From IMG/VR virus record IMGVR_UViG_3300045970_000382, positions 92,224 to 156,223 of that record: a DNA stretch of 64,000 nucleotides. The stretch is one strand, 5' to 3'. Below, piece by piece: positions 1-64,000 of the stretch. How positions within the stretch are numbered: position 1 is the first letter of the stretch; every line of letters starts with the position of its first letter. A model generated the notes under the pieces. The model saw only the letters and a list, made by a program, of their open reading frames with translations, did not search any database and was not told the origin of the DNA. The DNA comes from a virus. The position numbers were made by a program, and so were the translations under genes.

Positions 1-397
1 CTCTAGCATTTTCTAAGTTACCAGATTTTAATGCGCCAGCCGCTTCTATTATGGCTGTTTTCAATAACTGGGAGTTGATAAATTCTGTAATTTGAGATAA
101 GACATAAGTCTCGTTAACCGAATCTTGATTCTCAAATAAGGAATTTAAAGTAGAACTATAAACTCGTTCTGTTTTTGGATCATCAAGATGAGATTGTAAC
201 AGATCAGCAATATGATCCTTAGCTGGTTCTTTAAATTTTATATAGAATTCAATAGCCTGAATAGCAATAGTTTTATAAATTGTGTTATCCAAAAGTCCCG
301 GATCTAAAACATTGACTAAATATGGGGCAGCTGTATCTGAGAAGCAAAGTAAAACAAGTAGATTTTCTTGCAGCGAACCTGTTAAATTTTCATTCAT
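1..397 (-). CDS. N-terminal part of probable replicative (DnaB/gp41-like) helicase, runs off the window edge
   Basis: Open frame from ATG at 397 (MNENLTGSLQENLLVLLCFSD...) with no stop before position 1; lies in the replication operon; catalytic motifs not visible in the window. Confidence 0.45.
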   Translation of the reverse strand, partial: MNENLTGSLQENLLVLLCFSDTAAPYLVNVLDPGLLDNTIYKTIAIQAIEFYIKFKEPAKDHIADLLQSHLDDPKTERVYSSTLNSLFENQDSVNETYVLSQITEFINSQLLKTAIIEAAGALKSGNLENAR

Positions 398-400
398 AAT

Positions 401-1255
401 CTATCTAAACCACGAAAATGCTTCAGACATCTTATCTGTTACATGTATCCCTTGTGAGATAAGTAAACGATCTATTTTTGATTGAGAAGATTTGTGTTTT
501 AATAAAATATCTGAATCTAATTTATTAAATTCCATATTTGGATATGGTAGGGTTATTACTTTGTAAGCTAAATCAAAATGATCTTTGTAATCTCTTTTTG
601 TTTTAAAACTTAAATCAATATTAGATAATATTTTCCTAGCCCCTACATCACCAATTCCTTTTATACCTGGGAAACCATTATGCGTACCTACTAGTGAAGT
701 ATAATCAATCCAGTCTTTGGGTGACAGTGGATGATAATCTTTTTTGAACTCTTGTTGCCCATAAAGATAAGTTTTTGCACCCTTTCTTTTATAAATGTAA
801 AAATTGTTTTGATCTAAAATCTGGTATAGATCTGAATCATTAGATATGCAAATGATCTTATCAAAAACTTTTTCATATTTCTTTGTTAGTAGAGAGATCC
901 AGTCATCAGCTTCATATCCACGTTCTTTAATAATGGGAATATTCATTAATTCTAAAAGTTGAATACACAAGTCTTTGTTATAAGTTAGAGCTTCAAAGAA
1001 GGAGTTGCCATCTTCGTTTTTTCTACGATCTTTTTTATACTTTGCGTAAAAAGATTCCCTTAAATATGGTTTTCTATCATCTGTTACTATGATGTTGGTA
1101 GGTAGGGTAAAATTAATAACTGATGTAAGCATACCAATAAATCCGTATATGCCACCTGTGAGCTGTCCGTTGTAGGACAAATTCTTGTTAGCAGCAAGTC
1201 CTCTTATTAAAACATTATTAAAATCAATAAGTACAAGCGTTTTTTCATCTGTCAT
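401..1255 (-). CDS. 5'-3' exonuclease / flap endonuclease (T4 RNase H, T5 D15-like)
   Basis: LIDFNN, YEADD, SNDSDLYQ and helix-hairpin GIKGIG motifs. Confidence 0.9.
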   Translation of the reverse strand: MTDEKTLVLIDFNNVLIRGLAANKNLSYNGQLTGGIYGFIGMLTSVINFTLPTNIIVTDDRKPYLRESFYAKYKKDRRKNEDGNSFFEALTYNKDLCIQLLELMNIPIIKERGYEADDWISLLTKKYEKVFDKIICISNDSDLYQILDQNNFYIYKRKGAKTYLYGQQEFKKDYHPLSPKDWIDYTSLVGTHNGFPGIKGIGDVGARKILSNIDLSFKTKRDYKDHFDLAYKVITLPYPNMEFNKLDSDILLKHKSSQSKIDRLLISQGIHVTDKMSEAFSWFR

Positions 1256-2293
1256 TTATTCACCTTTAAAAAGTTTTAAACCTATATCAAGTAAACTACC
1301 TGATATTTTTTCAGTCTGTGCAAATTTTAATAATACATCTTTTGATGATAAAGATTTTATATTTGATTTTATATAATCCTTTATTTCATCCGATGCTTTT
1401 GTTTCAACTATTTTTTCCATACGGATATCGTGGAGTTCAATAGCATTATCTTTACAGTAATTAATAGTCTGTGCTTTTAATTCTGCCCACTTATGAATAA
1501 GATTTCTATCTAACAATAATGTTATTTTAACCTGATCTTCTTTTTTTAATTTCTTTAAGTCAACTAACAAATCATCAAAAGAATTAACTTCCTTTTTTAT
1601 ATGAGGTCTTTTTATTGTTTTAATATCTATAAATCTTAATTTACCATCTTCAATAACAGACATTCGTGGCTGGTAATCATCCCCGAATGACACGGGGTGC
1701 TGGGTGCCAGGATAATTTACTTTTCGTAATGTTTGAGGAACGTGAATATCACCACTTACTATCTTAGCTGATACATTTTTAAAAAAGTTTGGATCAAGAC
1801 CACAGTTGAGTTCATGAAAATTAGATACTTTTGATCCAATAATAGATTGGTGTATGAACAAAAATTTTAAATTTGGATCATTTATTATTGGTAGCCACTC
1901 TTCCCATTCAATTTCAGCAACTCTACTATGTGGAAGAAATAAAAACTGATCTCTTTTCCAATATGTTGGTTTATCTATAAATGTTATGTTTTCGTACTTG
2001 GATACGAAACGTAAGAAACAGTGATTTCGGTCTACTGTATAGTCGTGGTTGCCTCCCAGTATGGATATAGGGCAGTACTTGTCTCTAATTTCAAGGAACG
2101 AGTTGACAGTTCTATTAACCAACTGGGACTTATGCTTATCCTTCCTATCTAAAACATCCCCAAGGTGTAGGAAAAGATCATATCCACCTTTATCTAATTC
2201 AGCCTTAGCGAAATCAAATACCTTCCAACGATACTCATTACTTGGATTATCGTCGAGGTGCGTATCATTGATAATAAGAATTTTTCTAGTCAT
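1256..2293 (-). CDS. Mre11/SbcD-like metallophosphoesterase recombination nuclease
   Basis: DTH, GDVLD, GNHD, HQ and GDIH motifs. Confidence 0.9.
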   Translation of the reverse strand: MTRKILIINDTHLDDNPSNEYRWKVFDFAKAELDKGGYDLFLHLGDVLDRKDKHKSQLVNRTVNSFLEIRDKYCPISILGGNHDYTVDRNHCFLRFVSKYENITFIDKPTYWKRDQFLFLPHSRVAEIEWEEWLPIINDPNLKFLFIHQSIIGSKVSNFHELNCGLDPNFFKNVSAKIVSGDIHVPQTLRKVNYPGTQHPVSFGDDYQPRMSVIEDGKLRFIDIKTIKRPHIKKEVNSFDDLLVDLKKLKKEDQVKITLLLDRNLIHKWAELKAQTINYCKDNAIELHDIRMEKIVETKASDEIKDYIKSNIKSLSSKDVLLKFAQTEKISGSLLDIGLKLFKGE

Positions 2294-3029
2294 TAATATC
2301 CACCTTATAATTTATCATTGCTGATAGTATATCTGGATCTATTGTATCCTTAAATACATTTGCTAGTCTTTTAGCTTCAGCCTCTTTAGCGGCTTTATAA
2401 GCTAAATAAGCTTCTTGTTGTGTTTTAAAATAACCAAGATGTTCTTGTTTTCCTTTAATCCTGCAACTAGCCCTATATGGTGTTGATGTACCTTCATAAT
2501 AATTGACTCCAATACAACACTCACCTCTACTAGCATTACTTTTTTCTAAAAAATTATTCACTTCTTGTGGTACTAAACGACATGTTTCTGGTGAATAGAT
2601 TTTATTACCTTTAATAAGCCAATCTTTGTCCAGTTGGTAATTTAAATCAGAACCAAACATGAGTAAGTAATCATGAGCGAAGTTTTGAAAACACAACCAT
2701 CTTTCACAAACAGTACAATCTTTATAAGTAAGTTGTTTTTTCTGTGTAAATTCTGAATAACATCTTCGTAACATAGCAAGCCAACAATTATAAATTCTTA
2801 GATGCGACGTACAAGAATAATTTCCAATTCCAATAAATCCAATTCCATAAAATTTAAGACTTGGGTATTTAACATAACCATTTCTTAAAGCACCAGCTTC
2901 ACAAGTCGTTTCAGCCCCATCTTCAAATCTGACTCTTACATTGTGAGCATTTATATACTCTATAACAATGCAAGAGCCAGATTTGTTTGTTTTAAAGGCG
3001 TCACCAACTTTAATAGAAGGTAAAAGCAT
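2286..3029 (-). CDS. HNH-like/AP2 homing endonuclease, family copy 1
   Basis: W..ML.RCY, LDKD...YSPETC and C-terminal AP2-like (HLGYFKT..EA..AY) motifs shared with 8 paralogs. Confidence 0.8.
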   Translation of the reverse strand: MLLPSIKVGDAFKTNKSGSCIVIEYINAHNVRVRFEDGAETTCEAGALRNGYVKYPSLKFYGIGFIGIGNYSCTSHLRIYNCWLAMLRRCYSEFTQKKQLTYKDCTVCERWLCFQNFAHDYLLMFGSDLNYQLDKDWLIKGNKIYSPETCRLVPQEVNNFLEKSNASRGECCIGVNYYEGTSTPYRASCRIKGKQEHLGYFKTQQEAYLAYKAAKEAEAKRLANVFKDTIDPDILSAMINYKVDIND

Positions 3030-3898
3030 TAGGCATCTTCTTCTAGTTCTACTTCTGAGTGTGTCAATTTCTCTTCTTGTATTATGTCAAAAGTATCTCT
3101 GTCGTAATCACGGATTAATGATCTCTTACCATAAAAGATACTAGATATGAGACTGTCAGTTGATAATAACGAAGATGCTGTTTTGGATTCGTGTGTGGAG
3201 TAAGCTGTCAATATATTGTACAACGTCCATAAGTCACAAGGGAACAGATTTGGATCCAATAACGTTTCAAGTGTTTTGTCTGAAAACTTTTTCTCAAAGA
3301 GTTGGAGTGCTTCGTCGTAAGTGATTATGATTTCCCTCCAAGACATCCAAAGGTCATAAAGATATTTACTATCTTCTATTATTCTAGCTACCTTACCCTG
3401 TAGTGATGTTGGATTGAACCCTTCGTCAAGAAGCTGGCGGGAATTGAATCCAGCCACAGCCTGGCCGACTACAGCACCATTACTGCAAACTTGTCTGAAC
3501 ACACCTAACTGCAATTTAAATCCACTAGCATGAGCATAACTATTGTTGAGAAGTAAGTGAATTTTATTAGTGTCACCATTTCCTAAATCCACTTCAGGGA
3601 ATTGGTCAAGTGATATTTTAGCCCGTATAATAGCTCCTGATTTTATAGACGTCACTTCAATCTGTGGTTCAGCTCCAAACATCAAGTTTACACAATCACT
3701 TACAGTCTGCAACGCAGACTCGTGCCTAATCAGGAAGGATTTTGAACTGTGTATACCAAATAATAAGTCATGTTCTGAACTCAGAATTACCTTTTTCTCA
3801 TCGTATTCGTGGTGTTGTGCTAGTTCGGGGAATGCTTGTATATAAGGCAAGAATTCAACTTCACGCCTCCACAAATTGTTATTTTCAAGAATATTCAT
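3029..3898 (-). CDS. DUF932-like protein
   Basis: LLLNNSY...GVFRQVCSNG and LWTLYNILT motifs. Confidence 0.7.
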   Translation of the reverse strand: MNILENNNLWRREVEFLPYIQAFPELAQHHEYDEKKVILSSEHDLLFGIHSSKSFLIRHESALQTVSDCVNLMFGAEPQIEVTSIKSGAIIRAKISLDQFPEVDLGNGDTNKIHLLLNNSYAHASGFKLQLGVFRQVCSNGAVVGQAVAGFNSRQLLDEGFNPTSLQGKVARIIEDSKYLYDLWMSWREIIITYDEALQLFEKKFSDKTLETLLDPNLFPCDLWTLYNILTAYSTHESKTASSLLSTDSLISSIFYGKRSLIRDYDRDTFDIIQEEKLTHSEVELEEDA

Positions 3899-3963
3899 AA
3901 TAAAGATCTCTTTTTATTTTATTGGTTTTAAACGAGCTTGTATTATACAAAATATTAACTAAA

Positions 3964-4530
3964 TTAACAAGATGCTCTTTGACGTTTTTTAAAAATATAT
4001 TCAGGTTGGTTCTGTACCTTTTTTACATTAGCTTTACTTAAAAAGGTAGTTAAAGGCAGAAGATACAGATCTAAATAAAGAATATGGATTTCAACATCGT
4101 GGTGTAATTCAAAAATATCTATTCCATTTTTAGATAAACCTACTAAAATAGGTTTATTATTTTGACGGGCTATATATAAAGGGAGTTTATTATAGAACTC
4201 ACATTCTTTTAAAAGTTTATTCCAGTGCTCAATTATTCCACTCTTGCTTGTTCTAAAAATTAAACTTTCTAAATTTAGATTTTGATAATGCTTCACTTCT
4301 ATGTAAAACATATTGGTGAACTTATTACCTTCAAATGCGGCTGAAACAATATCTCCAGCTTGGCTGACAAAATTTTTACCTGTGTAAGATAGAACAGTGG
4401 CTCTACCGCCTGAATTTTGAGAACGAATCAGCACATCTTCACGTTTACCATTGGTTATCCAAAGTGATAGTTTTCGTGCAATTAGATTTTCCATCTGATT
4501 GCCCTTTTGTTTACTACCCCCTGAGCGCAT
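3964..4530 (-). CDS. Holliday junction resolvase (PD-(D/E)XK)
   Basis: N-terminal SKQKGNQME, SGG, GDI and IEVK motifs. Confidence 0.75.
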   Translation of the reverse strand: MRSGGSKQKGNQMENLIARKLSLWITNGKREDVLIRSQNSGGRATVLSYTGKNFVSQAGDIVSAAFEGNKFTNMFYIEVKHYQNLNLESLIFRTSKSGIIEHWNKLLKECEFYNKLPLYIARQNNKPILVGLSKNGIDIFELHHDVEIHILYLDLYLLPLTTFLSKANVKKVQNQPEYIFKKRQRASC

Positions 4531-4536
4531 GGTTCT

Positions 4537-5595
4537 TTAATACTTAGATGATTTTGGAAGGAAAGATTTTTCAATGTCTTGCCACAGGGTTACTATAGCA
4601 GAATTTAAAACAGTTCTAAGTTTTTTTGCTTCTTCTTTATCTTCCATTATTTTTTTGATACTTTTCAATTGAGCTGGAGTCAGTTTATCAGTGTCATTAA
4701 TTCCAATACCTAATTTTGCTGATACAGTATGTAATTCTTTACATGTTTCTAGAAAAGTTATTCCAGCTTCTATATCGTCAACTCCATAGCCAAAATATAC
4801 GGGATATTCGCAGGTACGAAAGGGTAGACCTATTTTATTTTTTTTACAATTGGCTTTTACCATGATACCTATAACACGATCTATACCTTTTATGGTCTTT
4901 TTTAATTTTTTTATCTCGGCTAACCATAGAATGTGTGTAGCATAAAAATCCATAGCTTTACCACCTGAACGTGTATATTTTTCACCAAAAGTCACACCTA
5001 TGTTTTCTCTAACTTGAGATATTATCATTAAGTGAATAGTGCTTTTTTCAAGTGGTTTAATTAAACGTCTAAACATTTCAGACATTTTCTTTTGTTTACC
5101 CATAGCGTATGTACCTTTATCAATTTCACGTTCTTTTTCAGAACGATCTGATAGAGCATCAAGTGAATCTACAATAAAAAGAGTAGGCACTTTTACTTTT
5201 AAAGTAATATCCATCAGATATTCGTGTAGAAATTCTACAGTATTATCTCCTTCACAATCTATAAAAGTTATGGAATCTACGGGCATACCGATAGCCTCAG
5301 CATAACCAAGATCAAAAGCTGCTTCTGCTTCTAAATAATACACTTGTCCATTAGAGTATTTATTTAAAAAATTAACACAAGCTTCTATAGCCAACAGAGT
5401 TTTTGAGCTAGATTTATCTCCAACAATATTAGACATTCGTCCTAATACCCAACCACCACCTAGAACACAATCTAATAACTGACAACCACTAGAAAACATT
5501 TCAATGCCTTCTTTATTAACTGTTGCAAAGTAATTAGATTTTTCTGGTAGAGTTATTGCAATAGTTGGTCTTGTTTTTTTAATTTCCTCAGACAT
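4537..5595 (-). CDS. recA: RecA/UvsX-like recombinase
   Basis: LDCVLGGG, Walker A GDKSSSKT, Walker B IVDS, ISQVR and SGGKAMDFYA. Confidence 0.92.
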   Translation of the reverse strand: MSEEIKKTRPTIAITLPEKSNYFATVNKEGIEMFSSGCQLLDCVLGGGWVLGRMSNIVGDKSSSKTLLAIEACVNFLNKYSNGQVYYLEAEAAFDLGYAEAIGMPVDSITFIDCEGDNTVEFLHEYLMDITLKVKVPTLFIVDSLDALSDRSEKEREIDKGTYAMGKQKKMSEMFRRLIKPLEKSTIHLMIISQVRENIGVTFGEKYTRSGGKAMDFYATHILWLAEIKKLKKTIKGIDRVIGIMVKANCKKNKIGLPFRTCEYPVYFGYGVDDIEAGITFLETCKELHTVSAKLGIGINDTDKLTPAQLKSIKKIMEDKEEAKKLRTVLNSAIVTLWQDIEKSFLPKSSKY

Positions 5596-5614
5596 AAATA
5601 ATTCCTAAGATAGG

Positions 5615-5641
5615 AAAAAGGGGCCTTTATTAGACCCCTTT
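5615..5641. terminator. Intrinsic terminator-like hairpin between the SSB and recA genes
   Basis: AAAAAGGGG...CCCCTTT inverted repeat. Confidence 0.55.
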
Positions 5642-5650
5642 GTGCGTATT

Positions 5651-6709
5651 TTATTTGTTGCGGTTACGGAGTCCTGCTAATCTGGAAGATGTTGATGGAG
5701 GTTTTGGTTTTTCTTCCTCTTCCTCTTCCTCTTCTTCTTGTTCTGGTTCAGGTTCCTTTATTACTGGTTTTTCAGGTTTAGCTCTTCCAGTTTTAGGTTT
5801 AAACATTTTTTTGAGTTCATCTGCAATATCAATAACCAAGTCATCCAGAGTTTCGTATTCACTGGGATCTATTTCAGAACCCATAGTTTCTATTACTTCT
5901 ATTAATTCATTTTCATCCATGTTTTGTAAATCTTTTTCAGTTAAAGATTCAAGATCAATTTTTTTAGCTTTCTTTTTCTCAGGAATTTCATTAGTTTTAA
6001 CTCCACTGGCAGGAGCTCCACTAAAAACAGCGGTCAGATAATCATAATCGTAGAAGATTAAATTTTCAGGTAATGAATTTTTACCGCTGATTTTGCTCCA
6101 TATTTCTTCTTCAAAATCTTCAATTGCAGAAGGTCGTCTAGCAACTTTAATTGCATATTTGGTAGTCAATGAAGTTCCTTCTCTGACAACATCCAAATCA
6201 TAACCTTCTTCAGGACAATCTACGGGTAATACTTCTCGTGTATCATCATCAACGGCTTGCATCATAATAGTTTTATCTAATGATGCGGGCATTGACCAAG
6301 CTTTTAAAACAGGTTTGGATTTGCCTTCCCGAACTAAAATATAGACCAGTACACGGCTAGCAGGTTTTAATGTTTTAGCATAATCAGGATCGTCAACAGC
6401 TACACGTTGTCTTTCCTCACAGATTGGGCAACGTAATTTGGTTTCTCCAGTATGAGGATTAACTGTATTGAAAGGACAGATGTAGGCATCATTATTTGGC
6501 CCTACTTGATAGTGGACGAAAATTCGGTAGCCATAATGATCTGCATTTTCCCAACCTGGAGGTAAAATTCTTACACGATTTGTTCCTTCCGCTGGTTTGA
6601 ATAAGGGTATGCTTGCAGTTAGATAACCGTCACGAATACCACTGTCTGCTTCACTGATCTGTGATTTGGTTTCTTCGTAGGTACGTTTTCTGTATGTAAA
6701 TTTAGCCAT
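5651..6709 (-). CDS. gp32-like single-stranded DNA-binding protein
   Basis: NRVRILPP, H..C..CPIC zinc ligands, EGYDL, acidic C-terminal region. Confidence 0.75.
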   Translation of the reverse strand: MAKFTYRKRTYEETKSQISEADSGIRDGYLTASIPLFKPAEGTNRVRILPPGWENADHYGYRIFVHYQVGPNNDAYICPFNTVNPHTGETKLRCPICEERQRVAVDDPDYAKTLKPASRVLVYILVREGKSKPVLKAWSMPASLDKTIMMQAVDDDTREVLPVDCPEEGYDLDVVREGTSLTTKYAIKVARRPSAIEDFEEEIWSKISGKNSLPENLIFYDYDYLTAVFSGAPASGVKTNEIPEKKKAKKIDLESLTEKDLQNMDENELIEVIETMGSEIDPSEYETLDDLVIDIADELKKMFKPKTGRAKPEKPVIKEPEPEQEEEEEEEEEKPKPPSTSSRLAGLRNRNK

Positions 6710-6822
6710 TGTAATTACCTTCTATTGTTTAGATTTAATTGATTATGTGTCGGTATGCGTTTTGGATTGCGTTTGACAGTTTATATACTATATTCTTTTT
6801 ATTTTCTCCTATTAGTTAAAAA

Positions 6823-7323
6823 TTATTCTGCTTTTCTACGGGTGCGGAGTTTGGATTTGTTTTTTTCATATTCTAGATCTGAAACTTTGTTTTCAGCAGT
6901 TTTTATGTTAGTAGATGTATAATATCCAGCTATAAAAAGATTACACAATTCTTTTAATAAAAAGCCTTTAGATTGAAACCCCTCTTTTAGTGCAGACCAT
7001 TCATCTGCTTCTTTTTTAGTATCAAGGTAGTATTTTTGGGCTAAAATATATTTCTCATCACTTTTGACCAATTGATCTATTAAAGCTTCAGTCATCTTAA
7101 TGGCTTTATCTTTTAAACATTCTTGTCTAATAGATAAAGATACTTCAGAATAAGATCGTTCAAGGTCATATTTTGCTGATTCCTTGTAATTTGATTTTAT
7201 AGCGGATATTTGAGCTACCTGAAAGAACAGCTCAGCTTGCTGAGATACCTCGGTATTGAGATCATTTTCATTAATAATTAATCTTTCTCTAAAAATTTCT
7301 AATTCTGCATTAGTTATCTTCAT
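6823..7323 (-). CDS. UvsY-like recombination mediator
   Basis: Helical protein with MTEALID motif, next to the SSB and recA genes. Confidence 0.5.
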   Translation of the reverse strand: MKITNAELEIFRERLIINENDLNTEVSQQAELFFQVAQISAIKSNYKESAKYDLERSYSEVSLSIRQECLKDKAIKMTEALIDQLVKSDEKYILAQKYYLDTKKEADEWSALKEGFQSKGFLLKELCNLFIAGYYTSTNIKTAENKVSDLEYEKNKSKLRTRRKAE

Positions 7324-8252
7324 AATAATAATTTTCCTAAAGCGAGTAAAAGTGGAGCCATTTTTTCAGATTGTCTAAATGGTTCAGAAAAAGCTTCAAC
7401 TATTGCAAGGACTTCTTCAGCTTGTTTTTGAGTCTTAGTTGATAAAAGGACTTTACTCATGTATGCTAAGATTACTAAACGAATTGATTCTGGATTATTT
7501 TCTGTTAGTTTTTTTATTATTTGAAGTACATCAATGTAACTGATTCCTTTTAATAAAGCTCTACACAGCTCGATAGTCTCCCCTTCTTCTGTATCAGGTT
7601 CTTGTAATACTAATCTAATTTCACTTATTTCAGTAAGACCACGACATTTTGAAAGCATTGTTAATGCTCTACGAGGTGATCCATAACAGGAATTAGCAAT
7701 AACAGATAAACCTTTTTCAGGTATATCAAGTTTTTCTTCTGAGTTTACAAGATCTATTAAATCAAAAATATCGTCTGCACTTACATCTGCTAAAGCATAA
7801 ACATGACATCGTGTTTTAATATTATCAGGAACTTTATCTGATTCAGTTGTACAAAACATAAAGTAAACATGCTTTGGCGGTTCTTCAATTATCTTTAGTA
7901 ATGATGCCCATGCAGGTTTGCTACAGAAATGGACTTCATCAAGTATAATTACTTTTACGGGGCTTATGCCAAAGGCCGAATATTGAAGGTTCTCTTGTAA
8001 ACTTCGCATAAAGTCTATGCCATTGTTTGAAGCGGCATCAATTTCTAAGATATTAGCAGCATCCGCACCCAATTTATGAGCAACAATACGTGCAAGGCTG
8101 GTTTTGCCGACTCCAGTACCTCCAACAAAAAGTAGAGCATGAGGCCATGCTTTTTTTCTTTCCAATTCTTTGAGTGATTTTATAACATGATCCTGACCAA
8201 TCACTTCGTCAAGATCTTGTGGTCTATAAGCTACGTGAAAATCAAGATTCAT
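7320..8252 (-). CDS. dnaX: DNA polymerase III gamma/tau-like clamp loader
   Basis: YRPQDLDEVIGQ, GVGKTS, EIDAASNNG, DEVH, IEEPP and TRC motifs. Confidence 0.92.
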   Translation of the reverse strand: MNLDFHVAYRPQDLDEVIGQDHVIKSLKELERKKAWPHALLFVGGTGVGKTSLARIVAHKLGADAANILEIDAASNNGIDFMRSLQENLQYSAFGISPVKVIILDEVHFCSKPAWASLLKIIEEPPKHVYFMFCTTESDKVPDNIKTRCHVYALADVSADDIFDLIDLVNSEEKLDIPEKGLSVIANSCYGSPRRALTMLSKCRGLTEISEIRLVLQEPDTEEGETIELCRALLKGISYIDVLQIIKKLTENNPESIRLVILAYMSKVLLSTKTQKQAEEVLAIVEAFSEPFRQSEKMAPLLLALGKLLL

Positions 8253-8498
8253 TTTTTCTCCTCTTTTTATTCTTTATACCCGCTTTAAATCCATTCACAA
8301 ATCCATGTAAATAATTTAGTAATTCTTCTTCATCTTTATTGAGATGATTTATTCCATCTCTTAGCGAGTCTTCAGTCTTTTCATGTAGAGCTTCAAGTGC
8401 TTTGATGACATTAAGTGTCTCATTCATAAAGATGGTATTATGGTTATTTTTGAAGCTATATTATACAAAATATAAAGTAATAATGCAAGGCTATTTTT

Positions 8499-11066
8499 TT
8501 ATAAATATTCACGATAAAAATCGTAATTTTCGTGTAATTTAGTAGGTACAGAACAAAACTCAGTAGAAGTAAAAACATCAATCTGCTCCTGTTCATACCA
8601 ATTTTTTCCATAACTCATTTCGCAAGTTAAAGGTATATTTAACCATGGGTAGGAAGAAGTATCTAGCATTAACTCTGCAACCAATAAACATGATTCTTCT
8701 AATTTAGAATCTTCAACATAGCATGTTAAATCATCATGGATCATCATAACTATTTCTAGTCCAGAATCACACAATTTATTCATAGCATTAACACAAAGTC
8801 TAGCAGCTAGACTTTGTATTGGAGTGTTAATTATTTCATTGAATGATAGAGGCCCATGTCTACGATGACCTAACATACTTTCAACATAACCATATTTTTT
8901 ATAAAATCCAACTAACCAGTTCTGCCATTTTTTTATACCATGAAAAACTTCCCAAAATTCTTCATTAATAGGTATTAAAATATCTATAGGTATATTTAAA
9001 CCTTTAGCAATATTATAAACAGATGCTCCATAAAATTGTGGGAAAGTCCATTGGTTTTTAATTTCGTTACGAAACTTCTTAATGGCTTTGGGATCATTTA
9101 AAAATTCTATACCTCCTACTGCTTGTGGATATGCTTTGGCAATTTTTTTGCACCATTCTAAATGCACATCATAATCTTCCCAAACCATTTTACAAAAGAC
9201 AGGATCTTGGGATGCTACAGCAATAAGACGTGCTTCAATTTGACCATAATCTGCACAGACCATCCAATGCTCTTCTGGTGCTTTTATGATACGTCTAATT
9301 TCTTTACCTTTACGATTTGGGAAGTTTTGGAGATTTGGGTTTTGAGAAGAAATCCGACCTGTACTAGTAAATAGATGACTAAATTGAGTATGAATCTTTT
9401 TATCTATAGTGTCACTGTGCTTAAAAATAGGATCAATATAAGTGCCTTTCTTTTTAGTTAATGTTCTATTTTCAAGTAACAGTTTTCCAATTGGATGTGT
9501 TATTCTTGCTAAGACGGATTCATCTGCTGACTCTTTTCCTATAAAGAATGATTTATCAAGATTACAGAAATTTTTAATAAAGACTAATACTTGGGCGGGA
9601 GAATCATAGTTAAATACTTTATATCTAGTTTCGTACTTCTTAACGTCAGGCAGTTCTTTTATTTGATTATGAATCTTATCTAATTTTTCACTAAGATCAT
9701 TAAAGATTTCTAAAGTGGCTTCTTCATCAGGAACAACTCCGTTAATTTGTGTAAGTACTAGAGTAGCACTTGATCTTTTTAGATCATTGTAAGGTTTTAA
9801 CATTCCTATTTCTTTTAGAATCTCAAGCTGTTTTTTATATAGCGAGTAAGTCCATTTAACATCTAGACCATTATAAGGAAGTATTTGTTTTAAAGAGTGT
9901 TTTTCTAAATCAGTTCTATCTAAATTTGATATAATCTTTAAATTGAATCCAAAGTATTGTCTTATCAAAAAATCTAATGAATGAGTCCGCATCAACTCAT
10001 TGATGCAGTAAGCCTGTGCCTGAGAACATTCCCATTTGTTCCAATCTTTTAATATCTCCTTACCGAAAATTACTCCAAGCCACTCTTGCTCGAACTTACT
10101 ATTATGGGCCACTAGTTTTTTAACATTTAAGAAAAACTCTTTAAGACGGTTATGTAAAGATTTAAATTGCTTGCTATTCCAAGTTCCTTCTCTGTACTGA
10201 TAAGGGAATGCAACGGTATGTTCAAATGTCCCAATAGATATGGAAAGTATTCTTGAATCCGGTTGGTAAGGACTCAATTGATTCGTTTCAATATCTAACG
10301 AAACTATATCTAGCTTTTCAAAATTATCTAGCCACTTAAACACGGTTTTAAGATTTTCATCTGTGGGAAGTTCAACCCATTCAATACCCAAAGTTAATTC
10401 TGATTTTTTAGGTATCCATGGAGGATTGTAAGAATTTAAAAAATTATCTAATTCATCAATATGACTTTGAAAATATCCATCCCATTCACTTGTTTGGGTG
10501 TATGAACTACCATCTTTCTTTCTTCTTTCCCTATGCTTGCTCATTATAAAAGCTGGATCATGGATTGGATATAGCCAACATCCATATGTGTCTATTTTTA
10601 CAGGAATAAACTTACCGGCATATAATCTTTCTCCACCTTCTAATCCAAACCAAACTAAGGCAGAAGTCCCTACAGCTATAATTATTTTAGGTCTGGATTC
10701 AAGAATATCTTTCTCTATTCGTAATCTACAACATGTTAGTTCTAATTCGTTTTCATCTTTCTTAGAATAGCAATTGAGTATAGAATTAAAACGCGATCTA
10801 TCAAAAACATCTTGTGTTAGTTTTTCTAGAAGAAACTCTATTGAATCTCCTTCTAAGTAGGATCCTATTTCATCTTGAATCCGTGTCATCTTAGGAAGTA
10901 AAAAATAAAAATCTGGATTTTTCACACCTTCAGCATCTAGTTTAGGAGACTTTAATTTAGCTCTATTCAGAGGACAAATTTTACATCCAAGTGCTCTAGC
11001 AGAATGGATCGGCATCTTTTTCGAGATGGTTTTGTTGTTTTTGGTATCATCAAAAAAAAAGGACAC
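8499..11066 (-). CDS. polA: Family A DNA polymerase with N-terminal family-4 uracil-DNA-glycosylase-like domain and 3'-5' exonuclease
   Basis: CKICPL...NC...CC/HDPA UDG4 features; DIET, HNSKFE and YNGLD exonuclease motifs; DYGQIEAR, R...K...YG and IHDD polymerase motifs. Likely start is GTG at 11066 after GGAG (ORF track start 11084 overlaps the upstream gene). Confidence 0.92.
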   Translation of the reverse strand: MSFFFDDTKNNKTISKKMPIHSARALGCKICPLNRAKLKSPKLDAEGVKNPDFYFLLPKMTRIQDEIGSYLEGDSIEFLLEKLTQDVFDRSRFNSILNCYSKKDENELELTCCRLRIEKDILESRPKIIIAVGTSALVWFGLEGGERLYAGKFIPVKIDTYGCWLYPIHDPAFIMSKHRERRKKDGSSYTQTSEWDGYFQSHIDELDNFLNSYNPPWIPKKSELTLGIEWVELPTDENLKTVFKWLDNFEKLDIVSLDIETNQLSPYQPDSRILSISIGTFEHTVAFPYQYREGTWNSKQFKSLHNRLKEFFLNVKKLVAHNSKFEQEWLGVIFGKEILKDWNKWECSQAQAYCINELMRTHSLDFLIRQYFGFNLKIISNLDRTDLEKHSLKQILPYNGLDVKWTYSLYKKQLEILKEIGMLKPYNDLKRSSATLVLTQINGVVPDEEATLEIFNDLSEKLDKIHNQIKELPDVKKYETRYKVFNYDSPAQVLVFIKNFCNLDKSFFIGKESADESVLARITHPIGKLLLENRTLTKKKGTYIDPIFKHSDTIDKKIHTQFSHLFTSTGRISSQNPNLQNFPNRKGKEIRRIIKAPEEHWMVCADYGQIEARLIAVASQDPVFCKMVWEDYDVHLEWCKKIAKAYPQAVGGIEFLNDPKAIKKFRNEIKNQWTFPQFYGASVYNIAKGLNIPIDILIPINEEFWEVFHGIKKWQNWLVGFYKKYGYVESMLGHRRHGPLSFNEIINTPIQSLAARLCVNAMNKLCDSGLEIVMMIHDDLTCYVEDSKLEESCLLVAELMLDTSSYPWLNIPLTCEMSYGKNWYEQEQIDVFTSTEFCSVPTKLHENYDFYREYL

Positions 11067-11067
11067 T

Positions 11068-11799
11068 TTAATCTCCGATATCAACGGTGCGATTCATTAG
11101 AGCTATATAAGCTCTTGGATCTATAGTATCTTTATAAACATTGGCTAGTCTTTTAAATTCAGCCTCTTTAGCTACTTTATAAACTTGTCTAGCTTCTTTT
11201 TCTGTTTTATAAGATCCAAGACGTTTTAATCTTCCTTCAATATGACATCTAGCCACATACGGATTTGGCTTACCTTCAACATAAGTAACTCCGAGGATAC
11301 GTTCACCTCTACTAGAATCACCTTTTTCTAAAACATAATTTATTTGTGGTGGAACTAAACAACATGTTTCCGGTGAATATATCTTATTTCCTTTAATAAG
11401 CCAATCTTTGTCCAGTTGGTAATTTAAATCTGAACCCACCATTTGTAAATAATCATGGCAAAAGTTTTGAAAATTAAACCATCTTTCATCTACAGTACAA
11501 CCACGATAAGTAGGCCGTTTTAATTGAGCAGCTTCGTGATAACATCTTTTTAACATATAAATCCAACAATAATAAATTCTTGGATGTGATGTACAAGAAT
11601 ACTCCCCAATACCAATAAATCCAATACCAAAAAATTTAAGTTTTGGGTTTTTAACTCTACCATTTCTTAACTGACCCGCTTGACAAATTTTTTCAGTTCC
11701 ATCTTCAAATCTGACTCTTACGTTAATAGCAGAATTATACTTTATAACAGTACAAAAACCAGATGTATTCGTTTCAAACCTATCTCCAACTTTAATCAT
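11068..11799 (-). CDS. HNH-like/AP2 homing endonuclease, family copy 2
   Basis: Same motifs as copy 1. Confidence 0.8.
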   Translation of the reverse strand: MIKVGDRFETNTSGFCTVIKYNSAINVRVRFEDGTEKICQAGQLRNGRVKNPKLKFFGIGFIGIGEYSCTSHPRIYYCWIYMLKRCYHEAAQLKRPTYRGCTVDERWFNFQNFCHDYLQMVGSDLNYQLDKDWLIKGNKIYSPETCCLVPPQINYVLEKGDSSRGERILGVTYVEGKPNPYVARCHIEGRLKRLGSYKTEKEARQVYKVAKEAEFKRLANVYKDTIDPRAYIALMNRTVDIGD

Positions 11800-11813
11800 A
11801 TTTTATTCCTTAA

Positions 11814-12911
11814 TTAAAAAGCCTTGGTTGAGATCAAGTGCAAGAAATTACCATTGCAACTCTTGCAGGCTATAATGCCACTTGTGTAGCTGATACAGAT
11901 GTGGGTCATTTTAGGTAAAACTCTATTCAATATTTCTGGATCAACTTGGAAACGGCCTGATTCAAGTAGAGTTGCAACTTCAAAGCTATCATCACTCCTT
12001 CCTGATTTAGAAAGTGTGTCGAAGAATATGGTTTTATCTTTGCTTTCAATCTTGGTTATCATTTTGTCTTCAGGGGATACCAAAATACAAGCTCTGCTTA
12101 TGATATTTTCTAATTCTTTTGTTACTTCTATAAAAGAAGTAAACTTATTTTCTAAGGTACCTATCAAGTTTACAAAGTCTGTCTTAGTATCAACGTCTAT
12201 TAAACGGGTAAATATAGTCGTATTTTCATCTATTTCTGCTATTAAGAATAAATTATCTTCATCTTCTGACACATAAAGATCTATATATTCTATATCCTCA
12301 TTATCTGTTGGTTTAGCTTTTATCAATCTAATAAGTTGTTCACAAAAAGTGCTTGGAATAATTACATCTATAACAATGTTATCCATGATATTGGGAGATT
12401 CGTACTTATATCTGCTGACAGTAATTCCATCAATTGAATAAAACTCTAATTTTCCTTCGTCAATAATTAGCCTTACCCCGCTCTTTTCAGGAGAAGATAA
12501 ATCTTGAGAAATACTTACCAGACAACTAGCTAGACCATCTATAACATCTAGTGGTAAAGATATTTTTTGACATGATATTATGTCTGGCATAGTGAAAATG
12601 AAATCCTCTTTAGGTAAGGTAGGGAAACTCATTTTTGTTCTACCACTCTTAAAGATAATTTCATCCATCTTTTTAACTATTTCAACATCATTGCCTGAAA
12701 TAGAATTCAGCATCTTTATAAGCAGAGCAGCGGGTATAGCACATTCTATATTATTTTTGTATTTTACTTCTATAGCCTGTAAATCATTGTAGGCTGTCAC
12801 TTTAGTAGAATCAAAACAAAAATGGGTTAAGATCGGGGCAAATGATCTAGTCATGATAAAGGGATAAGCTTTATCTAAAAGATTTGATAATTCATTTTTA
12901 TTCACTAGCAT
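11814..12911 (-). CDS. dnaN: DNA polymerase III beta-clamp-like processivity factor
   Basis: 365 aa; PILTHF, AIPAALL, SIDG and VIIP..F patterns typical of DnaN; next to polA and dnaX. Confidence 0.75.
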   Translation of the reverse strand: MLVNKNELSNLLDKAYPFIMTRSFAPILTHFCFDSTKVTAYNDLQAIEVKYKNNIECAIPAALLIKMLNSISGNDVEIVKKMDEIIFKSGRTKMSFPTLPKEDFIFTMPDIISCQKISLPLDVIDGLASCLVSISQDLSSPEKSGVRLIIDEGKLEFYSIDGITVSRYKYESPNIMDNIVIDVIIPSTFCEQLIRLIKAKPTDNEDIEYIDLYVSEDEDNLFLIAEIDENTTIFTRLIDVDTKTDFVNLIGTLENKFTSFIEVTKELENIISRACILVSPEDKMITKIESKDKTIFFDTLSKSGRSDDSFEVATLLESGRFQVDPEILNRVLPKMTHICISYTSGIIACKSCNGNFLHLISTKAF

Positions 12912-12913
12912 CT

Positions 12914-14437
12914 TTATTTTCCTTTAATTTTGGGTAAGATAATTTTATAATTTATTGAACCTAACAACTCTGTTATATTTTCGGTTACTAATAAATTAAT
13001 TTCATCTGTTGAAAGATTAATTGGGACTTTTAATTCCAAATCCAGTAATTTAATAATAGGTGAGACTTTTATTAATTTTGTTTCAGGTAATTGTTCAGTA
13101 GTTACTGTTATGGATAGTTCTTCTTCTGATTCCACTACAACAGTACTGGATTCATTAATGATTCTTGTTTGTTGTCTTTTTACCAGTTTGATTTCTTGTT
13201 TAACAGGAGTTATTTTTTCAACTTTAGTCTTTTTAAATATGGGATCTGAAGTAATTGATTGTTCTAGTTCCTTTAAAGTTAAATCTGTTAAATGAACTCT
13301 ATTTTTCAATACATGTTGGTAATTATTTTCAGAACTTTTTTGTATTATTATTAACTTTTTCTTAGCTAATACCATTTCAGGTAAAAAATCTTTATTAAAT
13401 TTGTCTTCAATAAAATAATCATTAATGGCTAAACAAGCAGAGGCATAATTATCGTAAGAATAAGATAAAAGAAATTTTAGATTGTCTTCTCTTTCAAAAA
13501 TTCTATCAATAACAGTATAGATTCCAGGAACAGTATTTGAAGATGACGAAGCAGTACCTGCTAAATAAATATTCCCACCTTGTTCATAATTAAAATTATC
13601 TTTATAGTGATTTTTTAATTCTTTTTCTGCATTAATGTAAAATAAGGCATTAACAGTATCGCGTTCTAAATATCCAACATTTTTTTCAGCAGACAATTTT
13701 TCTATAGATGAATTTAAAGATGAGATATATGAATCAATTATTTTTCTATTGGATGGAGTTAAACCATAATAATGACTTGGACTAATAACACGACCTGCTG
13801 TCACTGCTATGCTTTTTATTCTATGAGGAAAATAATCGTATTTAACGACTTCATTATTCTTAATTACAAAATTTGGTATTTGAATATGGCCTAGTCTAGC
13901 TCCAAATCCCCAAGTACTGGAATCACAACTATAAAATGGATATAGTTTTAATATATCAAGAGCAGTTGCAGCAAATCCATGAATCTTTACACGAGGTGAT
14001 CCATCAGGAAGTTGAATATACTGCTCAAATACTCTTTTAATCCATCCCTCATACGGAGCAGCGTAAGGTCCTTTATTGACACCCGCTACGCCTATGTATT
14101 CATAGGCATCTATCATTTTAGATAACCATTTGAAATCTTCAAATAAATGAAATGCAGGAATAGGATATAATCCATTTGATTCCATGTATTTAAGTATGTC
14201 CCAACTGTATCCAGGATGACCAATCACATCTAAAGTCACATAGAATGTAAGATTTTTAGATGCATGTAAGTATCCAATATACTTGTCAAGCATCGTTTTA
14301 AAAAATCTTGTTCTGATTATATTGTAATTTAGATTTGTATTACTTCTGAAGGATTTATCTTCGTAGTGCTGAATATAACGAGCAAAAACTGTATGTGCTC
14401 CACTATCGAGTGATAACCATAACTCTTTATCTTTCAT
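12914..14437 (-). CDS. dpdA: TGT-fold DpdA-like 7-deazaguanine DNA transglycosylase with long C-terminal extension
   Basis: LDSGA, TLDVIG, IPAFH, KIHGF and PFYSCDSSTW motifs; folE and a QueD-fold gene nearby. Confidence 0.75.
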   Translation of the reverse strand: MKDKELWLSLDSGAHTVFARYIQHYEDKSFRSNTNLNYNIIRTRFFKTMLDKYIGYLHASKNLTFYVTLDVIGHPGYSWDILKYMESNGLYPIPAFHLFEDFKWLSKMIDAYEYIGVAGVNKGPYAAPYEGWIKRVFEQYIQLPDGSPRVKIHGFAATALDILKLYPFYSCDSSTWGFGARLGHIQIPNFVIKNNEVVKYDYFPHRIKSIAVTAGRVISPSHYYGLTPSNRKIIDSYISSLNSSIEKLSAEKNVGYLERDTVNALFYINAEKELKNHYKDNFNYEQGGNIYLAGTASSSSNTVPGIYTVIDRIFEREDNLKFLLSYSYDNYASACLAINDYFIEDKFNKDFLPEMVLAKKKLIIIQKSSENNYQHVLKNRVHLTDLTLKELEQSITSDPIFKKTKVEKITPVKQEIKLVKRQQTRIINESSTVVVESEEELSITVTTEQLPETKLIKVSPIIKLLDLELKVPINLSTDEINLLVTENITELLGSINYKIILPKIKGK

Positions 14438-14455
14438 CTATTATCCATTTAAATT

Positions 14456-14555
14456 TTGCTGTTTAAGCCGTGTTTTTATACAGTGCTATGGTGGTATTAC
14501 CGCCACCATTTTCTAATCGTCAGCACGTTGTTTTAGTTGAATTTTTACAGGTTTT
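14456..14555. repeat. ~100-bp phased T-tract element, copy A
   Basis: TTTAAGCC...CAGGTTTT; resembles the elements at 21742, 32282, 39292 and 58657. Confidence 0.5.
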
Positions 14556-15119
14556 ATCGTGTACTTCATAATTCATTAAAACAATATAAACTCTTGAATC
14601 AAGATTCTTTTTATACATACGAGTTACTCTTTTTATTTCAGCTTCTTTAGCATTTTTATAAGCTAAAAATGCCAATTCAATTGTTGGAAAATGACCTAAT
14701 GATTTATTCTTTTTATTAATGTAACAAAGAGCCCTATAAGGGCTCTTTGTTCTATTTGACCAAGATACTCCAATTGGAAGATTATTATTTTTACTCTTAT
14801 AACATGTCATAATGCAGTTCAGTTCTTGGGGCAGTAATACACACGTATCTTTACTATAGATTTTATTATCTTTAATAAGAATATCTTTGTCAAGTTGCCA
14901 ATTTAAATTAGAACCATTCATAGCTAGATAATCATGACAAAAATTTTGAAAATTATGCCATCTTTCATCTACTGTACAACCAATGTAACTCTGTTGTTTA
15001 TCTTGAACCTTTTTAACATAACATCTAAAGAGCATTGTACTCCAAGTAAAATAGATTCGTCTATGAGACACCGACGAATATTGGCCTTCTCCAAGAATAC
15101 CTACACCATGTGCTGCCAT
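14520..15119 (-). CDS. HNH-like/AP2 endonuclease, N-terminally truncated copy 3
   Basis: Starts at the GVG..G segment, lacks the first ~55 aa, reads into the downstream repeat element. Confidence 0.7.
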   Translation of the reverse strand: MAAHGVGILGEGQYSSVSHRRIYFTWSTMLFRCYVKKVQDKQQSYIGCTVDERWHNFQNFCHDYLAMNGSNLNWQLDKDILIKDNKIYSKDTCVLLPQELNCIMTCYKSKNNNLPIGVSWSNRTKSPYRALCYINKKNKSLGHFPTIELAFLAYKNAKEAEIKRVTRMYKKNLDSRVYIVLMNYEVHDKTCKNSTKTTC

Positions 15120-15121
15120 AT

Positions 15122-16249
15122 TTATTCGTAATTCCTTACACAGATTCCTCTTGCATGAAACGGCACTTTATACTCTGTTAGGTTCTGGTAACGGACTGTC
15201 AAATATTTACCTATTAAGTTCTCTTTGTCTTTAAACCATCTTGTTCTTGTAGCAGCATCGCCTTTTGGCCTCACATTAAATTCAGCACCTAACTTTGTGG
15301 CACACGTAAAAATGATTTGATTTTCTTCTTTACCTACACCACAGTATCCACCTGTGATAATAAATTCTTCTTCAAAGTAATCCTTTAATTTTAACAAATC
15401 ATAAGATCGATAATCTACTTTGTATAAACCATCTTTGTTGCGTAACATACTACCTTCATACCCTTGTTCTACTGCTTGGATATGAAATTCTTGAATTTCA
15501 TCATAGCTATTTACTTTTATAGTCTCAACTAGATGTATATTTTCAGTAGAGCTACCAAACCATTTATTTAGCTCCTCAAATCTTTCATAATAAGGAACAT
15601 CGAGTCTCACAAAATCATAGATATGAAATTGTATAGGATTATCTGATATGTTTTCACGAGATGTTAAAACTCTTTTAATCCTACTTACTATTTGATTCAG
15701 TGGTAAGTTTGGATTATATAATTCTCCATCAAGTATTGTTCCGACAGGGCATTTTTCAAGTATCTGTTTGCTAAAAATATCTAAGGTAGTAAAAGGTTTG
15801 TTTTTTCGTGAAGTAAATTTAACTGTGTTATTAGGCATAACTTCTGCTAAACATCTAACCCCATCCAGCTTTCGTTGTACGTATGCGGGGTATTTAAGTC
15901 TATCAGGGTGTTTAAGATATGACTGTGCCAGCATTGGTAGTATTATCTTATTTTCATTACAATCCTGTAAATCTTTTCGATAACCTTCATCTCGTTTTTT
16001 TTCAGCAGTCGAATCTAATTCAGACCATGCCTGCATAAGTGGAGAAGTTTCATTGCTCTTACCAATATTTTTACCTGATCTAATATGTTTGACAGCTTGT
16101 TGTTTCTTACCGTCAATATATCCATGTTCTACTACAATGTCAGCACTTTTATCATCTTGACTTTCAATCCATCCTGACCAGACTTTAATTTTGCCTGTTG
16201 ATGACTTCCCAAATAGAGTTATTTTATTGCTTATTGTAATCATTGCCAC
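15122..16249 (-). CDS. ATP-dependent DNA ligase
   Basis: PMLA, KLDG, LDGELY, YD, EGSMLR and LLKLK motifs; C-terminal OB fold. Confidence 0.93.
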   Translation of the reverse strand: MAMITISNKITLFGKSSTGKIKVWSGWIESQDDKSADIVVEHGYIDGKKQQAVKHIRSGKNIGKSNETSPLMQAWSELDSTAEKKRDEGYRKDLQDCNENKIILPMLAQSYLKHPDRLKYPAYVQRKLDGVRCLAEVMPNNTVKFTSRKNKPFTTLDIFSKQILEKCPVGTILDGELYNPNLPLNQIVSRIKRVLTSRENISDNPIQFHIYDFVRLDVPYYERFEELNKWFGSSTENIHLVETIKVNSYDEIQEFHIQAVEQGYEGSMLRNKDGLYKVDYRSYDLLKLKDYFEEEFIITGGYCGVGKEENQIIFTCATKLGAEFNVRPKGDAATRTRWFKDKENLIGKYLTVRYQNLTEYKVPFHARGICVRNYE

Positions 16250-16274
16250 TCCTTTTATATTGCTTTAAAAACAT

Positions 16275-16303
16275 ATTATACATAAACTATACAGTCAAGT
16301 CAA
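16275..16303 (-). promoter_or_regulatory. sigma70-type promoter with extended AGTTT-N3-TATAAT box
   Basis: TTGACT-N17-TATAAT upstream of the ligase. Confidence 0.7.
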
Positions 16304-16320
16304 GAGTTATAACTTGTTAA

Positions 16321-17055
16321 TTAATCATTAAATTCTACTACACGATTCATTAAAGCAACATATACTCTTGATTCTAATAAATTTTTGTAAAAATTAGCCA
16401 GTCTTTTAAATTCAGTTTCTTTAGCTACTTTATAAGTTAGATATGCTTCTTGTTCTGTTTTGTAAGAACCAAGATATTTATATTTTCCTTTAATACTACA
16501 TTGAGCTATATATGGATTTATATAACGTTCATCATAAGTAACTCCAATACGAAATTCACCTCTATTAGCATTACATTTTTCTAAAACATTATTTATCTCT
16601 TGTGGTACTAAACAACATGTTTCTGGTGAATAGATTTTATTACCTTTAAATAATATATCTTTATCCAATTGCCAATTTAAATCTGAAATCATCATTAGTA
16701 AATAATCGTGACAAAAATTTTGAAAGTTCCACCATCTTTCACAAACAATACATCCAATATAAGATTGTTGTCTTGATTGAGTTTCTAAATCATAACACCT
16801 TCGTAACATTTGAAACCAAACCATATAAATTCTTGGATGTGATGTACGAGAATAATTTCCTACGCCAATATAACCAATTCCAGAAATACTAGGATGATTT
16901 GGATTTTTAACATGACCTCCTCTTAAATTACTTGCTTGACAAATTATTTCAAATCCATTTTCAAATCTAACTTTCACATTTCTTGAATCTATAAATTCTA
17001 TAACAGTACAAGATCCATAATTATCCGTTTTAAAAACATCTCCAATTTTAATCAT
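16321..17055 (-). CDS. HNH-like/AP2 homing endonuclease, family copy 4
   Basis: Same motifs as copy 1. Confidence 0.8.
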   Translation of the reverse strand: MIKIGDVFKTDNYGSCTVIEFIDSRNVKVRFENGFEIICQASNLRGGHVKNPNHPSISGIGYIGVGNYSRTSHPRIYMVWFQMLRRCYDLETQSRQQSYIGCIVCERWWNFQNFCHDYLLMMISDLNWQLDKDILFKGNKIYSPETCCLVPQEINNVLEKCNANRGEFRIGVTYDERYINPYIAQCSIKGKYKYLGSYKTEQEAYLTYKVAKETEFKRLANFYKNLLESRVYVALMNRVVEFND

Positions 17056-17272
17056 TTTTTAGTTTCTCTGAAGTGTTGATTATATTAACCCATTCTTTTA
17101 TAACACGCATTTTACTGTGGGGTGTCAAAACTGAATCAAAATGTAGACGAAATCGATCTATCTCATATTTCGTTACTTCGTTTAGACGAAAAATTCTTAA
17201 GACAGTCTCTTTTAACTCGAAAGGAGACGAATTCTTATTTCCATAAATAGATAGATTGTAACGAGGCATTTC

Positions 17273-17629
17273 TTATTTTAAAAAACCTTGTAGAACTATA
17301 GATCCATTTTCATTATCTTCTGAAACAGATACTTTATCTGCATTAAAGTGAGTTAAGATTAATTCAGCCAGTAATTCACAGCTTGTTGTACCCATATATG
17401 GTATGTTGTTTATTTTATTGGGGAAAATAGTAGTGAGAAAATCATTGACTCTATGTTTTAGTTCAATAAATTCAATATTACGATCTGAATGATAAACTGG
17501 AATTACTACTTCTATATGAAATATATGCCTGTGATAGTTTTTTAAATATTGGCATTCTTCTGTATCAAGTATATCTTTCCAACAATGAAGTCCCTCGAAT
17601 GTGGTTTTACAAAATATATATCTTTTCAT
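17273..17629 (-). CDS. T-fold QueD paralog, DpdL-like
   Basis: FEGLH, LKNYHRHIF (LxxxHRHxF instead of QueD CxxxHGH), SCE.LA and VSED motifs. Confidence 0.65.
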   Translation of the reverse strand: MKRYIFCKTTFEGLHCWKDILDTEECQYLKNYHRHIFHIEVVIPVYHSDRNIEFIELKHRVNDFLTTIFPNKINNIPYMGTTSCELLAELILTHFNADKVSVSEDNENGSIVLQGFLK

Positions 17630-18751
17630 TCAATTTAGCCTTGTCATAGAAGAAATAATATGATGGAACATATTGGGTATAGCAGCAGCACTTTTAGTTT
17701 CCACTTGTTCTCTATTAACGTTTATTAATTCAGATAAATAATTATTATCCATTTTTTGAAAAGTATCTAATAATTTTAGAGTGTATTGTGTAGAGTAATC
17801 AGTATTAGCAGGATATCTAAACAGGTCTAAGAATATTTCAGGATATGATAATGCATCAGGAACTATGGGGATGCAACCTGCAAAAAGTGATTCAATCATA
17901 CTGATTCCAAAAGTCTCTTGTTTGGCTAAAGATATACTGTATTTGCATTGGTTTAATAGAGTGTAAAACTCATCCTTAGTCTTAGTAAGATTTTGAGTAA
18001 TTTTTAATTCATAGCCACGATTCTTTAATTCTTTATTAAGGAAATCTAATGAACTTTTACTTTTTTCTTTACTAAGTCTATGTGGAAAAGCTACCCAATT
18101 TTTCTTATGTTCAAGTTTTGTATTGACTAAAGATATTGAATCATAAAACGGTAAAGATGTCACTTTGATTTTTTTATTAATAGATATATAATCTTTATCA
18201 TCTAATTGTGTTCTCACAAATTTAAGAATTAAATTTTTATGGAACTCCGTTGCTACGAAAATGGTATTTGAAATTAAAAGCCAACCTGTTTCAAAATTTT
18301 TTGACCAATTTTGGACACATTTTTGATAAGTTAAATCCCACTCGTCCCAAGTTCCAGCGTGCAATATGCCAAATATTTTTATTGATATTTCTAACATGGA
18401 TTCAATATATTTTAATTGCTCTATACCAGGATTCCACAAGTCGTGAAAAAACACTCCAAACTCAGTTTCACCCTCATAGTGGTGATGTTTAATAATTTTT
18501 ATTATTTCACACATCTGGGATGTTTTCCAAATGCCTGTATTTAATGGATTTAAAAAATGATGATTATCTATTGTATTTGAATCAAGTTTACTTCCATAAA
18601 CAGTTATATAAGTTATGCCATTTTTATCACCTGAAAGTATTTTATTTAGATAAGATCTAATCCATTCATCCCATTGTTTGCTATAACGGTTTTCTATCGG
18701 TTCGATTGGAGCATTGATTAAAAACATTGTTTTATTCCTTATTATAAACAT
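17630..18751 (-). CDS. GT-B (GT4-like) glycosyltransferase
   Basis: HAG, FPHRLSKEK and ETFGISMIE...GCIPIVP motifs. Confidence 0.85.
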   Translation of the reverse strand: MFIIRNKTMFLINAPIEPIENRYSKQWDEWIRSYLNKILSGDKNGITYITVYGSKLDSNTIDNHHFLNPLNTGIWKTSQMCEIIKIIKHHHYEGETEFGVFFHDLWNPGIEQLKYIESMLEISIKIFGILHAGTWDEWDLTYQKCVQNWSKNFETGWLLISNTIFVATEFHKNLILKFVRTQLDDKDYISINKKIKVTSLPFYDSISLVNTKLEHKKNWVAFPHRLSKEKSKSSLDFLNKELKNRGYELKITQNLTKTKDEFYTLLNQCKYSISLAKQETFGISMIESLFAGCIPIVPDALSYPEIFLDLFRYPANTDYSTQYTLKLLDTFQKMDNNYLSELINVNREQVETKSAAAIPNMFHHIISSMTRLN

Positions 18752-19029
18752 TTAGTATTTGAGTAGGCCAGTTTTGTATCTCTTTTTTTAATGATTCTTT
18801 ACCCGTGTCCCCACTCATGTAGAAATCGAAAAGGCGACATTGTTCTGAAATAATTTTCATATTTTCAGCTAATAATTCTATACCTTTTATTATTTCAATG
18901 TCTTCGTGTGTAATATCATAATCTATTATTCCTTTTACTGAATTATGTATATCTGATAACATTTCATCTGCTAAATTGCTGATCTGATAATGCACGTAAT
19001 TGTAGTGTCCTCCACTCATTTTGTTTCTC

Positions 19030-19599
19030 CTATCTTATTGAGTCAAAAAATTCTGTTCGAGAAACTAGGTTCTCAAAACAACCAAGGTATGCAGTTGTAG
19101 ATATAGTGCTGTTATGAGTTTTTACTCCCCTAATTTTCATACAAAGATGCTGTCCTGTAATATGCACTATACAGCCTTTTGATTTAAGACTTCTATCAAG
19201 AGTTTTAACAATATCTGTTGTTAATTGCTCTTGAAGAATTGGTCTAGCTGCTAGTAATTCAATAACTCGTGGTATTTTACTTAATCCAATAACTACATTA
19301 TTTGGAATATACGCAAAATTTATTTTCATCTCAACTGGGAGAAAATGGTGTGGGCAAACACTCCAAACATCTAAATTCCTGAACGTTATCATTTCGTTAT
19401 AATCTGCTGGAAATGTTGTATTAAGAATCTTTTCCATTTCTTTTTCAGAATCGGGACTTAATCCTCTAAATATCTCTTTGTATGATCTTGCTACTCTAGC
19501 AGGGGTTTGTGCAAAATTAGGATCATTTAAATCTAATCCTAGAGTTTCTAATATGGATTTAAAGTGTTGTTCAATATCTAATAATTGATTAGGTGTCAT
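19030..19599 (-). CDS. folE: GTP cyclohydrolase I
   Basis: TPARVA, CPHHFLP, GLSKIPR, LQEQLT and HLCMKIRG motifs. Confidence 0.95.
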   Translation of the reverse strand: MTPNQLLDIEQHFKSILETLGLDLNDPNFAQTPARVARSYKEIFRGLSPDSEKEMEKILNTTFPADYNEMITFRNLDVWSVCPHHFLPVEMKINFAYIPNNVVIGLSKIPRVIELLAARPILQEQLTTDIVKTLDRSLKSKGCIVHITGQHLCMKIRGVKTHNSTISTTAYLGCFENLVSRTEFFDSIR

Positions 19600-19655
19600 A
19601 TTATTTCCTTAAAGTATATCCGATTATTTTACATCGGATATACTTTAGTTATTTA

Positions 19656-20624
19656 TTACTCTGTTACTTGTTCTTTTTCCTGTTCTTTTAACAGTTTAGC
19701 TGCCTTACGCTCTTCATTCAATTTTTGTAATGGAGAAGTAGCACGTTTTATTTCTGTTTTTATATCCTCATTAAAGAAACAATGAAAACCAGCAGTATCA
19801 ATGAACGCAGAAACTATTGTTTCCAATTCTTCTTCTGATTTGGAATCTATTTTTATTAGTATATAATCATCTGGTATGGGGTGTTTTGGTCCTTGTATTT
19901 TTTCTTGTTCTTCTATCTCTTTTTCTTCTTGCAAAACTTCGTTGTGGTCTTTAACATCGTTTTTTCCAGTAGCCTTGTCAACATGCTTTTTCAATTCAGC
20001 TACAGACCACTTTTTATCCACTGCTTTTTGAGCCATAGCAAGTTGTTCTTCTTTGGGTAATGATAAAATATTTAAACCATGCCAATATTCCAATTCTTTC
20101 TTAGTAATCATTGTTTGGATAGCACTTTCAAGCTTTATAAGTCTCAAAGCATTAGCCACATGGGGTCGTGACTTACCAATTTGTTTGGCGAGTGTTTCTT
20201 GAGTAAACTTGCCTTTTTCCATAAGACTTCTCAAGGCGTATGCTTCTTCTATGGGCGATAAATCAGTCCGTTGTAAGTTTTCAATCAAAGCTAGTAACGA
20301 AGATTCATTTTCAGTATGAACAGATATGATTGCTTTAATGCGTTTTTTATCCAATAAAATATGTGCCCGCCAGCGACGTTCACCAGCAATCAGTTCATAT
20401 TCTTCTCCATCTTCAGCCGGTTCTTCTAACAAACGAACTGCTATGGGTTGAATCATGCCATTAACATCAATGGATTCAGCCAGCTCTTCTAACTCTTTTT
20501 GGTTAAAATCCTTTCGGGGTTGGTTCCGATTAGGGACGATGTTTGAAACTTCTACGAATTTCAATTCGTCAGTCAGAGTTTCAGTGACGGTTTTTCTTTT
20601 TAAAGCACTCATAATATTCTCCAA
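19656..20624 (-). CDS. parB: ParB/Spo0J-like protein
   Basis: NQPRKDF, GMIQPI, GERRWRA, ENLQR..LSPIEEA and HTH motifs. Confidence 0.9.
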   Translation of the reverse strand: MENIMSALKRKTVTETLTDELKFVEVSNIVPNRNQPRKDFNQKELEELAESIDVNGMIQPIAVRLLEEPAEDGEEYELIAGERRWRAHILLDKKRIKAIISVHTENESSLLALIENLQRTDLSPIEEAYALRSLMEKGKFTQETLAKQIGKSRPHVANALRLIKLESAIQTMITKKELEYWHGLNILSLPKEEQLAMAQKAVDKKWSVAELKKHVDKATGKNDVKDHNEVLQEEKEIEEQEKIQGPKHPIPDDYILIKIDSKSEEELETIVSAFIDTAGFHCFFNEDIKTEIKRATSPLQKLNEERKAAKLLKEQEKEQVTE

Positions 20625-20675
20625 TTGATAAGATTAATATGTTTTATAAATTACAAATAAATAAAATCATGGCTT

Positions 20676-20704
20676 ATTATATACAAACTAAAACCGCTTG
20701 TAAA
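20676..20704 (-). promoter_or_regulatory. sigma70-type promoter with extended -10
   Basis: TTTACA-N17-TATAAT, AGTTTGTATATAAT. Confidence 0.65.
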
Positions 20705-20790
20705 GTGTTTTATAAAACTTTTTTAGGGGAACAAGACCCCGTTTTAAACGGAGTCTTATCTTAAGATATGCACTTTAGAGTGCATTGAGA

Positions 20791-21396
20791 TTATTTTTTA
20801 GTAATAGAAAAGACTTCACCAGCTGCATTGACAATTTGGCCTTTTTTGACAGCAGCTTCAAGTATACGGAGACTGTTATACCAGATGATATGAGCAGAAG
20901 ATCTTTTTGCAACTACGTTAAGTTTTTCTAATTCATCCATTAGACAATCGAGAGTTAAATCAAAATGGTCAAGAATAATTTCCCGCATAATGCCACTGTT
21001 GCTGGGTGCTGAAACTTTAGGAGTTTTAGGAGTTTTAGGTTCTTTTGCAGTTTTAGGAACTTTAGGTTCTTTTGCAGCTTTAACAGGTTTTGGTTCTTTT
21101 TCAGTTTTTTCTTTGATTGAACGGATTCTGGCAGGTTTTGCAACAATTGGAGTGTAAGCAGCAATAACTTCATCTAGACCATCCAGTTCAGGTGGTACCC
21201 AATCATCATTATCAATATTATTCTCGAATCCATCTGCAAAAAGTATGTACCAATCTTGAGCTTCAGGATCTAACGCGTCCCAATCTTCTTCTGGAGCTTT
21301 TGACAGCAAGAGAGCAACTTCTTTTAAGTATTCAAGTTTATCTTCGCCTGCATAAGGCTTTTTTAAAAATTCTTCTATCTTATCATATACTGACAT
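20791..21396 (-). CDS. Hypothetical protein with acidic N-terminus and KEPK/PKT repeats
   Basis: Low-complexity Lys/Pro linker; hairpins at 20733-20785 downstream. Confidence 0.6.
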   Translation of the reverse strand: MSVYDKIEEFLKKPYAGEDKLEYLKEVALLLSKAPEEDWDALDPEAQDWYILFADGFENNIDNDDWVPPELDGLDEVIAAYTPIVAKPARIRSIKEKTEKEPKPVKAAKEPKVPKTAKEPKTPKTPKVSAPSNSGIMREIILDHFDLTLDCLMDELEKLNVVAKRSSAHIIWYNSLRILEAAVKKGQIVNAAGEVFSITKK

Positions 21397-21510
21397 AATT
21401 ATTTTCCTCTTATTAAAAGTTATTAGATTTTTAATTAAAAATCTTAATTAAAATGAGCGTGAATTGTAGTTCAAAAATCTTATAAAGTAAAGAGTTGATT
21501 TAAATTAATT

Positions 21511-21720
21511 TTACAGTTTAGTAAATGGATAATTCCCCTTAATTTCAGCATTTAAAAATTTGCCTTTTGAATCGGCATCTAAAAAGTCTTCAAAAATTTT
21601 TAATGGCACATGATTATACATATACTCGGAGCCATTTTTAAATTCAACAGTTAACTCCTTGCTTTCTTCATTGTAAGACAGACTTGCAATATTACTGGAT
21701 GATACCTCAATTTTTTTCAT
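21511..21720 (-). CDS. KTSC-domain protein
   Basis: VSSSNI..Y...L.VEF.NG..Y.Y..VP and SKGKF motifs. Confidence 0.9.
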   Translation of the reverse strand: MKKIEVSSSNIASLSYNEESKELTVEFKNGSEYMYNHVPLKIFEDFLDADSKGKFLNAEIKGNYPFTKL

Positions 21721-21741
21721 ATATTACTCCTATGTTAATAA

Positions 21742-21840
21742 TGTGTTTTAAGCGTGTTTAAATTTCAACGGTTATCAGTGCATAGCTATGTTTAAAACTA
21801 AGCTTAAAACGCATTTTTAGTGGTTATTTAACGGGATTTT
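21742..21840. repeat. ~100-bp phased T-tract element, copy B
   Basis: TGTGTTTTAAGC...CTAAGCTTAAA...TATTT..AC.GG aligns with copy C. Confidence 0.6.
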
Positions 21841-22574
21841 CAGTCATCAATATCGACTACGCGATTCATTAGTATTGTATATATTTCAGGATCTAAATCA
21901 TCTTTAAATAAATTACCTAACCTTTTAAATTCAGCTTCTTTAGCTGCTTTATAGGCTAGCCTAGCTTCTTCTTCTGTTTTGTAACTACCAAGGTACTTTA
22001 ATTTTCCTTCAACGTTACAAGCAGCTTTGTATGGATTTGTTTTACTACCAGAAGGAGAAACTCCAATACGAAATTCACCTCTACTAGCATCACTTTTTTC
22101 TAAAACAGTGTTTATCTGAGGTGGAACTAAGCAACAAGTTTCTGGTGAATATAGCTTGTTTCCTTTAATACGAAGATCTTTGTCTATTTGCCAAAATAAA
22201 GCAGATCCAAACATTGATAAGTAATCAGGAGCAAAATTCTGAAAATTCCACCAACGTTCACATACAGTACAAGCACTATAAGTAGGCCATACACCTCTAA
22301 TAGTTTCATTATAACATCTTCGTAACATCTGAATCCAACAATTATAAATTCTTGGATATAATTTACAAGAATAATTTCCAACTCCAATAAATGCAATACC
22401 ATAAATAATTGGATGATTTAGATTCTTAACCTGACCATTTCTTAAAGCGCCAGCATTACAAATTTTTTCAGTCCCATCTTTAAATCTAATTTTTACATTG
22501 TTATAATCTATATATTCCATAACAGTGCAATTACCAGATTTATTTGTTTTGAATACATCACCTATTTTAATCAT
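21840..22574 (-). CDS. HNH-like/AP2 homing endonuclease, family copy 5
   Basis: Same motifs as copy 1. Confidence 0.8.
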   Translation of the reverse strand: MIKIGDVFKTNKSGNCTVMEYIDYNNVKIRFKDGTEKICNAGALRNGQVKNLNHPIIYGIAFIGVGNYSCKLYPRIYNCWIQMLRRCYNETIRGVWPTYSACTVCERWWNFQNFAPDYLSMFGSALFWQIDKDLRIKGNKLYSPETCCLVPPQINTVLEKSDASRGEFRIGVSPSGSKTNPYKAACNVEGKLKYLGSYKTEEEARLAYKAAKEAEFKRLGNLFKDDLDPEIYTILMNRVVDIDD

Positions 22575-23704
22575 GCTGTCTCCTTTATTAAAGCTTTTGC
22601 CTGTGTTACTACTTTTGGTGCAAGAGTTTTACCAAGGAGTTGTATAACTTTGTCTTTGTTTTCAACTATATCTTCTAAAGTTTTTATTCCAGCAGCATCC
22701 AACTTCTTGGCTTTCACTATTCCAATTCCATCTAACGAAACTAATTCGGCTAGACCGGCTCTGACACCATGTTTTACACGGAGTGCAATAATAGTTAGTT
22801 CTTTAGAACTCTCCCAACCAAATAATCCATTCATCCACGTTAATGCTCCAATTATTCTATCAATATCAGATCGTAATTGTCGTGAGTAAATATGGATTCC
22901 TTCTTGTTCAGTTAGAACATCATATAAATCTGCAGCAATAGTACTTTTAGTTATAGATTTTGATACTAGTTGAGGAATTGTATCTAAAACAGCTTCAGAA
23001 TAATTCTCAACGAATTCTATATCTTTAGCAGCTATATAACCAGCCTGCATACTTGGAGTTGTTCCAAGAGTATAGGAAATAGCCAAATCACTAGACCAGA
23101 GATTATGATTATAGATATTCATAAAATTCATATACCAATGAAAAACATCTCTTGGATAAAAATAAAGAGTAGCACTTATTTTACCTAACGAAGTAATCTT
23201 AAACACACCAGTATCTGTAAGTGTTAACATTCTTATTTTAATAAGATCAGCTAATACTTGATCTATAAACCCATCTTCTAATTTTAACTGAATAGCTGCC
23301 AATGATCTTAAAAACCAATGTCTTAGTGTTTCCCTATTCCAAACCTCACCATTGGATATTTCAGCCAGTACATGAAATCCTAAAATGTCACTGTTAATCA
23401 AAGTAGATATGATATTTCGTGGATTATTTATTTTATATTGCCATGAAGAAACATTATCACAGATAAAATAACAACGACCTATATCAGACCAACCTAAACG
23501 ACCACAACGTCCAGCAGCCTGCAATATATCTAATTCATCTATTTGACTAAGACCACGTGTGTTACCTACAATAATAACATTGGTAGCACAGGTGTTGCAG
23601 TTATGTGTTAAGATTTTATTAGCAAAAAAGTTATGGTTCTTTTCTACAGATAAGTCTATATGGATATTTTCTGATTTTCGCTTCACAATAGATGTTATTT
23701 TCAT
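22571..23704 (-). CDS. C-terminal half of Ski2/Hel308-like helicase, preceded by a 35-aa split-intein C fragment
   Basis: MKITSI...DLSVEKNHNFFANKILTHN|C; helicase motif VI QAAGRCGR; C-terminal HhH. Confidence 0.9.
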   Translation of the reverse strand: MKITSIVKRKSENIHIDLSVEKNHNFFANKILTHNCNTCATNVIIVGNTRGLSQIDELDILQAAGRCGRLGWSDIGRCYFICDNVSSWQYKINNPRNIISTLINSDILGFHVLAEISNGEVWNRETLRHWFLRSLAAIQLKLEDGFIDQVLADLIKIRMLTLTDTGVFKITSLGKISATLYFYPRDVFHWYMNFMNIYNHNLWSSDLAISYTLGTTPSMQAGYIAAKDIEFVENYSEAVLDTIPQLVSKSITKSTIAADLYDVLTEQEGIHIYSRQLRSDIDRIIGALTWMNGLFGWESSKELTIIALRVKHGVRAGLAELVSLDGIGIVKAKKLDAAGIKTLEDIVENKDKVIQLLGKTLAPKVVTQAKALIKETA

Positions 23705-24548
23705 AATTTTTTAATATTTTTTTAATTTCAATTTGGAATTTATTAAGAACAGCTTGTGGAGAATCTTTCCTATAATTAAAAGGAATTCTTATAACATGCC
23801 ATCCTAATGATTGTAAAAATAAATCTTTTCTATTATCACTTTCTATTTTTTCAGGACTTGAGTGACATATATCTGAATCTATTTCAATAGCAATTTTAAA
23901 TTCAAGAATAGCAAAATCTATACAATATCCTCTATGACATTTACCATTATTATCAGGTTCAGGATAATTAAAATCTATTTTAAAAGGTAATTTAATAATG
24001 TTTATCCAAGAAATTATTTTCTTTTCAAATTTACTAGGCTCTTGATACATACCAAGATAATGCCAAGCTGTATGTTCACGTTGAAGTTTTTTTGATTCTT
24101 CAGTATGTTTTTTCCCATAAAAATGATTATCTTTACCTGATTCATTTTCATTTTTTACACGTCTTGGGAATGTTGGAGTATTTTGATAATGGGCTTTCAT
24201 TGTCTTGCTTATCTGTTGTTTTGTTTCATTTGTTTGTGCAGGTCTTAATGCAAAAGATGCTTTCATTTTTAATGAAAATTCTTCTGTTTTCCAAAGTTCT
24301 TTATTTTGTAAATTACGCTCTTTAACTTTGTCAGGATTAGCTTTGCAATAGGCTTTTGAAGTTTCTCTTTTATTATCTTTCCATTTTTGACTAACTAAAG
24401 GAGCGTTAGGATATTTAACTTTGTATTCAGTTAATTTATATCCATGCGTAAAAAATAAATGTCCATTAGTTATTTGTTTACATTGTTTACCACATTCTCT
24501 ACAAGAGATTGTTTCATATGTATCATTTTCAAACATTAGCTTCACCAT
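23631..24548 (-). CDS. Free-standing Vsr/DUF559-like endonuclease with zinc finger and NUMOD3-like repeats, between the split-intein halves
   Basis: CRECG...HL...H, NHFYGKKHTEESK, IDFA...AIEID...H and D..KD.FL...GW.VIRI motifs. Confidence 0.8.
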   Translation of the reverse strand: MVKLMFENDTYETISCRECGKQCKQITNGHLFFTHGYKLTEYKVKYPNAPLVSQKWKDNKRETSKAYCKANPDKVKERNLQNKELWKTEEFSLKMKASFALRPAQTNETKQQISKTMKAHYQNTPTFPRRVKNENESGKDNHFYGKKHTEESKKLQREHTAWHYLGMYQEPSKFEKKIISWINIIKLPFKIDFNYPEPDNNGKCHRGYCIDFAILEFKIAIEIDSDICHSSPEKIESDNRKDLFLQSLGWHVIRIPFNYRKDSPQAVLNKFQIEIKKILKNYENNIYCEAKIRKYPYRLICRKEP

Positions 24549-24579
24549 TAGCTTACCTTAGGATTAGCTTACATTAACA

Positions 24580-27500
24580 TTAACTAAAATCAGTGTCAAG
24601 ATTAAACAAATCTTCTTCCCCTGTAAGATTTTGTGCTTCAATTATTGAAAAAGAATTATCTTTATTTTTACAATAAAAAGGATGTTTTCTATCTACAATT
24701 ATTGTTTTTCCATTTTCTAATGTAATAACAAACTCATTAATAGGTCCATATTCTAAGACATTAAGAATATTATCTTGTTCTAAATATCCTTGTTCATTCC
24801 AAGATAAAATTTCATCATTGATTTTAATATCTTTAGCTAATTTTTCTGTCCCATTAGACATAGTTACTAATGTATCTTTTGATACAGAACCCCATGCCAA
24901 ACCGCTGGTGGAAATTAATACTTGTAAAGATTCTTTAGTATTTTCAGCAAAATCTTCTAAAAATTGTGTTCGGGAACTCATTTCTAAATCAGCATTATAA
25001 AATAAACAATCAATTTCTTGATCTTTAAATTTAGATTCAAGCATCCGTCCAGTATTTTTATCATGTACGAAGATTAGTGTTTTCTCATTTGGATTTTTAT
25101 AATAACATTCAAGAGCTAGATTCAATTTATCTTGCTGTTGGTCAGCATATCTTAAAGATGTGTCATATTCTAATAAATTCCATTGAATAACAGTGGGTCT
25201 CCAATTATTATTTATTACTTCTGTCGGTTTACCGTTTAGTGTTGTAAGCCAAGTCTTAAATTCAGATACATTTGGCATAGTAGCAGATAGCATCAATATC
25301 TTAGCTGATGGTACTAACTTTGAAAATCGCATGATTCCTACTTCAAGTGCATGTCCTCTATTTGTAGTAAGAAGTGATGATTCGTCGGTAATTATCAGCC
25401 CAATATCAAATAACCAATCTGATTTTTCAGATTTATAATTTCGTGAACGGGAGTTATGTAACATAATTCCACCTTGTCCGCCAATCCAATTTTGTATTGG
25501 GTATGAAACATTTTTAGGTTGTATTTCAAGATCATATACAATATCTTTTCTTAAAAATTCTATACTTTTAATTTTGACAAAATGTAAATGTGGATTGAGA
25601 TTGTTTCTTTGTCTTGGGTTATTTTCATTAATTCGTATATCCCATGTTAAATATTCTTTATCTTTGTATATTCTAGTATTTTTTATTACAAAACTAAATC
25701 TTCCAACTAATAGTGTTAAATTTTGAATATCTTTAGATAGTTGAAAAGATGCTGTTCTAAAAAGATGTCTATTTTTACTTGAGTTATCAAAAAACCCATC
25801 ACCGCAAAGCATTCCATTTAAAAAGGATTCTATTTTAGATGCTTCCCAAGTAAAAACAAAATCAGGAATAGATTTTTCACGAGATAATCCACCAAACAAA
25901 TGTCCTATGTATTGCCATAAAACTGAATTCACATGCAGTGTGTGTATTATTCCACCAATAGGTCTAATATCTGTTTTTGAAGTAATATTACCACCAAAAA
26001 CTTTTTGTGCCCGTTCTAAAAATTGTAAGTTGTCATTTTTTTGCTCTATGGTTAATCTTGGGCCACGAACACAGCATCCATCAGCAACAAAAAATCCCAA
26101 TGCCCATGCTAGATCATTGTCAACTTCAATTTTTGCTGGAAATTCTAATTTAGAATGATATGCTTTTACTTTTTTCATTTCATTTATATCTAATAAACCT
26201 AATCTAAATGAATTTTCAAGTAATATTAATGGGAGATAACCTCGTTTTCTCCAATCATTTATTCTTTGTGTTGTCTTACTTAGACGTTCGTTTTCATATT
26301 TTATTGATGGGACTGCGCTAATTAAATAAAAATCATTTGAAAAAAGATTTAGTATTTTATCACTTGTGAAAAATGTTCTAGTTTTATTTACTATAGGTAA
26401 ATCTAATAACAGTTCAGCAAACGGAATTATAGATTTAGTTGCTAAAGTTTCAAATCCAGTACTTATAGCAACTTGATCTTTTTCTATATCAATATCTTTT
26501 AATATTTTAGGTATTAGTTTCTTTGTAGTTTTATCTAAGATAAATAAATTATGGCATTCTGTCATTTCAACAGATCTTCCTCCAATTAAAGATACTTTAT
26601 AAATATCTTTTGGTTCTATTTTAATTCTTCCAGTTATTTCAGTCGGTAAGATTCCTTTTCCTTCATGGTAAGAAAATACTTCACAATCAATATTATCTTC
26701 AACTATGTTACCAATACAGTCTTTCCAAACATTGCCGTTTTTATAACAATAAAGCTCAGTTTCGTATGGATACGAGTCGGTCATTTCTGATGTACAACAA
26801 ATAATATCAGCTTCGTTTAGTTCTTTAGCTTTTGTTTCTGTTAGAACAAAGTCTCCAGTTAAAATACATATTTTATAATCTTGTCCAAATGATTTAGTCC
26901 AGTCGTTAAATTTTTCAAGAGTTAATGCTTTTAATGGTGAGACATAACAAATCTTCTTTTTGTGTACTTTTAATGTTTCCCAAACAAATAATTCAGCAGA
27001 TATAGTTTTTCCTGTTGATGTAGCTGTTCCTAATACTAAGTTACAATCTTGATGCCAATAACCGTGTTTTAAAATTGTGGATTGCACACGATTGAATTGC
27101 TTAAATCCATATTTAAAATGTGGAAAATAATTATTTAAATAACAATCTTCAATCTCAACTAAATCTGTCATCATTTCTTTTGATGCCAAGTCTTTTGTTG
27201 GTTTATAAACAGGTTCAATAGAACTTTGTACCGATTTAATTGTCGAATTTAAAGATCTTAAATGATGTTCTGTTTTTGTACCACAGTTAGGAAATGCAGC
27301 ACAACCCATGAATTTTACACCTGTAGCTTTAACAGTTCTTTCAACGGTATAAGAACCACATTTTTTACAGAATATAATCTCATTAGATATTTTAATCAGA
27401 TTATTTACTCGAAGAGTTATTCTTTCAAATACAGTAGTGTTACCCTCTGTTCGTAATACTTTAGGTTCCTGACATATAATTTTATTTGCAATAGTGTCGT

Positions 27501-27729
27501 ATAAAATGTTACGAATGGCGTCTTCACCAATATCTCTGGTTTTGCCAGTACCATCAACAGTGGTATAGATATGTATTTCAAGTGAAGGTTTAGATTTTAA
27601 AGTGGCACAGATGACTAACTCTGTTCCTCTCTTTGGAAGTTTAAATTCCCATTTTAAAAAATCGTGTTGAGGAGTAAAAAAAGTATCTGCCCAGTTTTCA
27701 AATTGATCTTTTGTTAGAGCAACAAACAT
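24580..27729 (-). CDS. N-terminal half of Ski2/Hel308-like SF2 helicase, containing a cis intein and ending in a split-intein N fragment
   Basis: Zinc ribbon, Q motif FNRVQ, TSTGKT, PLKAL, DESS, SAT and STSGLAWG motifs. Confidence 0.9.
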   Translation of the reverse strand: MFVALTKDQFENWADTFFTPQHDFLKWEFKLPKRGTELVICATLKSKPSLEIHIYTTVDGTGKTRDIGEDAIRNILYDTIANKIICQEPKVLRTEGNTTVFERITLRVNNLIKISNEIIFCKKCGSYTVERTVKATGVKFMGCAAFPNCGTKTEHHLRSLNSTIKSVQSSIEPVYKPTKDLASKEMMTDLVEIEDCYLNNYFPHFKYGFKQFNRVQSTILKHGYWHQDCNLVLGTATSTGKTISAELFVWETLKVHKKKICYVSPLKALTLEKFNDWTKSFGQDYKICILTGDFVLTETKAKELNEADIICCTSEMTDSYPYETELYCYKNGNVWKDCIGNIVEDNIDCEVFSYHEGKGILPTEITGRIKIEPKDIYKVSLIGGRSVEMTECHNLFILDKTTKKLIPKILKDIDIEKDQVAISTGFETLATKSIIPFAELLLDLPIVNKTRTFFTSDKILNLFSNDFYLISAVPSIKYENERLSKTTQRINDWRKRGYLPLILLENSFRLGLLDINEMKKVKAYHSKLEFPAKIEVDNDLAWALGFFVADGCCVRGPRLTIEQKNDNLQFLERAQKVFGGNITSKTDIRPIGGIIHTLHVNSVLWQYIGHLFGGLSREKSIPDFVFTWEASKIESFLNGMLCGDGFFDNSSKNRHLFRTASFQLSKDIQNLTLLVGRFSFVIKNTRIYKDKEYLTWDIRINENNPRQRNNLNPHLHFVKIKSIEFLRKDIVYDLEIQPKNVSYPIQNWIGGQGGIMLHNSRSRNYKSEKSDWLFDIGLIITDESSLLTTNRGHALEVGIMRFSKLVPSAKILMLSATMPNVSEFKTWLTTLNGKPTEVINNNWRPTVIQWNLLEYDTSLRYADQQQDKLNLALECYYKNPNEKTLIFVHDKNTGRMLESKFKDQEIDCLFYNADLEMSSRTQFLEDFAENTKESLQVLISTSGLAWGSVSKDTLVTMSNGTEKLAKDIKINDEILSWNEQGYLEQDNILNVLEYGPINEFVITLENGKTIIVDRKHPFYCKNKDNSFSIIEAQNLTGEEDLFNLDTDFS
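24583..24888 (-). mobile_element. Split intein N fragment (102 aa, Ser1)
   Basis: LAWG|SVSKDTLV...block B VDRKHPF...AQNL then stop. Confidence 0.85.
25453..26775 (-). mobile_element. Cis intein (441 aa) with LAGLIDADG endonuclease
   Basis: EMTD|SYPYET, TECH block B, LGFFVADG, FLNGMLCGDG, VYDLEI and LHN|S. Confidence 0.9.
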
Positions 27730-27801
27730 GCTTATGCCTTTTATGAATTAATTGGTATTTCATTATATAAAAACTATAATAAATAAGCTAGACTGTATTA
27801 A

Positions 27802-28803
27802 TCATTTATTTTGTTGGAATTCTAGATTATGGAGTCGTTCACGGATTAGAGTACAATATTCTGGATTTTTTTCTATAAGAACGTAATTTCTATTTGTGAA
27901 TAGACATGCTATTCCTGTTGAACCTGATCCAGCAAAAGGATCTAATACTGTGTCACCTTTTTTTGAAATCATTTTAACTAAATGCTCCATTAATTTTAAG
28001 GGTTTTACAGTAGGATGTTTATTACTTAAGATTGAATCTAGACCTAAATTTCTTTCACTCTTTACAGATTTTGTTGAGTAAAAATATCTAGATATTTCAA
28101 TATTTGGAAAAATAGATAAAACTTCATCTGATTCATCATGCATTACATTTGACGGATATCTTCCTAAATCATTGGGTATCCAAGTATCTTTAGGATTTAA
28201 ATAATAACTTGAAGCATGTTCTCTCCTTTTTTGTTTTGAATTATCTATTTTTACATTATCTACGTCTCCAAATCTAACATCATCTATATTAAGTGCTCCT
28301 GTTCCCCAACGAACGATGTTCTCTGTTATGGTATGATATAAAAGTGGCTTCCTAGCCAATGTTATAGGTTCAAGTGCTGGTTTTAAGCAAGAAGCAGAAC
28401 CTTCCCATTCACCTTTATCATCTAATATCTTATCTATACTTTTACCTAAATTGACTCCTTTTGGAAACCCACTACCATATAGCCAAATGAGCATATCTCT
28501 TATTTCAAAACCAGCATCTTCAATACGCACAGCCATTCTATGCTGAGTTTTAGTTCCTGAAAAAGATAATAGATGTCCTCCAGGTTTAAGTACCCGTAAA
28601 CATTCTTCCCATATATCTTGAGAAGGAACATCATAGTCCCATTTATTACACATAAATGAGATTCCATAAGGCGGATCTGTTATGATTGCATCAATAGAAT
28701 TTGAGGCAAAATTCTGCATTTCTAACAAACAATCTCCCTGATAGACTTTGTTAGTCTTAAATCTATTTTTGTAATTAGATTTTAATTCTTCAAACTTAGA
28801 CAT
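27802..28803 (-). CDS. Beta-class N6-adenine/N4-cytosine DNA methyltransferase
   Basis: TDPPY, HPTVKP and DPFAGSGST motifs. Confidence 0.92.
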   Translation of the reverse strand: MSKFEELKSNYKNRFKTNKVYQGDCLLEMQNFASNSIDAIITDPPYGISFMCNKWDYDVPSQDIWEECLRVLKPGGHLLSFSGTKTQHRMAVRIEDAGFEIRDMLIWLYGSGFPKGVNLGKSIDKILDDKGEWEGSASCLKPALEPITLARKPLLYHTITENIVRWGTGALNIDDVRFGDVDNVKIDNSKQKRREHASSYYLNPKDTWIPNDLGRYPSNVMHDESDEVLSIFPNIEISRYFYSTKSVKSERNLGLDSILSNKHPTVKPLKLMEHLVKMISKKGDTVLDPFAGSGSTGIACLFTNRNYVLIEKNPEYCTLIRERLHNLEFQQNK

Positions 28804-29014
28804 TATTTATCTAATAAAGAGGAATTATCAGTTCTACTTATATAACTCAAATCTGAGACATAATGTTGTATTTTGTTTTTTGAATCTAATTTAAATCTAG
28901 CTTCAAAATGATAATAACCTTCTCCTTCCTTAGTTAGTTTTTGTAAGGCTTTTATGATTTTTTGTTGAAGGTTATGTTCATCAAGATTAATTAAAGAATC
29001 ATCTGTTATAATTA

Positions 29015-29296
29015 TTACCATCTATTTTTAGGATTAAGATTTTCAATTAATTTTACTAAAATATCACCATGACAGGCTTTTGGTTTACAACAACACCCTA
29101 ATACTTTATCTTGTAAATTAGGTAACATTTCTCTAAGATGTTCAGCTTGTGGAGAATTAGTTATCCATTCTTCATATTTTTGAATAACTTCTTCTCTGTT
29201 ACCATCTTTACCTATGATAAATGGATTACCCCACTGACCTGGACGTCTTATATCTACATCATATTTACTATTATAGGCATTTACTACCTTAGTCAT
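29015..29296 (-). CDS. DUF4326-like protein
   Basis: WGNPF...LGCCCKPKACHGD motif. Confidence 0.8.
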   Translation of the reverse strand: MTKVVNAYNSKYDVDIRRPGQWGNPFIIGKDGNREEVIQKYEEWITNSPQAEHLREMLPNLQDKVLGCCCKPKACHGDILVKLIENLNPKNRW

Positions 29297-29302
29297 TTTA
29301 AT

Positions 29303-29644
29303 TTATTCCTTAAGAAAGATTTTCCAAGCGTTACGTTCATAAGAATCAGTTGTATAGCCATTTTTTAATAAATTTTTTAACAGATTTTTATCTAAAATAC
29401 TTTCTACATAAATTGTTTTTTTGAAAGATTCAAGATGTAGAATCATTCCTTTAAAATAACCTTGACCTTGATATTTTTCTGGTATAGAAACGTTAGCTAC
29501 ATCAATTGTGTTATAAATAACTCCACCCAAATTGTGATAACCATGCCGTAAATAGACCTTGATATGTTTAGTTTCAATCCAGGTATTTTTTACATGATTA
29601 TCTATAAAATAATCAATGAGTTTTAAAAGTGTCTTATCTTTCAT
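29303..29644 (-). CDS. GNAT-like acetyltransferase
   Basis: V.I..KYQGQG acetyl-CoA binding motif. Confidence 0.55.
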   Translation of the reverse strand: MKDKTLLKLIDYFIDNHVKNTWIETKHIKVYLRHGYHNLGGVIYNTIDVANVSIPEKYQGQGYFKGMILHLESFKKTIYVESILDKNLLKNLLKNGYTTDSYERNAWKIFLKE

Positions 29645-30222
29645 TATGAAACCTCAGCGTATTTAAAATTCTCAATTACGAACGGAGTGTCATTTCCGTA
29701 TTTCTTTTTATACTGTAGGTACTCGTTTTTATTCACTAAAAAATAGACGGCATCGTTTAACATTAATCCATTAAGACTAGCCCTTATTTCATAAAAGTTT
29801 TTATATATCTCGCTTTCTTTTGGTTTTAGATCAATAAAAGTTTCGTGATATTTTCCTTTATGCTGATTACTAAAGTGAGACTTAAACTTTTTAAGAGAAA
29901 TATTTTTACTGGGTAACACTGTGACATCTAAAATATTTTCAATTATTTCAGGATAATTGTTGAGTAAGAACGATAATGAATCTTTATTTACGTATCTTGT
30001 GTATGTTAAATAAAACCATTTAAAAACATCAGAATGGTTTTTTAAGTTATATAATCCATTTCTTGTTTTTGAGAATGGTACTTTGTCATTAAGAACTTTT
30101 GCTATTTTAAACAAAAGAATAATTTCATTATTCTTTATGGCTACATGTACTTGGAATATTGCTCTTTCATTAGGGATTATTGTTATAGTCTTTCCGTATT
30201 TTGTTCTCATAAATCCCCTTAA

Positions 30223-31077
30223 TCATCTTATTATTGAATTTTCACGTTCACCTTCGACTCTTCTTTTAACTTTTTCATAAAAGACTTTAATATCAGTAAA
30301 GGCTAAGTCAGCTATGCCTTGAAAACGACCTGCTATGAAAGCTGTTTGAATTGAATCATCGTCAGATATAACACATTCTTTAATACCATTACATGTAATT
30401 TCATAATTTTCTAAATCATTAAATACATTGTGAATTAATTCCCATTGAGATACATTAAAACGGCCTTTAAGTAGTTCTTTATCTACTAAATTAGTGTCAC
30501 CTGTTTTTATTTTGTTGATGATTTGTCTCTGCATAGCTTTATCGCCATTTGACTTGCGAATGATACCTAATGCGTCATTGGTCTTTAATTCACCACTTTT
30601 CATTGCTTCTTTTACAGAGTCATCAGCATTAAGAAGTGCTATGCGATTGCTTACGTGAGACAATGATTTACCAATTCTTTTAGCTATATCAGCTTGGCTC
30701 CAATTATAAGGATCATCACGGAGTCGTTGCAACATTTCAGCTTCTTCAAGCGGTAAAAAATGCTTACCATCATTAGATGTTATCATGTCGGCAAATATAT
30801 AGGCTTCTGATTCATTTTCATCTATTACTAGAGCAATAAAATCAGGAATAATTCCTTTTTCAACTAAACTCATACAGGCCATGTATCGTCTATGACCATC
30901 AATGAGTTGGTATTCACCATCTTTTAGTTGAACTCTACAAGGCTGTAACATGCCACGCTCTTTAATAGATTCAGCCAGTATCTTCAAGTCCCCAAAATCA
31001 AAGCGGGTGTTTCTTCCAGGAATTACTGTTACGTTTCGTGGATCTAATGTTTGAAAGTTATTATTTATAGGAGTCAT
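30223..31077 (-). CDS. Second ParB-like protein
   Basis: GMLQP, DGHRR, PLEEA and HTH SQADIAKRIGKS motifs; likely start ATG 31077 rather than 31155. Confidence 0.8.
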   Translation of the reverse strand: MTPINNNFQTLDPRNVTVIPGRNTRFDFGDLKILAESIKERGMLQPCRVQLKDGEYQLIDGHRRYMACMSLVEKGIIPDFIALVIDENESEAYIFADMITSNDGKHFLPLEEAEMLQRLRDDPYNWSQADIAKRIGKSLSHVSNRIALLNADDSVKEAMKSGELKTNDALGIIRKSNGDKAMQRQIINKIKTGDTNLVDKELLKGRFNVSQWELIHNVFNDLENYEITCNGIKECVISDDDSIQTAFIAGRFQGIADLAFTDIKVFYEKVKRRVEGERENSIIR

Positions 31078-31831
31078 AAGAGCGTATTGCAGAGTAGTCG
31101 TTGGTTGTGATGTCTTTAATTGAATTAAAAAACTGTTTAAGAGTTTCAGAATCAAATCCTTTTTTCAATAATGCTTGTCTAATTAAAGGAGCATCACAAT
31201 CTTCCTCTAAATAAGCATTGTCATCTTTCATATAAGAATATGAAGATATTTTATTTTCAATACCTAATACCATTAAATGACCTTTATTAATACGGAGCCA
31301 ACTGTGTCCAGGATCAGAATAAAATGTTAATGCTTTAGAATTAAGAGTTACGTTTTTACCATTTGTGATAATCATACTTATAGCCTTTTGTTTTTGTTTG
31401 GTAATATATTATACAAAAACTACACTTGTATGTAAAGATACAAAATCAATATATTTTTATCAAACGGTTGGAATCATCACCCACTTGAGTAGAAAGACGG
31501 ATGTGATATTGATTTGGATTATTTGCTTTGTGAATAACTAGGCGTACACAGTCGTAGTGTAAATGATATTGTTCTAGAATAGGTGAAGTTTCGTGATCTA
31601 AACACCAGATTATCTCGAGTTCGTCATCTTTTTCGATAAGACTTAAAATGGTCAGCCATTCAATGGATAGTGTAGCTGGATTTAAAATTACAGAAGCTTT
31701 ATATTTTCTAGATTTGATAGGATACTTATCTATAATCTCAGATAAAATGTAAAACATATATTCTCTAGGAGCACCTTTCTCAGTAGTGTACCTTAAATTG
31801 ATTCTAGATTTGTTTTCATTTGTGAGAGTAA

Positions 31832-32058
31832 AAGCAACAAAATCAGATCTTTTTAGATTAAGGATATCTAATTCTGATAGCAGAATCCTAGTTCCGAAAG
31901 TAAAGGCTTTTTGTTTTATCACGGAACTAGAATTAAAGATTAAGCAACAAAATCAGATCTTTTTAGATTAAGGATATCTAATTCTGATAGCAGAATCCTA
32001 GTTCCGAAAGTAAAGGCTTTTTGTTTTATCACGGAACTAGAATTAAAGATTAAGCAAC
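31832..32058. repeat. Perfect 110-bp tandem duplication bounded by AAGCAAC microhomology
   Basis: 31832-31941 equals 31942-32051; AAGCAAC recurs at 32052. Confidence 0.9.
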
Positions 32059-32281
32059 CTGTTCATAAGATTTTCTTACAGGTTGTTTTTTAGCAGGAAT
32101 CATTGTAAATAATTTCATATCTATGATATGTGGATTGGTTAAAGTTTTGGTCTTATTCACCAAGGCAACTATATTGGACTTTTTCATTCTAAATCTCCTC
32201 TTGTTTAAGTTCCAAATTTGACTCTGGATATTCGTACAAGTTCAGATTAGCATATCTTGAATGAAAGTCAATATTTAATTT

Positions 32282-32380
32282 TGTGTTTTAAGCACTGTTT
32301 TATTAACTTATGTCAGTATATCAAGCCAGTTGCTTTCTAAGCTTAAACAGCGTTTTTGGCGGCTATTTTAACAGGGTTTT
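32282..32380. repeat. ~100-bp phased T-tract element, copy C
   Basis: Aligns with copy B. Confidence 0.6.
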
Positions 32381-33113
32381 AGTCGTTTGGTTCGACCACA
32401 TAATTTATTAAAGCTAAATACACTTTTAGATCTAACTGATCTTTATAAAAGTTTGCTAATCTTCTAATTTCAGCTTCTTTAGATACTTTATAAGCTAGAT
32501 ATGCTTCTTGTTCTGTTTTGTAATAACCAAGATATTTATTTTTTCCTTTAATACTACATCGAGCTTGATATGGATTTGGTTTACCTTCATAATAAGTAAC
32601 TCCAATACAACATTCACCTCTATTAGCATCACGTTTTATTAAAAGTTTATTTATTTCTTGTGGAAGTAAACAACATGTTTCTGGTGAATATATCTCATTA
32701 TGTTTAAAAAGTATATCTTTATCTAGTTGCCAATCTAAATCTGATCCAAACATTTGTAAATAATCATGAGCAAAGTTTTGAAAATTCCACCATCTTTCAC
32801 AAACAGCACAACCAATATAAGAAGGTTGTTTTAATTGAGTATCTTCGTTATAACATCTTCCTAGCATAGACTTCCAACACTTATAAATTCTTAAATGTGT
32901 TTTAGGAAAATAAATTCCAATTCCAATAAAACCTATATTACAAACACTAGGATGATTTGGATTTTTAACTAGACCATTTCTTAATTGGCTTGCTTGACAA
33001 GTTGTTTCAGTCCCATCATCAAATCTGACTCTTACATCATTACAATCTATATACTTTATAACAATACAAGAACCAGAACTATTCGTTTCAAATCTGTCAC
33101 CTACCTTAATCAT
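32379..33113 (-). CDS. HNH-like/AP2 homing endonuclease, family copy 6
   Basis: Same motifs as copy 1. Confidence 0.8.
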   Translation of the reverse strand: MIKVGDRFETNSSGSCIVIKYIDCNDVRVRFDDGTETTCQASQLRNGLVKNPNHPSVCNIGFIGIGIYFPKTHLRIYKCWKSMLGRCYNEDTQLKQPSYIGCAVCERWWNFQNFAHDYLQMFGSDLDWQLDKDILFKHNEIYSPETCCLLPQEINKLLIKRDANRGECCIGVTYYEGKPNPYQARCSIKGKNKYLGYYKTEQEAYLAYKVSKEAEIRRLANFYKDQLDLKVYLALINYVVEPND

Positions 33114-33380
33114 TTTTTACCTATAAAACCTGAACAATGTTAAAATGAAAGCTTATTGTTTCTACAATAAACATTCTATGATTCATGAAAAGTTTAGTCT
33201 TAGGATCCCAAACAGAAGTCAAATTAAGAGTATCAGTTTTATTCTTTATATCACGAAGTATCTCATGGTAAGATACTTTATCAATGTATATGTAGAATTT
33301 TATATCTGTTTGGTTTGGATTGTTTTTTAATACTCTAGCTGTATCAGCACAAATCCTATTATAAAGATCATAAAATGTTA

Positions 33381-35009
33381 TCATAATAGTGAGAAAGAAG
33401 ATATTACAGCTGGAGTATTACTATCAAAACCAACAACATCTAACATATTGCTATCTAATGGGTCTGCTATTGTAAATCCATTTGATTCCATAGCAGTAAC
33501 AATTAATTTAGCATTAGGTTTATTCATAATTGTGCGGTATTTCTTAAGTAGCGTACTAGGATGTGATCCCTGATTTACTTCATTATCAGTATAACAAACA
33601 AATACATCCACATCCAGTTTATTGTCTATAGCGTATTCAAACATCAACCCTATATTGGTAGATCCAAAACTGGTATTATTTAATACATCAGTAACTTCTT
33701 TAAGACTCATAGTCTCATTTATAGCTAAAGGTTGTATCACGTTATGAAATCCAAGAATATAACATTTAGGTTCTGCTTTAATGGTAGTCATGGCAAGAAC
33801 AGCAGAAGCAACTCTTGGAGTAAATCCTGGAATACCACCAATATTGTTCCATGACATGGATGCCGACACATCTATACATAGTAAGTATTTTTTATTTGTG
33901 GGTTTAATATTTTCAAAGGCCATATAAAATGCTTTTTCAAGAGCAGTAACAATTCTATTTTCAGGATTCCAAATTAAGTTACCTTTTAAACCTCTACCTG
34001 ATTTATAGATATGGTAAGCCATTAAAATTTGTATAGGATGTTGACGAGAACGTTTAAGTTCTTCTTCATTGGTAATTCTACCAATAATATAATCCACATT
34101 ATCAGATAAAGGTTTTATATAACCATTAGCAGTAAGAACACCTAAATTACGCATCATGGCATCATACGGACTGTTTTTGATTAAAGAAGCCCAAATTTCT
34201 GGAATCTTCAACCAATCAGTAGGAATCATCTCCCTAGTTAAACCATAGCAATCAATAGCTTCTTTCTTTTCAGAAATAGTTGTTAGATGGTCATACTGAA
34301 ACGCTAGTTCATGTCCCACTAATATTCGTAATTCTTTATTAGCGCAATTTAGTTGGAAAGGTTTTTTAACAGCCCATGCAAAAAGGGTATTAATATCTTT
34401 GTTATCAGTCTTTGGTTTACAAAGACGAAGTACGTCTCGATGTGACCAACCATTTCTTGATTGGTATTTAACCAGTTGATAGGCTAATTTTGAAACATCT
34501 AAATCCAAATACCAGTTTTTAAGAGCATCAGAAAATAGTCTACCCCGACCACGGAAGTATTTAGAGTATTCAACAAAAGCAAACAAATGAGTTCCAATTC
34601 TACAAACCTCATTTAGTTTAGATAGTGCATATTTTCTTGTTTCTTTATTATCAACACTACCAGCATAAGCAAGAGCAAATATACAAGTTTCGTTTTTAAG
34701 ACAACGTCCTTCAGTTGAAATGTTGACAATAAGATCAATAGTTTCAATAGGATGTTTGAAGAGAGCTTTGTCTAAATCACTTACATTGTCTTTTGTAAGC
34801 TTTTTTTCTTTGACATAGTAGGTTCCGCCAGTTGTACCAAGAATAAGAAACCGTTCTACTTGTTTAAGTAATGGAGTTTCAAATATAAACCCACTTGTGT
34901 TATTTTCTACCATATCTGTACGACCAGCAATAGGTCTATCTACAGGTTGGTCGCCAACTATTTTTTTATGGGGGACGTGCTGCTCAAATTTGAAGGCCAT
35001 AATTTTCAT
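33381..35009 (-). CDS. rsr: Ro60/TROVE ribonucleoprotein (Rsr ortholog)
   Basis: RFLILGT.GGTYY, RIGTHLF, KYQSRNGWSHRDVLRL, AMMRNLG, HP; vWA MIDAS DVSASM and TDNE; DVVGFDS. Confidence 0.95.
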   Translation of the reverse strand: MKIMAFKFEQHVPHKKIVGDQPVDRPIAGRTDMVENNTSGFIFETPLLKQVERFLILGTTGGTYYVKEKKLTKDNVSDLDKALFKHPIETIDLIVNISTEGRCLKNETCIFALAYAGSVDNKETRKYALSKLNEVCRIGTHLFAFVEYSKYFRGRGRLFSDALKNWYLDLDVSKLAYQLVKYQSRNGWSHRDVLRLCKPKTDNKDINTLFAWAVKKPFQLNCANKELRILVGHELAFQYDHLTTISEKKEAIDCYGLTREMIPTDWLKIPEIWASLIKNSPYDAMMRNLGVLTANGYIKPLSDNVDYIIGRITNEEELKRSRQHPIQILMAYHIYKSGRGLKGNLIWNPENRIVTALEKAFYMAFENIKPTNKKYLLCIDVSASMSWNNIGGIPGFTPRVASAVLAMTTIKAEPKCYILGFHNVIQPLAINETMSLKEVTDVLNNTSFGSTNIGLMFEYAIDNKLDVDVFVCYTDNEVNQGSHPSTLLKKYRTIMNKPNAKLIVTAMESNGFTIADPLDSNMLDVVGFDSNTPAVISSFSLL

Positions 35010-35029
35010 TCCTTAATAGGATAAGATAA

Positions 35030-35284
35030 AAAGACCGTCCTTCCTACATTCCCATAGTTCACGGATCGGACTTATTTACTTAAGGTAATATTTTTTCCTT
35101 TGTAAGGTTTAAAGAATATGATACCTTCTCAGCCAGTCATGCCCGTCTACTCACACTTCAGTAGCAGAACACTGTTAGTAGAGCATATACCTCACCTTGA
35201 CAGTAACAAGGGCTACATTTGTTTTGCTGTAGCTTACATAGGTTTCTAAACCATTAGCCGTCTAACGCTCAGGCAGCGGGAATA
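35030..35284 (-). ncRNA. Candidate ~250-nt multibranch structured RNA / Ro60 leader
   Basis: At least 6 hairpins (GCUACA/UGUAGC, CCUUG/CAAGG, UCUACU/AGUAGA, AAGGU/ACCUU) and a closing CUAUUCCC/GGGAAUGUAG helix. Confidence 0.5.
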
Positions 35285-35287
35285 GGG

Positions 35288-35381
35288 TGTTGCTGTTCCG
35301 AATCGAACGGAATAAGCAAAATATAAAAGGAAAGGTGGCAACCTGCCATATTTAAACTTTAGAGTCATTACTCACAGCAAC
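35288..35381 (-). ncRNA. tRNA-like RNA with enlarged non-canonical anticodon arm
   Basis: Acceptor GUUGCUG/CAGCAAC, D arm GAGU/ACUC, T arm UUCCG-UUCGAUU-CGGAA; ~50-nt central arm; followed by ACCC, not CCA. Confidence 0.7.
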
Positions 35382-35384
35382 AAA

Positions 35385-35452
35385 AGAGCAAGTTAAATAA
35401 GATTCGGAGGAGTCATTTTCAAAGAAGTGATAACCAAATCTAATTCAGCTCT
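35385..35452 (-). ncRNA. Y RNA-like hairpin (Y-c)
   Basis: AGAGCUGA...GGUUAUC...CUUGCUCU Ro-binding bulged helix. Confidence 0.8.
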
Positions 35453-35603
35453 AATCCAGTAACAGTTTAGAGTCAATACTGGGAGACTTAAAGTTGCCGT
35501 GTATTTGTCCACACACGGCGTGTGTTCAGGCCAGGTATTTATTTGCGTGAGTTATCGGCACTGACGGTTTCCATCTCACATCCACCAACCACGGAGGATT
35601 TAA

Positions 35604-35669
35604 TTAGAGCAAGTTATTCAAAACTTGGAAGGATCATTATGAGGGATAACCAAGTCTTTTCAGCTCTAA
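35604..35669 (-). ncRNA. Y RNA-like hairpin (Y-b)
   Basis: UUAGAGCUGA-AAAGACUUGG-UUAUC...CCAAGUUUU...CUUGCUCUAA. Confidence 0.82.
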
Positions 35670-35676
35670 ATTGAGC

Positions 35677-35801
35677 GGTTACTGGTGGGACTCGAACCTA
35701 CGACAAACTGTGTTTTGATAATCTAATATCATCAGTTCAAAAGAACAAGATTGAATATTAGTATTTTATGACGGCTGTTCTACCGCTGAACTACAGTAAC
35801 C
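35677..35801 (-). ncRNA. tRNA-His-derived Y RNA (YrlA-like, circularly permuted)
   Basis: 8-bp acceptor GGUUACUG/CAGUAACC, canonical D and T arms; CUUGUUC-UUUU-GAACUGA...AUUAUC in place of the anticodon loop. Confidence 0.8.
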
Positions 35802-35896
35802 ATGTTCTTTTAAATAATTTACTATGGCTTATTAATTAATTATTTATTTAAAAATTAGAACTGTTTTGATTCTTTTAAGCAAAGAACAAAGACAGC

Positions 35897-35962
35897 AAAC
35901 AAGAAGCTTGAATCACAGGGAAAAACGGTGAGAAATAACCTGTGATTACTTTATTTCAGTTT
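35897..35962 (-). ncRNA. Y RNA-like hairpin (Y-a)
   Basis: AAACUGA...AAUCACAGG-UUAUU...CCUGUGAUU...CUUGUUU. Confidence 0.7.
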
Positions 35963-35987
35963 CAATCCGCAGCCACACAAGGCTGAC
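35959..35987 (-). CRISPR. Degenerate solitary CRISPR-repeat-like unit (not an array)
   Basis: GTCAGCCTTGTGTGGCTGCGGATTGAAAC: hairpin plus a 3' 12-mer identical to that of the repeat at 49398. Confidence 0.55.
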
Positions 35988-36015
35988 TTGGTACTGTTTT
36001 TCAGCACCAAAACAT

Positions 36016-36044
36016 ATTATATATTAAGTGAATTGATAAAACAA
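36016..36044 (-). promoter_or_regulatory. Promoter for the Y RNA-Ro60 operon
   Basis: TTGTTT-N17-TATAAT. Confidence 0.6.
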
Positions 36045-36064
36045 GATGCTATTTAAATTATTAA

Positions 36065-36093
36065 GTAGACCATCCAATAATTGGATGGTCTAC
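36065..36093. terminator. 13-bp perfect hairpin insulating the Ro operon from upstream genes
   Basis: GTAGACCATCCAA-TAA-TTGGATGGTCTAC. Confidence 0.6.
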
Positions 36094-36116
36094 AATAAAG
36101 TCTGGATTGCTGAAGT

Positions 36117-36557
36117 TTAAATCGGAGCAGATTCATTTAAGGTTGCGGAAACAGCTAAAGAAACAGCTTGACCTGCAATAACTTGAACTTCAAGTAAGCC
36201 TGCAAGTAGAGCTTCGCCTCCGCCAATAAGGGAATCGGCAATAACGTTGATAGTGGCAGAACCTATGCCTACTGGAGTGATTAAGCCTGATGCATCAACG
36301 GTAACAACAGCTTCATCTGTACTTGAGAAGCTAACATTTTCAACTGAAGCTGGATGGCCGTGGGCATCTACTGAACTTATAAAAATTGTAGCGGTTCTAT
36401 CATCTGGAAGTAATAGTGACATAAAATTAATACCTTTAAAAGTTGCCCCCAAATAATTTATTGAAAGAATAAGCCGGGGGTGTAACTTTTTCTTTCTCTT
36501 TTTTTTACAACAAACTTGATCTTCAATAAAAATCAGGATCGGTTTAAGTATTTTCAT
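36117..36557 (-). CDS. Ig-like (Big_2) domain protein
   Basis: FSSTDEAVVTVDASGLITPVGIGSATI; true start may be internal (MSLLLPDD). Confidence 0.7.
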   Translation of the reverse strand: MKILKPILIFIEDQVCCKKKRKKKLHPRLILSINYLGATFKGINFMSLLLPDDRTATIFISSVDAHGHPASVENVSFSSTDEAVVTVDASGLITPVGIGSATINVIADSLIGGGEALLAGLLEVQVIAGQAVSLAVSATLNESAPI

Positions 36558-37270
36558 TTTTATTCCTTTTATTCTCTAACGAGGATAGATTTATTTTTTG
36601 GTCTCCATCAAAAAAATGATCTAGACCTAAACGTTTACAATGAATCAGTGCATAAGAATATAAGCTATTAGAAGATAGTGGACTATTAGCTACAATCTTT
36701 GAGCTAGAATTAATTTCGTTTTTTGGAGCTAACAAATTAAAGACTATTACATCTCTTTTTTTGCTTTTACGGATTTCTTTAACTATTCTAACTTCTAACA
36801 TCTTTCTGAATTAAAAATTGAATATGAATATGAATATAAATTTAGCATAAAAATAGTGTCTGTACAATGATTCTTTAATATTATTTTTATAAAGATTTTT
36901 TGACTTTCTAATTGAGATATGGTCTAATCTCTTTTTATAATAAACTGGATTTAAAAAGAAAATGAATCTACTTGATTTTAATACTTTTTCAATAGATAAG
37001 TTCACGGATACTGACTGGCAGTTATGTACTGATATTGATGGATTTATTGATTTAGAATGTTTTTTAATACTGGTGAATAAGAAACTTAATATCCAGTTAA
37101 CTGATAGTAATGCTTTTCAAAAATCTATTTTAATTATTTTACAATTAGAACGATTATTGGGTCCTTTTTCTAAAGATCAAGCAATTGCTGTAGCAATCCA
37201 CTATTGTTTGTCCAAATAGCTTTATATGCTATTATAAAAAATATTAATCTTTATTTAGAGGAAAATTGTT

Positions 37271-38170
37271 ATGTCTACGAAAATAATTTTAACATTTAAA
37301 TCACCTGATGCTGATACGTTTCTTGTAAATACAAGAATTAAGTTGAGAGATCAAATGCATGGTTTACGAGGTATCAGTTATACTGATAATTCAGGTCAGG
37401 TTTCTTTTAACATGCCACCTACTATCATTACAGATATTAATGACAGAGCTATTGATTATCGTCATGGTATGTCTTGCTTTGTTGAAGGTATTGGTGAAGT
37501 GGGAAATTTCAATGTTCCCTATTCTGGAACTATAATGGGAGATATTGTTTTTAACGGCAGACCTTCTGAAATGGCCTATTCAGCCGTTTTTAACTGTATT
37601 CCTGGGGGAACTGTCACTATTACGGGTACAGCAACTTCGGGTCAAGTTTTAACTGCACATAATACTCTTACAGATGCTGATGGTATTCCTGTAACTGTTG
37701 AAAGTGTACCTATTTTTGGGTATAATTGGAAAGCTAATGGAACTAATATTGTGGGTGCTACTTCTGACACGTATACTCTTACTGATACTGAAATAGGTAA
37801 AACTATTACAGTAACTATCAGTTATACTGATAATAAGGGTAATTCCGAAGTTGTTTCTTCTTTACCTACAATAGCTGTTACTAGAATTCCAAATGTAGGC
37901 CCGACAGGTAGTGTTACTATTACAGGTACTGCTCAAGTTAGTCAAGTTTTGACTGCTCTAAATACTCTAGCTGATGCTGATGGACTTGGAACTTTAAATT
38001 ACCAATGGAGTGCTGACGACCATGCTATAACTGGGGCAACAACTAATACATATACAGTATTGGTTGGAGACCTAGGTAAATTTATTACTGTAACAATCAG
38101 CTATACAGATCTTAAAGGTACTTTTGAATCTGTTTCATCTGCACATACAGCCCATGTTATTGCTGCTTAA
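37271..38170 (+). CDS. Virion-surface-like protein with two Ig-like repeats
   Basis: Two GTVTITGTA...LTA.NTL.DADG...Y.W.A...GAT..TYT...G..ITVTISYTD repeats. Confidence 0.7.
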   Translation: MSTKIILTFKSPDADTFLVNTRIKLRDQMHGLRGISYTDNSGQVSFNMPPTIITDINDRAIDYRHGMSCFVEGIGEVGNFNVPYSGTIMGDIVFNGRPSEMAYSAVFNCIPGGTVTITGTATSGQVLTAHNTLTDADGIPVTVESVPIFGYNWKANGTNIVGATSDTYTLTDTEIGKTITVTISYTDNKGNSEVVSSLPTIAVTRIPNVGPTGSVTITGTAQVSQVLTALNTLADADGLGTLNYQWSADDHAITGATTNTYTVLVGDLGKFITVTISYTDLKGTFESVSSAHTAHVIAA

Positions 38171-38197
38171 TTTTTACTTCAACTTTGAGAACTTATT

Positions 38198-38530
38198 ATG
38201 TCTACTAAAATTGTTTTAAATATCCATTCCCCTGACGCTAATACGCATAAGGTAGATGCCTTGGTAAAGCTTCGAGATTCTTTAGGAGCTATTCATGGCA
38301 TTTCTTATACAGATACAGCAGGTGTTGCTACTTTTAATATGCCAGGTGGAAGCACAACTGACATTAGAGGAAATGTTATTGATTTAAAGAAGCACATGTG
38401 GGCTACAATTGACGGTCTAGGTCAAATTCCTAATTTCGATGTAGCAGACTCCGGCACAACAACAGGTGTTGTTGTCTTTGACTCCAGAGTGAATCAGATG
38501 GCCGCTAGTGCAACCTTTGTTGATAGCTAG
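38198..38530 (+). CDS. Paralog of the N-terminal domain of 37271-38170
   Basis: Shared MSTKI..SPDA..KLRD..GISYTD..FNMP..SGT. Confidence 0.75.
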   Translation: MSTKIVLNIHSPDANTHKVDALVKLRDSLGAIHGISYTDTAGVATFNMPGGSTTDIRGNVIDLKKHMWATIDGLGQIPNFDVADSGTTTGVVVFDSRVNQMAASATFVDS

Positions 38531-38533
38531 AAG

Positions 38534-39268
38534 CTAATCATCAAAATCTACCTTGTAATCAACAAGAGCTTGGTACACCCGTGGATCAAGCTCTTCTTTA
38601 TATAAATTTGCCAATCTTTTAATTTCAGCTTCTTTAGCAGGTTTATATACTAGATATGCTTCTTGTTCTGTTTTGAAACTACCAAGATGTTTTGTTTTTC
38701 CTTCAATATTACAACGGGCTTGGTATGGTTTTGTTCTACCTTCACGGTACGTAACTCCAATACGAAGTTCACCTCTGCTAGCATCACTTTTTGTTAAAAG
38801 ATAATTTATTTTAGATGGAACCAAACAACATGTTTCTCTTGAATATATCTTATTTCTTTTAAATAATATATCTTTGTCTAAATGCCAATCCAAATCTGAA
38901 CCCACCATTAGTAAATAATCATGAGCGAAGTTTTGAAAACTATGCCATCTAATATCTACAGTACATCCAATATAAGTAGGATATTTTCTCTGAATATCTT
39001 CGTTATAACATCTTTGTAGCATACAAATCCAAACCATATAAATCCTTTTATGTGATGTATAAGAATAAATTCCAATTCCAATAAAACCAACACCACTAAA
39101 TTTAAGACTTGGATATTTAACATTTCCATTTCTTAAATTTTGGGCTGTACAAATTTTTTCAGCTCCATCTTCAAATCTAATTCTTACATTATTACAATCT
39201 ATATACTCTATTACAACACAAGAACCATAATTATTTGTTTCAAATCTATCACCAACTTTTATTTGCAT
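38534..39268 (-). CDS. HNH-like/AP2 homing endonuclease, family copy 7
   Basis: Same motifs as copy 1. Confidence 0.8.
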   Translation of the reverse strand: MQIKVGDRFETNNYGSCVVIEYIDCNNVRIRFEDGAEKICTAQNLRNGNVKYPSLKFSGVGFIGIGIYSYTSHKRIYMVWICMLQRCYNEDIQRKYPTYIGCTVDIRWHSFQNFAHDYLLMVGSDLDWHLDKDILFKRNKIYSRETCCLVPSKINYLLTKSDASRGELRIGVTYREGRTKPYQARCNIEGKTKHLGSFKTEQEAYLVYKPAKEAEIKRLANLYKEELDPRVYQALVDYKVDFDD

Positions 39269-39291
39269 TCGTCGATACCTATTTATTATAA

Positions 39292-39392
39292 TTGCGTTTA
39301 AACCGCGAAAATTTTATCAGCAATACACTGACACTAGTTTATTTGAAAACGAGCCACTAGCACGGGATTTGGCGGCTTAAATAGCAGGTTTT
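39292..39392. repeat. ~100-bp phased T-tract element, copy D
   Basis: TTTAAACCGCG...ATTTGGCGGCTTAAAT aligns with the element at 58657. Confidence 0.5.
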
Positions 39393-40221
39393 AAGCTGTA
39401 CCATTAATGTTATTTTCGGTAAAAATACTAATACAAGGATCGTTTTCATGAATAGCTATCAGATTAATTCCTCTTTGCTCAATTTTATAGTCTAAATTAC
39501 TTAAAAATAATTTTAATTCATCTAAATCTGATTTGATCCATTCTATAATCAGAATAGGTTTGAATTTTTTTATGATCTCAATTCCGCTTCTTAAAGCGTC
39601 AATCTCCATACCTTCAATATCAAGTTTAATTAGATCTAATCTTTCTAAATTTAATTCTTCAACGAGAAAATGATCTAATGCTATGACACGTATTTTTTGT
39701 GAGTCTTTTCCATCTTCAATTGTATCTAGTAGGCTTAGATCTCCAAAGTTACAAGGTTGTGTATAATCAACTCTTCTTTGCACACTAAGAATAGGATATT
39801 CACCTATAGCTAAATTAAAGGCGATAGCATTGAAACAGTTGTTAATGCAAACATTACCCGCTAGTGCATAAAAGATCCTTACTTGTGGTTCAAAAGCGAA
39901 GACTTGACCCCAACCTGTCATGTGCTTTGCCCATTCAATTGTATGTGTACCTATATTTGCTCCACCATCAATAACGAATAGTCCACTTCCATAATGTTTT
40001 CTTCTAATATCCAATAATATTTTTACAAAATCAATCTCATTTTGTTCAAATGCCGATTCTTCAAGAATTTGATTACCTACTCCGTATCTATAATCATTAT
40101 TTGATCCGGGTGTGTACCACGGTTTAATATCTTCTGGTTTAGGAACCGAGTAATCATTTCTATTTACAATTAGAGTGCCATGATCTGTTGATGCCAGGAT
40201 AAAGGCAATGGGTCGTTTCAT
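39391..40221 (-). CDS. FkbM-family SAM-dependent methyltransferase
   Basis: IDGGANIG, AFEP and KLDIEGME motifs. Confidence 0.9.
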   Translation of the reverse strand: MKRPIAFILASTDHGTLIVNRNDYSVPKPEDIKPWYTPGSNNDYRYGVGNQILEESAFEQNEIDFVKILLDIRRKHYGSGLFVIDGGANIGTHTIEWAKHMTGWGQVFAFEPQVRIFYALAGNVCINNCFNAIAFNLAIGEYPILSVQRRVDYTQPCNFGDLSLLDTIEDGKDSQKIRVIALDHFLVEELNLERLDLIKLDIEGMEIDALRSGIEIIKKFKPILIIEWIKSDLDELKLFLSNLDYKIEQRGINLIAIHENDPCISIFTENNINGTA

Positions 40222-41107
40222 TTATACCTCCAATAGTGCTGTTTCAATTTCAAGATCCATTAATTTTGTTCTAATTTGTTGTAATGGATATTCAAATTGC
40301 TGATTATAAAAGTCTTTGTCATGTTCTTGAATATAGTGGTATCTATGATAATTTGATGCTGTGCATGTTAATCTGTAACTGACTAAGTTTTTAGATACAT
40401 AATAATTTAATGAGATCCAGCCGTCATAATAGCCATCTTGATTCATGCAGTGGAAGTTTATAGTACAAAGATAGCTGTTTTTTTGTTCTTCTACATACCA
40501 TTGCCCATCAAAGCCGCTGCCATGCAGATATTTTGTTAGCAGATCTTTTAGTTCAGCTTCTTTAATATTAGGTAATGGATTTGTTTTCCAATTAGGTACT
40601 TTCATAATATTCACCGTTTTACAGTTTAGAGTTAAAGCGTTCTTTAATTAATTTGTTATTCTTTTCTATATGATCTTCAAGATTATACAGAGTCATTAAT
40701 TTCTTGACCCAAGCGTATGAAATATCCAATTTTTGGCTAATAAAGTGGGCACCAATCTTCTCCTGTATAACCCATCTATGCATTAAATCTTTTATAGATG
40801 AGCCTAATCGAAGTTCAGCACTTTTTAATCTATCTTTAGATAAAGAGTGCCTTTTTGAGAATAAAGATTTCCAATCAGGTTCTAATTCACTCATAATAAA
40901 TTTGTTAACTGTTTTAATTTCTTTCAACGTAGGTTTTCATCCAATAACTTAAAATATCTCTTCCTTCGTTTTTAGATACACCAAATTCTTCAATTAAATA
41001 GGGTGTAGCAGAAAACATATTGCAATCACCAGATTCACGCAATTCATCTAAATACTCAAGATGTTCGTCTGTTATGTAATCGGGTTTTTCTTTCATAAAT
41101 TTTACCT

Positions 41108-41497
41108 TCAATATTCGCTTGGAAGTAATAACACATTGTTTGTGAGATAAAATTTCCACTCACCTTCAGGAGCGTCAGTGAATTCAATATTTTTAGTCCA
41201 AATAATTTTATCTTCACCATTTTTATTTTCAGACCGTACTGAAATAGTAGCCGTGTTCTTAGTTGAAACAGTTAATCTCAGTACAAAAAATTCATCGCCT
41301 TCATCAGCAGTCCATTTTTTGGCTTGGTTAATTATTTCTGTAAGAATAATAACTAAAAACCAGTAACATTCTGCTTTTTCTAAAAAGTATTTAAATCCAT
41401 CAGTGTATCGGATGTTTTTATTTAGAGCATTGTAATAATATTGTTCAGTGCCTGTAAATTGTTGCAATTCGCGTTCTAAATCTTGTGTTGCAATCAT
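41108..41497 (-). CDS. Conserved hypothetical protein (DUF6876-like)
   Basis: L.QFTGTE.YY, TDG...AECYW and LLLPSEY motifs. Confidence 0.6.
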   Translation of the reverse strand: MIATQDLERELQQFTGTEQYYYNALNKNIRYTDGFKYFLEKAECYWFLVIILTEIINQAKKWTADEGDEFFVLRLTVSTKNTATISVRSENKNGEDKIIWTKNIEFTDAPEGEWKFYLTNNVLLLPSEY

Positions 41498-42412
41498 ATT
41501 AATAGTCCTATTTAAGATGTTGTTTGAGTTCGGCTTTCAAAGCAGGAGCTTTGCCACCACGAAATGAACCTGCATTACTCAGAAAGTACAAAATAATACC
41601 AGGAGCATCATCAGCTCCATATTTGGATTTTTTGTCTGTTAATGCGGTCATTGCGAGAAGATAAGGTCTGGCAGTGTAATGGACATCTTTCCACTCATTA
41701 GCTATGTCTCTTGCGATCTCAGATATTGGTCTTAACATATTGACTCTCCTAAAATTTATAAATGGTTTAATTTATTGAGTTATCATTATATACAAACTAA
41801 AAACAAAATTAAAGACTTATTTTAAAATTTATTTTAAAATAGTTAGACTATTTTAGATGTTGCGTAGTAAAATTCCCAACCTTCAATAGTTTGAAGAATT
41901 TCTAATAGTAGTTCAGCTTTCCATTTTTCTGAAGCCTTACAGGTAATTGTTATAGACATATTACCTTCATGGTGTTCAGGTTTAAATTCTACATAGGTAT
42001 TAATTTTAATAGGATCCATTTTAATCTCCCGAATCAATCAGATACGAATCGTTACAAAATTTGCATGTATAGATATGGGTACATCGCCACTGACCCTTTT
42101 CATATCTATATTCATGAATGCATGGGCTGCCATCTTTGTTTAAAGGTACATAACCTAATGATTTTCCATACATTTTTTGACCCCCACAGTTAAGACAAGG
42201 AGTATTTATTTTGCCAATATTCCAGAGCCATTTTTTATCTTCTTCTTTGATAGGAACAACACCTGTACCGTTGCAAACTGGGCATTCACCTTGATTATCA
42301 GGGAGTTTTTCATAAATTTTATACATATTGTCCACCGTTTTGTTTAAAACAATATTATACATAATATCAAATTTAAAAAATAGAATAATTTGAAAATTTA
42401 TTTTAGGATAAC

Positions 42413-42931
42413 TTAATTTGGTACTCCTCTTAAACCATATAATTCTACTCTTTTACCCCAAACTTTTTTATTATTTTGTTTTTGTTCTTCAGTTCTTTTC
42501 TTTCCTTTATTAGCTTCAGATATTTTTTGTTTGTGTTCTGGAGTCTGTTTTTTACCTAAACAATATGTATTTCCTTTCTTTAATTCAGATATTTTTTTCT
42601 TAGTTTTTTCTGAACAGATGCATACTTCACCGCCTGTAGTAAGATTATATCCATTAGGAAATAAAGCATTGTAATATTCTATATAATATTGTTCTTTTAT
42701 TTGTGCTTCTTTTAAAGTAAGATTTTCTTCTAATATGTTATGTTCAAAAAGAATCCAACTATATTTTTTAATAGCGGATGCAAACCTGGTCTTACTCTTT
42801 GCCAATTTATGTTCATAACATCTTCGTTTATAACGCTTCGTAATTCCTATATAACATTTACCAGATGGTGATCTATGCATGTAAACTATATAATCTCTAA
42901 TAGTCTTTATCCTTTTTCTAAAAATTTCCAT
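42413..42931 (-). CDS. GIY-YIG endonuclease with NUMOD3-like repeats, copy 1
   Basis: YIVY...CYIGIT...R..EH and NGYNLTTGG motifs. Confidence 0.85.
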   Translation of the reverse strand: MEIFRKRIKTIRDYIVYMHRSPSGKCYIGITKRYKRRCYEHKLAKSKTRFASAIKKYSWILFEHNILEENLTLKEAQIKEQYYIEYYNALFPNGYNLTTGGEVCICSEKTKKKISELKKGNTYCLGKKQTPEHKQKISEANKGKKRTEEQKQNNKKVWGKRVELYGLRGVPN

Positions 42932-42951
42932 AATTAGATTCCTTCAAACAT

Positions 42952-43069
42952 AAAAAAGCCCAGCACCAGAATATAGTTGCGATATATTCTTAGAACTAGG
43001 CTTAGTAATAGCTGGATTACAGACTATTCAAATTAATATCGCAACTATAATTTGAATAAACTATTCCAG
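42952..43069 (-). promoter_or_regulatory. Two-hairpin leader with complementary loops (GUUGCGA/UCGCAAC)
   Basis: Hairpin, UAUUACU linker, terminator-like hairpin, U-tract. Confidence 0.65.
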
Positions 43070-43121
43070 TTTAAACTATTTTTAGTAATTGTAAAGAGTT
43101 TATTTTCAAGATATTTTAGAC

Positions 43122-43149
43122 AAAAAAAGCCCCAATACGTTTTTGGGGC
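43122..43149 (-). terminator. Intrinsic terminator
   Basis: GCCCCAA/TTGGGGC followed by T7 on the minus strand. Confidence 0.65.
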
Positions 43150-43219
43150 CGAAGAAGCCTAACATGGGAAGTAGGAATATGTTAATTATACCACCCATTT
43201 AATATGGGTGCAACATAAA

Positions 43220-43954
43220 TCAGTCATCAATTTCAACCTCATAATTCATTAAAGCTATATAAACTCTTGGATCTAATAAATCTTTGTAAAAATCAGCCAA
43301 TCGTTTTATTTCAGTCTCTTTAGCTATTTTGTAAGCTTGGTATGCTTCTTCTTGTGTTTTGAAATAACCAAGATTTTTATTTTTTCCTTTAATACTACAT
43401 TGAGACATATAAGGTTTTAATTTACCTTCAATATAAGTTACTCCAATCAATAATTCACCTCTACAAGATTCTTTTTTTATTAAAACCGAGTTTATTTGAG
43501 ATGGAACTAAACAACATTTTTCTGGTGAATAAACCTTATTATGTTTAAAAAGAATATCTTTATCCAGTTGCCAGCCTAAGTCTGAACCATACATTAATAA
43601 ATAATCGTGGACATAATTCTGAAAATTATACCATCTAATATCTACAGTACATCCAATATAGGTAGTATGTTTTAACTGGACATTTTCGTTATAACATCTT
43701 TTTAACATATTTCCCCAACAATTAGAAATTCTTGGATGTGATATTTTTGAATAAATTCCAATTCCAACAAAACCAACACCACAAACAATTGGATGATTTG
43801 GATTTTTAACATTTCCTCTTCTTAAATCACCCGCTCTGCAAGACATTTCATAACCATCTTCAAATCTAACTCTTATATTATTCCAACTAATATACTCTAT
43901 AACAGTACAAAAACCAGATTTAGTTGTTTCAAATCTATCTCCAACTTTTATCAT
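43220..43954 (-). CDS. HNH-like/AP2 homing endonuclease, family copy 8
   Basis: Same motifs as copy 1. Confidence 0.8.
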   Translation of the reverse strand: MIKVGDRFETTKSGFCTVIEYISWNNIRVRFEDGYEMSCRAGDLRRGNVKNPNHPIVCGVGFVGIGIYSKISHPRISNCWGNMLKRCYNENVQLKHTTYIGCTVDIRWYNFQNYVHDYLLMYGSDLGWQLDKDILFKHNKVYSPEKCCLVPSQINSVLIKKESCRGELLIGVTYIEGKLKPYMSQCSIKGKNKNLGYFKTQEEAYQAYKIAKETEIKRLADFYKDLLDPRVYIALMNYEVEIDD

Positions 43955-46900
43955 AGTTGTGTACGTCCTGACATCTGATGTCTATTGAAGTTTGTTCCCT
44001 TTTTAGAATTAGGGTTCCATCTTAATTGGTTTCTAAAGTCTTCACTCTGAATTAGTAAAAATTTCTCACCAGTATACCCAATATAACCATTACCTTGTTC
44101 TATTACAGCATCACATCCCTCTATGTGGAATAAAATAAATAGCATCAAATCTTTTCTTAAGCTGTGAGGTAGAGCGATAGACCATTTTTGTCCATGACTC
44201 TGATTCCAGTTTGGCTGCATGTCAAGATTTTTGACACCGAAGAATTGTTCCAGTAACTCTTTTCCTTGATCTGTTACATCATAAAGCATACGAAGACAAT
44301 ATGGATCAATTTCTCCAGTAAGATAAATAAGGCCATAGTTTCTTAATTTTTCTGTTGAATCTAACATAATAGACTCAATTGTTTTCACTTTCATGAGATT
44401 TCACCGTTTTGGTTTGTTTATAAAGTGTTATTATATACAATGTAAACTTATAATGCGAGAGTTAATGTTATTAATTTTTTAATGAATCTGAAATTCTTTT
44501 GTTATAGAGTTCTATCAGTTGATTTTTAGTAGGTAATAAAGACCTGTTTTTGTTTTGGAAAATCAAGCAAGAATAAAAGCAGCCATTTAGATCATTATCT
44601 GATTGTGACCTAGTATCTAAAGGGCATTTACAATTTTTTGTTCTATCTAAAGGTGCTATTCGGTCTTGTTTAAGGAATTGATCCGGCCATTTATGGTCTT
44701 GTGCGTCAGGCCATAATGCCACTGAATTATTGCATAGACCTATACTACAATCTATATATTTGTTACCAGGTTCAGTATTATCTACATAATTTAAAGGTCG
44801 GTCATTTTCAATAAGATTTAACATCCTTTGCATAGCTAAAATATATCTGTGCCTGGGTAAATAGGTTACTTTATTTCGTGTAAAAGGATGTTTGTAGTGA
44901 GTCATTGTTAATTTTAAACAGGTATTTTTAACATCCAGAAACCATCATTACCAAAACCTTTATAAAGAGTTTTAGTAATTGGACTTCTAGCTACGTCAAT
45001 GAGTGGAACTAACACGTTCAGTAATTTTAACAATTGGTCTACATCTATGCCAAATTCTTGATATAGAGCTTGTTCAATAACATAATCCACATCGTCATTG
45101 GTAAATTCATCTTCATCTATATTAAGAATATGCAACAGTAGTTCTTGTGCATCTAAAAAATCTATTTTCTTAGTCATTGTATTTAGTAAGATCAAGTAAA
45201 ACTTCAGCTAGCCTACAACCTAGTTTATGGTCTTGGTTATCAGGAAGCTATCCTGATTCATCAGAGCCAGAGCCAGGTTTAATGCCTTTACATAAAGGAC
45301 AGCAAGGCAACCAGTGCAGTAGCTATATACTTCACTCCACTCTAAATCTTTCAGTAACTTATAAAGCTTGTACTGGGTAAAATTGGTAACTTCAGTCATT
45401 CTGCTAAAGAAAGAATAGTTCTATTAGAAATAGTACCTCTATAAATACGATCTTCTAAAGGAACTTCATCTAATTCATAGTAAAGAACATACCATTGGTT
45501 ATCAAGAGCGAAGCTGGCAGATATTCTAGCTTCAATATGATCCTCTCCTTCGCTAATAAAATAACCTGGATAATGAGGTTGTCCAACATCTAAAGTGACA
45601 TAGTATTTGTTCATTTGGATCTCTTTTATGAAGTGTGATTAATATTTACATTATAACAAAACTACAAACGAAATGAAAGACTCATTCAAATTTAAAATAC
45701 AAAAACAATAATAGGATAAGAATATTTAGATCTGTCCATATTGACATAATTAGATTCATCTTTGTTTATCTTTGTTCATAATGGTTTATTCTAATCTTGG
45801 GTTCCTTAAATTCAAGATAATTTTTAAAAACTTGTAAATCTAAATATAAAGCATCCAGAAATTCAAAATTGGTGTAGGCCGAAGCTTCAATTCCATGATT
45901 ACTTAAAATTTCTATAGATGTTCCACCTCCTAGCAATCCACCTTGATTATCTCCTTTAAGCAAACTTCCATATAGAACAAATCCATCATTAAGATCAACT
46001 AAATTCTTTCCTGAATTAGTGACAACCACTTTTTTAAAATCCATAAATTTCACCTATTTAATTAAAATTAATTTAGACAGTTTAATAATCAAATCCTCAA
46101 CACGATTTAAAGGAAGGTAACAAGAATAATCTTCTTCCAATTCATTAGAATAATTGTCTCCATCATCAAGATAGTCACAAATGATGCAGCCATTTTTATC
46201 TACTACTGTCACGAAATAAAGATGTTGTAGATCATCGTCCTCTTTATCTTTCTGAGTAATAGTCATAACTAGATCGTTGATGAAGGTAACTTCAGCAATC
46301 TTCGCAACATTAGAAGATTTATCTTTCCAACGTATAAGGACTTTTTTATATCTTCTTGCCATAAAAAGAGTTTAGAAAACAGCCTCGTAAGCATTTTTGA
46401 TGACACATACCAAATCTTGGTCACTTGCTGTTATGATTCCATCAAATTCACAATACCAGATTGGTGGTGTGTGACCTCTTTTAACGAAGTTGTAGTTATT
46501 TTCTAATAACTGACAATACTGGTCATAGATTCTCAATTTAGATTCAGCATTTAGATATTCATATACTGATCCATAAGCCATGTCTAAAAAGTTGTTGAAT
46601 TCCATAGTATCAATATCTACATCATCTTCTTCATCTTCTTCATCTTCCGAGACATCTTCGTAATAGAATCCATCATTGAGATTCACTACCAGACCTGTAT
46701 CATTATCATGAAGAAAGAGTTTTGGACTATCTTGTTCAAGATTTTCAATAATTATATCTTTTAACTCTTCACAAGATAAATTCCAATACGTAACATCACC
46801 TTTATAACTCACCCTTGTTTTAGTTTGCATGAAAAAAATCCTAAAAAGTAAAATTAATATTATACATTAACTAAAGTAGAAAGTCAAGACTGTAATTTTC

Positions 46901-47140
46901 AAAATCGGTCACGAAAATTTCATTTCTTGCCAATCTATTTTATCAGGATTAATTCTCAATTTTAATTTCGTATGCAGTAAAGGTAGACTTAGAGTCGAAG
47001 TAAATCCACAATTTGGATATTTTTTTACAGCCAAAGAATGACTGTCCAGAATAATTTCTTTTGACAATTTTACCTTTACAAAAAGGACAGTCACCATAAG
47101 TGAAAAAATTAGGTTGTTTTAGTGGATTTGGCATAGTTTA

Positions 47141-47464
47141 TTACTCATATTCAGGACAGTGAATCCAAGTTTCTATAGTTTCAGTTGTAATAGTTTTAAC
47201 TCTTTTTATTAATCTCATTTGGGATTCTTTTTTACGAAAATCTGTCTCATCCCGATTACCTTGTTTACCAATATGGCAGTCTTCACAGAGAGGTTGAAGA
47301 TTATTAATATCAAGTGATAATTCTGGATATTTTTTTCTTGGTTTAATATGTGACACAATAATTTTTGTATCACTCCCACAACATAAACATCGTTTACTAT
47401 AGAGCGATAATACTTCTGAAGCAAGTTTTTTCCAAATATGGGTTTTAAAAAATTTGTGTTTCAT
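47141..47464 (-). CDS. Small HNH endonuclease
   Basis: CLCCG, HIKP and NLQPLCEDCH motifs. Confidence 0.85.
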   Translation of the reverse strand: MKHKFFKTHIWKKLASEVLSLYSKRCLCCGSDTKIIVSHIKPRKKYPELSLDINNLQPLCEDCHIGKQGNRDETDFRKKESQMRLIKRVKTITTETIETWIHCPEYE

Positions 47465-47615
47465 AATTTTATAGATTTTAAGTTAAGTGTGGTTATTAAT
47501 TTTAAATTTAGTTTATTTGTATTAGAAATACCAGATTTTATTTAAAATAAATATGTTGTAACTAGATTTATTACGAAACTTCATAACTTCTTGATTTTCT
47601 TAGATTTTTTTCCTA

Positions 47616-47640
47616 TATTATATTATATTATATTATATTA
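47616..47640. repeat. (TATTA)5 microsatellite
   Basis: Read directly from the sequence. Confidence 0.9.
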
Positions 47641-47649
47641 TAAGATATT

Positions 47650-48470
47650 ATAAACATAAAAATATCTGAATGGCGTAATACAAGAGGCGTCCCCAGGACT
47701 CCACAGTTTCACTAACCAATTTCCGATTACACTAATAAAAATCTCAAAATTGAAATTTTTAAAATCCTGTCTAAACCTAATCTAAGAAACACAATTTCAC
47801 GAATTATCAGGAGGTTTATTACCCAGTCCCACATCTGGTAAAGTATCACAAGCCAAGCTTACACTTGAGATAGTCCTTCATTTATTTTATAAAACACCCA
47901 AAAGTTTCGTACTGAGTTGTAAATCATCCTTGGGTTTAGCTTTTAAAACTTATTAATTCTCAGTCTATGAAGGAAAAGTTTACATTTTAAAAATCTAAAT
48001 TACTTACCTTTGTTTTTGTAATACAGCTTTATTTGTTCTTGATCTTTTTACTCGGTCGTTATCGAGCCTCTCCGGATCAGGGCTAGTGGTTGCCACCCAC
48101 TCCTATTTCTATCTTCAACATTGGATATGTTAAAGATTCCTACGCCATTAACTCCCAGGTCTATCACTGACTTTCGGTTGGAATGCTTTTTAGGCTATGA
48201 AATCTTTAATAAACTAGACTTTAAATTGTCTGGGTTACATATAGAACCGCACGTAGGCCGTTAGGGCGTTTAGTTCCATAATTCCTGTAAAAGTTAAAGT
48301 TTTAAGACATAACTTATCTAGATTTACAATTCAGTTTTTTCATACTGGGTTGGTATAAGTCATCCTTCAGTAGTTCAATAAGATACTACGTGTAAGTTCC
48401 TTTTCCCCTTCGACGATGTCTACAAGGCTCTTCGTACCCAGATTCTATAGGTCACTACTTTATTCGTTTA
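47650..48470 (-). ncRNA. Candidate large ornate ncRNA
   Basis: No ORF of 60 aa or more; nested long-range helices and many hairpins; upstream minus-strand promoter. Confidence 0.5.
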
Positions 48471-48516
48471 AAAGATTATTTTTTTTCGACTTAGGATAAG
48501 TCAGGATGAGGTTTAA

Positions 48517-48630
48517 ACTATTTGAGTAACCATGCTATTAGGTTAAAACGGTAAAACTATTTGAATAATGTGGGGCAGAATTCGGTAAAAAAGTTAAATC
48601 TTAGATACATAGCATGGTTACTCAAATAGT
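48517..48630. repeat. Perfect 22-bp inverted repeat with 70-bp spacer
   Basis: ACTATTTGAGTAACCATGCTAT at 48517-48538 and its reverse complement at 48609-48630. Confidence 0.9.
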
Positions 48631-48840
48631 CTAACCTATTTGATTATCTAAAATTTAATTTAATTACCCAGCCCCTGCCCCCAAGAACTTATTTTGCCTT
48701 ACCAAGATTGATAAGACGAGTACAGCATATTACATTTTTCAACAAAAATCAAGGCCAAATTTTCAATTATTTTTAAAAGCCTTTACTGTCAAGTTTATAT
48801 CATGTATAATGCAATATAAACAAATAGTTACGAGGCAGTT

Positions 48841-49158
48841 ATGTTTAAATTTAATCCCAATGACATTAATTCATTACAAATAACAGTCACGCACTCATCT
48901 CAATCAGTAGAAGTTATTTACAATGACGGGTCAAAAAGAATTTACAATAACAAAGCAGCACCTGTTAATGAGACTAGAGACATGAGAATAAACCTTCTTG
49001 TTCTATTCAAGGATAAGGATAAAGCGAAAGCAAAAGGAGCTAAATGGGACCCAGGAAGGAAAACTTGGTATATAGAAAATGTAGAGGACTTAGAGCCATT
49101 TTTAGAGTGGGTTCCTAAGCACTTATTAAAGCCTTACCGTGCTTTAAACACTTTGTAG
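48841..49158 (+). CDS. DUF5710-like protein
   Basis: L.V.F.DKD.AK..GAKWD...K.WY motif. Confidence 0.7.
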   Translation: MFKFNPNDINSLQITVTHSSQSVEVIYNDGSKRIYNNKAAPVNETRDMRINLLVLFKDKDKAKAKGAKWDPGRKTWYIENVEDLEPFLEWVPKHLLKPYRALNTL

Positions 49159-49397
49159 GGAATTATTTATGAGTTTTATAGGTGTATTAGTACTATCTGC
49201 ATTAGCCATTTTTGTGGTAGGCTACTTGTTCATCTATAGTAGCCCATTCATTAGATTTTTAAATCAAGATGAAAATGACAGGAATTAGATATGGATTTTT
49301 TGGATGTAGTAGTAAGTATACTAACGATTCTAAGTATTGCTGGGCTTCTTGCTGTGGTTTGGTGGTTAGGTCGTTAATTTAGTTGTCCTTTTTAAGG

Positions 49398-49434
49398 GTA
49401 TCTCCCGGCCTAACCGCCGGGAGCGGATTGAAAC
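49398..49434 (+). CRISPR. Solitary 37-bp CRISPR repeat unit (RNA anti-CRISPR candidate)
   Basis: GTATCTCCCGGCCTAACCGCCGGGAGCGGATTGAAAC: GT start, 8-bp hairpin, ATTGAAAC end; no neighbouring repeat. Confidence 0.8.
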
Positions 49435-49463
49435 ATTTTTATTATTTTTTTAGGATGTCAATT

Positions 49464-49733
49464 ATGAGTAAAATATACAAAGAGTCACCTTTCGGTTCTA
49501 TTTTCAATTCATTTGAGGTATCAGATGAAGGGGAACATAATCTAGAATTGTTTTTTAACGAGGGTGGGGAGTTGGAGTTATGCAGAAAGGCTGAAAAGGC
49601 AGAGGATGGGTCTGTTTATCAGAGTGTAGATCTTCATTTAGAGTTCGAGGAGGTTGTGCGATTGAAAAACTTTTTAATTTTCGCTCTTAAACCCTTCCGG
49701 GAAAACGAAGAAGATCTCTATTCAGAGGATTAG
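49464..49733 (+). CDS. Small acidic hypothetical protein directly after the solitary repeat
   Basis: AGGA RBS then ATG 49464; very Glu/Asp-rich. Confidence 0.6.
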   Translation: MSKIYKESPFGSIFNSFEVSDEGEHNLELFFNEGGELELCRKAEKAEDGSVYQSVDLHLEFEEVVRLKNFLIFALKPFRENEEDLYSED

Positions 49734-50262
49734 AGATGGCTTTTCATGTCCCCGAAGAATTTTATTGCCTCCGAGAGATTTTGTATGAAGAATGCGAGTA
49801 AAAATTGTGAGATAGATATATTAAAAAAAATCTTTCCTAATTGTAAACCACAAGGTAGCTCAAAAACAATAACTTGGACTCTGATAGAGGGTACAAGATT
49901 GGATGTTTGCTGCACTATTAAAAATGCGGGTTGGATCGAAACAAATGAATTACGGCACAGTGAGGCTGCATTTGTCCATAAAAAGTACCCTAATTTAAGA
50001 ATAGCTCTTGACTATTCTAGTCTGAAACCTGGATGGATGAATGTAATGGTAGTGACTCCTACGGAATCTAAAGTATGACAGGTTACGAGTTACAGTCTGT
50101 TTTAAAAGCCTATGTCACCTTACTTGAAGGAGAAAATCCGTTTGAACTAAATCTCTTTAAGCCGAGCATCACTGTGAAGGAAGCAACAGAGATGATGGAG
50201 TTACTACCTAAAGTACGGGAATATTTAGCAAAAAATAAAGTTAGGAAGCCTATGACTTCATC

Positions 50263-50398
50263 TTGACATTGTATAAAATAGCGTATATAATTAAGATGTT
50301 ATTGGCGTACTATGAGTAAGATATTAAGCCAATAACATCTGTGTTATTACTGAAACCCAGCTCTAGTGTACTTACTCTACATTATCTGGGTTTCTTTT
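50263..50398 (+). promoter_or_regulatory. Consensus promoter plus two-hairpin leader with complementary loops (GAGUAAG/CUUACUC)
   Basis: TTGACA-N17-TATAAT; 13-bp stem; GAAACCCAG/CTGGGTTTC followed by T-tract. Confidence 0.75.
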
Positions 50399-50414
50399 AT
50401 TTAGGTTTAAAAAG

Positions 50415-51155
50415 ATGAAAACTATATCAAGAGGAGATGTTTTTGAAACGAACATATCTGGTTTTTGTACTGTTGTAGAGTATATAGATTCACGAAATGT
50501 GAAAGTTAGATTTGAAGATGGATTTGAAACAATTTGTCAATCTGGTCAATTAAGAAATGGTCAGGTTAAGAATCCAAATAATCCAATTATTTATGGTGTT
50601 GGTTTTATAGGAGTTGGAAATTATTCTCATAAATCACATCCAAGAATTTATTACTGTTGGAGGGACATGATAGGAAGATGTTATCACAAAGTTACTCAAT
50701 TAAAACATCGATCTTATATTGGTTGTACTGTATGTGAAAGATGGTGGAATTTTCAAAATTTTTGTTATGATTACTTGATAATGGTAGGTTCAGATTTAAA
50801 TTATCATTTAGATAAAGATTTATTATTTAAAGGAAATAAGATATATTCACCAGAAACATGTTGCTTAGTTCCACGTCAAGTAAATAACGTTTTAGAAAAA
50901 TGTGATGCTAATAGAGGTGAATGTTGTATTGGAGTTAATTACTATGAAGATAAAATAAATCCATACAAAGCTACTTGTAACGTTGAAGGAAAACAAAAAT
51001 ATCTTGGTATTTACAAAACAGAACAAGAAGCACGACAAGTCTATAAAGTAGCTAAAGAAGCTGAATTTAAAAGACTGGCTAATTTATACAAAGATACATT
51101 AGATTCAAGAGCTTATATAGCTTTAATGAATCGCACGGTTGATGAAGATGATTAG
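50415..51155 (+). CDS. HNH-like/AP2 homing endonuclease, family copy 9
   Basis: Same motifs as copy 1. Confidence 0.8.
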   Translation: MKTISRGDVFETNISGFCTVVEYIDSRNVKVRFEDGFETICQSGQLRNGQVKNPNNPIIYGVGFIGVGNYSHKSHPRIYYCWRDMIGRCYHKVTQLKHRSYIGCTVCERWWNFQNFCYDYLIMVGSDLNYHLDKDLLFKGNKIYSPETCCLVPRQVNNVLEKCDANRGECCIGVNYYEDKINPYKATCNVEGKQKYLGIYKTEQEARQVYKVAKEAEFKRLANLYKDTLDSRAYIALMNRTVDEDD

Positions 51156-52845
51156 GGGTGACTTATGAATGATTCTTACAATGCAGATTCAATAAAGATA
51201 TTAACACCAGAAGAAGTCTTAGATAAATTCAGATGGGTTGAGATAGAGTCCTTATCACATAAATACCATAAGCCTAAGAAATTTATAGAGAATGGCTTTG
51301 AGGCTTGTAGACGTGCTGGTGTAGATAAAGAGTATTTCGTTCAGTATTATTTAGAAAAAAATCCAGATTATGTAAGAAATCCTTTAGTAGAAGATGCTTA
51401 CAAAGATCTAATCAGAGAACAACTTTAATAAATTTAGGAGTATAAGAATGAACAAAAAGATTGAAATTATTGAGAATGAAGGTTTAATAGAGCTTAGAGT
51501 ACAGACAACCAAGATCGAACACACTTTTCTTATTCTAGAAAAGGAAGTCGCTAAAGAATTAGCTGATTCATTGATAGAACATTTTAAAAATCCAAAGATA
51601 GTGGAGTCATTTATAATAGATGACGACGGGTTATGCTAAAAATTGAACGGACTTATTGTTTTTCATTTTCAGTTTGTATATAATGATTACTCATTCAAAA
51701 CAAATTAAAAATGGTGAAAAAAATGAAAACCAAAATAGCCGCCGCTCTATTGATGGCAGCAATATCAGCGTCAGCGTCAGCCGAGTGGAGCACCGGAGGC
51801 CCGTTTCAACTTAACGAATATCCGACTAAGGAAGAGGGACAAAGGCATACCTGTAGTAATTATGCTATTGCTATCAAGGACTTTGATACACGAACCAGAG
51901 CAGGAGATCACAGTCAAGACGAACTTCTTAAATTATATTTGGAAGCTTATTTTAAGGAGTGTAGATTACCAACTCACGCCCGTGACATAAATGAAGAGCA
52001 CATGAAATAGAGATGATTAAATGATAAAAATTCCTAAGATGGAAGATTATTGGATCTATTTTGAAAAAGCAGCAATAGATTCAGATGTTTCTAAAGAACT
52101 TAAACTGGATTTCAAAAAGGCATTTTTTGCGGGCATTCAGGCGTTAATGTGTGGTCAGATAATTGTCGTGCAGAATTTTCCTTCAGAAGAGGATTATTTT
52201 AAAGCTATGAATAATTGGAGAGAAGAGTGTGAAGAGTTTTTTAATTCATTTAGGGAATTCCCTGCTGATTTTAACCGTATGCATTGATTAGGTAATTTAT
52301 GACACGATCTAAAAACAATACTATTTCTCAATTTTTAGACAGATTAACTCTGGATTTATCAAAACCCTTAAAAGATTTACATTTTTATTATCTTCATGAA
52401 AGAGATGCAGGAACACATAGTAGATATTATGAACAAAAAATGGTTGAGATGTGTTTCTCTGTATTAGAAGATTTTACAATTTTAGGATTTAGAATAATCA
52501 GGCCAACATTTAGACCTTTTGGTTTTATCTTCACTATTGAATTTTCCAATTATGAGAATCAGATGTATCAAATTTATTTGACGTTAAAAGATTATGGTTG
52601 GAGAGAAATAAAGTGACTAAAATTAGTATTAATGGCTTGGATTTTGAAATTCCTCAAGGTTTCATTCATGTTAAGTGGCAAGATGTTGAACTTTCCCAGA
52701 CTGTGTACATGATAGGTCAGCATAGAGGTAAACCTTTTGCTTATGGCCCTTATGTTGTTTTTGATAAAATTAATAGGTTATTAGTCAGTAACAATAATAG
52801 GCCTTTTCACGAATATGTAGAATCACTTCTTATTAGGGGATAGAT

Positions 52846-53115
52846 TTGAAGACAGATAAATTTGCCAGAGGAGTATACGTTTTTGAATCTGTTTTAGAAG
52901 GTAAATCTTATCAAGATATAGGTAATGAAATAGGACTGTCACTTAGCACTGTTAAGCAAATTTTAGTTGAAATAGAACAGGAAGTTTTAAAATTGATCCC
53001 TTATAGGGACAGACCTCATGACAATTATGGAAAAACTTCTCCAGATAGATTAAGAGAATTTCGCCCACTTTGGATTAATTATTTAGAAATATTTAAAAAT
53101 AAGAATAATATTTAA
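52846..53115 (+). CDS. Small HTH protein
   Basis: GKSYQDIGNEIGLSLSTVKQI. Confidence 0.6.
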   Translation: MKTDKFARGVYVFESVLEGKSYQDIGNEIGLSLSTVKQILVEIEQEVLKLIPYRDRPHDNYGKTSPDRLREFRPLWINYLEIFKNKNNI

Positions 53116-53317
53116 TATGACTGATTTTGAATCTAGGTGTTTCTCATGCCGTTTTATGCGAAGAATAACAAGTTCTTCGCATATAAGATGTGCAAATCCA
53201 GATCTTACTTTGACTGGTGACGAAGATGCAATAGAGAAAGGTTATTTTCAATATCCATACAATTTCAATCCTATTTGGATTAAATCTATTTGTAAAAAAT
53301 TTAAGGAGAAAATCTGA

Positions 53318-53773
53318 ATGTTAGACACCCATTCGTTGGTGTTTTTACATCATAAGATATTTAAAGATACAATCGTTCGTTATCCATTTATAACAGATGC
53401 TAGATTATTGTTTCATGGCACTTTTTCAGAGGAAAGTATTCAGACTTTTATACGACCAGCTTGGGGTTTTTATGTGACTCCTTTGTATTCTTGGGCTAGA
53501 GAATATTATACGGGTTTAAATAGAGAATTTGGTGATGACTATGCGGGAAAAGGGTATGTGTATGCTCTATATGCAGATGTAAAAAATACATATCTTTGTT
53601 CAGATAAAGAGTCTGATATTTTTTATGCTAGGGATTATGATGAAATGGAAAATTTTATTGCTAGATTAGATAAATATGGATTTGACAGCATTAAGTATAG
53701 AGGTGAATCTGAGTCTATGGTTTTGTTTAAAGATGTCTTGATTATTAACGCTCTGACTGGACGACCTATGTGA
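53318..53773 (+). CDS. Possible ADP-ribosyltransferase-fold protein
   Basis: FHGT...GFYVT....AREY pattern. Confidence 0.4.
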   Translation: MLDTHSLVFLHHKIFKDTIVRYPFITDARLLFHGTFSEESIQTFIRPAWGFYVTPLYSWAREYYTGLNREFGDDYAGKGYVYALYADVKNTYLCSDKESDIFYARDYDEMENFIARLDKYGFDSIKYRGESESMVLFKDVLIINALTGRPM

Positions 53774-54195
53774 TTGATTTTAATGAGTCTTAACTTTAAA
53801 ATACAGTTTGTATATAATGTATTTTTTAATAAGTAGTTTTAAGTTGTTTAAGAAAATAGGAATAAAGATATGAAAGATTATTATCCACAAGTTGAACTTG
53901 AAATAGGTCTTTTAAAGTATGGAATAAAAGTTCTTGATTTATGTGCTTATGTTGGATATAGTTTTGTTTTTGAAGGTGATGAAGATTCTTTTAAAGAATC
54001 TCTTAGTAATTTTATGCAGGAGTATGGTTGGGAAGTTCAAGATGAGGATTGGTTTCCTGGTGATCCTGGTTATTTTGGTGAACCTGCATATTTTATTATG
54101 AAGAAATTGGATGGTCAATGTTTTGAGGTCTCTTTAGATTTTCAAAATAAAATATTAACTAATGTTATATAATCAATAAGATAGGAATAAATAAA

Positions 54196-54585
54196 ATGGG
54201 AACAAGATCTTTAACGTACGTTTATCAAGGTAATAAATGTTTAGTGTGCATGTATCGATAAATGGATGGATATTCATCAGGACATGGATTACAGTTGGCT
54301 AATTTTTTAACTCCAATCGAGCTGGTTAATGGTCTATCTTTAGATGATGAAGGTAAAAGAGTGGCAAATGGTATGCCTTGTTTAGCGGATCAGTTAGTGG
54401 CACATTTTAAAACAGGAGTCGGAGGCATTTATTTGGAAGCCATTGGTCTTGAAAAAGATTACGGGCAAGAGTATGAATACTATATCTTCGACAACACTGT
54501 ACGAGTTTTTGAGATAGATCCTACAAGGAAAGTAATTTTTCAGGGAACATGGAAGGAGTTTTTAACTTTTTGTGAGACAGTCTGA
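54196..54585 (+). pseudogene. Conserved-looking hypothetical gene interrupted by an in-frame TAA
   Basis: MGTRSLTYV...MYR*MDGYSSGHG; TAA at 54259-54261. Confidence 0.6.
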
Positions 54586-54898
54586 AGCTAAGGAATTACC
54601 ATGCTACCGTCTATAGAATCAGAATGGCAGAGTTTTAAAGACCTTGTCATAGATCCTGAAGCCCCAGAATATCAGATCATTGACATGAAGAATGCTTTTT
54701 ATGCGGGTGTCAAAAGTTTAATGATGTTGGAGTCAGGTTTGGTTAAATCCAACTTATCTAAAGAAAAAAAGAGTAAGGTATTCGATTCATGGAATTTTGA
54801 GGTAGATCAATATTTTGTAGATCTTGTGAAATATTACCTGAAGGAACATCTTGAAGAGCAGCCTAAGGAACAAAGGTCTAAATTAAATTAGTTGAGTC

Positions 54899-54927
54899 TT
54901 GACTTGAAGTTTTAGTTTATGTATAAT
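54899..54927 (+). promoter_or_regulatory. sigma70-type promoter with extended -10
   Basis: TTGACT-N17-TATAAT, AGTTTATGTATAAT. Confidence 0.7.
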
Positions 54928-54958
54928 GTTACTTTAATAACAAAAATGCGAGCTAACT

Positions 54959-55435
54959 ATGAAGATTAAAGAAAAAATTGTAAATTATTCAATAACTTAT
55001 GAAGATGAGATTATCAATCAGGCGCTAGCTATTTTGAAAAAGCGGATTAGGAAGCCAGGGGTCTTTTTTACCGAACCAGCCATAGTAACGGACTATTTAA
55101 CTCTGACTTTAGCTGAACGAGATATTGAGGTGTTTATGGTTCTGTTACTGGATAACAAGCACGGTCTTATTCATGAAGAGATTTTATTCAGAGGAACAAT
55201 ATGCGAATGTACAGTTTATCCGAGAGAAGTAGCCCGATTGGTTCTTAAGTACAATGCCTCTACTTTGATCTTAGTTCATAATCACCCCTCCGGCAGTATT
55301 GAACCATCACCAGATGATCTTCTCATTACCAAGCGAATAAAGGAAGCACTAGAGTTAATAGATGTGCAGTTGCTGGATCATATACTGATAGCACAGACTA
55401 CCACTATATCAATGAGGAGTGAAGGTCTATTTTAA
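54959..55435 (+). CDS. radC: RadC-like JAB/MPN domain protein
   Basis: E.F..L.LD, VYPREV, HNHPSG...S..D and LLDH motifs. Confidence 0.92.
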   Translation: MKIKEKIVNYSITYEDEIINQALAILKKRIRKPGVFFTEPAIVTDYLTLTLAERDIEVFMVLLLDNKHGLIHEEILFRGTICECTVYPREVARLVLKYNASTLILVHNHPSGSIEPSPDDLLITKRIKEALELIDVQLLDHILIAQTTTISMRSEGLF

Positions 55436-55453
55436 TATGATTAGGATAAGAAT

Positions 55454-55774
55454 ATGATATACAAAGAGAAGTGGCTGTATCCTAAAACTGGATTTATCAG
55501 TATTCCCAAATCATTATTATATAATCAGGCTAAACTAGAGCTAACATCATCAGATCTTGTAGTTTTATTATACTTAATTAGATTTTGGTCAGGAGATTTT
55601 TCTCAATATCCATCACTGCATGTTTTATCAGAAGAGACAGGTTTGTCATTGGAAAAGATATTCAAAATACTTTTAAAATTAGAAAAACATCAGTTAATGG
55701 ATGTTGAAGAACGAAATGGAAATATTTATTATAATCTATCCCCACTAGCCAATAAATTGAAGGATTTACTATGA
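55454..55774 (+). CDS. Winged-HTH protein
   Basis: YPSL..LSEETGLS......L..LE pattern. Confidence 0.6.
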   Translation: MIYKEKWLYPKTGFISIPKSLLYNQAKLELTSSDLVVLLYLIRFWSGDFSQYPSLHVLSEETGLSLEKIFKILLKLEKHQLMDVEERNGNIYYNLSPLANKLKDLL

Positions 55775-55986
55775 AAGACCAGAAATGTCCCACATGCCAA
55801 GCACCTATGCAAGGATCTTTTGATGACGAAGGCAATGAAATAAAACCCAATCCTTATGCTTTTGGAGTATGCTTCACTTGCGGAGCACAGTTTAGGTATG
55901 ACGAGGATTTAGAGCCACAAGAAATGACAGTAGAAGACATCTTATCCATGCCAGATGAACTCCGGATGTTATTATCTATGATAAGC

Positions 55987-56259
55987 AAAAAGGTATTAAA
56001 GGCTAAGAAATGAAAGAGATAAATTTAAAGATATGGACTATTTTTTTCAGTCCATTAGATTTTCCCAACGAATACGTGGCTAGACAGTTTGATGTGGATC
56101 GACCCACTAATTTTCTTTTGAGAGGAGACAGTTTGGATGATTTACGAGTTAAGATTCAGAATAATTCGGAAAATCAATTAGTTAGGATAAACCGTTGCGA
56201 AGAAGACCATATTAGCGTTATTTAGAGTTGGATATAAAAAGGTATTAAAGGCTAAGAAA
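55987..56259 (+). mobile_element. Small gene cassette flanked by 24-bp direct repeats
   Basis: AAAAAGGTATTAAAGGCTAAGAAA at 55987-56010 and 56236-56259. Confidence 0.65.
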
Positions 56260-56284
56260 GCTTAATTGAGAGAGGTAAATTCAT

Positions 56285-56809
56285 ATGAACTATGGCGATC
56301 TAACAATAATAGCCGAGATCCCTAGAATAAACAACCAAAGGAGAGTTTTGGTAAAATGCGTATGCGGTAATAGAACAGAAGTCTACCTACACCATTTAAA
56401 ATCAGGAAAGACGCGATCCTGTGGCAACCACAAATTACTACCTAATGGATCCTACCAAATTATAAATAAAAAGGAAAAAGAACCACATAGACAATCAAAA
56501 TCAAGGACTTACGCTTCGTATGCAGCCATGAAAGATCGTTGTCTCAATCCAAATTCCGACTCTTTTCAAGACTACGCAGGCAGAGGCATCACTTTAGATC
56601 CAAGATGGATAGAGTCATTCAGTTCTTTTGTAGAAGATATGGGAATAAGACCAGAAAACACTACACTAGATAGAATAGACAATAATGAAGGCTATACAAA
56701 GTCTAATTGCCGTTGGGCTACCGACATAGAACAAAACAATAACAAGAGAACCCAAGGACTAACAAAACTTCACAGGATTTTCGGCCAAATTAGAGAGGAA
56801 AAGAAATGA
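56285..56809 (+). CDS. HNH-like endonuclease (DRID subtype)
   Basis: C.CG, M..RC, Y.GRGI and TLDRIDN..GY...NCRWAT..Q..N motifs. Confidence 0.8.
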   Translation: MNYGDLTIIAEIPRINNQRRVLVKCVCGNRTEVYLHHLKSGKTRSCGNHKLLPNGSYQIINKKEKEPHRQSKSRTYASYAAMKDRCLNPNSDSFQDYAGRGITLDPRWIESFSSFVEDMGIRPENTTLDRIDNNEGYTKSNCRWATDIEQNNNKRTQGLTKLHRIFGQIREEKK

Positions 56810-57168
56810 CATACTACGATTATTTAAAAAGTATTATAAACCAATGGAATTTTTTAGATATTTTTCTAATTATTCTATTTTGTGGACTGACACTTGGATT
56901 ATTAATCCACCACGATAACAAGGACTAAGATTTATGATATTCACTAACGAAAGAAAACTTCAGTACACAAGCTACTGGCTAGCCCAATCTCAGGCTGGTA
57001 TCGCTGAAGAATTACTTGAAAAAGAACTGGATTCAATTCACACTACGAATTTAGATGCAGTAGCCCAAGGTCTGTTAATCGGTTTAGCCTCATTTTTAAA
57101 TTATGTAGAAGATCATGACTTGGACAGCCACCACATATCAGAATTAAAGAAAATGAGAAAGTAAACAC

Positions 57169-57319
57169 TTGACAGATATAAGAGAAGTTTATATAATGAC
57201 AGACAGTTATTGAAATAGGAGAAAGTTGGAGCTCCAATAATTTCAATAACTTAAAAAGTTATTACTGAACCCTTGCTTTTAGATCGTACTCCAACACGAT
57301 CTATTTCAAGGGTTCTTTT
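57169..57319 (+). promoter_or_regulatory. Consensus promoter plus two-hairpin leader with complementary loops (GUUGGAG/CUCCAAC)
   Basis: TTGACA-N17-TATAAT; AGTTATTGAAAT stem; GAACCCTTG/CAAGGGTTC followed by T-tract. Confidence 0.75.
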
Positions 57320-57333
57320 ACGAGGAAAAGAAG

Positions 57334-57531
57334 ATGAATTTAACAAAAAGAACAAGAACAGAATTCTTAGTCAAAATAGAAGAACGAAGAATTGATAAGA
57401 AATTAATCCCTACCATCAATGCTAGAGACTTGTGGAGCAAATTAAGAAGTAAACAACATTTTTCAGATTGGATTAAAAACAGAATAGACAAGTATGATTT
57501 CGTAAAAGGAGTTGATTATGGAATTAATTAA
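57334..57531 (+). CDS. Short AntA/AntB antirepressor-like domain
   Basis: INARDLW..L..KQHFSDWIKNRI.KYDF..G.DY. Confidence 0.75.
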   Translation: MNLTKRTRTEFLVKIEERRIDKKLIPTINARDLWSKLRSKQHFSDWIKNRIDKYDFVKGVDYGIN

Positions 57532-58252
57532 GAGAACCAAAACTGATAAGAGGACATTTGAGTCCTTAAATTATAAGAAGTATGATGGATATGGGTATAT
57601 TTACATTATTGAGTTTGAATCAGGAGCTATAAAGGTAGGAATGACAACAAATTTTAACCAGAGATTAAAAACACATAGAACTACATTGGGAAGAGTATCT
57701 CCTGTTTTACGTTTTTGGGTATCAGTTTTACATAGTAATTATTTGGAAAATGAGAAAGAGTTAATAGAGTTTATTTCTTATGACGAAAGATCAGAAGTGA
57801 CTTTCAAATCTTCTTTTGACGTTGTTAGACGTGAAGCTGAATTACTTGATTTTGAACAGGAAAGTAGATTACAATATTTAATGAGAGTAGATACAGCGAT
57901 AGAATCAAAACCAAAAGATATTATAAGTTACTTAGATTACATTAGTTCTGATTTCAGTAATCATGTAGCAATTTCAGAATGGTTAGTGGAGGAATCTAAT
58001 TCTAAAGATTTGAAACAATTAAAAATGGATTTATTTTTAGTAATGGATAATGATCTATATTCATATTTAGATAATTACTTTTTGGATCTTTGTTCTGATA
58101 ACGGAGGAGGTATAAATTTAGTAGGTAAAGGATGGAATAAAGAAGATAAAGATCCTGTAATTTTTAATATGTACCCAAAAGATTTATTAGATGATATTAT
58201 TCCAGAAATAAGACCTATTGTAAATTATAGGTTGAGACAGGTAACTTCGTAA
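57512..58252 (+). CDS. GIY-YIG-like (T5orf172-type) domain protein
   Basis: GYIYII...IKVGMT...QRL...E motifs. Confidence 0.65.
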   Translation: MIMELIKRTKTDKRTFESLNYKKYDGYGYIYIIEFESGAIKVGMTTNFNQRLKTHRTTLGRVSPVLRFWVSVLHSNYLENEKELIEFISYDERSEVTFKSSFDVVRREAELLDFEQESRLQYLMRVDTAIESKPKDIISYLDYISSDFSNHVAISEWLVEESNSKDLKQLKMDLFLVMDNDLYSYLDNYFLDLCSDNGGGINLVGKGWNKEDKDPVIFNMYPKDLLDDIIPEIRPIVNYRLRQVTS

Positions 58253-58656
58253 GAGTTACTCATACAAATAATCTTATAACTCCAGAGTTTCGATTAAGAA
58301 GAAACAAATAGTACATTGGATCCAGGTAGCACTTTTAATTTTTGTGTTATCGGGATACTGGGAGTTCGGAGAGAGAGATCCAAATCCAAGTGTTTTTGAA
58401 CTTTCCTGGGAAGTGTTTTTTAAGAGATCCAAATCTATCTTTATTGTTAAGAAGAAAATCCAAATCCATTTAAGAATTACATGTTTGTAAGAAGATGGGA
58501 TTTATCAAGAAATAAATCCATTTTAAGCTAGATTACTTCCCAGAACTGGCCTTCTAGACATAATATGCCTCGAAATCCCAGTCTGAGTTTGCCCAGGACT
58601 ATCCTTGCACCTTGATCTATCCAAACCTTATCAATTAATCACTGTCAAGAATCTTT

Positions 58657-58756
58657 GATTTAAGCAACGATAATTTTTTACTGCTACCATTGCATTGCTA
58701 GTAAAGGACTCTAGTCACTATCAGCTTATTTGGTGGCTTAAATTGCGTATTTTTGG
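58657..58756. repeat. ~100-bp phased T-tract element, copy E
   Basis: TTTAAGCAACG...ATTTGGTGGCTTAAAT. Confidence 0.5.
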
Positions 58757-59466
58757 CTAGTTGTTAGTTACATGGTAGCAATAATGAAAGCATATTGCAA
58801 GACGCGATTGAAAATAAATTGTCAGACCAAAATCTAGCATAAAACAATAAGCTGAAATGATGTTCTAAAAATAAGACATAGTGGTGTATATCACTTGACT
58901 CTGTTTAGTGCCAAAAATAAGCATAAATCCATCTAATTAAAGATAGAAGCACGACATATCGATCTAGATCATACTTATGAACAATCCAGAATAAATCTAG
59001 ATTTAATTGAGAAGAAACCTAGGCAAAAGGCCGTTAGAGACGTTAGGGTTTTAGCAACTTCGTAAGCCTTTATTTATAAAAGGATGGATTAAATCCAATA
59101 AAACAGGACAAAAAGTTATTTTCGCCACTGGTGGGAATTTTGAAATTACAAAACTCTATCATTTTTTATGGATTTGGAAGCCACTGAGTTAGTCTAGATT
59201 GAGTGGCTTCTAGAATTGAAAAACAGATATGGATATACTGGGTGTGCCAAAATATATGAATCTAGATTTGCTAGCCCCTTGCTCTGACCTGCTGAAAATA
59301 TTGTTAATCTAGATAATACTTGCCCAGAGCTTATCTAGGTTTAGTATTAAGCCAAAAAGAGAGTCAGATAATAAATATCTGACTCTTGAGTTGAGCCATT
59401 ACAGCCCATCGGTGTACAACATGACATTGTGGAATAAAATCTTTTATTAAAATCTTATTCCACAAC

Positions 59467-59484
59467 CAGCACGTCCATGTGCTG
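59467..59484 (-). promoter_or_regulatory. CsrA/RsmA-type GGA hairpin, copy 1
   Basis: CAGCACAUGGACGUGCUG. Confidence 0.5.
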
Positions 59485-59780
59485 TAGCCATTAAATACTG
59501 ATTAGATATATGAAGTAATGCTCTTCATTGTATTTTGCCACGGTATGACCTGAACTTTTAAACGTATCATATACTTCAGGCATATACAGTCTTAAGTTAT
59601 CAGCACCTTCTGACGAATCATATCTACCAATGCCAATTCTACTTTTGCCATTTTCAGCAATCTTGTCAGTAATAAGTGCAGTGAGTGACTCTACAATAAA
59701 CTTTCGTTTTACTTGTGGAGTCGGTTCAGTTTCACTTTGTTCGAGCCGTATACCGTATTGAAGATCGTATTTCATGTTGT

Positions 59781-60110
59781 TCACCAGTCAATTGATCTAG
59801 TTATATTCTCTTCGTAGTTCCAAGGGTTGCCTTGAACTTCTAAGTCATCAAAGTCTTCACCAATTCTTATGAAGCCATATTTTTCATCATCCATATCTTC
59901 AAGCATTTTCATGATTGAATCTACTTCAGCAAAGCCTGGTGTGTTCATGTACCACTTGATACCTGATACGTAAAAAAGTATACCTTCATGGCTGCACTCA
60001 CGAGGTGTCGGTTCAGTAAACACTTCGTTAATCATGTTCTTTTGTTCGGCATCCAATTCGTCATAAATTGATTCATCTAAAACCAGTGCCACATCACTTC
60101 TGTAACCCAT
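59781..60110 (-). CDS. Conserved phage hypothetical protein
   Basis: MGYRSDV...IKWY...FIRIGED motif pattern. Confidence 0.65.
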   Translation of the reverse strand: MGYRSDVALVLDESIYDELDAEQKNMINEVFTEPTPRECSHEGILFYVSGIKWYMNTPGFAEVDSIMKMLEDMDDEKYGFIRIGEDFDDLEVQGNPWNYEENITRSIDW

Positions 60111-60129
60111 GTTATGTACTCCCGATAGT

Positions 60130-60147
60130 AAGCACGTCCATGTGCTT
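60130..60147 (-). promoter_or_regulatory. CsrA/RsmA-type GGA hairpin, copy 2
   Basis: AAGCACAUGGACGUGCUU. Confidence 0.5.
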
Positions 60148-60159
60148 GATTGTTATGGT

Positions 60160-61080
60160 TTAAGCCGCAGCTTGTTCTTGGTTTTTGCGTACACCACGTT
60201 TGGCTTTAGCCACCACTTCTACCAGTTCAGCAGCGATGGTCTCAACTGTTTCAACATCTCGTTGTAACGATGTTTCAACGGCTGGTTCTACTACTGGCTC
60301 TGGTACAGCCGTGATTTCAGTCTTCACTGTGTTGAATAGTGCATTGTTATGAAACCACTCAGTCCATGCAGCTTGTTGATGCTTTTTAAAGCTGGGGCCG
60401 ATGTTTGAATACACTCCGGTACTCATGGCTGGTTCTCTTTCAGTCATCACCGCCATGCCTAATAAAGCGTATGACAACTTGTTGGGGAATGGTTGCCATA
60501 CACGTTTCGTGACTTCACTCACAGTCTGCTTGCTGACATGGTATGACAAGCCGATCTCAATGAAAGTTCTCAATGAAATCAATGGTGCCCAGTTACGTAA
60601 ATGTTTCTTACCAGCACGTTCGCCGTACGATCTTTCAAAAAAGTTAGTGCCTGGTTTTAACCATTGTGCCGCAATCAATCCAGCTTTTGCCGATGCTGTG
60701 TATACTTGGTACGAAGTGGTAACTCCGAGTTTGTTCACAAACTCTTCAACTTCATTAACATCTGGCATAACAATAACCAGTGCTGGAGGTGCTGGTAATT
60801 GTGCCGGTAATACTTCACCTTTTAATTCAGCATCTGATTTTTCAATCATTTTGTCAATTTTAGCAACGACACCCTCAATGGTTGGCTGTGCGACTGGTTC
60901 TTCAACCACTTCGACAGCCACTTCTACAGCTGGTACATCTTCAATCACTTCAACCACTGGTTCTTCAAAATGCAATTCGGTAGCCAATGTGGTCTCAGCT
61001 TCAATTGTTTCAGCCACGTCTACGATAGTTTCAACTACAACTACTGGTTCTTGTTTGGTTTGTTTTGTATTCTTTTTCAT
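60160..61080 (-). CDS. Early-type protein with Glu/Val/Ala-rich termini
   Basis: 306-aa ORF, visibly more GC-rich than the rest of the window, GGTG RBS. Confidence 0.75.
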   Translation of the reverse strand: MKKNTKQTKQEPVVVVETIVDVAETIEAETTLATELHFEEPVVEVIEDVPAVEVAVEVVEEPVAQPTIEGVVAKIDKMIEKSDAELKGEVLPAQLPAPPALVIVMPDVNEVEEFVNKLGVTTSYQVYTASAKAGLIAAQWLKPGTNFFERSYGERAGKKHLRNWAPLISLRTFIEIGLSYHVSKQTVSEVTKRVWQPFPNKLSYALLGMAVMTEREPAMSTGVYSNIGPSFKKHQQAAWTEWFHNNALFNTVKTEITAVPEPVVEPAVETSLQRDVETVETIAAELVEVVAKAKRGVRKNQEQAAA

Positions 61081-61371
61081 TTCAGTTCACCGTTTAAGTT
61101 AAAAAATTGTTTTACTGTTTTGATACAGTGAAGCTAGTATACATTTTATAAAAGTTAAACGCAATAGCAAATTGAAGATATTTTTAATTTATTTTTATAT
61201 CATTATATACAGCCACAAAACGAATTTTCTAGTAGAAATAAGAAGTTATCTACGAATGATTTAGGTTGAATTTAGATTGAATCTAGATTATTTGTGGGTT
61301 TTATTTACGTTACTATCTTGATTTGTCAGTAGTGATATGATAGACTGGTTTTAATTTATATACAATATAAG

Positions 61372-62076
61372 ATGGAACTAATTAAGAGAAAGAAGACTGT
61401 TTATAGGAAGAGGAAAAAGACTGTTTATAGGAAGAGGAAAAAGACTGTTAGAGATTATATAGTCTACTTACATAGATCACCATCTGGTAAGTGTTATGTG
61501 GGATTAACTAAAGATTATGATAGAAGATGTCTAGAGCATAAAAAGGATAATAGGTGTAGATTATTTGCTAGAGCTATTGAGAAGTATGGGTGGGATAATT
61601 TAGAACATACCATACTTGAATCTGGATTGACTTTAAAAGAAGCTAAAGATAAAGAATCATATTATATAGAGAAGTACAACACATTCGTACCAAATGGGTA
61701 TAATTTAACTACGGGAGGCGAAGGTTACATAGTTTCGGATGAAACAAGGAAGAATATGTCTCAAGCTCATAAAGGAGAAGTAAGGGAATATTTAAGGGGA
61801 AAAAATCTATCTGAAGAGCATAAAAGAAAGATATCTGAAGCTATGAAGAATATAACTAAGGAGACACGAGAAAAACTTTCTTATCGTGCTAAAAATAAGA
61901 CTGAGGAACATCAGAGGAAGATAACTGAAGCGTTAACAGGTCAGAAAAGATCTGACGAAACTCGTCAGAGGCAAGCAGCTTCAGCTAAGAGGCGTAAGAA
62001 AAGAGAAAGAGATAAAAGATTGTTAGAAGCAATTCAACAGTGTAAGCACCTAAAGTCTAGATCAATTCTAGAGTGA
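61372..62076 (+). CDS. GIY-YIG endonuclease with NUMOD3-like repeats, copy 2
   Basis: Paralog of 42413 and 63217; 24-bp tandem repeat near the 5' end. Confidence 0.85.
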   Translation: MELIKRKKTVYRKRKKTVYRKRKKTVRDYIVYLHRSPSGKCYVGLTKDYDRRCLEHKKDNRCRLFARAIEKYGWDNLEHTILESGLTLKEAKDKESYYIEKYNTFVPNGYNLTTGGEGYIVSDETRKNMSQAHKGEVREYLRGKNLSEEHKRKISEAMKNITKETREKLSYRAKNKTEEHQRKITEALTGQKRSDETRQRQAASAKRRKKRERDKRLLEAIQQCKHLKSRSILE

Positions 62077-62859
62077 TAAAGACAGAAGATGTCAATTTGG
62101 ATCGATAATAACGCAATCTAAATCTATAATCATTCGTGGTGGAATGAATGTAAATAAGAGTGACTCCATTCACTCCATTTACTATGTGGTAGTGAATCAA
62201 CTTTTAGAGTGGTCGTAATTGCAAAACAGATACATTTCGTTCATCTTTAATGACTCTAATGCATCTGTATCTCAGTTTAATGACACGAAAAAACGAATTA
62301 ATATCTTCGGCATCGCTGTGATCTACTGATAACCAAATATCGAATATATCCATCAGTTCTGGTGCGTAGCAGATTGTTGAAATACTACCTGCTTCTATTT
62401 CCCAAATGCCATTGTCATCGACATCTAAGCATTCTTCTATCATTGTTCTTACTTGTTTTATTTCTACAGCATTATAGCTTGCGATATTACTCATCTTATT
62501 TTCCTCAGTGTGTGCTACCGCCGTTCTATAAACGAAGTGTAACACACTCTTGTTAAGTTGTCAATTAACTCCAACGATTCAAATACTTACACACTCTTGC
62601 AGCTTCAGCTCTAGTCAAGTATGGGTCTTTGTCTTGTTCGTTACTTAGATTTCCGTAGTAATCTCTTTGGCTGTCCCATATTTTGAAAGCTGGAATAACC
62701 AAATTGGGTTCAATCAACGTGGTTGACATTTCTACTGTGTATCTTTTCTTCATTGTCTTTACTCCGTAAAGTGCTAATGATTGATCCATTTCTTGTTCTG
62801 CAACATTCATTTCTTCTTGAGTCATCATGATTTTTACACCGTGGTTGGTTGGGGTTAAA

Positions 62860-62873
62860 GCACATCCATGTGC
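62860..62873 (-). promoter_or_regulatory. CsrA/RsmA-type GGA hairpin, copy 3
   Basis: GCACAUGGAUGUGC. Confidence 0.55.
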
Positions 62874-63081
62874 GGTGGTTGGTTAGTGTTGTGGAGTAGC
62901 TTCAATCAGTATCATGTAGACTTGACGAAGTTTATCATTCAGTTCAAGCCATGTTTTACAACCACGTCGTGTGGCTTGCATTAAACCGCGTATTTTGTGG
63001 ATTTCACGACTTTTGTTATCAATTTTTTTCATTTTATACACCGTTAGATTATTGTTGCTGGCGTTATTACCAACAAATTAT

Positions 63082-63110
63082 ATTATATATAAACTAAACT
63101 TGTAAGTCAA
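63082..63110 (-). promoter_or_regulatory. sigma70-type promoter with extended -10
   Basis: TTGACT-N17-TATAAT, AGTTTATATATAAT. Confidence 0.7.
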
Positions 63111-63216
63111 AGACTATTTTCAGTAGAAACAAGAGGTTACTGAGAATTATTTCAGATGTGATCTAGACAAGTTGGCGGGGATATGTTACAATTTTTAATT
63201 TATATACAATGTTAAG

Positions 63217-63825
63217 ATGGAACTAATTAAGAGACAGAAGACTGTTAGAGATTATGTAGTCTATGTACATAGATCACCTTCTGGAAAGTGTTATGTTGGA
63301 ATAACTAAACACTATGCTAGGCGATGTTTAGCACATCAGCATGAAAGTAATAGATGTAGATTATTTGCTAGAGTTGTTAAGAAATATGGATGGGAGAATA
63401 TAGAACATATCATACTTGAATCTGGACTAACTTTAAAAGAAGCTAAAGAGAAAGAACAATATTACATAGAGTATTATAATTCATTTGCACCACATGGCTA
63501 TAATCTAACTACGGGAGGTGAAGGTTACACAGTTTCGGATGAAACTAGGCAAAAACAATCTAATTCATTGAAAGGACATAAACATACAGATGAAACTAGA
63601 CAAATAATGACTCAATCTAATAAGAATAAAGGTTCTAAAAGATCAGAAGAATTTAAGAAGATGATCTCTCAAATTAATAAAGGTAGAAATCCTTCTAGAG
63701 AGCAAAAAGTAAAAGCATCTGAATCTAATAAAGGTAAGAAAAGAACTGAAGAACAAAAACAAAATCATAAAGCAGCATGGATTAAAAGAGTAGAGTTGTA
63801 TGGTTTAAGGGGTGTCAAACAGTAG
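63217..63825 (+). CDS. GIY-YIG endonuclease with NUMOD3-like repeats, copy 3
   Basis: VYVHRSPSGKCYVGIT, GYNLTTGG; C-terminus nearly identical to copy 1 (KRVELYGLRGV). Confidence 0.85.
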   Translation: MELIKRQKTVRDYVVYVHRSPSGKCYVGITKHYARRCLAHQHESNRCRLFARVVKKYGWENIEHIILESGLTLKEAKEKEQYYIEYYNSFAPHGYNLTTGGEGYTVSDETRQKQSNSLKGHKHTDETRQIMTQSNKNKGSKRSEEFKKMISQINKGRNPSREQKVKASESNKGKKRTEEQKQNHKAAWIKRVELYGLRGVKQ

Positions 63826-64000
63826 GTATTTTTGTGAGCTATACTAGCACACCAAGGCATTGTGGAGCGTGTTACCAAGACGATTTTTTGGGGCTTAAAG
63901 ATGGTGTTTTGATGGTTTGCCAAGATGGTATTTAGGCGCTGTCTAGACAAGCAATTTTGTAACTAGATTTGATCTAGGTTTGAGAATCGAGATTGCTTGT

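Follow-up and report, generated by a model that had tools for sequence, protein, structure and literature searches.

A solitary type I-C CRISPR repeat unit in a 156-kb phage genome, a candidate RNA anti-CRISPR against a methanotroph host

A single intact CRISPR repeat of 37 nt was located in the genome of a 156-kb phage, where it is identical to the repeats of type I-C arrays in methanotrophic bacteria. We give about an even chance to the reading, drawn from sequence comparisons, that this unit is a type I-C RNA anti-CRISPR (Racr) acting against the system of the phage's methanotroph host. The window analysed here, that is, the whole stretch of 64 kb, is the final 64 kb of a virus record of 156,223 bp, which is 100% complete by CheckV and whose two ends overlap at 194/195 bases. 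Racrs have been known since 2023, and the phage unit, so read, is a further member of that kind and not a new principle. The unit is composed of the following parts:

49398-49434, plus strand: solitary 37-nt type I-C CRISPR repeat unit, candidate Racr, defined by array identity, Rfam match and hairpin fold
49402-49409, plus strand: 5' arm CTCCCGGC of the 8-bp G+C stem
49410-49415, plus strand: loop CTAACC, 6 nt
49416-49423, plus strand: 3' arm GCCGGGAG of the 8-bp G+C stem
49424-49434, plus strand: 11-nt tail or handle CGGATTGAAAC, with the repeat end ATTGAAAC

Only one copy of the unit was present in the window and one in the whole 156,223-bp record, and in a chance control 0/100 shuffled sequences gave a match at ≤ 3 mismatches. 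The Rfam family CRISPR-DR9 aligned over positions 1-37 of 37, at the same coordinates and on the same strand, with 39.4 bits (E 1.6e-5 window-wide), which falls below the family's gathering score of 45, and RNA folding reproduced the 8-bp hairpin. The first-pass annotation of the window had described one intact GC-rich 37-bp repeat, co-oriented with transcription and followed by a T-rich stretch and an acidic ORF of 89 aa, and had seen neither a second repeat at spacer distance nor a cas gene. This description was borne out: the unit lies on the plus strand, aligned with its operon; the T-rich stretch covers positions 49435-49451 and the ORF positions 49464-49733; a genome-wide scan for degenerate copies at ≥ 20/37 matches yielded none above the level of the shuffled sequence that served as control; and tblastn with the six host proteins Cas5c, Cas8c, Cas7c, Cas3, Cas4 and Cas1 found no match in the phage. 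Similarity between the phage and the arrays ends exactly at the 37-nt borders, with no spacer remnants, and alignments of 54-58 nt that reached into the array flanks were rejected as chance, their 11/16 matches being the same as in random controls. A frame with a TTG start (49383-49733) happens to read open across the repeat and has no ribosome-binding site.

The 3' 19-mer of the repeat was scanned against one genome per prokaryote species; of the 82 loci found, many were arrays in which the repeat recurs every ~72 nt. Arrays of the fully identical repeat (37/37) belong to Methylomicrobium lacus, with 50 repeats in one array, to Methylomicrobium sp. Wu6, with two arrays, and to a Methylobacter MAG. 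Variants with one mismatch occurred in other Methylococcales and in unclassified gammaproteobacterial MAGs, and exact 37-mer arrays were also present on nine metagenome contigs of ~50% G+C. The comparison with bona fide array repeats, which had been set beforehand as a check, thus returned full identity to real arrays, and the matching arrays are type I-C, in agreement with the class 1 system that had been proposed.

The M. lacus array adjoins the genes cas2-cas1-cas4-(88-aa ORF)-cas3-cas7-cas8-cas5, with a divergent WYL regulator, and the encoded proteins were assigned to type I-C by PADLOC, NCBIfam and Pfam (Cas8c, 497 bits; Cas3c, 342 bits; Cas5c; Cas7c; and Cas1c, 497 bits against a cut-off of 385). 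The presence of Cas5c, Cas8c, Cas7c, Cas3, Cas4, Cas1c and Cas2, together with the repeat end ATTGAAAC, places the system in type I-C; unlike the textbook arrangement, its gene order, cas5-cas8-cas7-cas3-cas4-cas1-cas2, does not begin with cas3. The handle of type I-C is 11 nt long, as established for Cas5d processing. Type I-C systems lack Cas6 and use Cas5c as their processing nuclease. No Cas6 was found in the M. lacus cas operon, so Cas5c is expected to cleave there at the stem base, producing a 5' handle of 11 nt, and the phage unit carries exactly 11 nt after its stem. An 11-nt handle for type I-C is also given in PMC10651486 (Extended Data Fig. 9, legend).

The earlier suggestion that the repeat can identify the host also held, as it points to the Methylomicrobium/Methylobacter methanotroph group. 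A member of this group with a type I-C system is the most likely host, to judge from the repeat, from the joint presence of phage and repeat arrays in samples, and from a weakly related DNA polymerase. Two pond metagenome runs contain both the phage (depth ~16) and repeat-spacer-repeat contigs of the same repeat, though these runs may be the source samples, in which case the co-occurrence is no independent proof. The phage DNA polymerase is only ~30% identical to that of any cultured phage and shows weak kinship with phages of Gammaproteobacteria. The phage genome has ~31% G+C, whereas the candidate hosts have ~50%. None of 792 spacers (521 out of arrays in genomes, 265 out of arrays in metagenomes and 6 out of the same-sample contigs) matched the phage, the best match of 21/35 being at chance level, so nothing shows that the I-C system actually targets this phage. 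A search with pmoC as a marker of methanotroph phages gave no match, and neither did its control search. Phages of aerobic methanotrophs are barely known and influence methane consumers in ponds and sediments, and an exact copy of a host repeat provides a rare culture-free host link, here between a 156-kb phage and Methylomicrobium/Methylobacter with type I-C.

No relatives of the phage were found by blastn against cultured phages, and IMG/VR scans with the neighbouring 89-aa and 87-aa proteins found no close relative. A related phage, with roughly 90-95% identity, was present in a third sample (X3). In the search for relatives, the DUF5710 protein encoded upstream of the repeat was matched at two distant loci. 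A protein of a second contig, looked up by exact identity, had no entry.

The genes of the phage switch strand at a 1.3-kb ORF-poor divergent region (47.5-48.8 kb), and the region to its right, in which the repeat is located, contains the following features:

48782-48810, plus strand: sigma-70-like promoter, TTTACT-17-TATAAT, 10/12 by consensus match only, at the right edge of the ORF-poor region
48841-49158, plus strand: first ORF of the operon, 105 aa, with C-terminal DUF5710 (Pfam PF18974, 54.7 bits)
49169-49288, plus strand: putative hydrophobic mini-ORF, 39 aa
49291-49377, plus strand: putative hydrophobic mini-ORF, 28 aa, read from the sequence, ending 20 nt 5' of the repeat
49435-49463, plus strand: T-rich leader (T-rich tract 49435-49451), the would-be 'spacer' of any crRNA-like product
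49452-49455, plus strand: AGGA ribosome-binding site, inside the T-rich leader
49464-49733, plus strand: orphan acidic ORF, 89 aa, pI 4.4, 22 acidic and 9 basic residues, candidate Acr
49785-50078, plus strand: basic ORF, 97 aa (110 aa from a start at 49746)
50075-50266, plus strand: 63-aa ORF without a PHROG or Pfam family, the last gene before the next promoter
50263-50291, plus strand: perfect sigma-70 consensus promoter, TTGACA-17-TATAAT, opening the next unit

The promoter at 48782-48810 probably drives the operon that holds the repeat. It is the nearest good promoter, ~590 nt upstream of the repeat, and none was found within 250 bp. Among sequencing runs, no RNA run was listed that contains the stretch. 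The perfect promoter at 50263-50291 indicates that the region is read by host RNA polymerase, which is consistent with early genes, and further sigma-70 sites (11-12/12) were located at 54899 and 57169. The repeat is therefore set, in the same orientation as its operon, among strong sigma-70 promoters and small orphan ORFs. It lies 29 nt upstream of the start of the 89-aa ORF, and the would-be 'spacer' spans the ribosome-binding site and AUG of this ORF; folding predicts weak pairing between the handle and the A/U-rich region of the ribosome-binding site.

The 89-aa ORF is probably a real gene, because 4/5 of its differences from the relative in X3 fall at third codon positions; for the DUF5710 ORF the corresponding count was 4/4. 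The public gene call for the 89-aa ORF's protein starts at 49455. Among 5.8 billion proteins the 89-aa protein was matched only by itself, no PHROG or Pfam family was found for it, the protein atlas gave no match above 0.85, and its single-sequence AF2 model was poor (pLDDT 58.7). A PDB sequence match to the Rad50-binding segment of Mre11 (E 0.0014) was marginal and was set aside as compositional. For the 97-aa ORF three weak relatives only were found, including a 5336-aa protein with 12 matched stretches, and searches including PHROG and Pfam gave no family match. Racrs often have acr or aca genes nearby, a trait that lends support without being a requirement. The ORFs beside the repeat had no Acr, Aca or HTH match, the nearest ORF with an HTH domain (Sigma70_r4) being 3.1 kb off, at 52846-53115.

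If the unit is an RNA anti-CRISPR, the operon beginning near 48.8 kb would be transcribed by host RNA polymerase early in infection, and the phage repeat RNA would fold into a hairpin like that of the host repeat. Host Cas5c would bind this hairpin and cut between 49423 and 49424, where the stem ends on its 3' side, after which Cas5c, and probably also Cas7c, would assemble on an RNA with an authentic 11-nt handle and no useful guide. Cascade subunits would thereby be drawn off phage-targeting crRNAs in a dose-dependent manner. Self-targeting of the phage would be avoided, since the pseudo-'spacer' is bordered by the repeat end (AAC) where a PAM would have to be. A shortened mimic of the repeat, found elsewhere in the window close behind a promoter, could be an added source of decoy RNA:

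35959-35985, minus strand: shortened mimic, a 5-bp hairpin (CAGCC / GGCTG) followed by the identical 11-nt handle CGGATTGAAAC
36044-36016, minus strand: promoter TTGTTT-17-TATAAT, ~24 nt before the shortened mimic

This mimic, which is placed ahead of a Y-RNA/Ro60 block, is the sole other unit of hairpin plus handle in the 156-kb genome, and its handle is kept at 11/11 positions.

The unit is a single repeat on a mobile element without an array or cas genes, and both its sequence and its hairpin are highly similar to the repeats of the host CRISPR-Cas system. The proposal of the first-pass annotation, an Racr against a class 1 system, stands as far as the solitary state, the 37/37 identity to I-C arrays and the precedent of RacrIC1 are concerned, and is weakened by the lack of a promoter within 250 bp. 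A promoter within 250 bp upstream was a selection rule in the pipeline of the Racr paper (PMC10651486). The same paper describes RacrIC1 as a validated I-C Racr, contained in one RNA with acrIC5, and Racr inhibition as dose-dependent. Solitary units of this repeat family on three other IMG/VR contigs, which have 65% G+C, also speak for an Racr. Under the Racr reading, RNA anti-CRISPRs would reach a new host clade and a large, strongly A+T-biased phage with apparently two mimics. One 37-nt unit and one orphan acidic gene also make a compact test case.

RacrIC1, from a Bifidobacterium pseudocatenulatum prophage (Camara-Wilpert et al. 2023; PMC10651486), resembles the phage unit in being a solitary I-C repeat without cas genes, with Cas5 as the cognate nuclease, and in sharing an operon with a small protein gene, transcription being presumed in the phage. 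The gene next to RacrIC1, 11 nt upstream of it, is a known acrIC5 homologue, whereas the phage unit lies upstream of an orphan ORF without Acr similarity. Compared with RacrIC1, the phage unit also differs in its Methylococcales hosts, in its apparently lytic-style 156-kb phage of 31% G+C, and in the extra truncated mimic. For viral solitary repeat units in general, RacrIF1 among them (Faure et al. 2019, cited in PMC10651486), sequestration of the processing nuclease and Cas7 in aberrant subcomplexes and dose-dependent competition with crRNAs are described, as would be the case here. RacrIF1, however, has its own promoter and acts via Cas6f in the same account, whereas the phage unit would use Cas5c and has no promoter within 250 bp.

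A rather unlikely alternative, though one to be taken seriously, is that the repeat is a leader or intercistronic processing site operated by Cas5c just upstream of the next cistron. A cut would then give the mRNA of the acidic ORF a defined 5'-OH end with the 11-nt handle, the upstream RNA would gain a protective 3' hairpin, and the downstream gene, possibly an Acr, would be tuned by or dependent on host Cas5c, with any decoy effect as a by-product. The distance of 29 nt to the ORF start, the position of the 'spacer' over the ribosome-binding site and AUG, and the predicted pairing of the handle agree with this alternative, and the shortened mimic likewise heads an RNA operon. The same 37-nt unit is also scattered over bacterial genomes in single copies that precede long ORFs by 0-35 nt, and many single genomic copies are discrete 37-nt units and not array ends. 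The following leader units were identified, with gene identities by NCBIfam:

Methylococcaceae MAG: dnaK, unit, 4 nt, dnaJ
Methylococcaceae MAG: rpsB, unit, 35 nt, tsf
Methylococcaceae MAG: unit, 9 nt, cysD
Methylococcaceae MAG: unit, 12 nt, gspE-like gene
Isosphaeraceae MAG: unit, 8 nt, mnmA
Isosphaeraceae MAG: unit before a MEMO1-family gene

The flanks of these bacterial copies are unrelated, which indicates that the unit is discrete, and a compensatory stem variant, CCCCCGGC/GCCGGGGG, in one lineage indicates that the hairpin is maintained. The occurrence of the unit on housekeeping mRNA leaders further suggests that a single RNA copy is evidently tolerated by the bacteria, and a role in gene expression is therefore possible instead of inhibition. 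Engineered Csy4/Cas6 cleavage sites serve as cistron insulators in synthetic operons, and, like the phage unit, they place a repeat hairpin between cistrons just 5' of a ribosome-binding site; these insulators are artificial, however, and the dispersed bacterial units and the phage unit only hint at an equivalent in nature.

Several points weigh against a processing site. Reliance of a phage gene on a dispensable, strain-variable host nuclease would be risky, the pairing near the ribosome-binding site is weak and A/U-rich, and exact identity to an array repeat is equally expected of a decoy. Moreover, the bacterial leader units are themselves unexplained and only putative processing sites, and Cas5c, searched with the M. 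lacus protein, had no match in the Methylococcaceae MAG, which is incomplete. A more specific form of this alternative, which we consider decidedly unlikely, makes the repeat a natural 'Cas5c switch' and not chiefly a decoy: the host lineage would have co-opted the I-C repeat as a short mRNA-leader module close ahead of start codons, and the phage would have copied this device for the acidic ORF. If so, the acidic ORF, possibly an Acr, would be processed or translated in response to Cas5c, and counter-defence would be coupled to the detection of defence. The repeat before housekeeping genes in bacteria of the host family may matter more than the phage unit, and if the leader copies are real, CRISPR repeats and Cas5c would be active in ordinary mRNA handling.

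It is also very doubtful that the unit is an inert relic, that is, a piece of a host array that recombined into the phage and collapsed to one repeat without a selected function. According to PMC10120712, CRISPR repeats recombine readily, and ectopic copies are gained and lost, and no close phage relative by which to judge conservation of the unit was found by blastn against cultured phages or in the IMG/VR scans. A relic is nevertheless hard to reconcile with a perfectly intact unit with exact 37-nt borders and no spacer fragments, which is intergenic and in sense orientation within a genome strongly biased towards A+T. The persistence of an intact unit of ~62% G+C in a genome of ~31% G+C, and the retention of the handle by a second, independent mimic, argue for selection and therefore for the RNA anti-CRISPR over a relic. 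In addition, an A+T-rich contig in sample X3, perhaps the homologous locus of the related phage, bears the unit with other flanks.

A guide-type use is very unlikely indeed. The unit would then be a mimic of Cracr or CreR, directed at a cas promoter or the CreT toxin, or a one-repeat 'weapon' against sibling phages that are free of the insert. Viral crRNA-like regulators exist, those of type I-C included (Liu et al., bioRxiv 10.1101/2024.10.29.618823), and M. lacus itself carries, ~100 nt before cas5, a repeat-like unit with a short guide and a terminator behind it. The first 11 nt of the M. lacus guide match the region of the cas5 ribosome-binding site and a cas3 site at 10/10 positions, with every sixth position ignored, so that this unit appears to be a CreR-like arrangement. 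The sequence downstream of the phage unit has its first 5 nt, ATTTT, in common with this guide, but it departs from the guide at positions 7-10 and shows no PAM-proximal match of ≥ 9 nt to the cas loci of M. lacus or Methylobacter, its best run of 8 being chance, whereas the M. lacus unit gives runs of 10 to the cas loci.

A CRISPR repeat is likewise the basis of Cracr, CreR and CreA (Liu et al., bioRxiv 10.1101/2024.10.29.618823; Shmakov et al., PMC10120712). In these accounts they need a guide with at least 9 PAM-proximal nt complementary to a cas or toxin promoter, which is absent in the phage, and they usually carry a second, degenerate repeat, none of which was detected in the phage genome. 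Because the phage unit has no cas-locus match of ≥ 9 nt, it falls outside the published definition of Cracr. With regard to the 'weapon', the PAM of type I-C is taken from the I-C literature to be TTC. AGG, and not TTC, directly precedes the unit, so an insert-free allele would be no target, and no sibling allele was found in the IMG/VR scans. Virus mini-CRISPR arrays, which function in conflicts between viruses (Medvedeva et al. 2019, as named in PMC10651486), likewise contain host-type repeats without cas genes. In that account they have at least two repeats and a spacer matching a rival, whereas the phage has one repeat, no identifiable target and no junction PAM.

Finally, it is extremely unlikely that the unit is an ordinary intrinsic terminator or RNA-stability hairpin that merely resembles a CRISPR repeat: a GC-rich hairpin with a T-rich tract 3' of it is present, but an intrinsic terminator was defined by a T run within 0-2 nt of such a hairpin and here 12 nt separate the stem from the T run, the site was not called in the terminator scan, and the 37/37 array identity, loop and tail included, is beyond coincidence by the shuffling control and the Rfam E-value, so that the geometry and the array identity rule out a terminator as the sole explanation.

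Single copies of the 37-nt type I-C CRISPR repeat, which occurs once in the phage, precede the start codons of housekeeping genes at a distance of 0-35 nt in two bacterial MAGs, as listed here.

Single-copy I-C repeat units ahead of bacterial genes
L105, L117, L103 and L113; Methylococcaceae UBA2778 MAG; loci with single copies of the I-C repeat ahead of genes
L123, L122, L102 and others; Isosphaeraceae MAG; loci with single copies of the I-C repeat ahead of genes
dnaK-unit-dnaJ; Methylococcaceae UBA2778 MAG; 37-nt unit between dnaK and dnaJ
rpsB-unit-tsf; Methylococcaceae UBA2778 MAG; 37-nt unit between rpsB and tsf
cysD; Methylococcaceae UBA2778 MAG; 37-nt unit upstream
gspE-like gene; Methylococcaceae UBA2778 MAG; 37-nt unit upstream
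mnmA; Isosphaeraceae MAG; 37-nt unit upstream
MEMO1-like gene; Isosphaeraceae MAG; 37-nt unit upstream

The flanks of these bacterial units showed no kinship to one another, and a compensatory stem variant of the unit was present in one lineage. Judged from sequence, it looks as if the CRISPR repeat has been co-opted in these bacteria to act as a leader of mRNAs or as an intercistronic element, and no description of the I-C repeat in such a role ahead of housekeeping genes was found in the literature searched.

Upstream of cas5 in Methylomicrobium lacus, at a locus with a type I-C cas operon (L087:8668-8809, minus strand), a repeat-like unit is followed by a guide of ~20 nt and then by a terminator hairpin. 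The stem of this unit differs from that of the array repeat, whereas the 3' 16 nt are identical. Nucleotides 1-11 of the guide match the region of the cas5 ribosome-binding site, 100 nt downstream, as well as a site within cas3, and the unit is a candidate CreR-like self-regulator of the type I-C operon.

Three unrelated IMG/VR viral contigs (L002, L003 and L004), whose G+C content is 47-68%, also bear solitary units from the family of the phage's 37-nt repeat. The L003 unit has terminator-like hairpins on both sides, and in the L002 unit the complement of the handle takes the place of the 5' half, so that one long hairpin results. A contig from a freshwater-sediment metagenome run (X3) contains the repeat, aligned at window 49399-49438, within A+T-rich flanks that differ from those in phage IMGVR_UViG_3300045970_000382; a relative of this phage, with about 90-95% identity to it, is also represented by fragments in that run.

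Elsewhere in the window, the phage encodes a Ro60 homologue with an element upstream of it:

33381-35009, minus strand; Ro60 homologue with TROVE and Ro60 vWA domains
35677-35800, minus strand; 124-nt tRNA-scoring stretch upstream of the Ro60 homologue (Rfam tRNA, 39.7 bits)

No tRNA was called in the 124-nt stretch by ARAGORN, and the stretch probably encodes a tRNA-like Y RNA. An intein that carries a LAGLIDADG-like domain splits the 1049-aa ORF of a DEAD-box helicase (24580-27729, minus strand). Two HNH endonuclease genes (50415-51155, plus strand, and 47141-47464, minus strand) flank the early region. Between divergent gene blocks lie 1.3 kb without credible ORFs (47560-48840), where an (ATATT)n-like run is accompanied by several inverted repeats and no Rfam match was obtained; this region could be an origin or control region.

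The two ends of the virus record (1-195 and 156029-156223) repeat one another at 194 of 195 bases, despite which IMG/VR labels the record as linear; the record probably represents a complete genome whose termini overlap.
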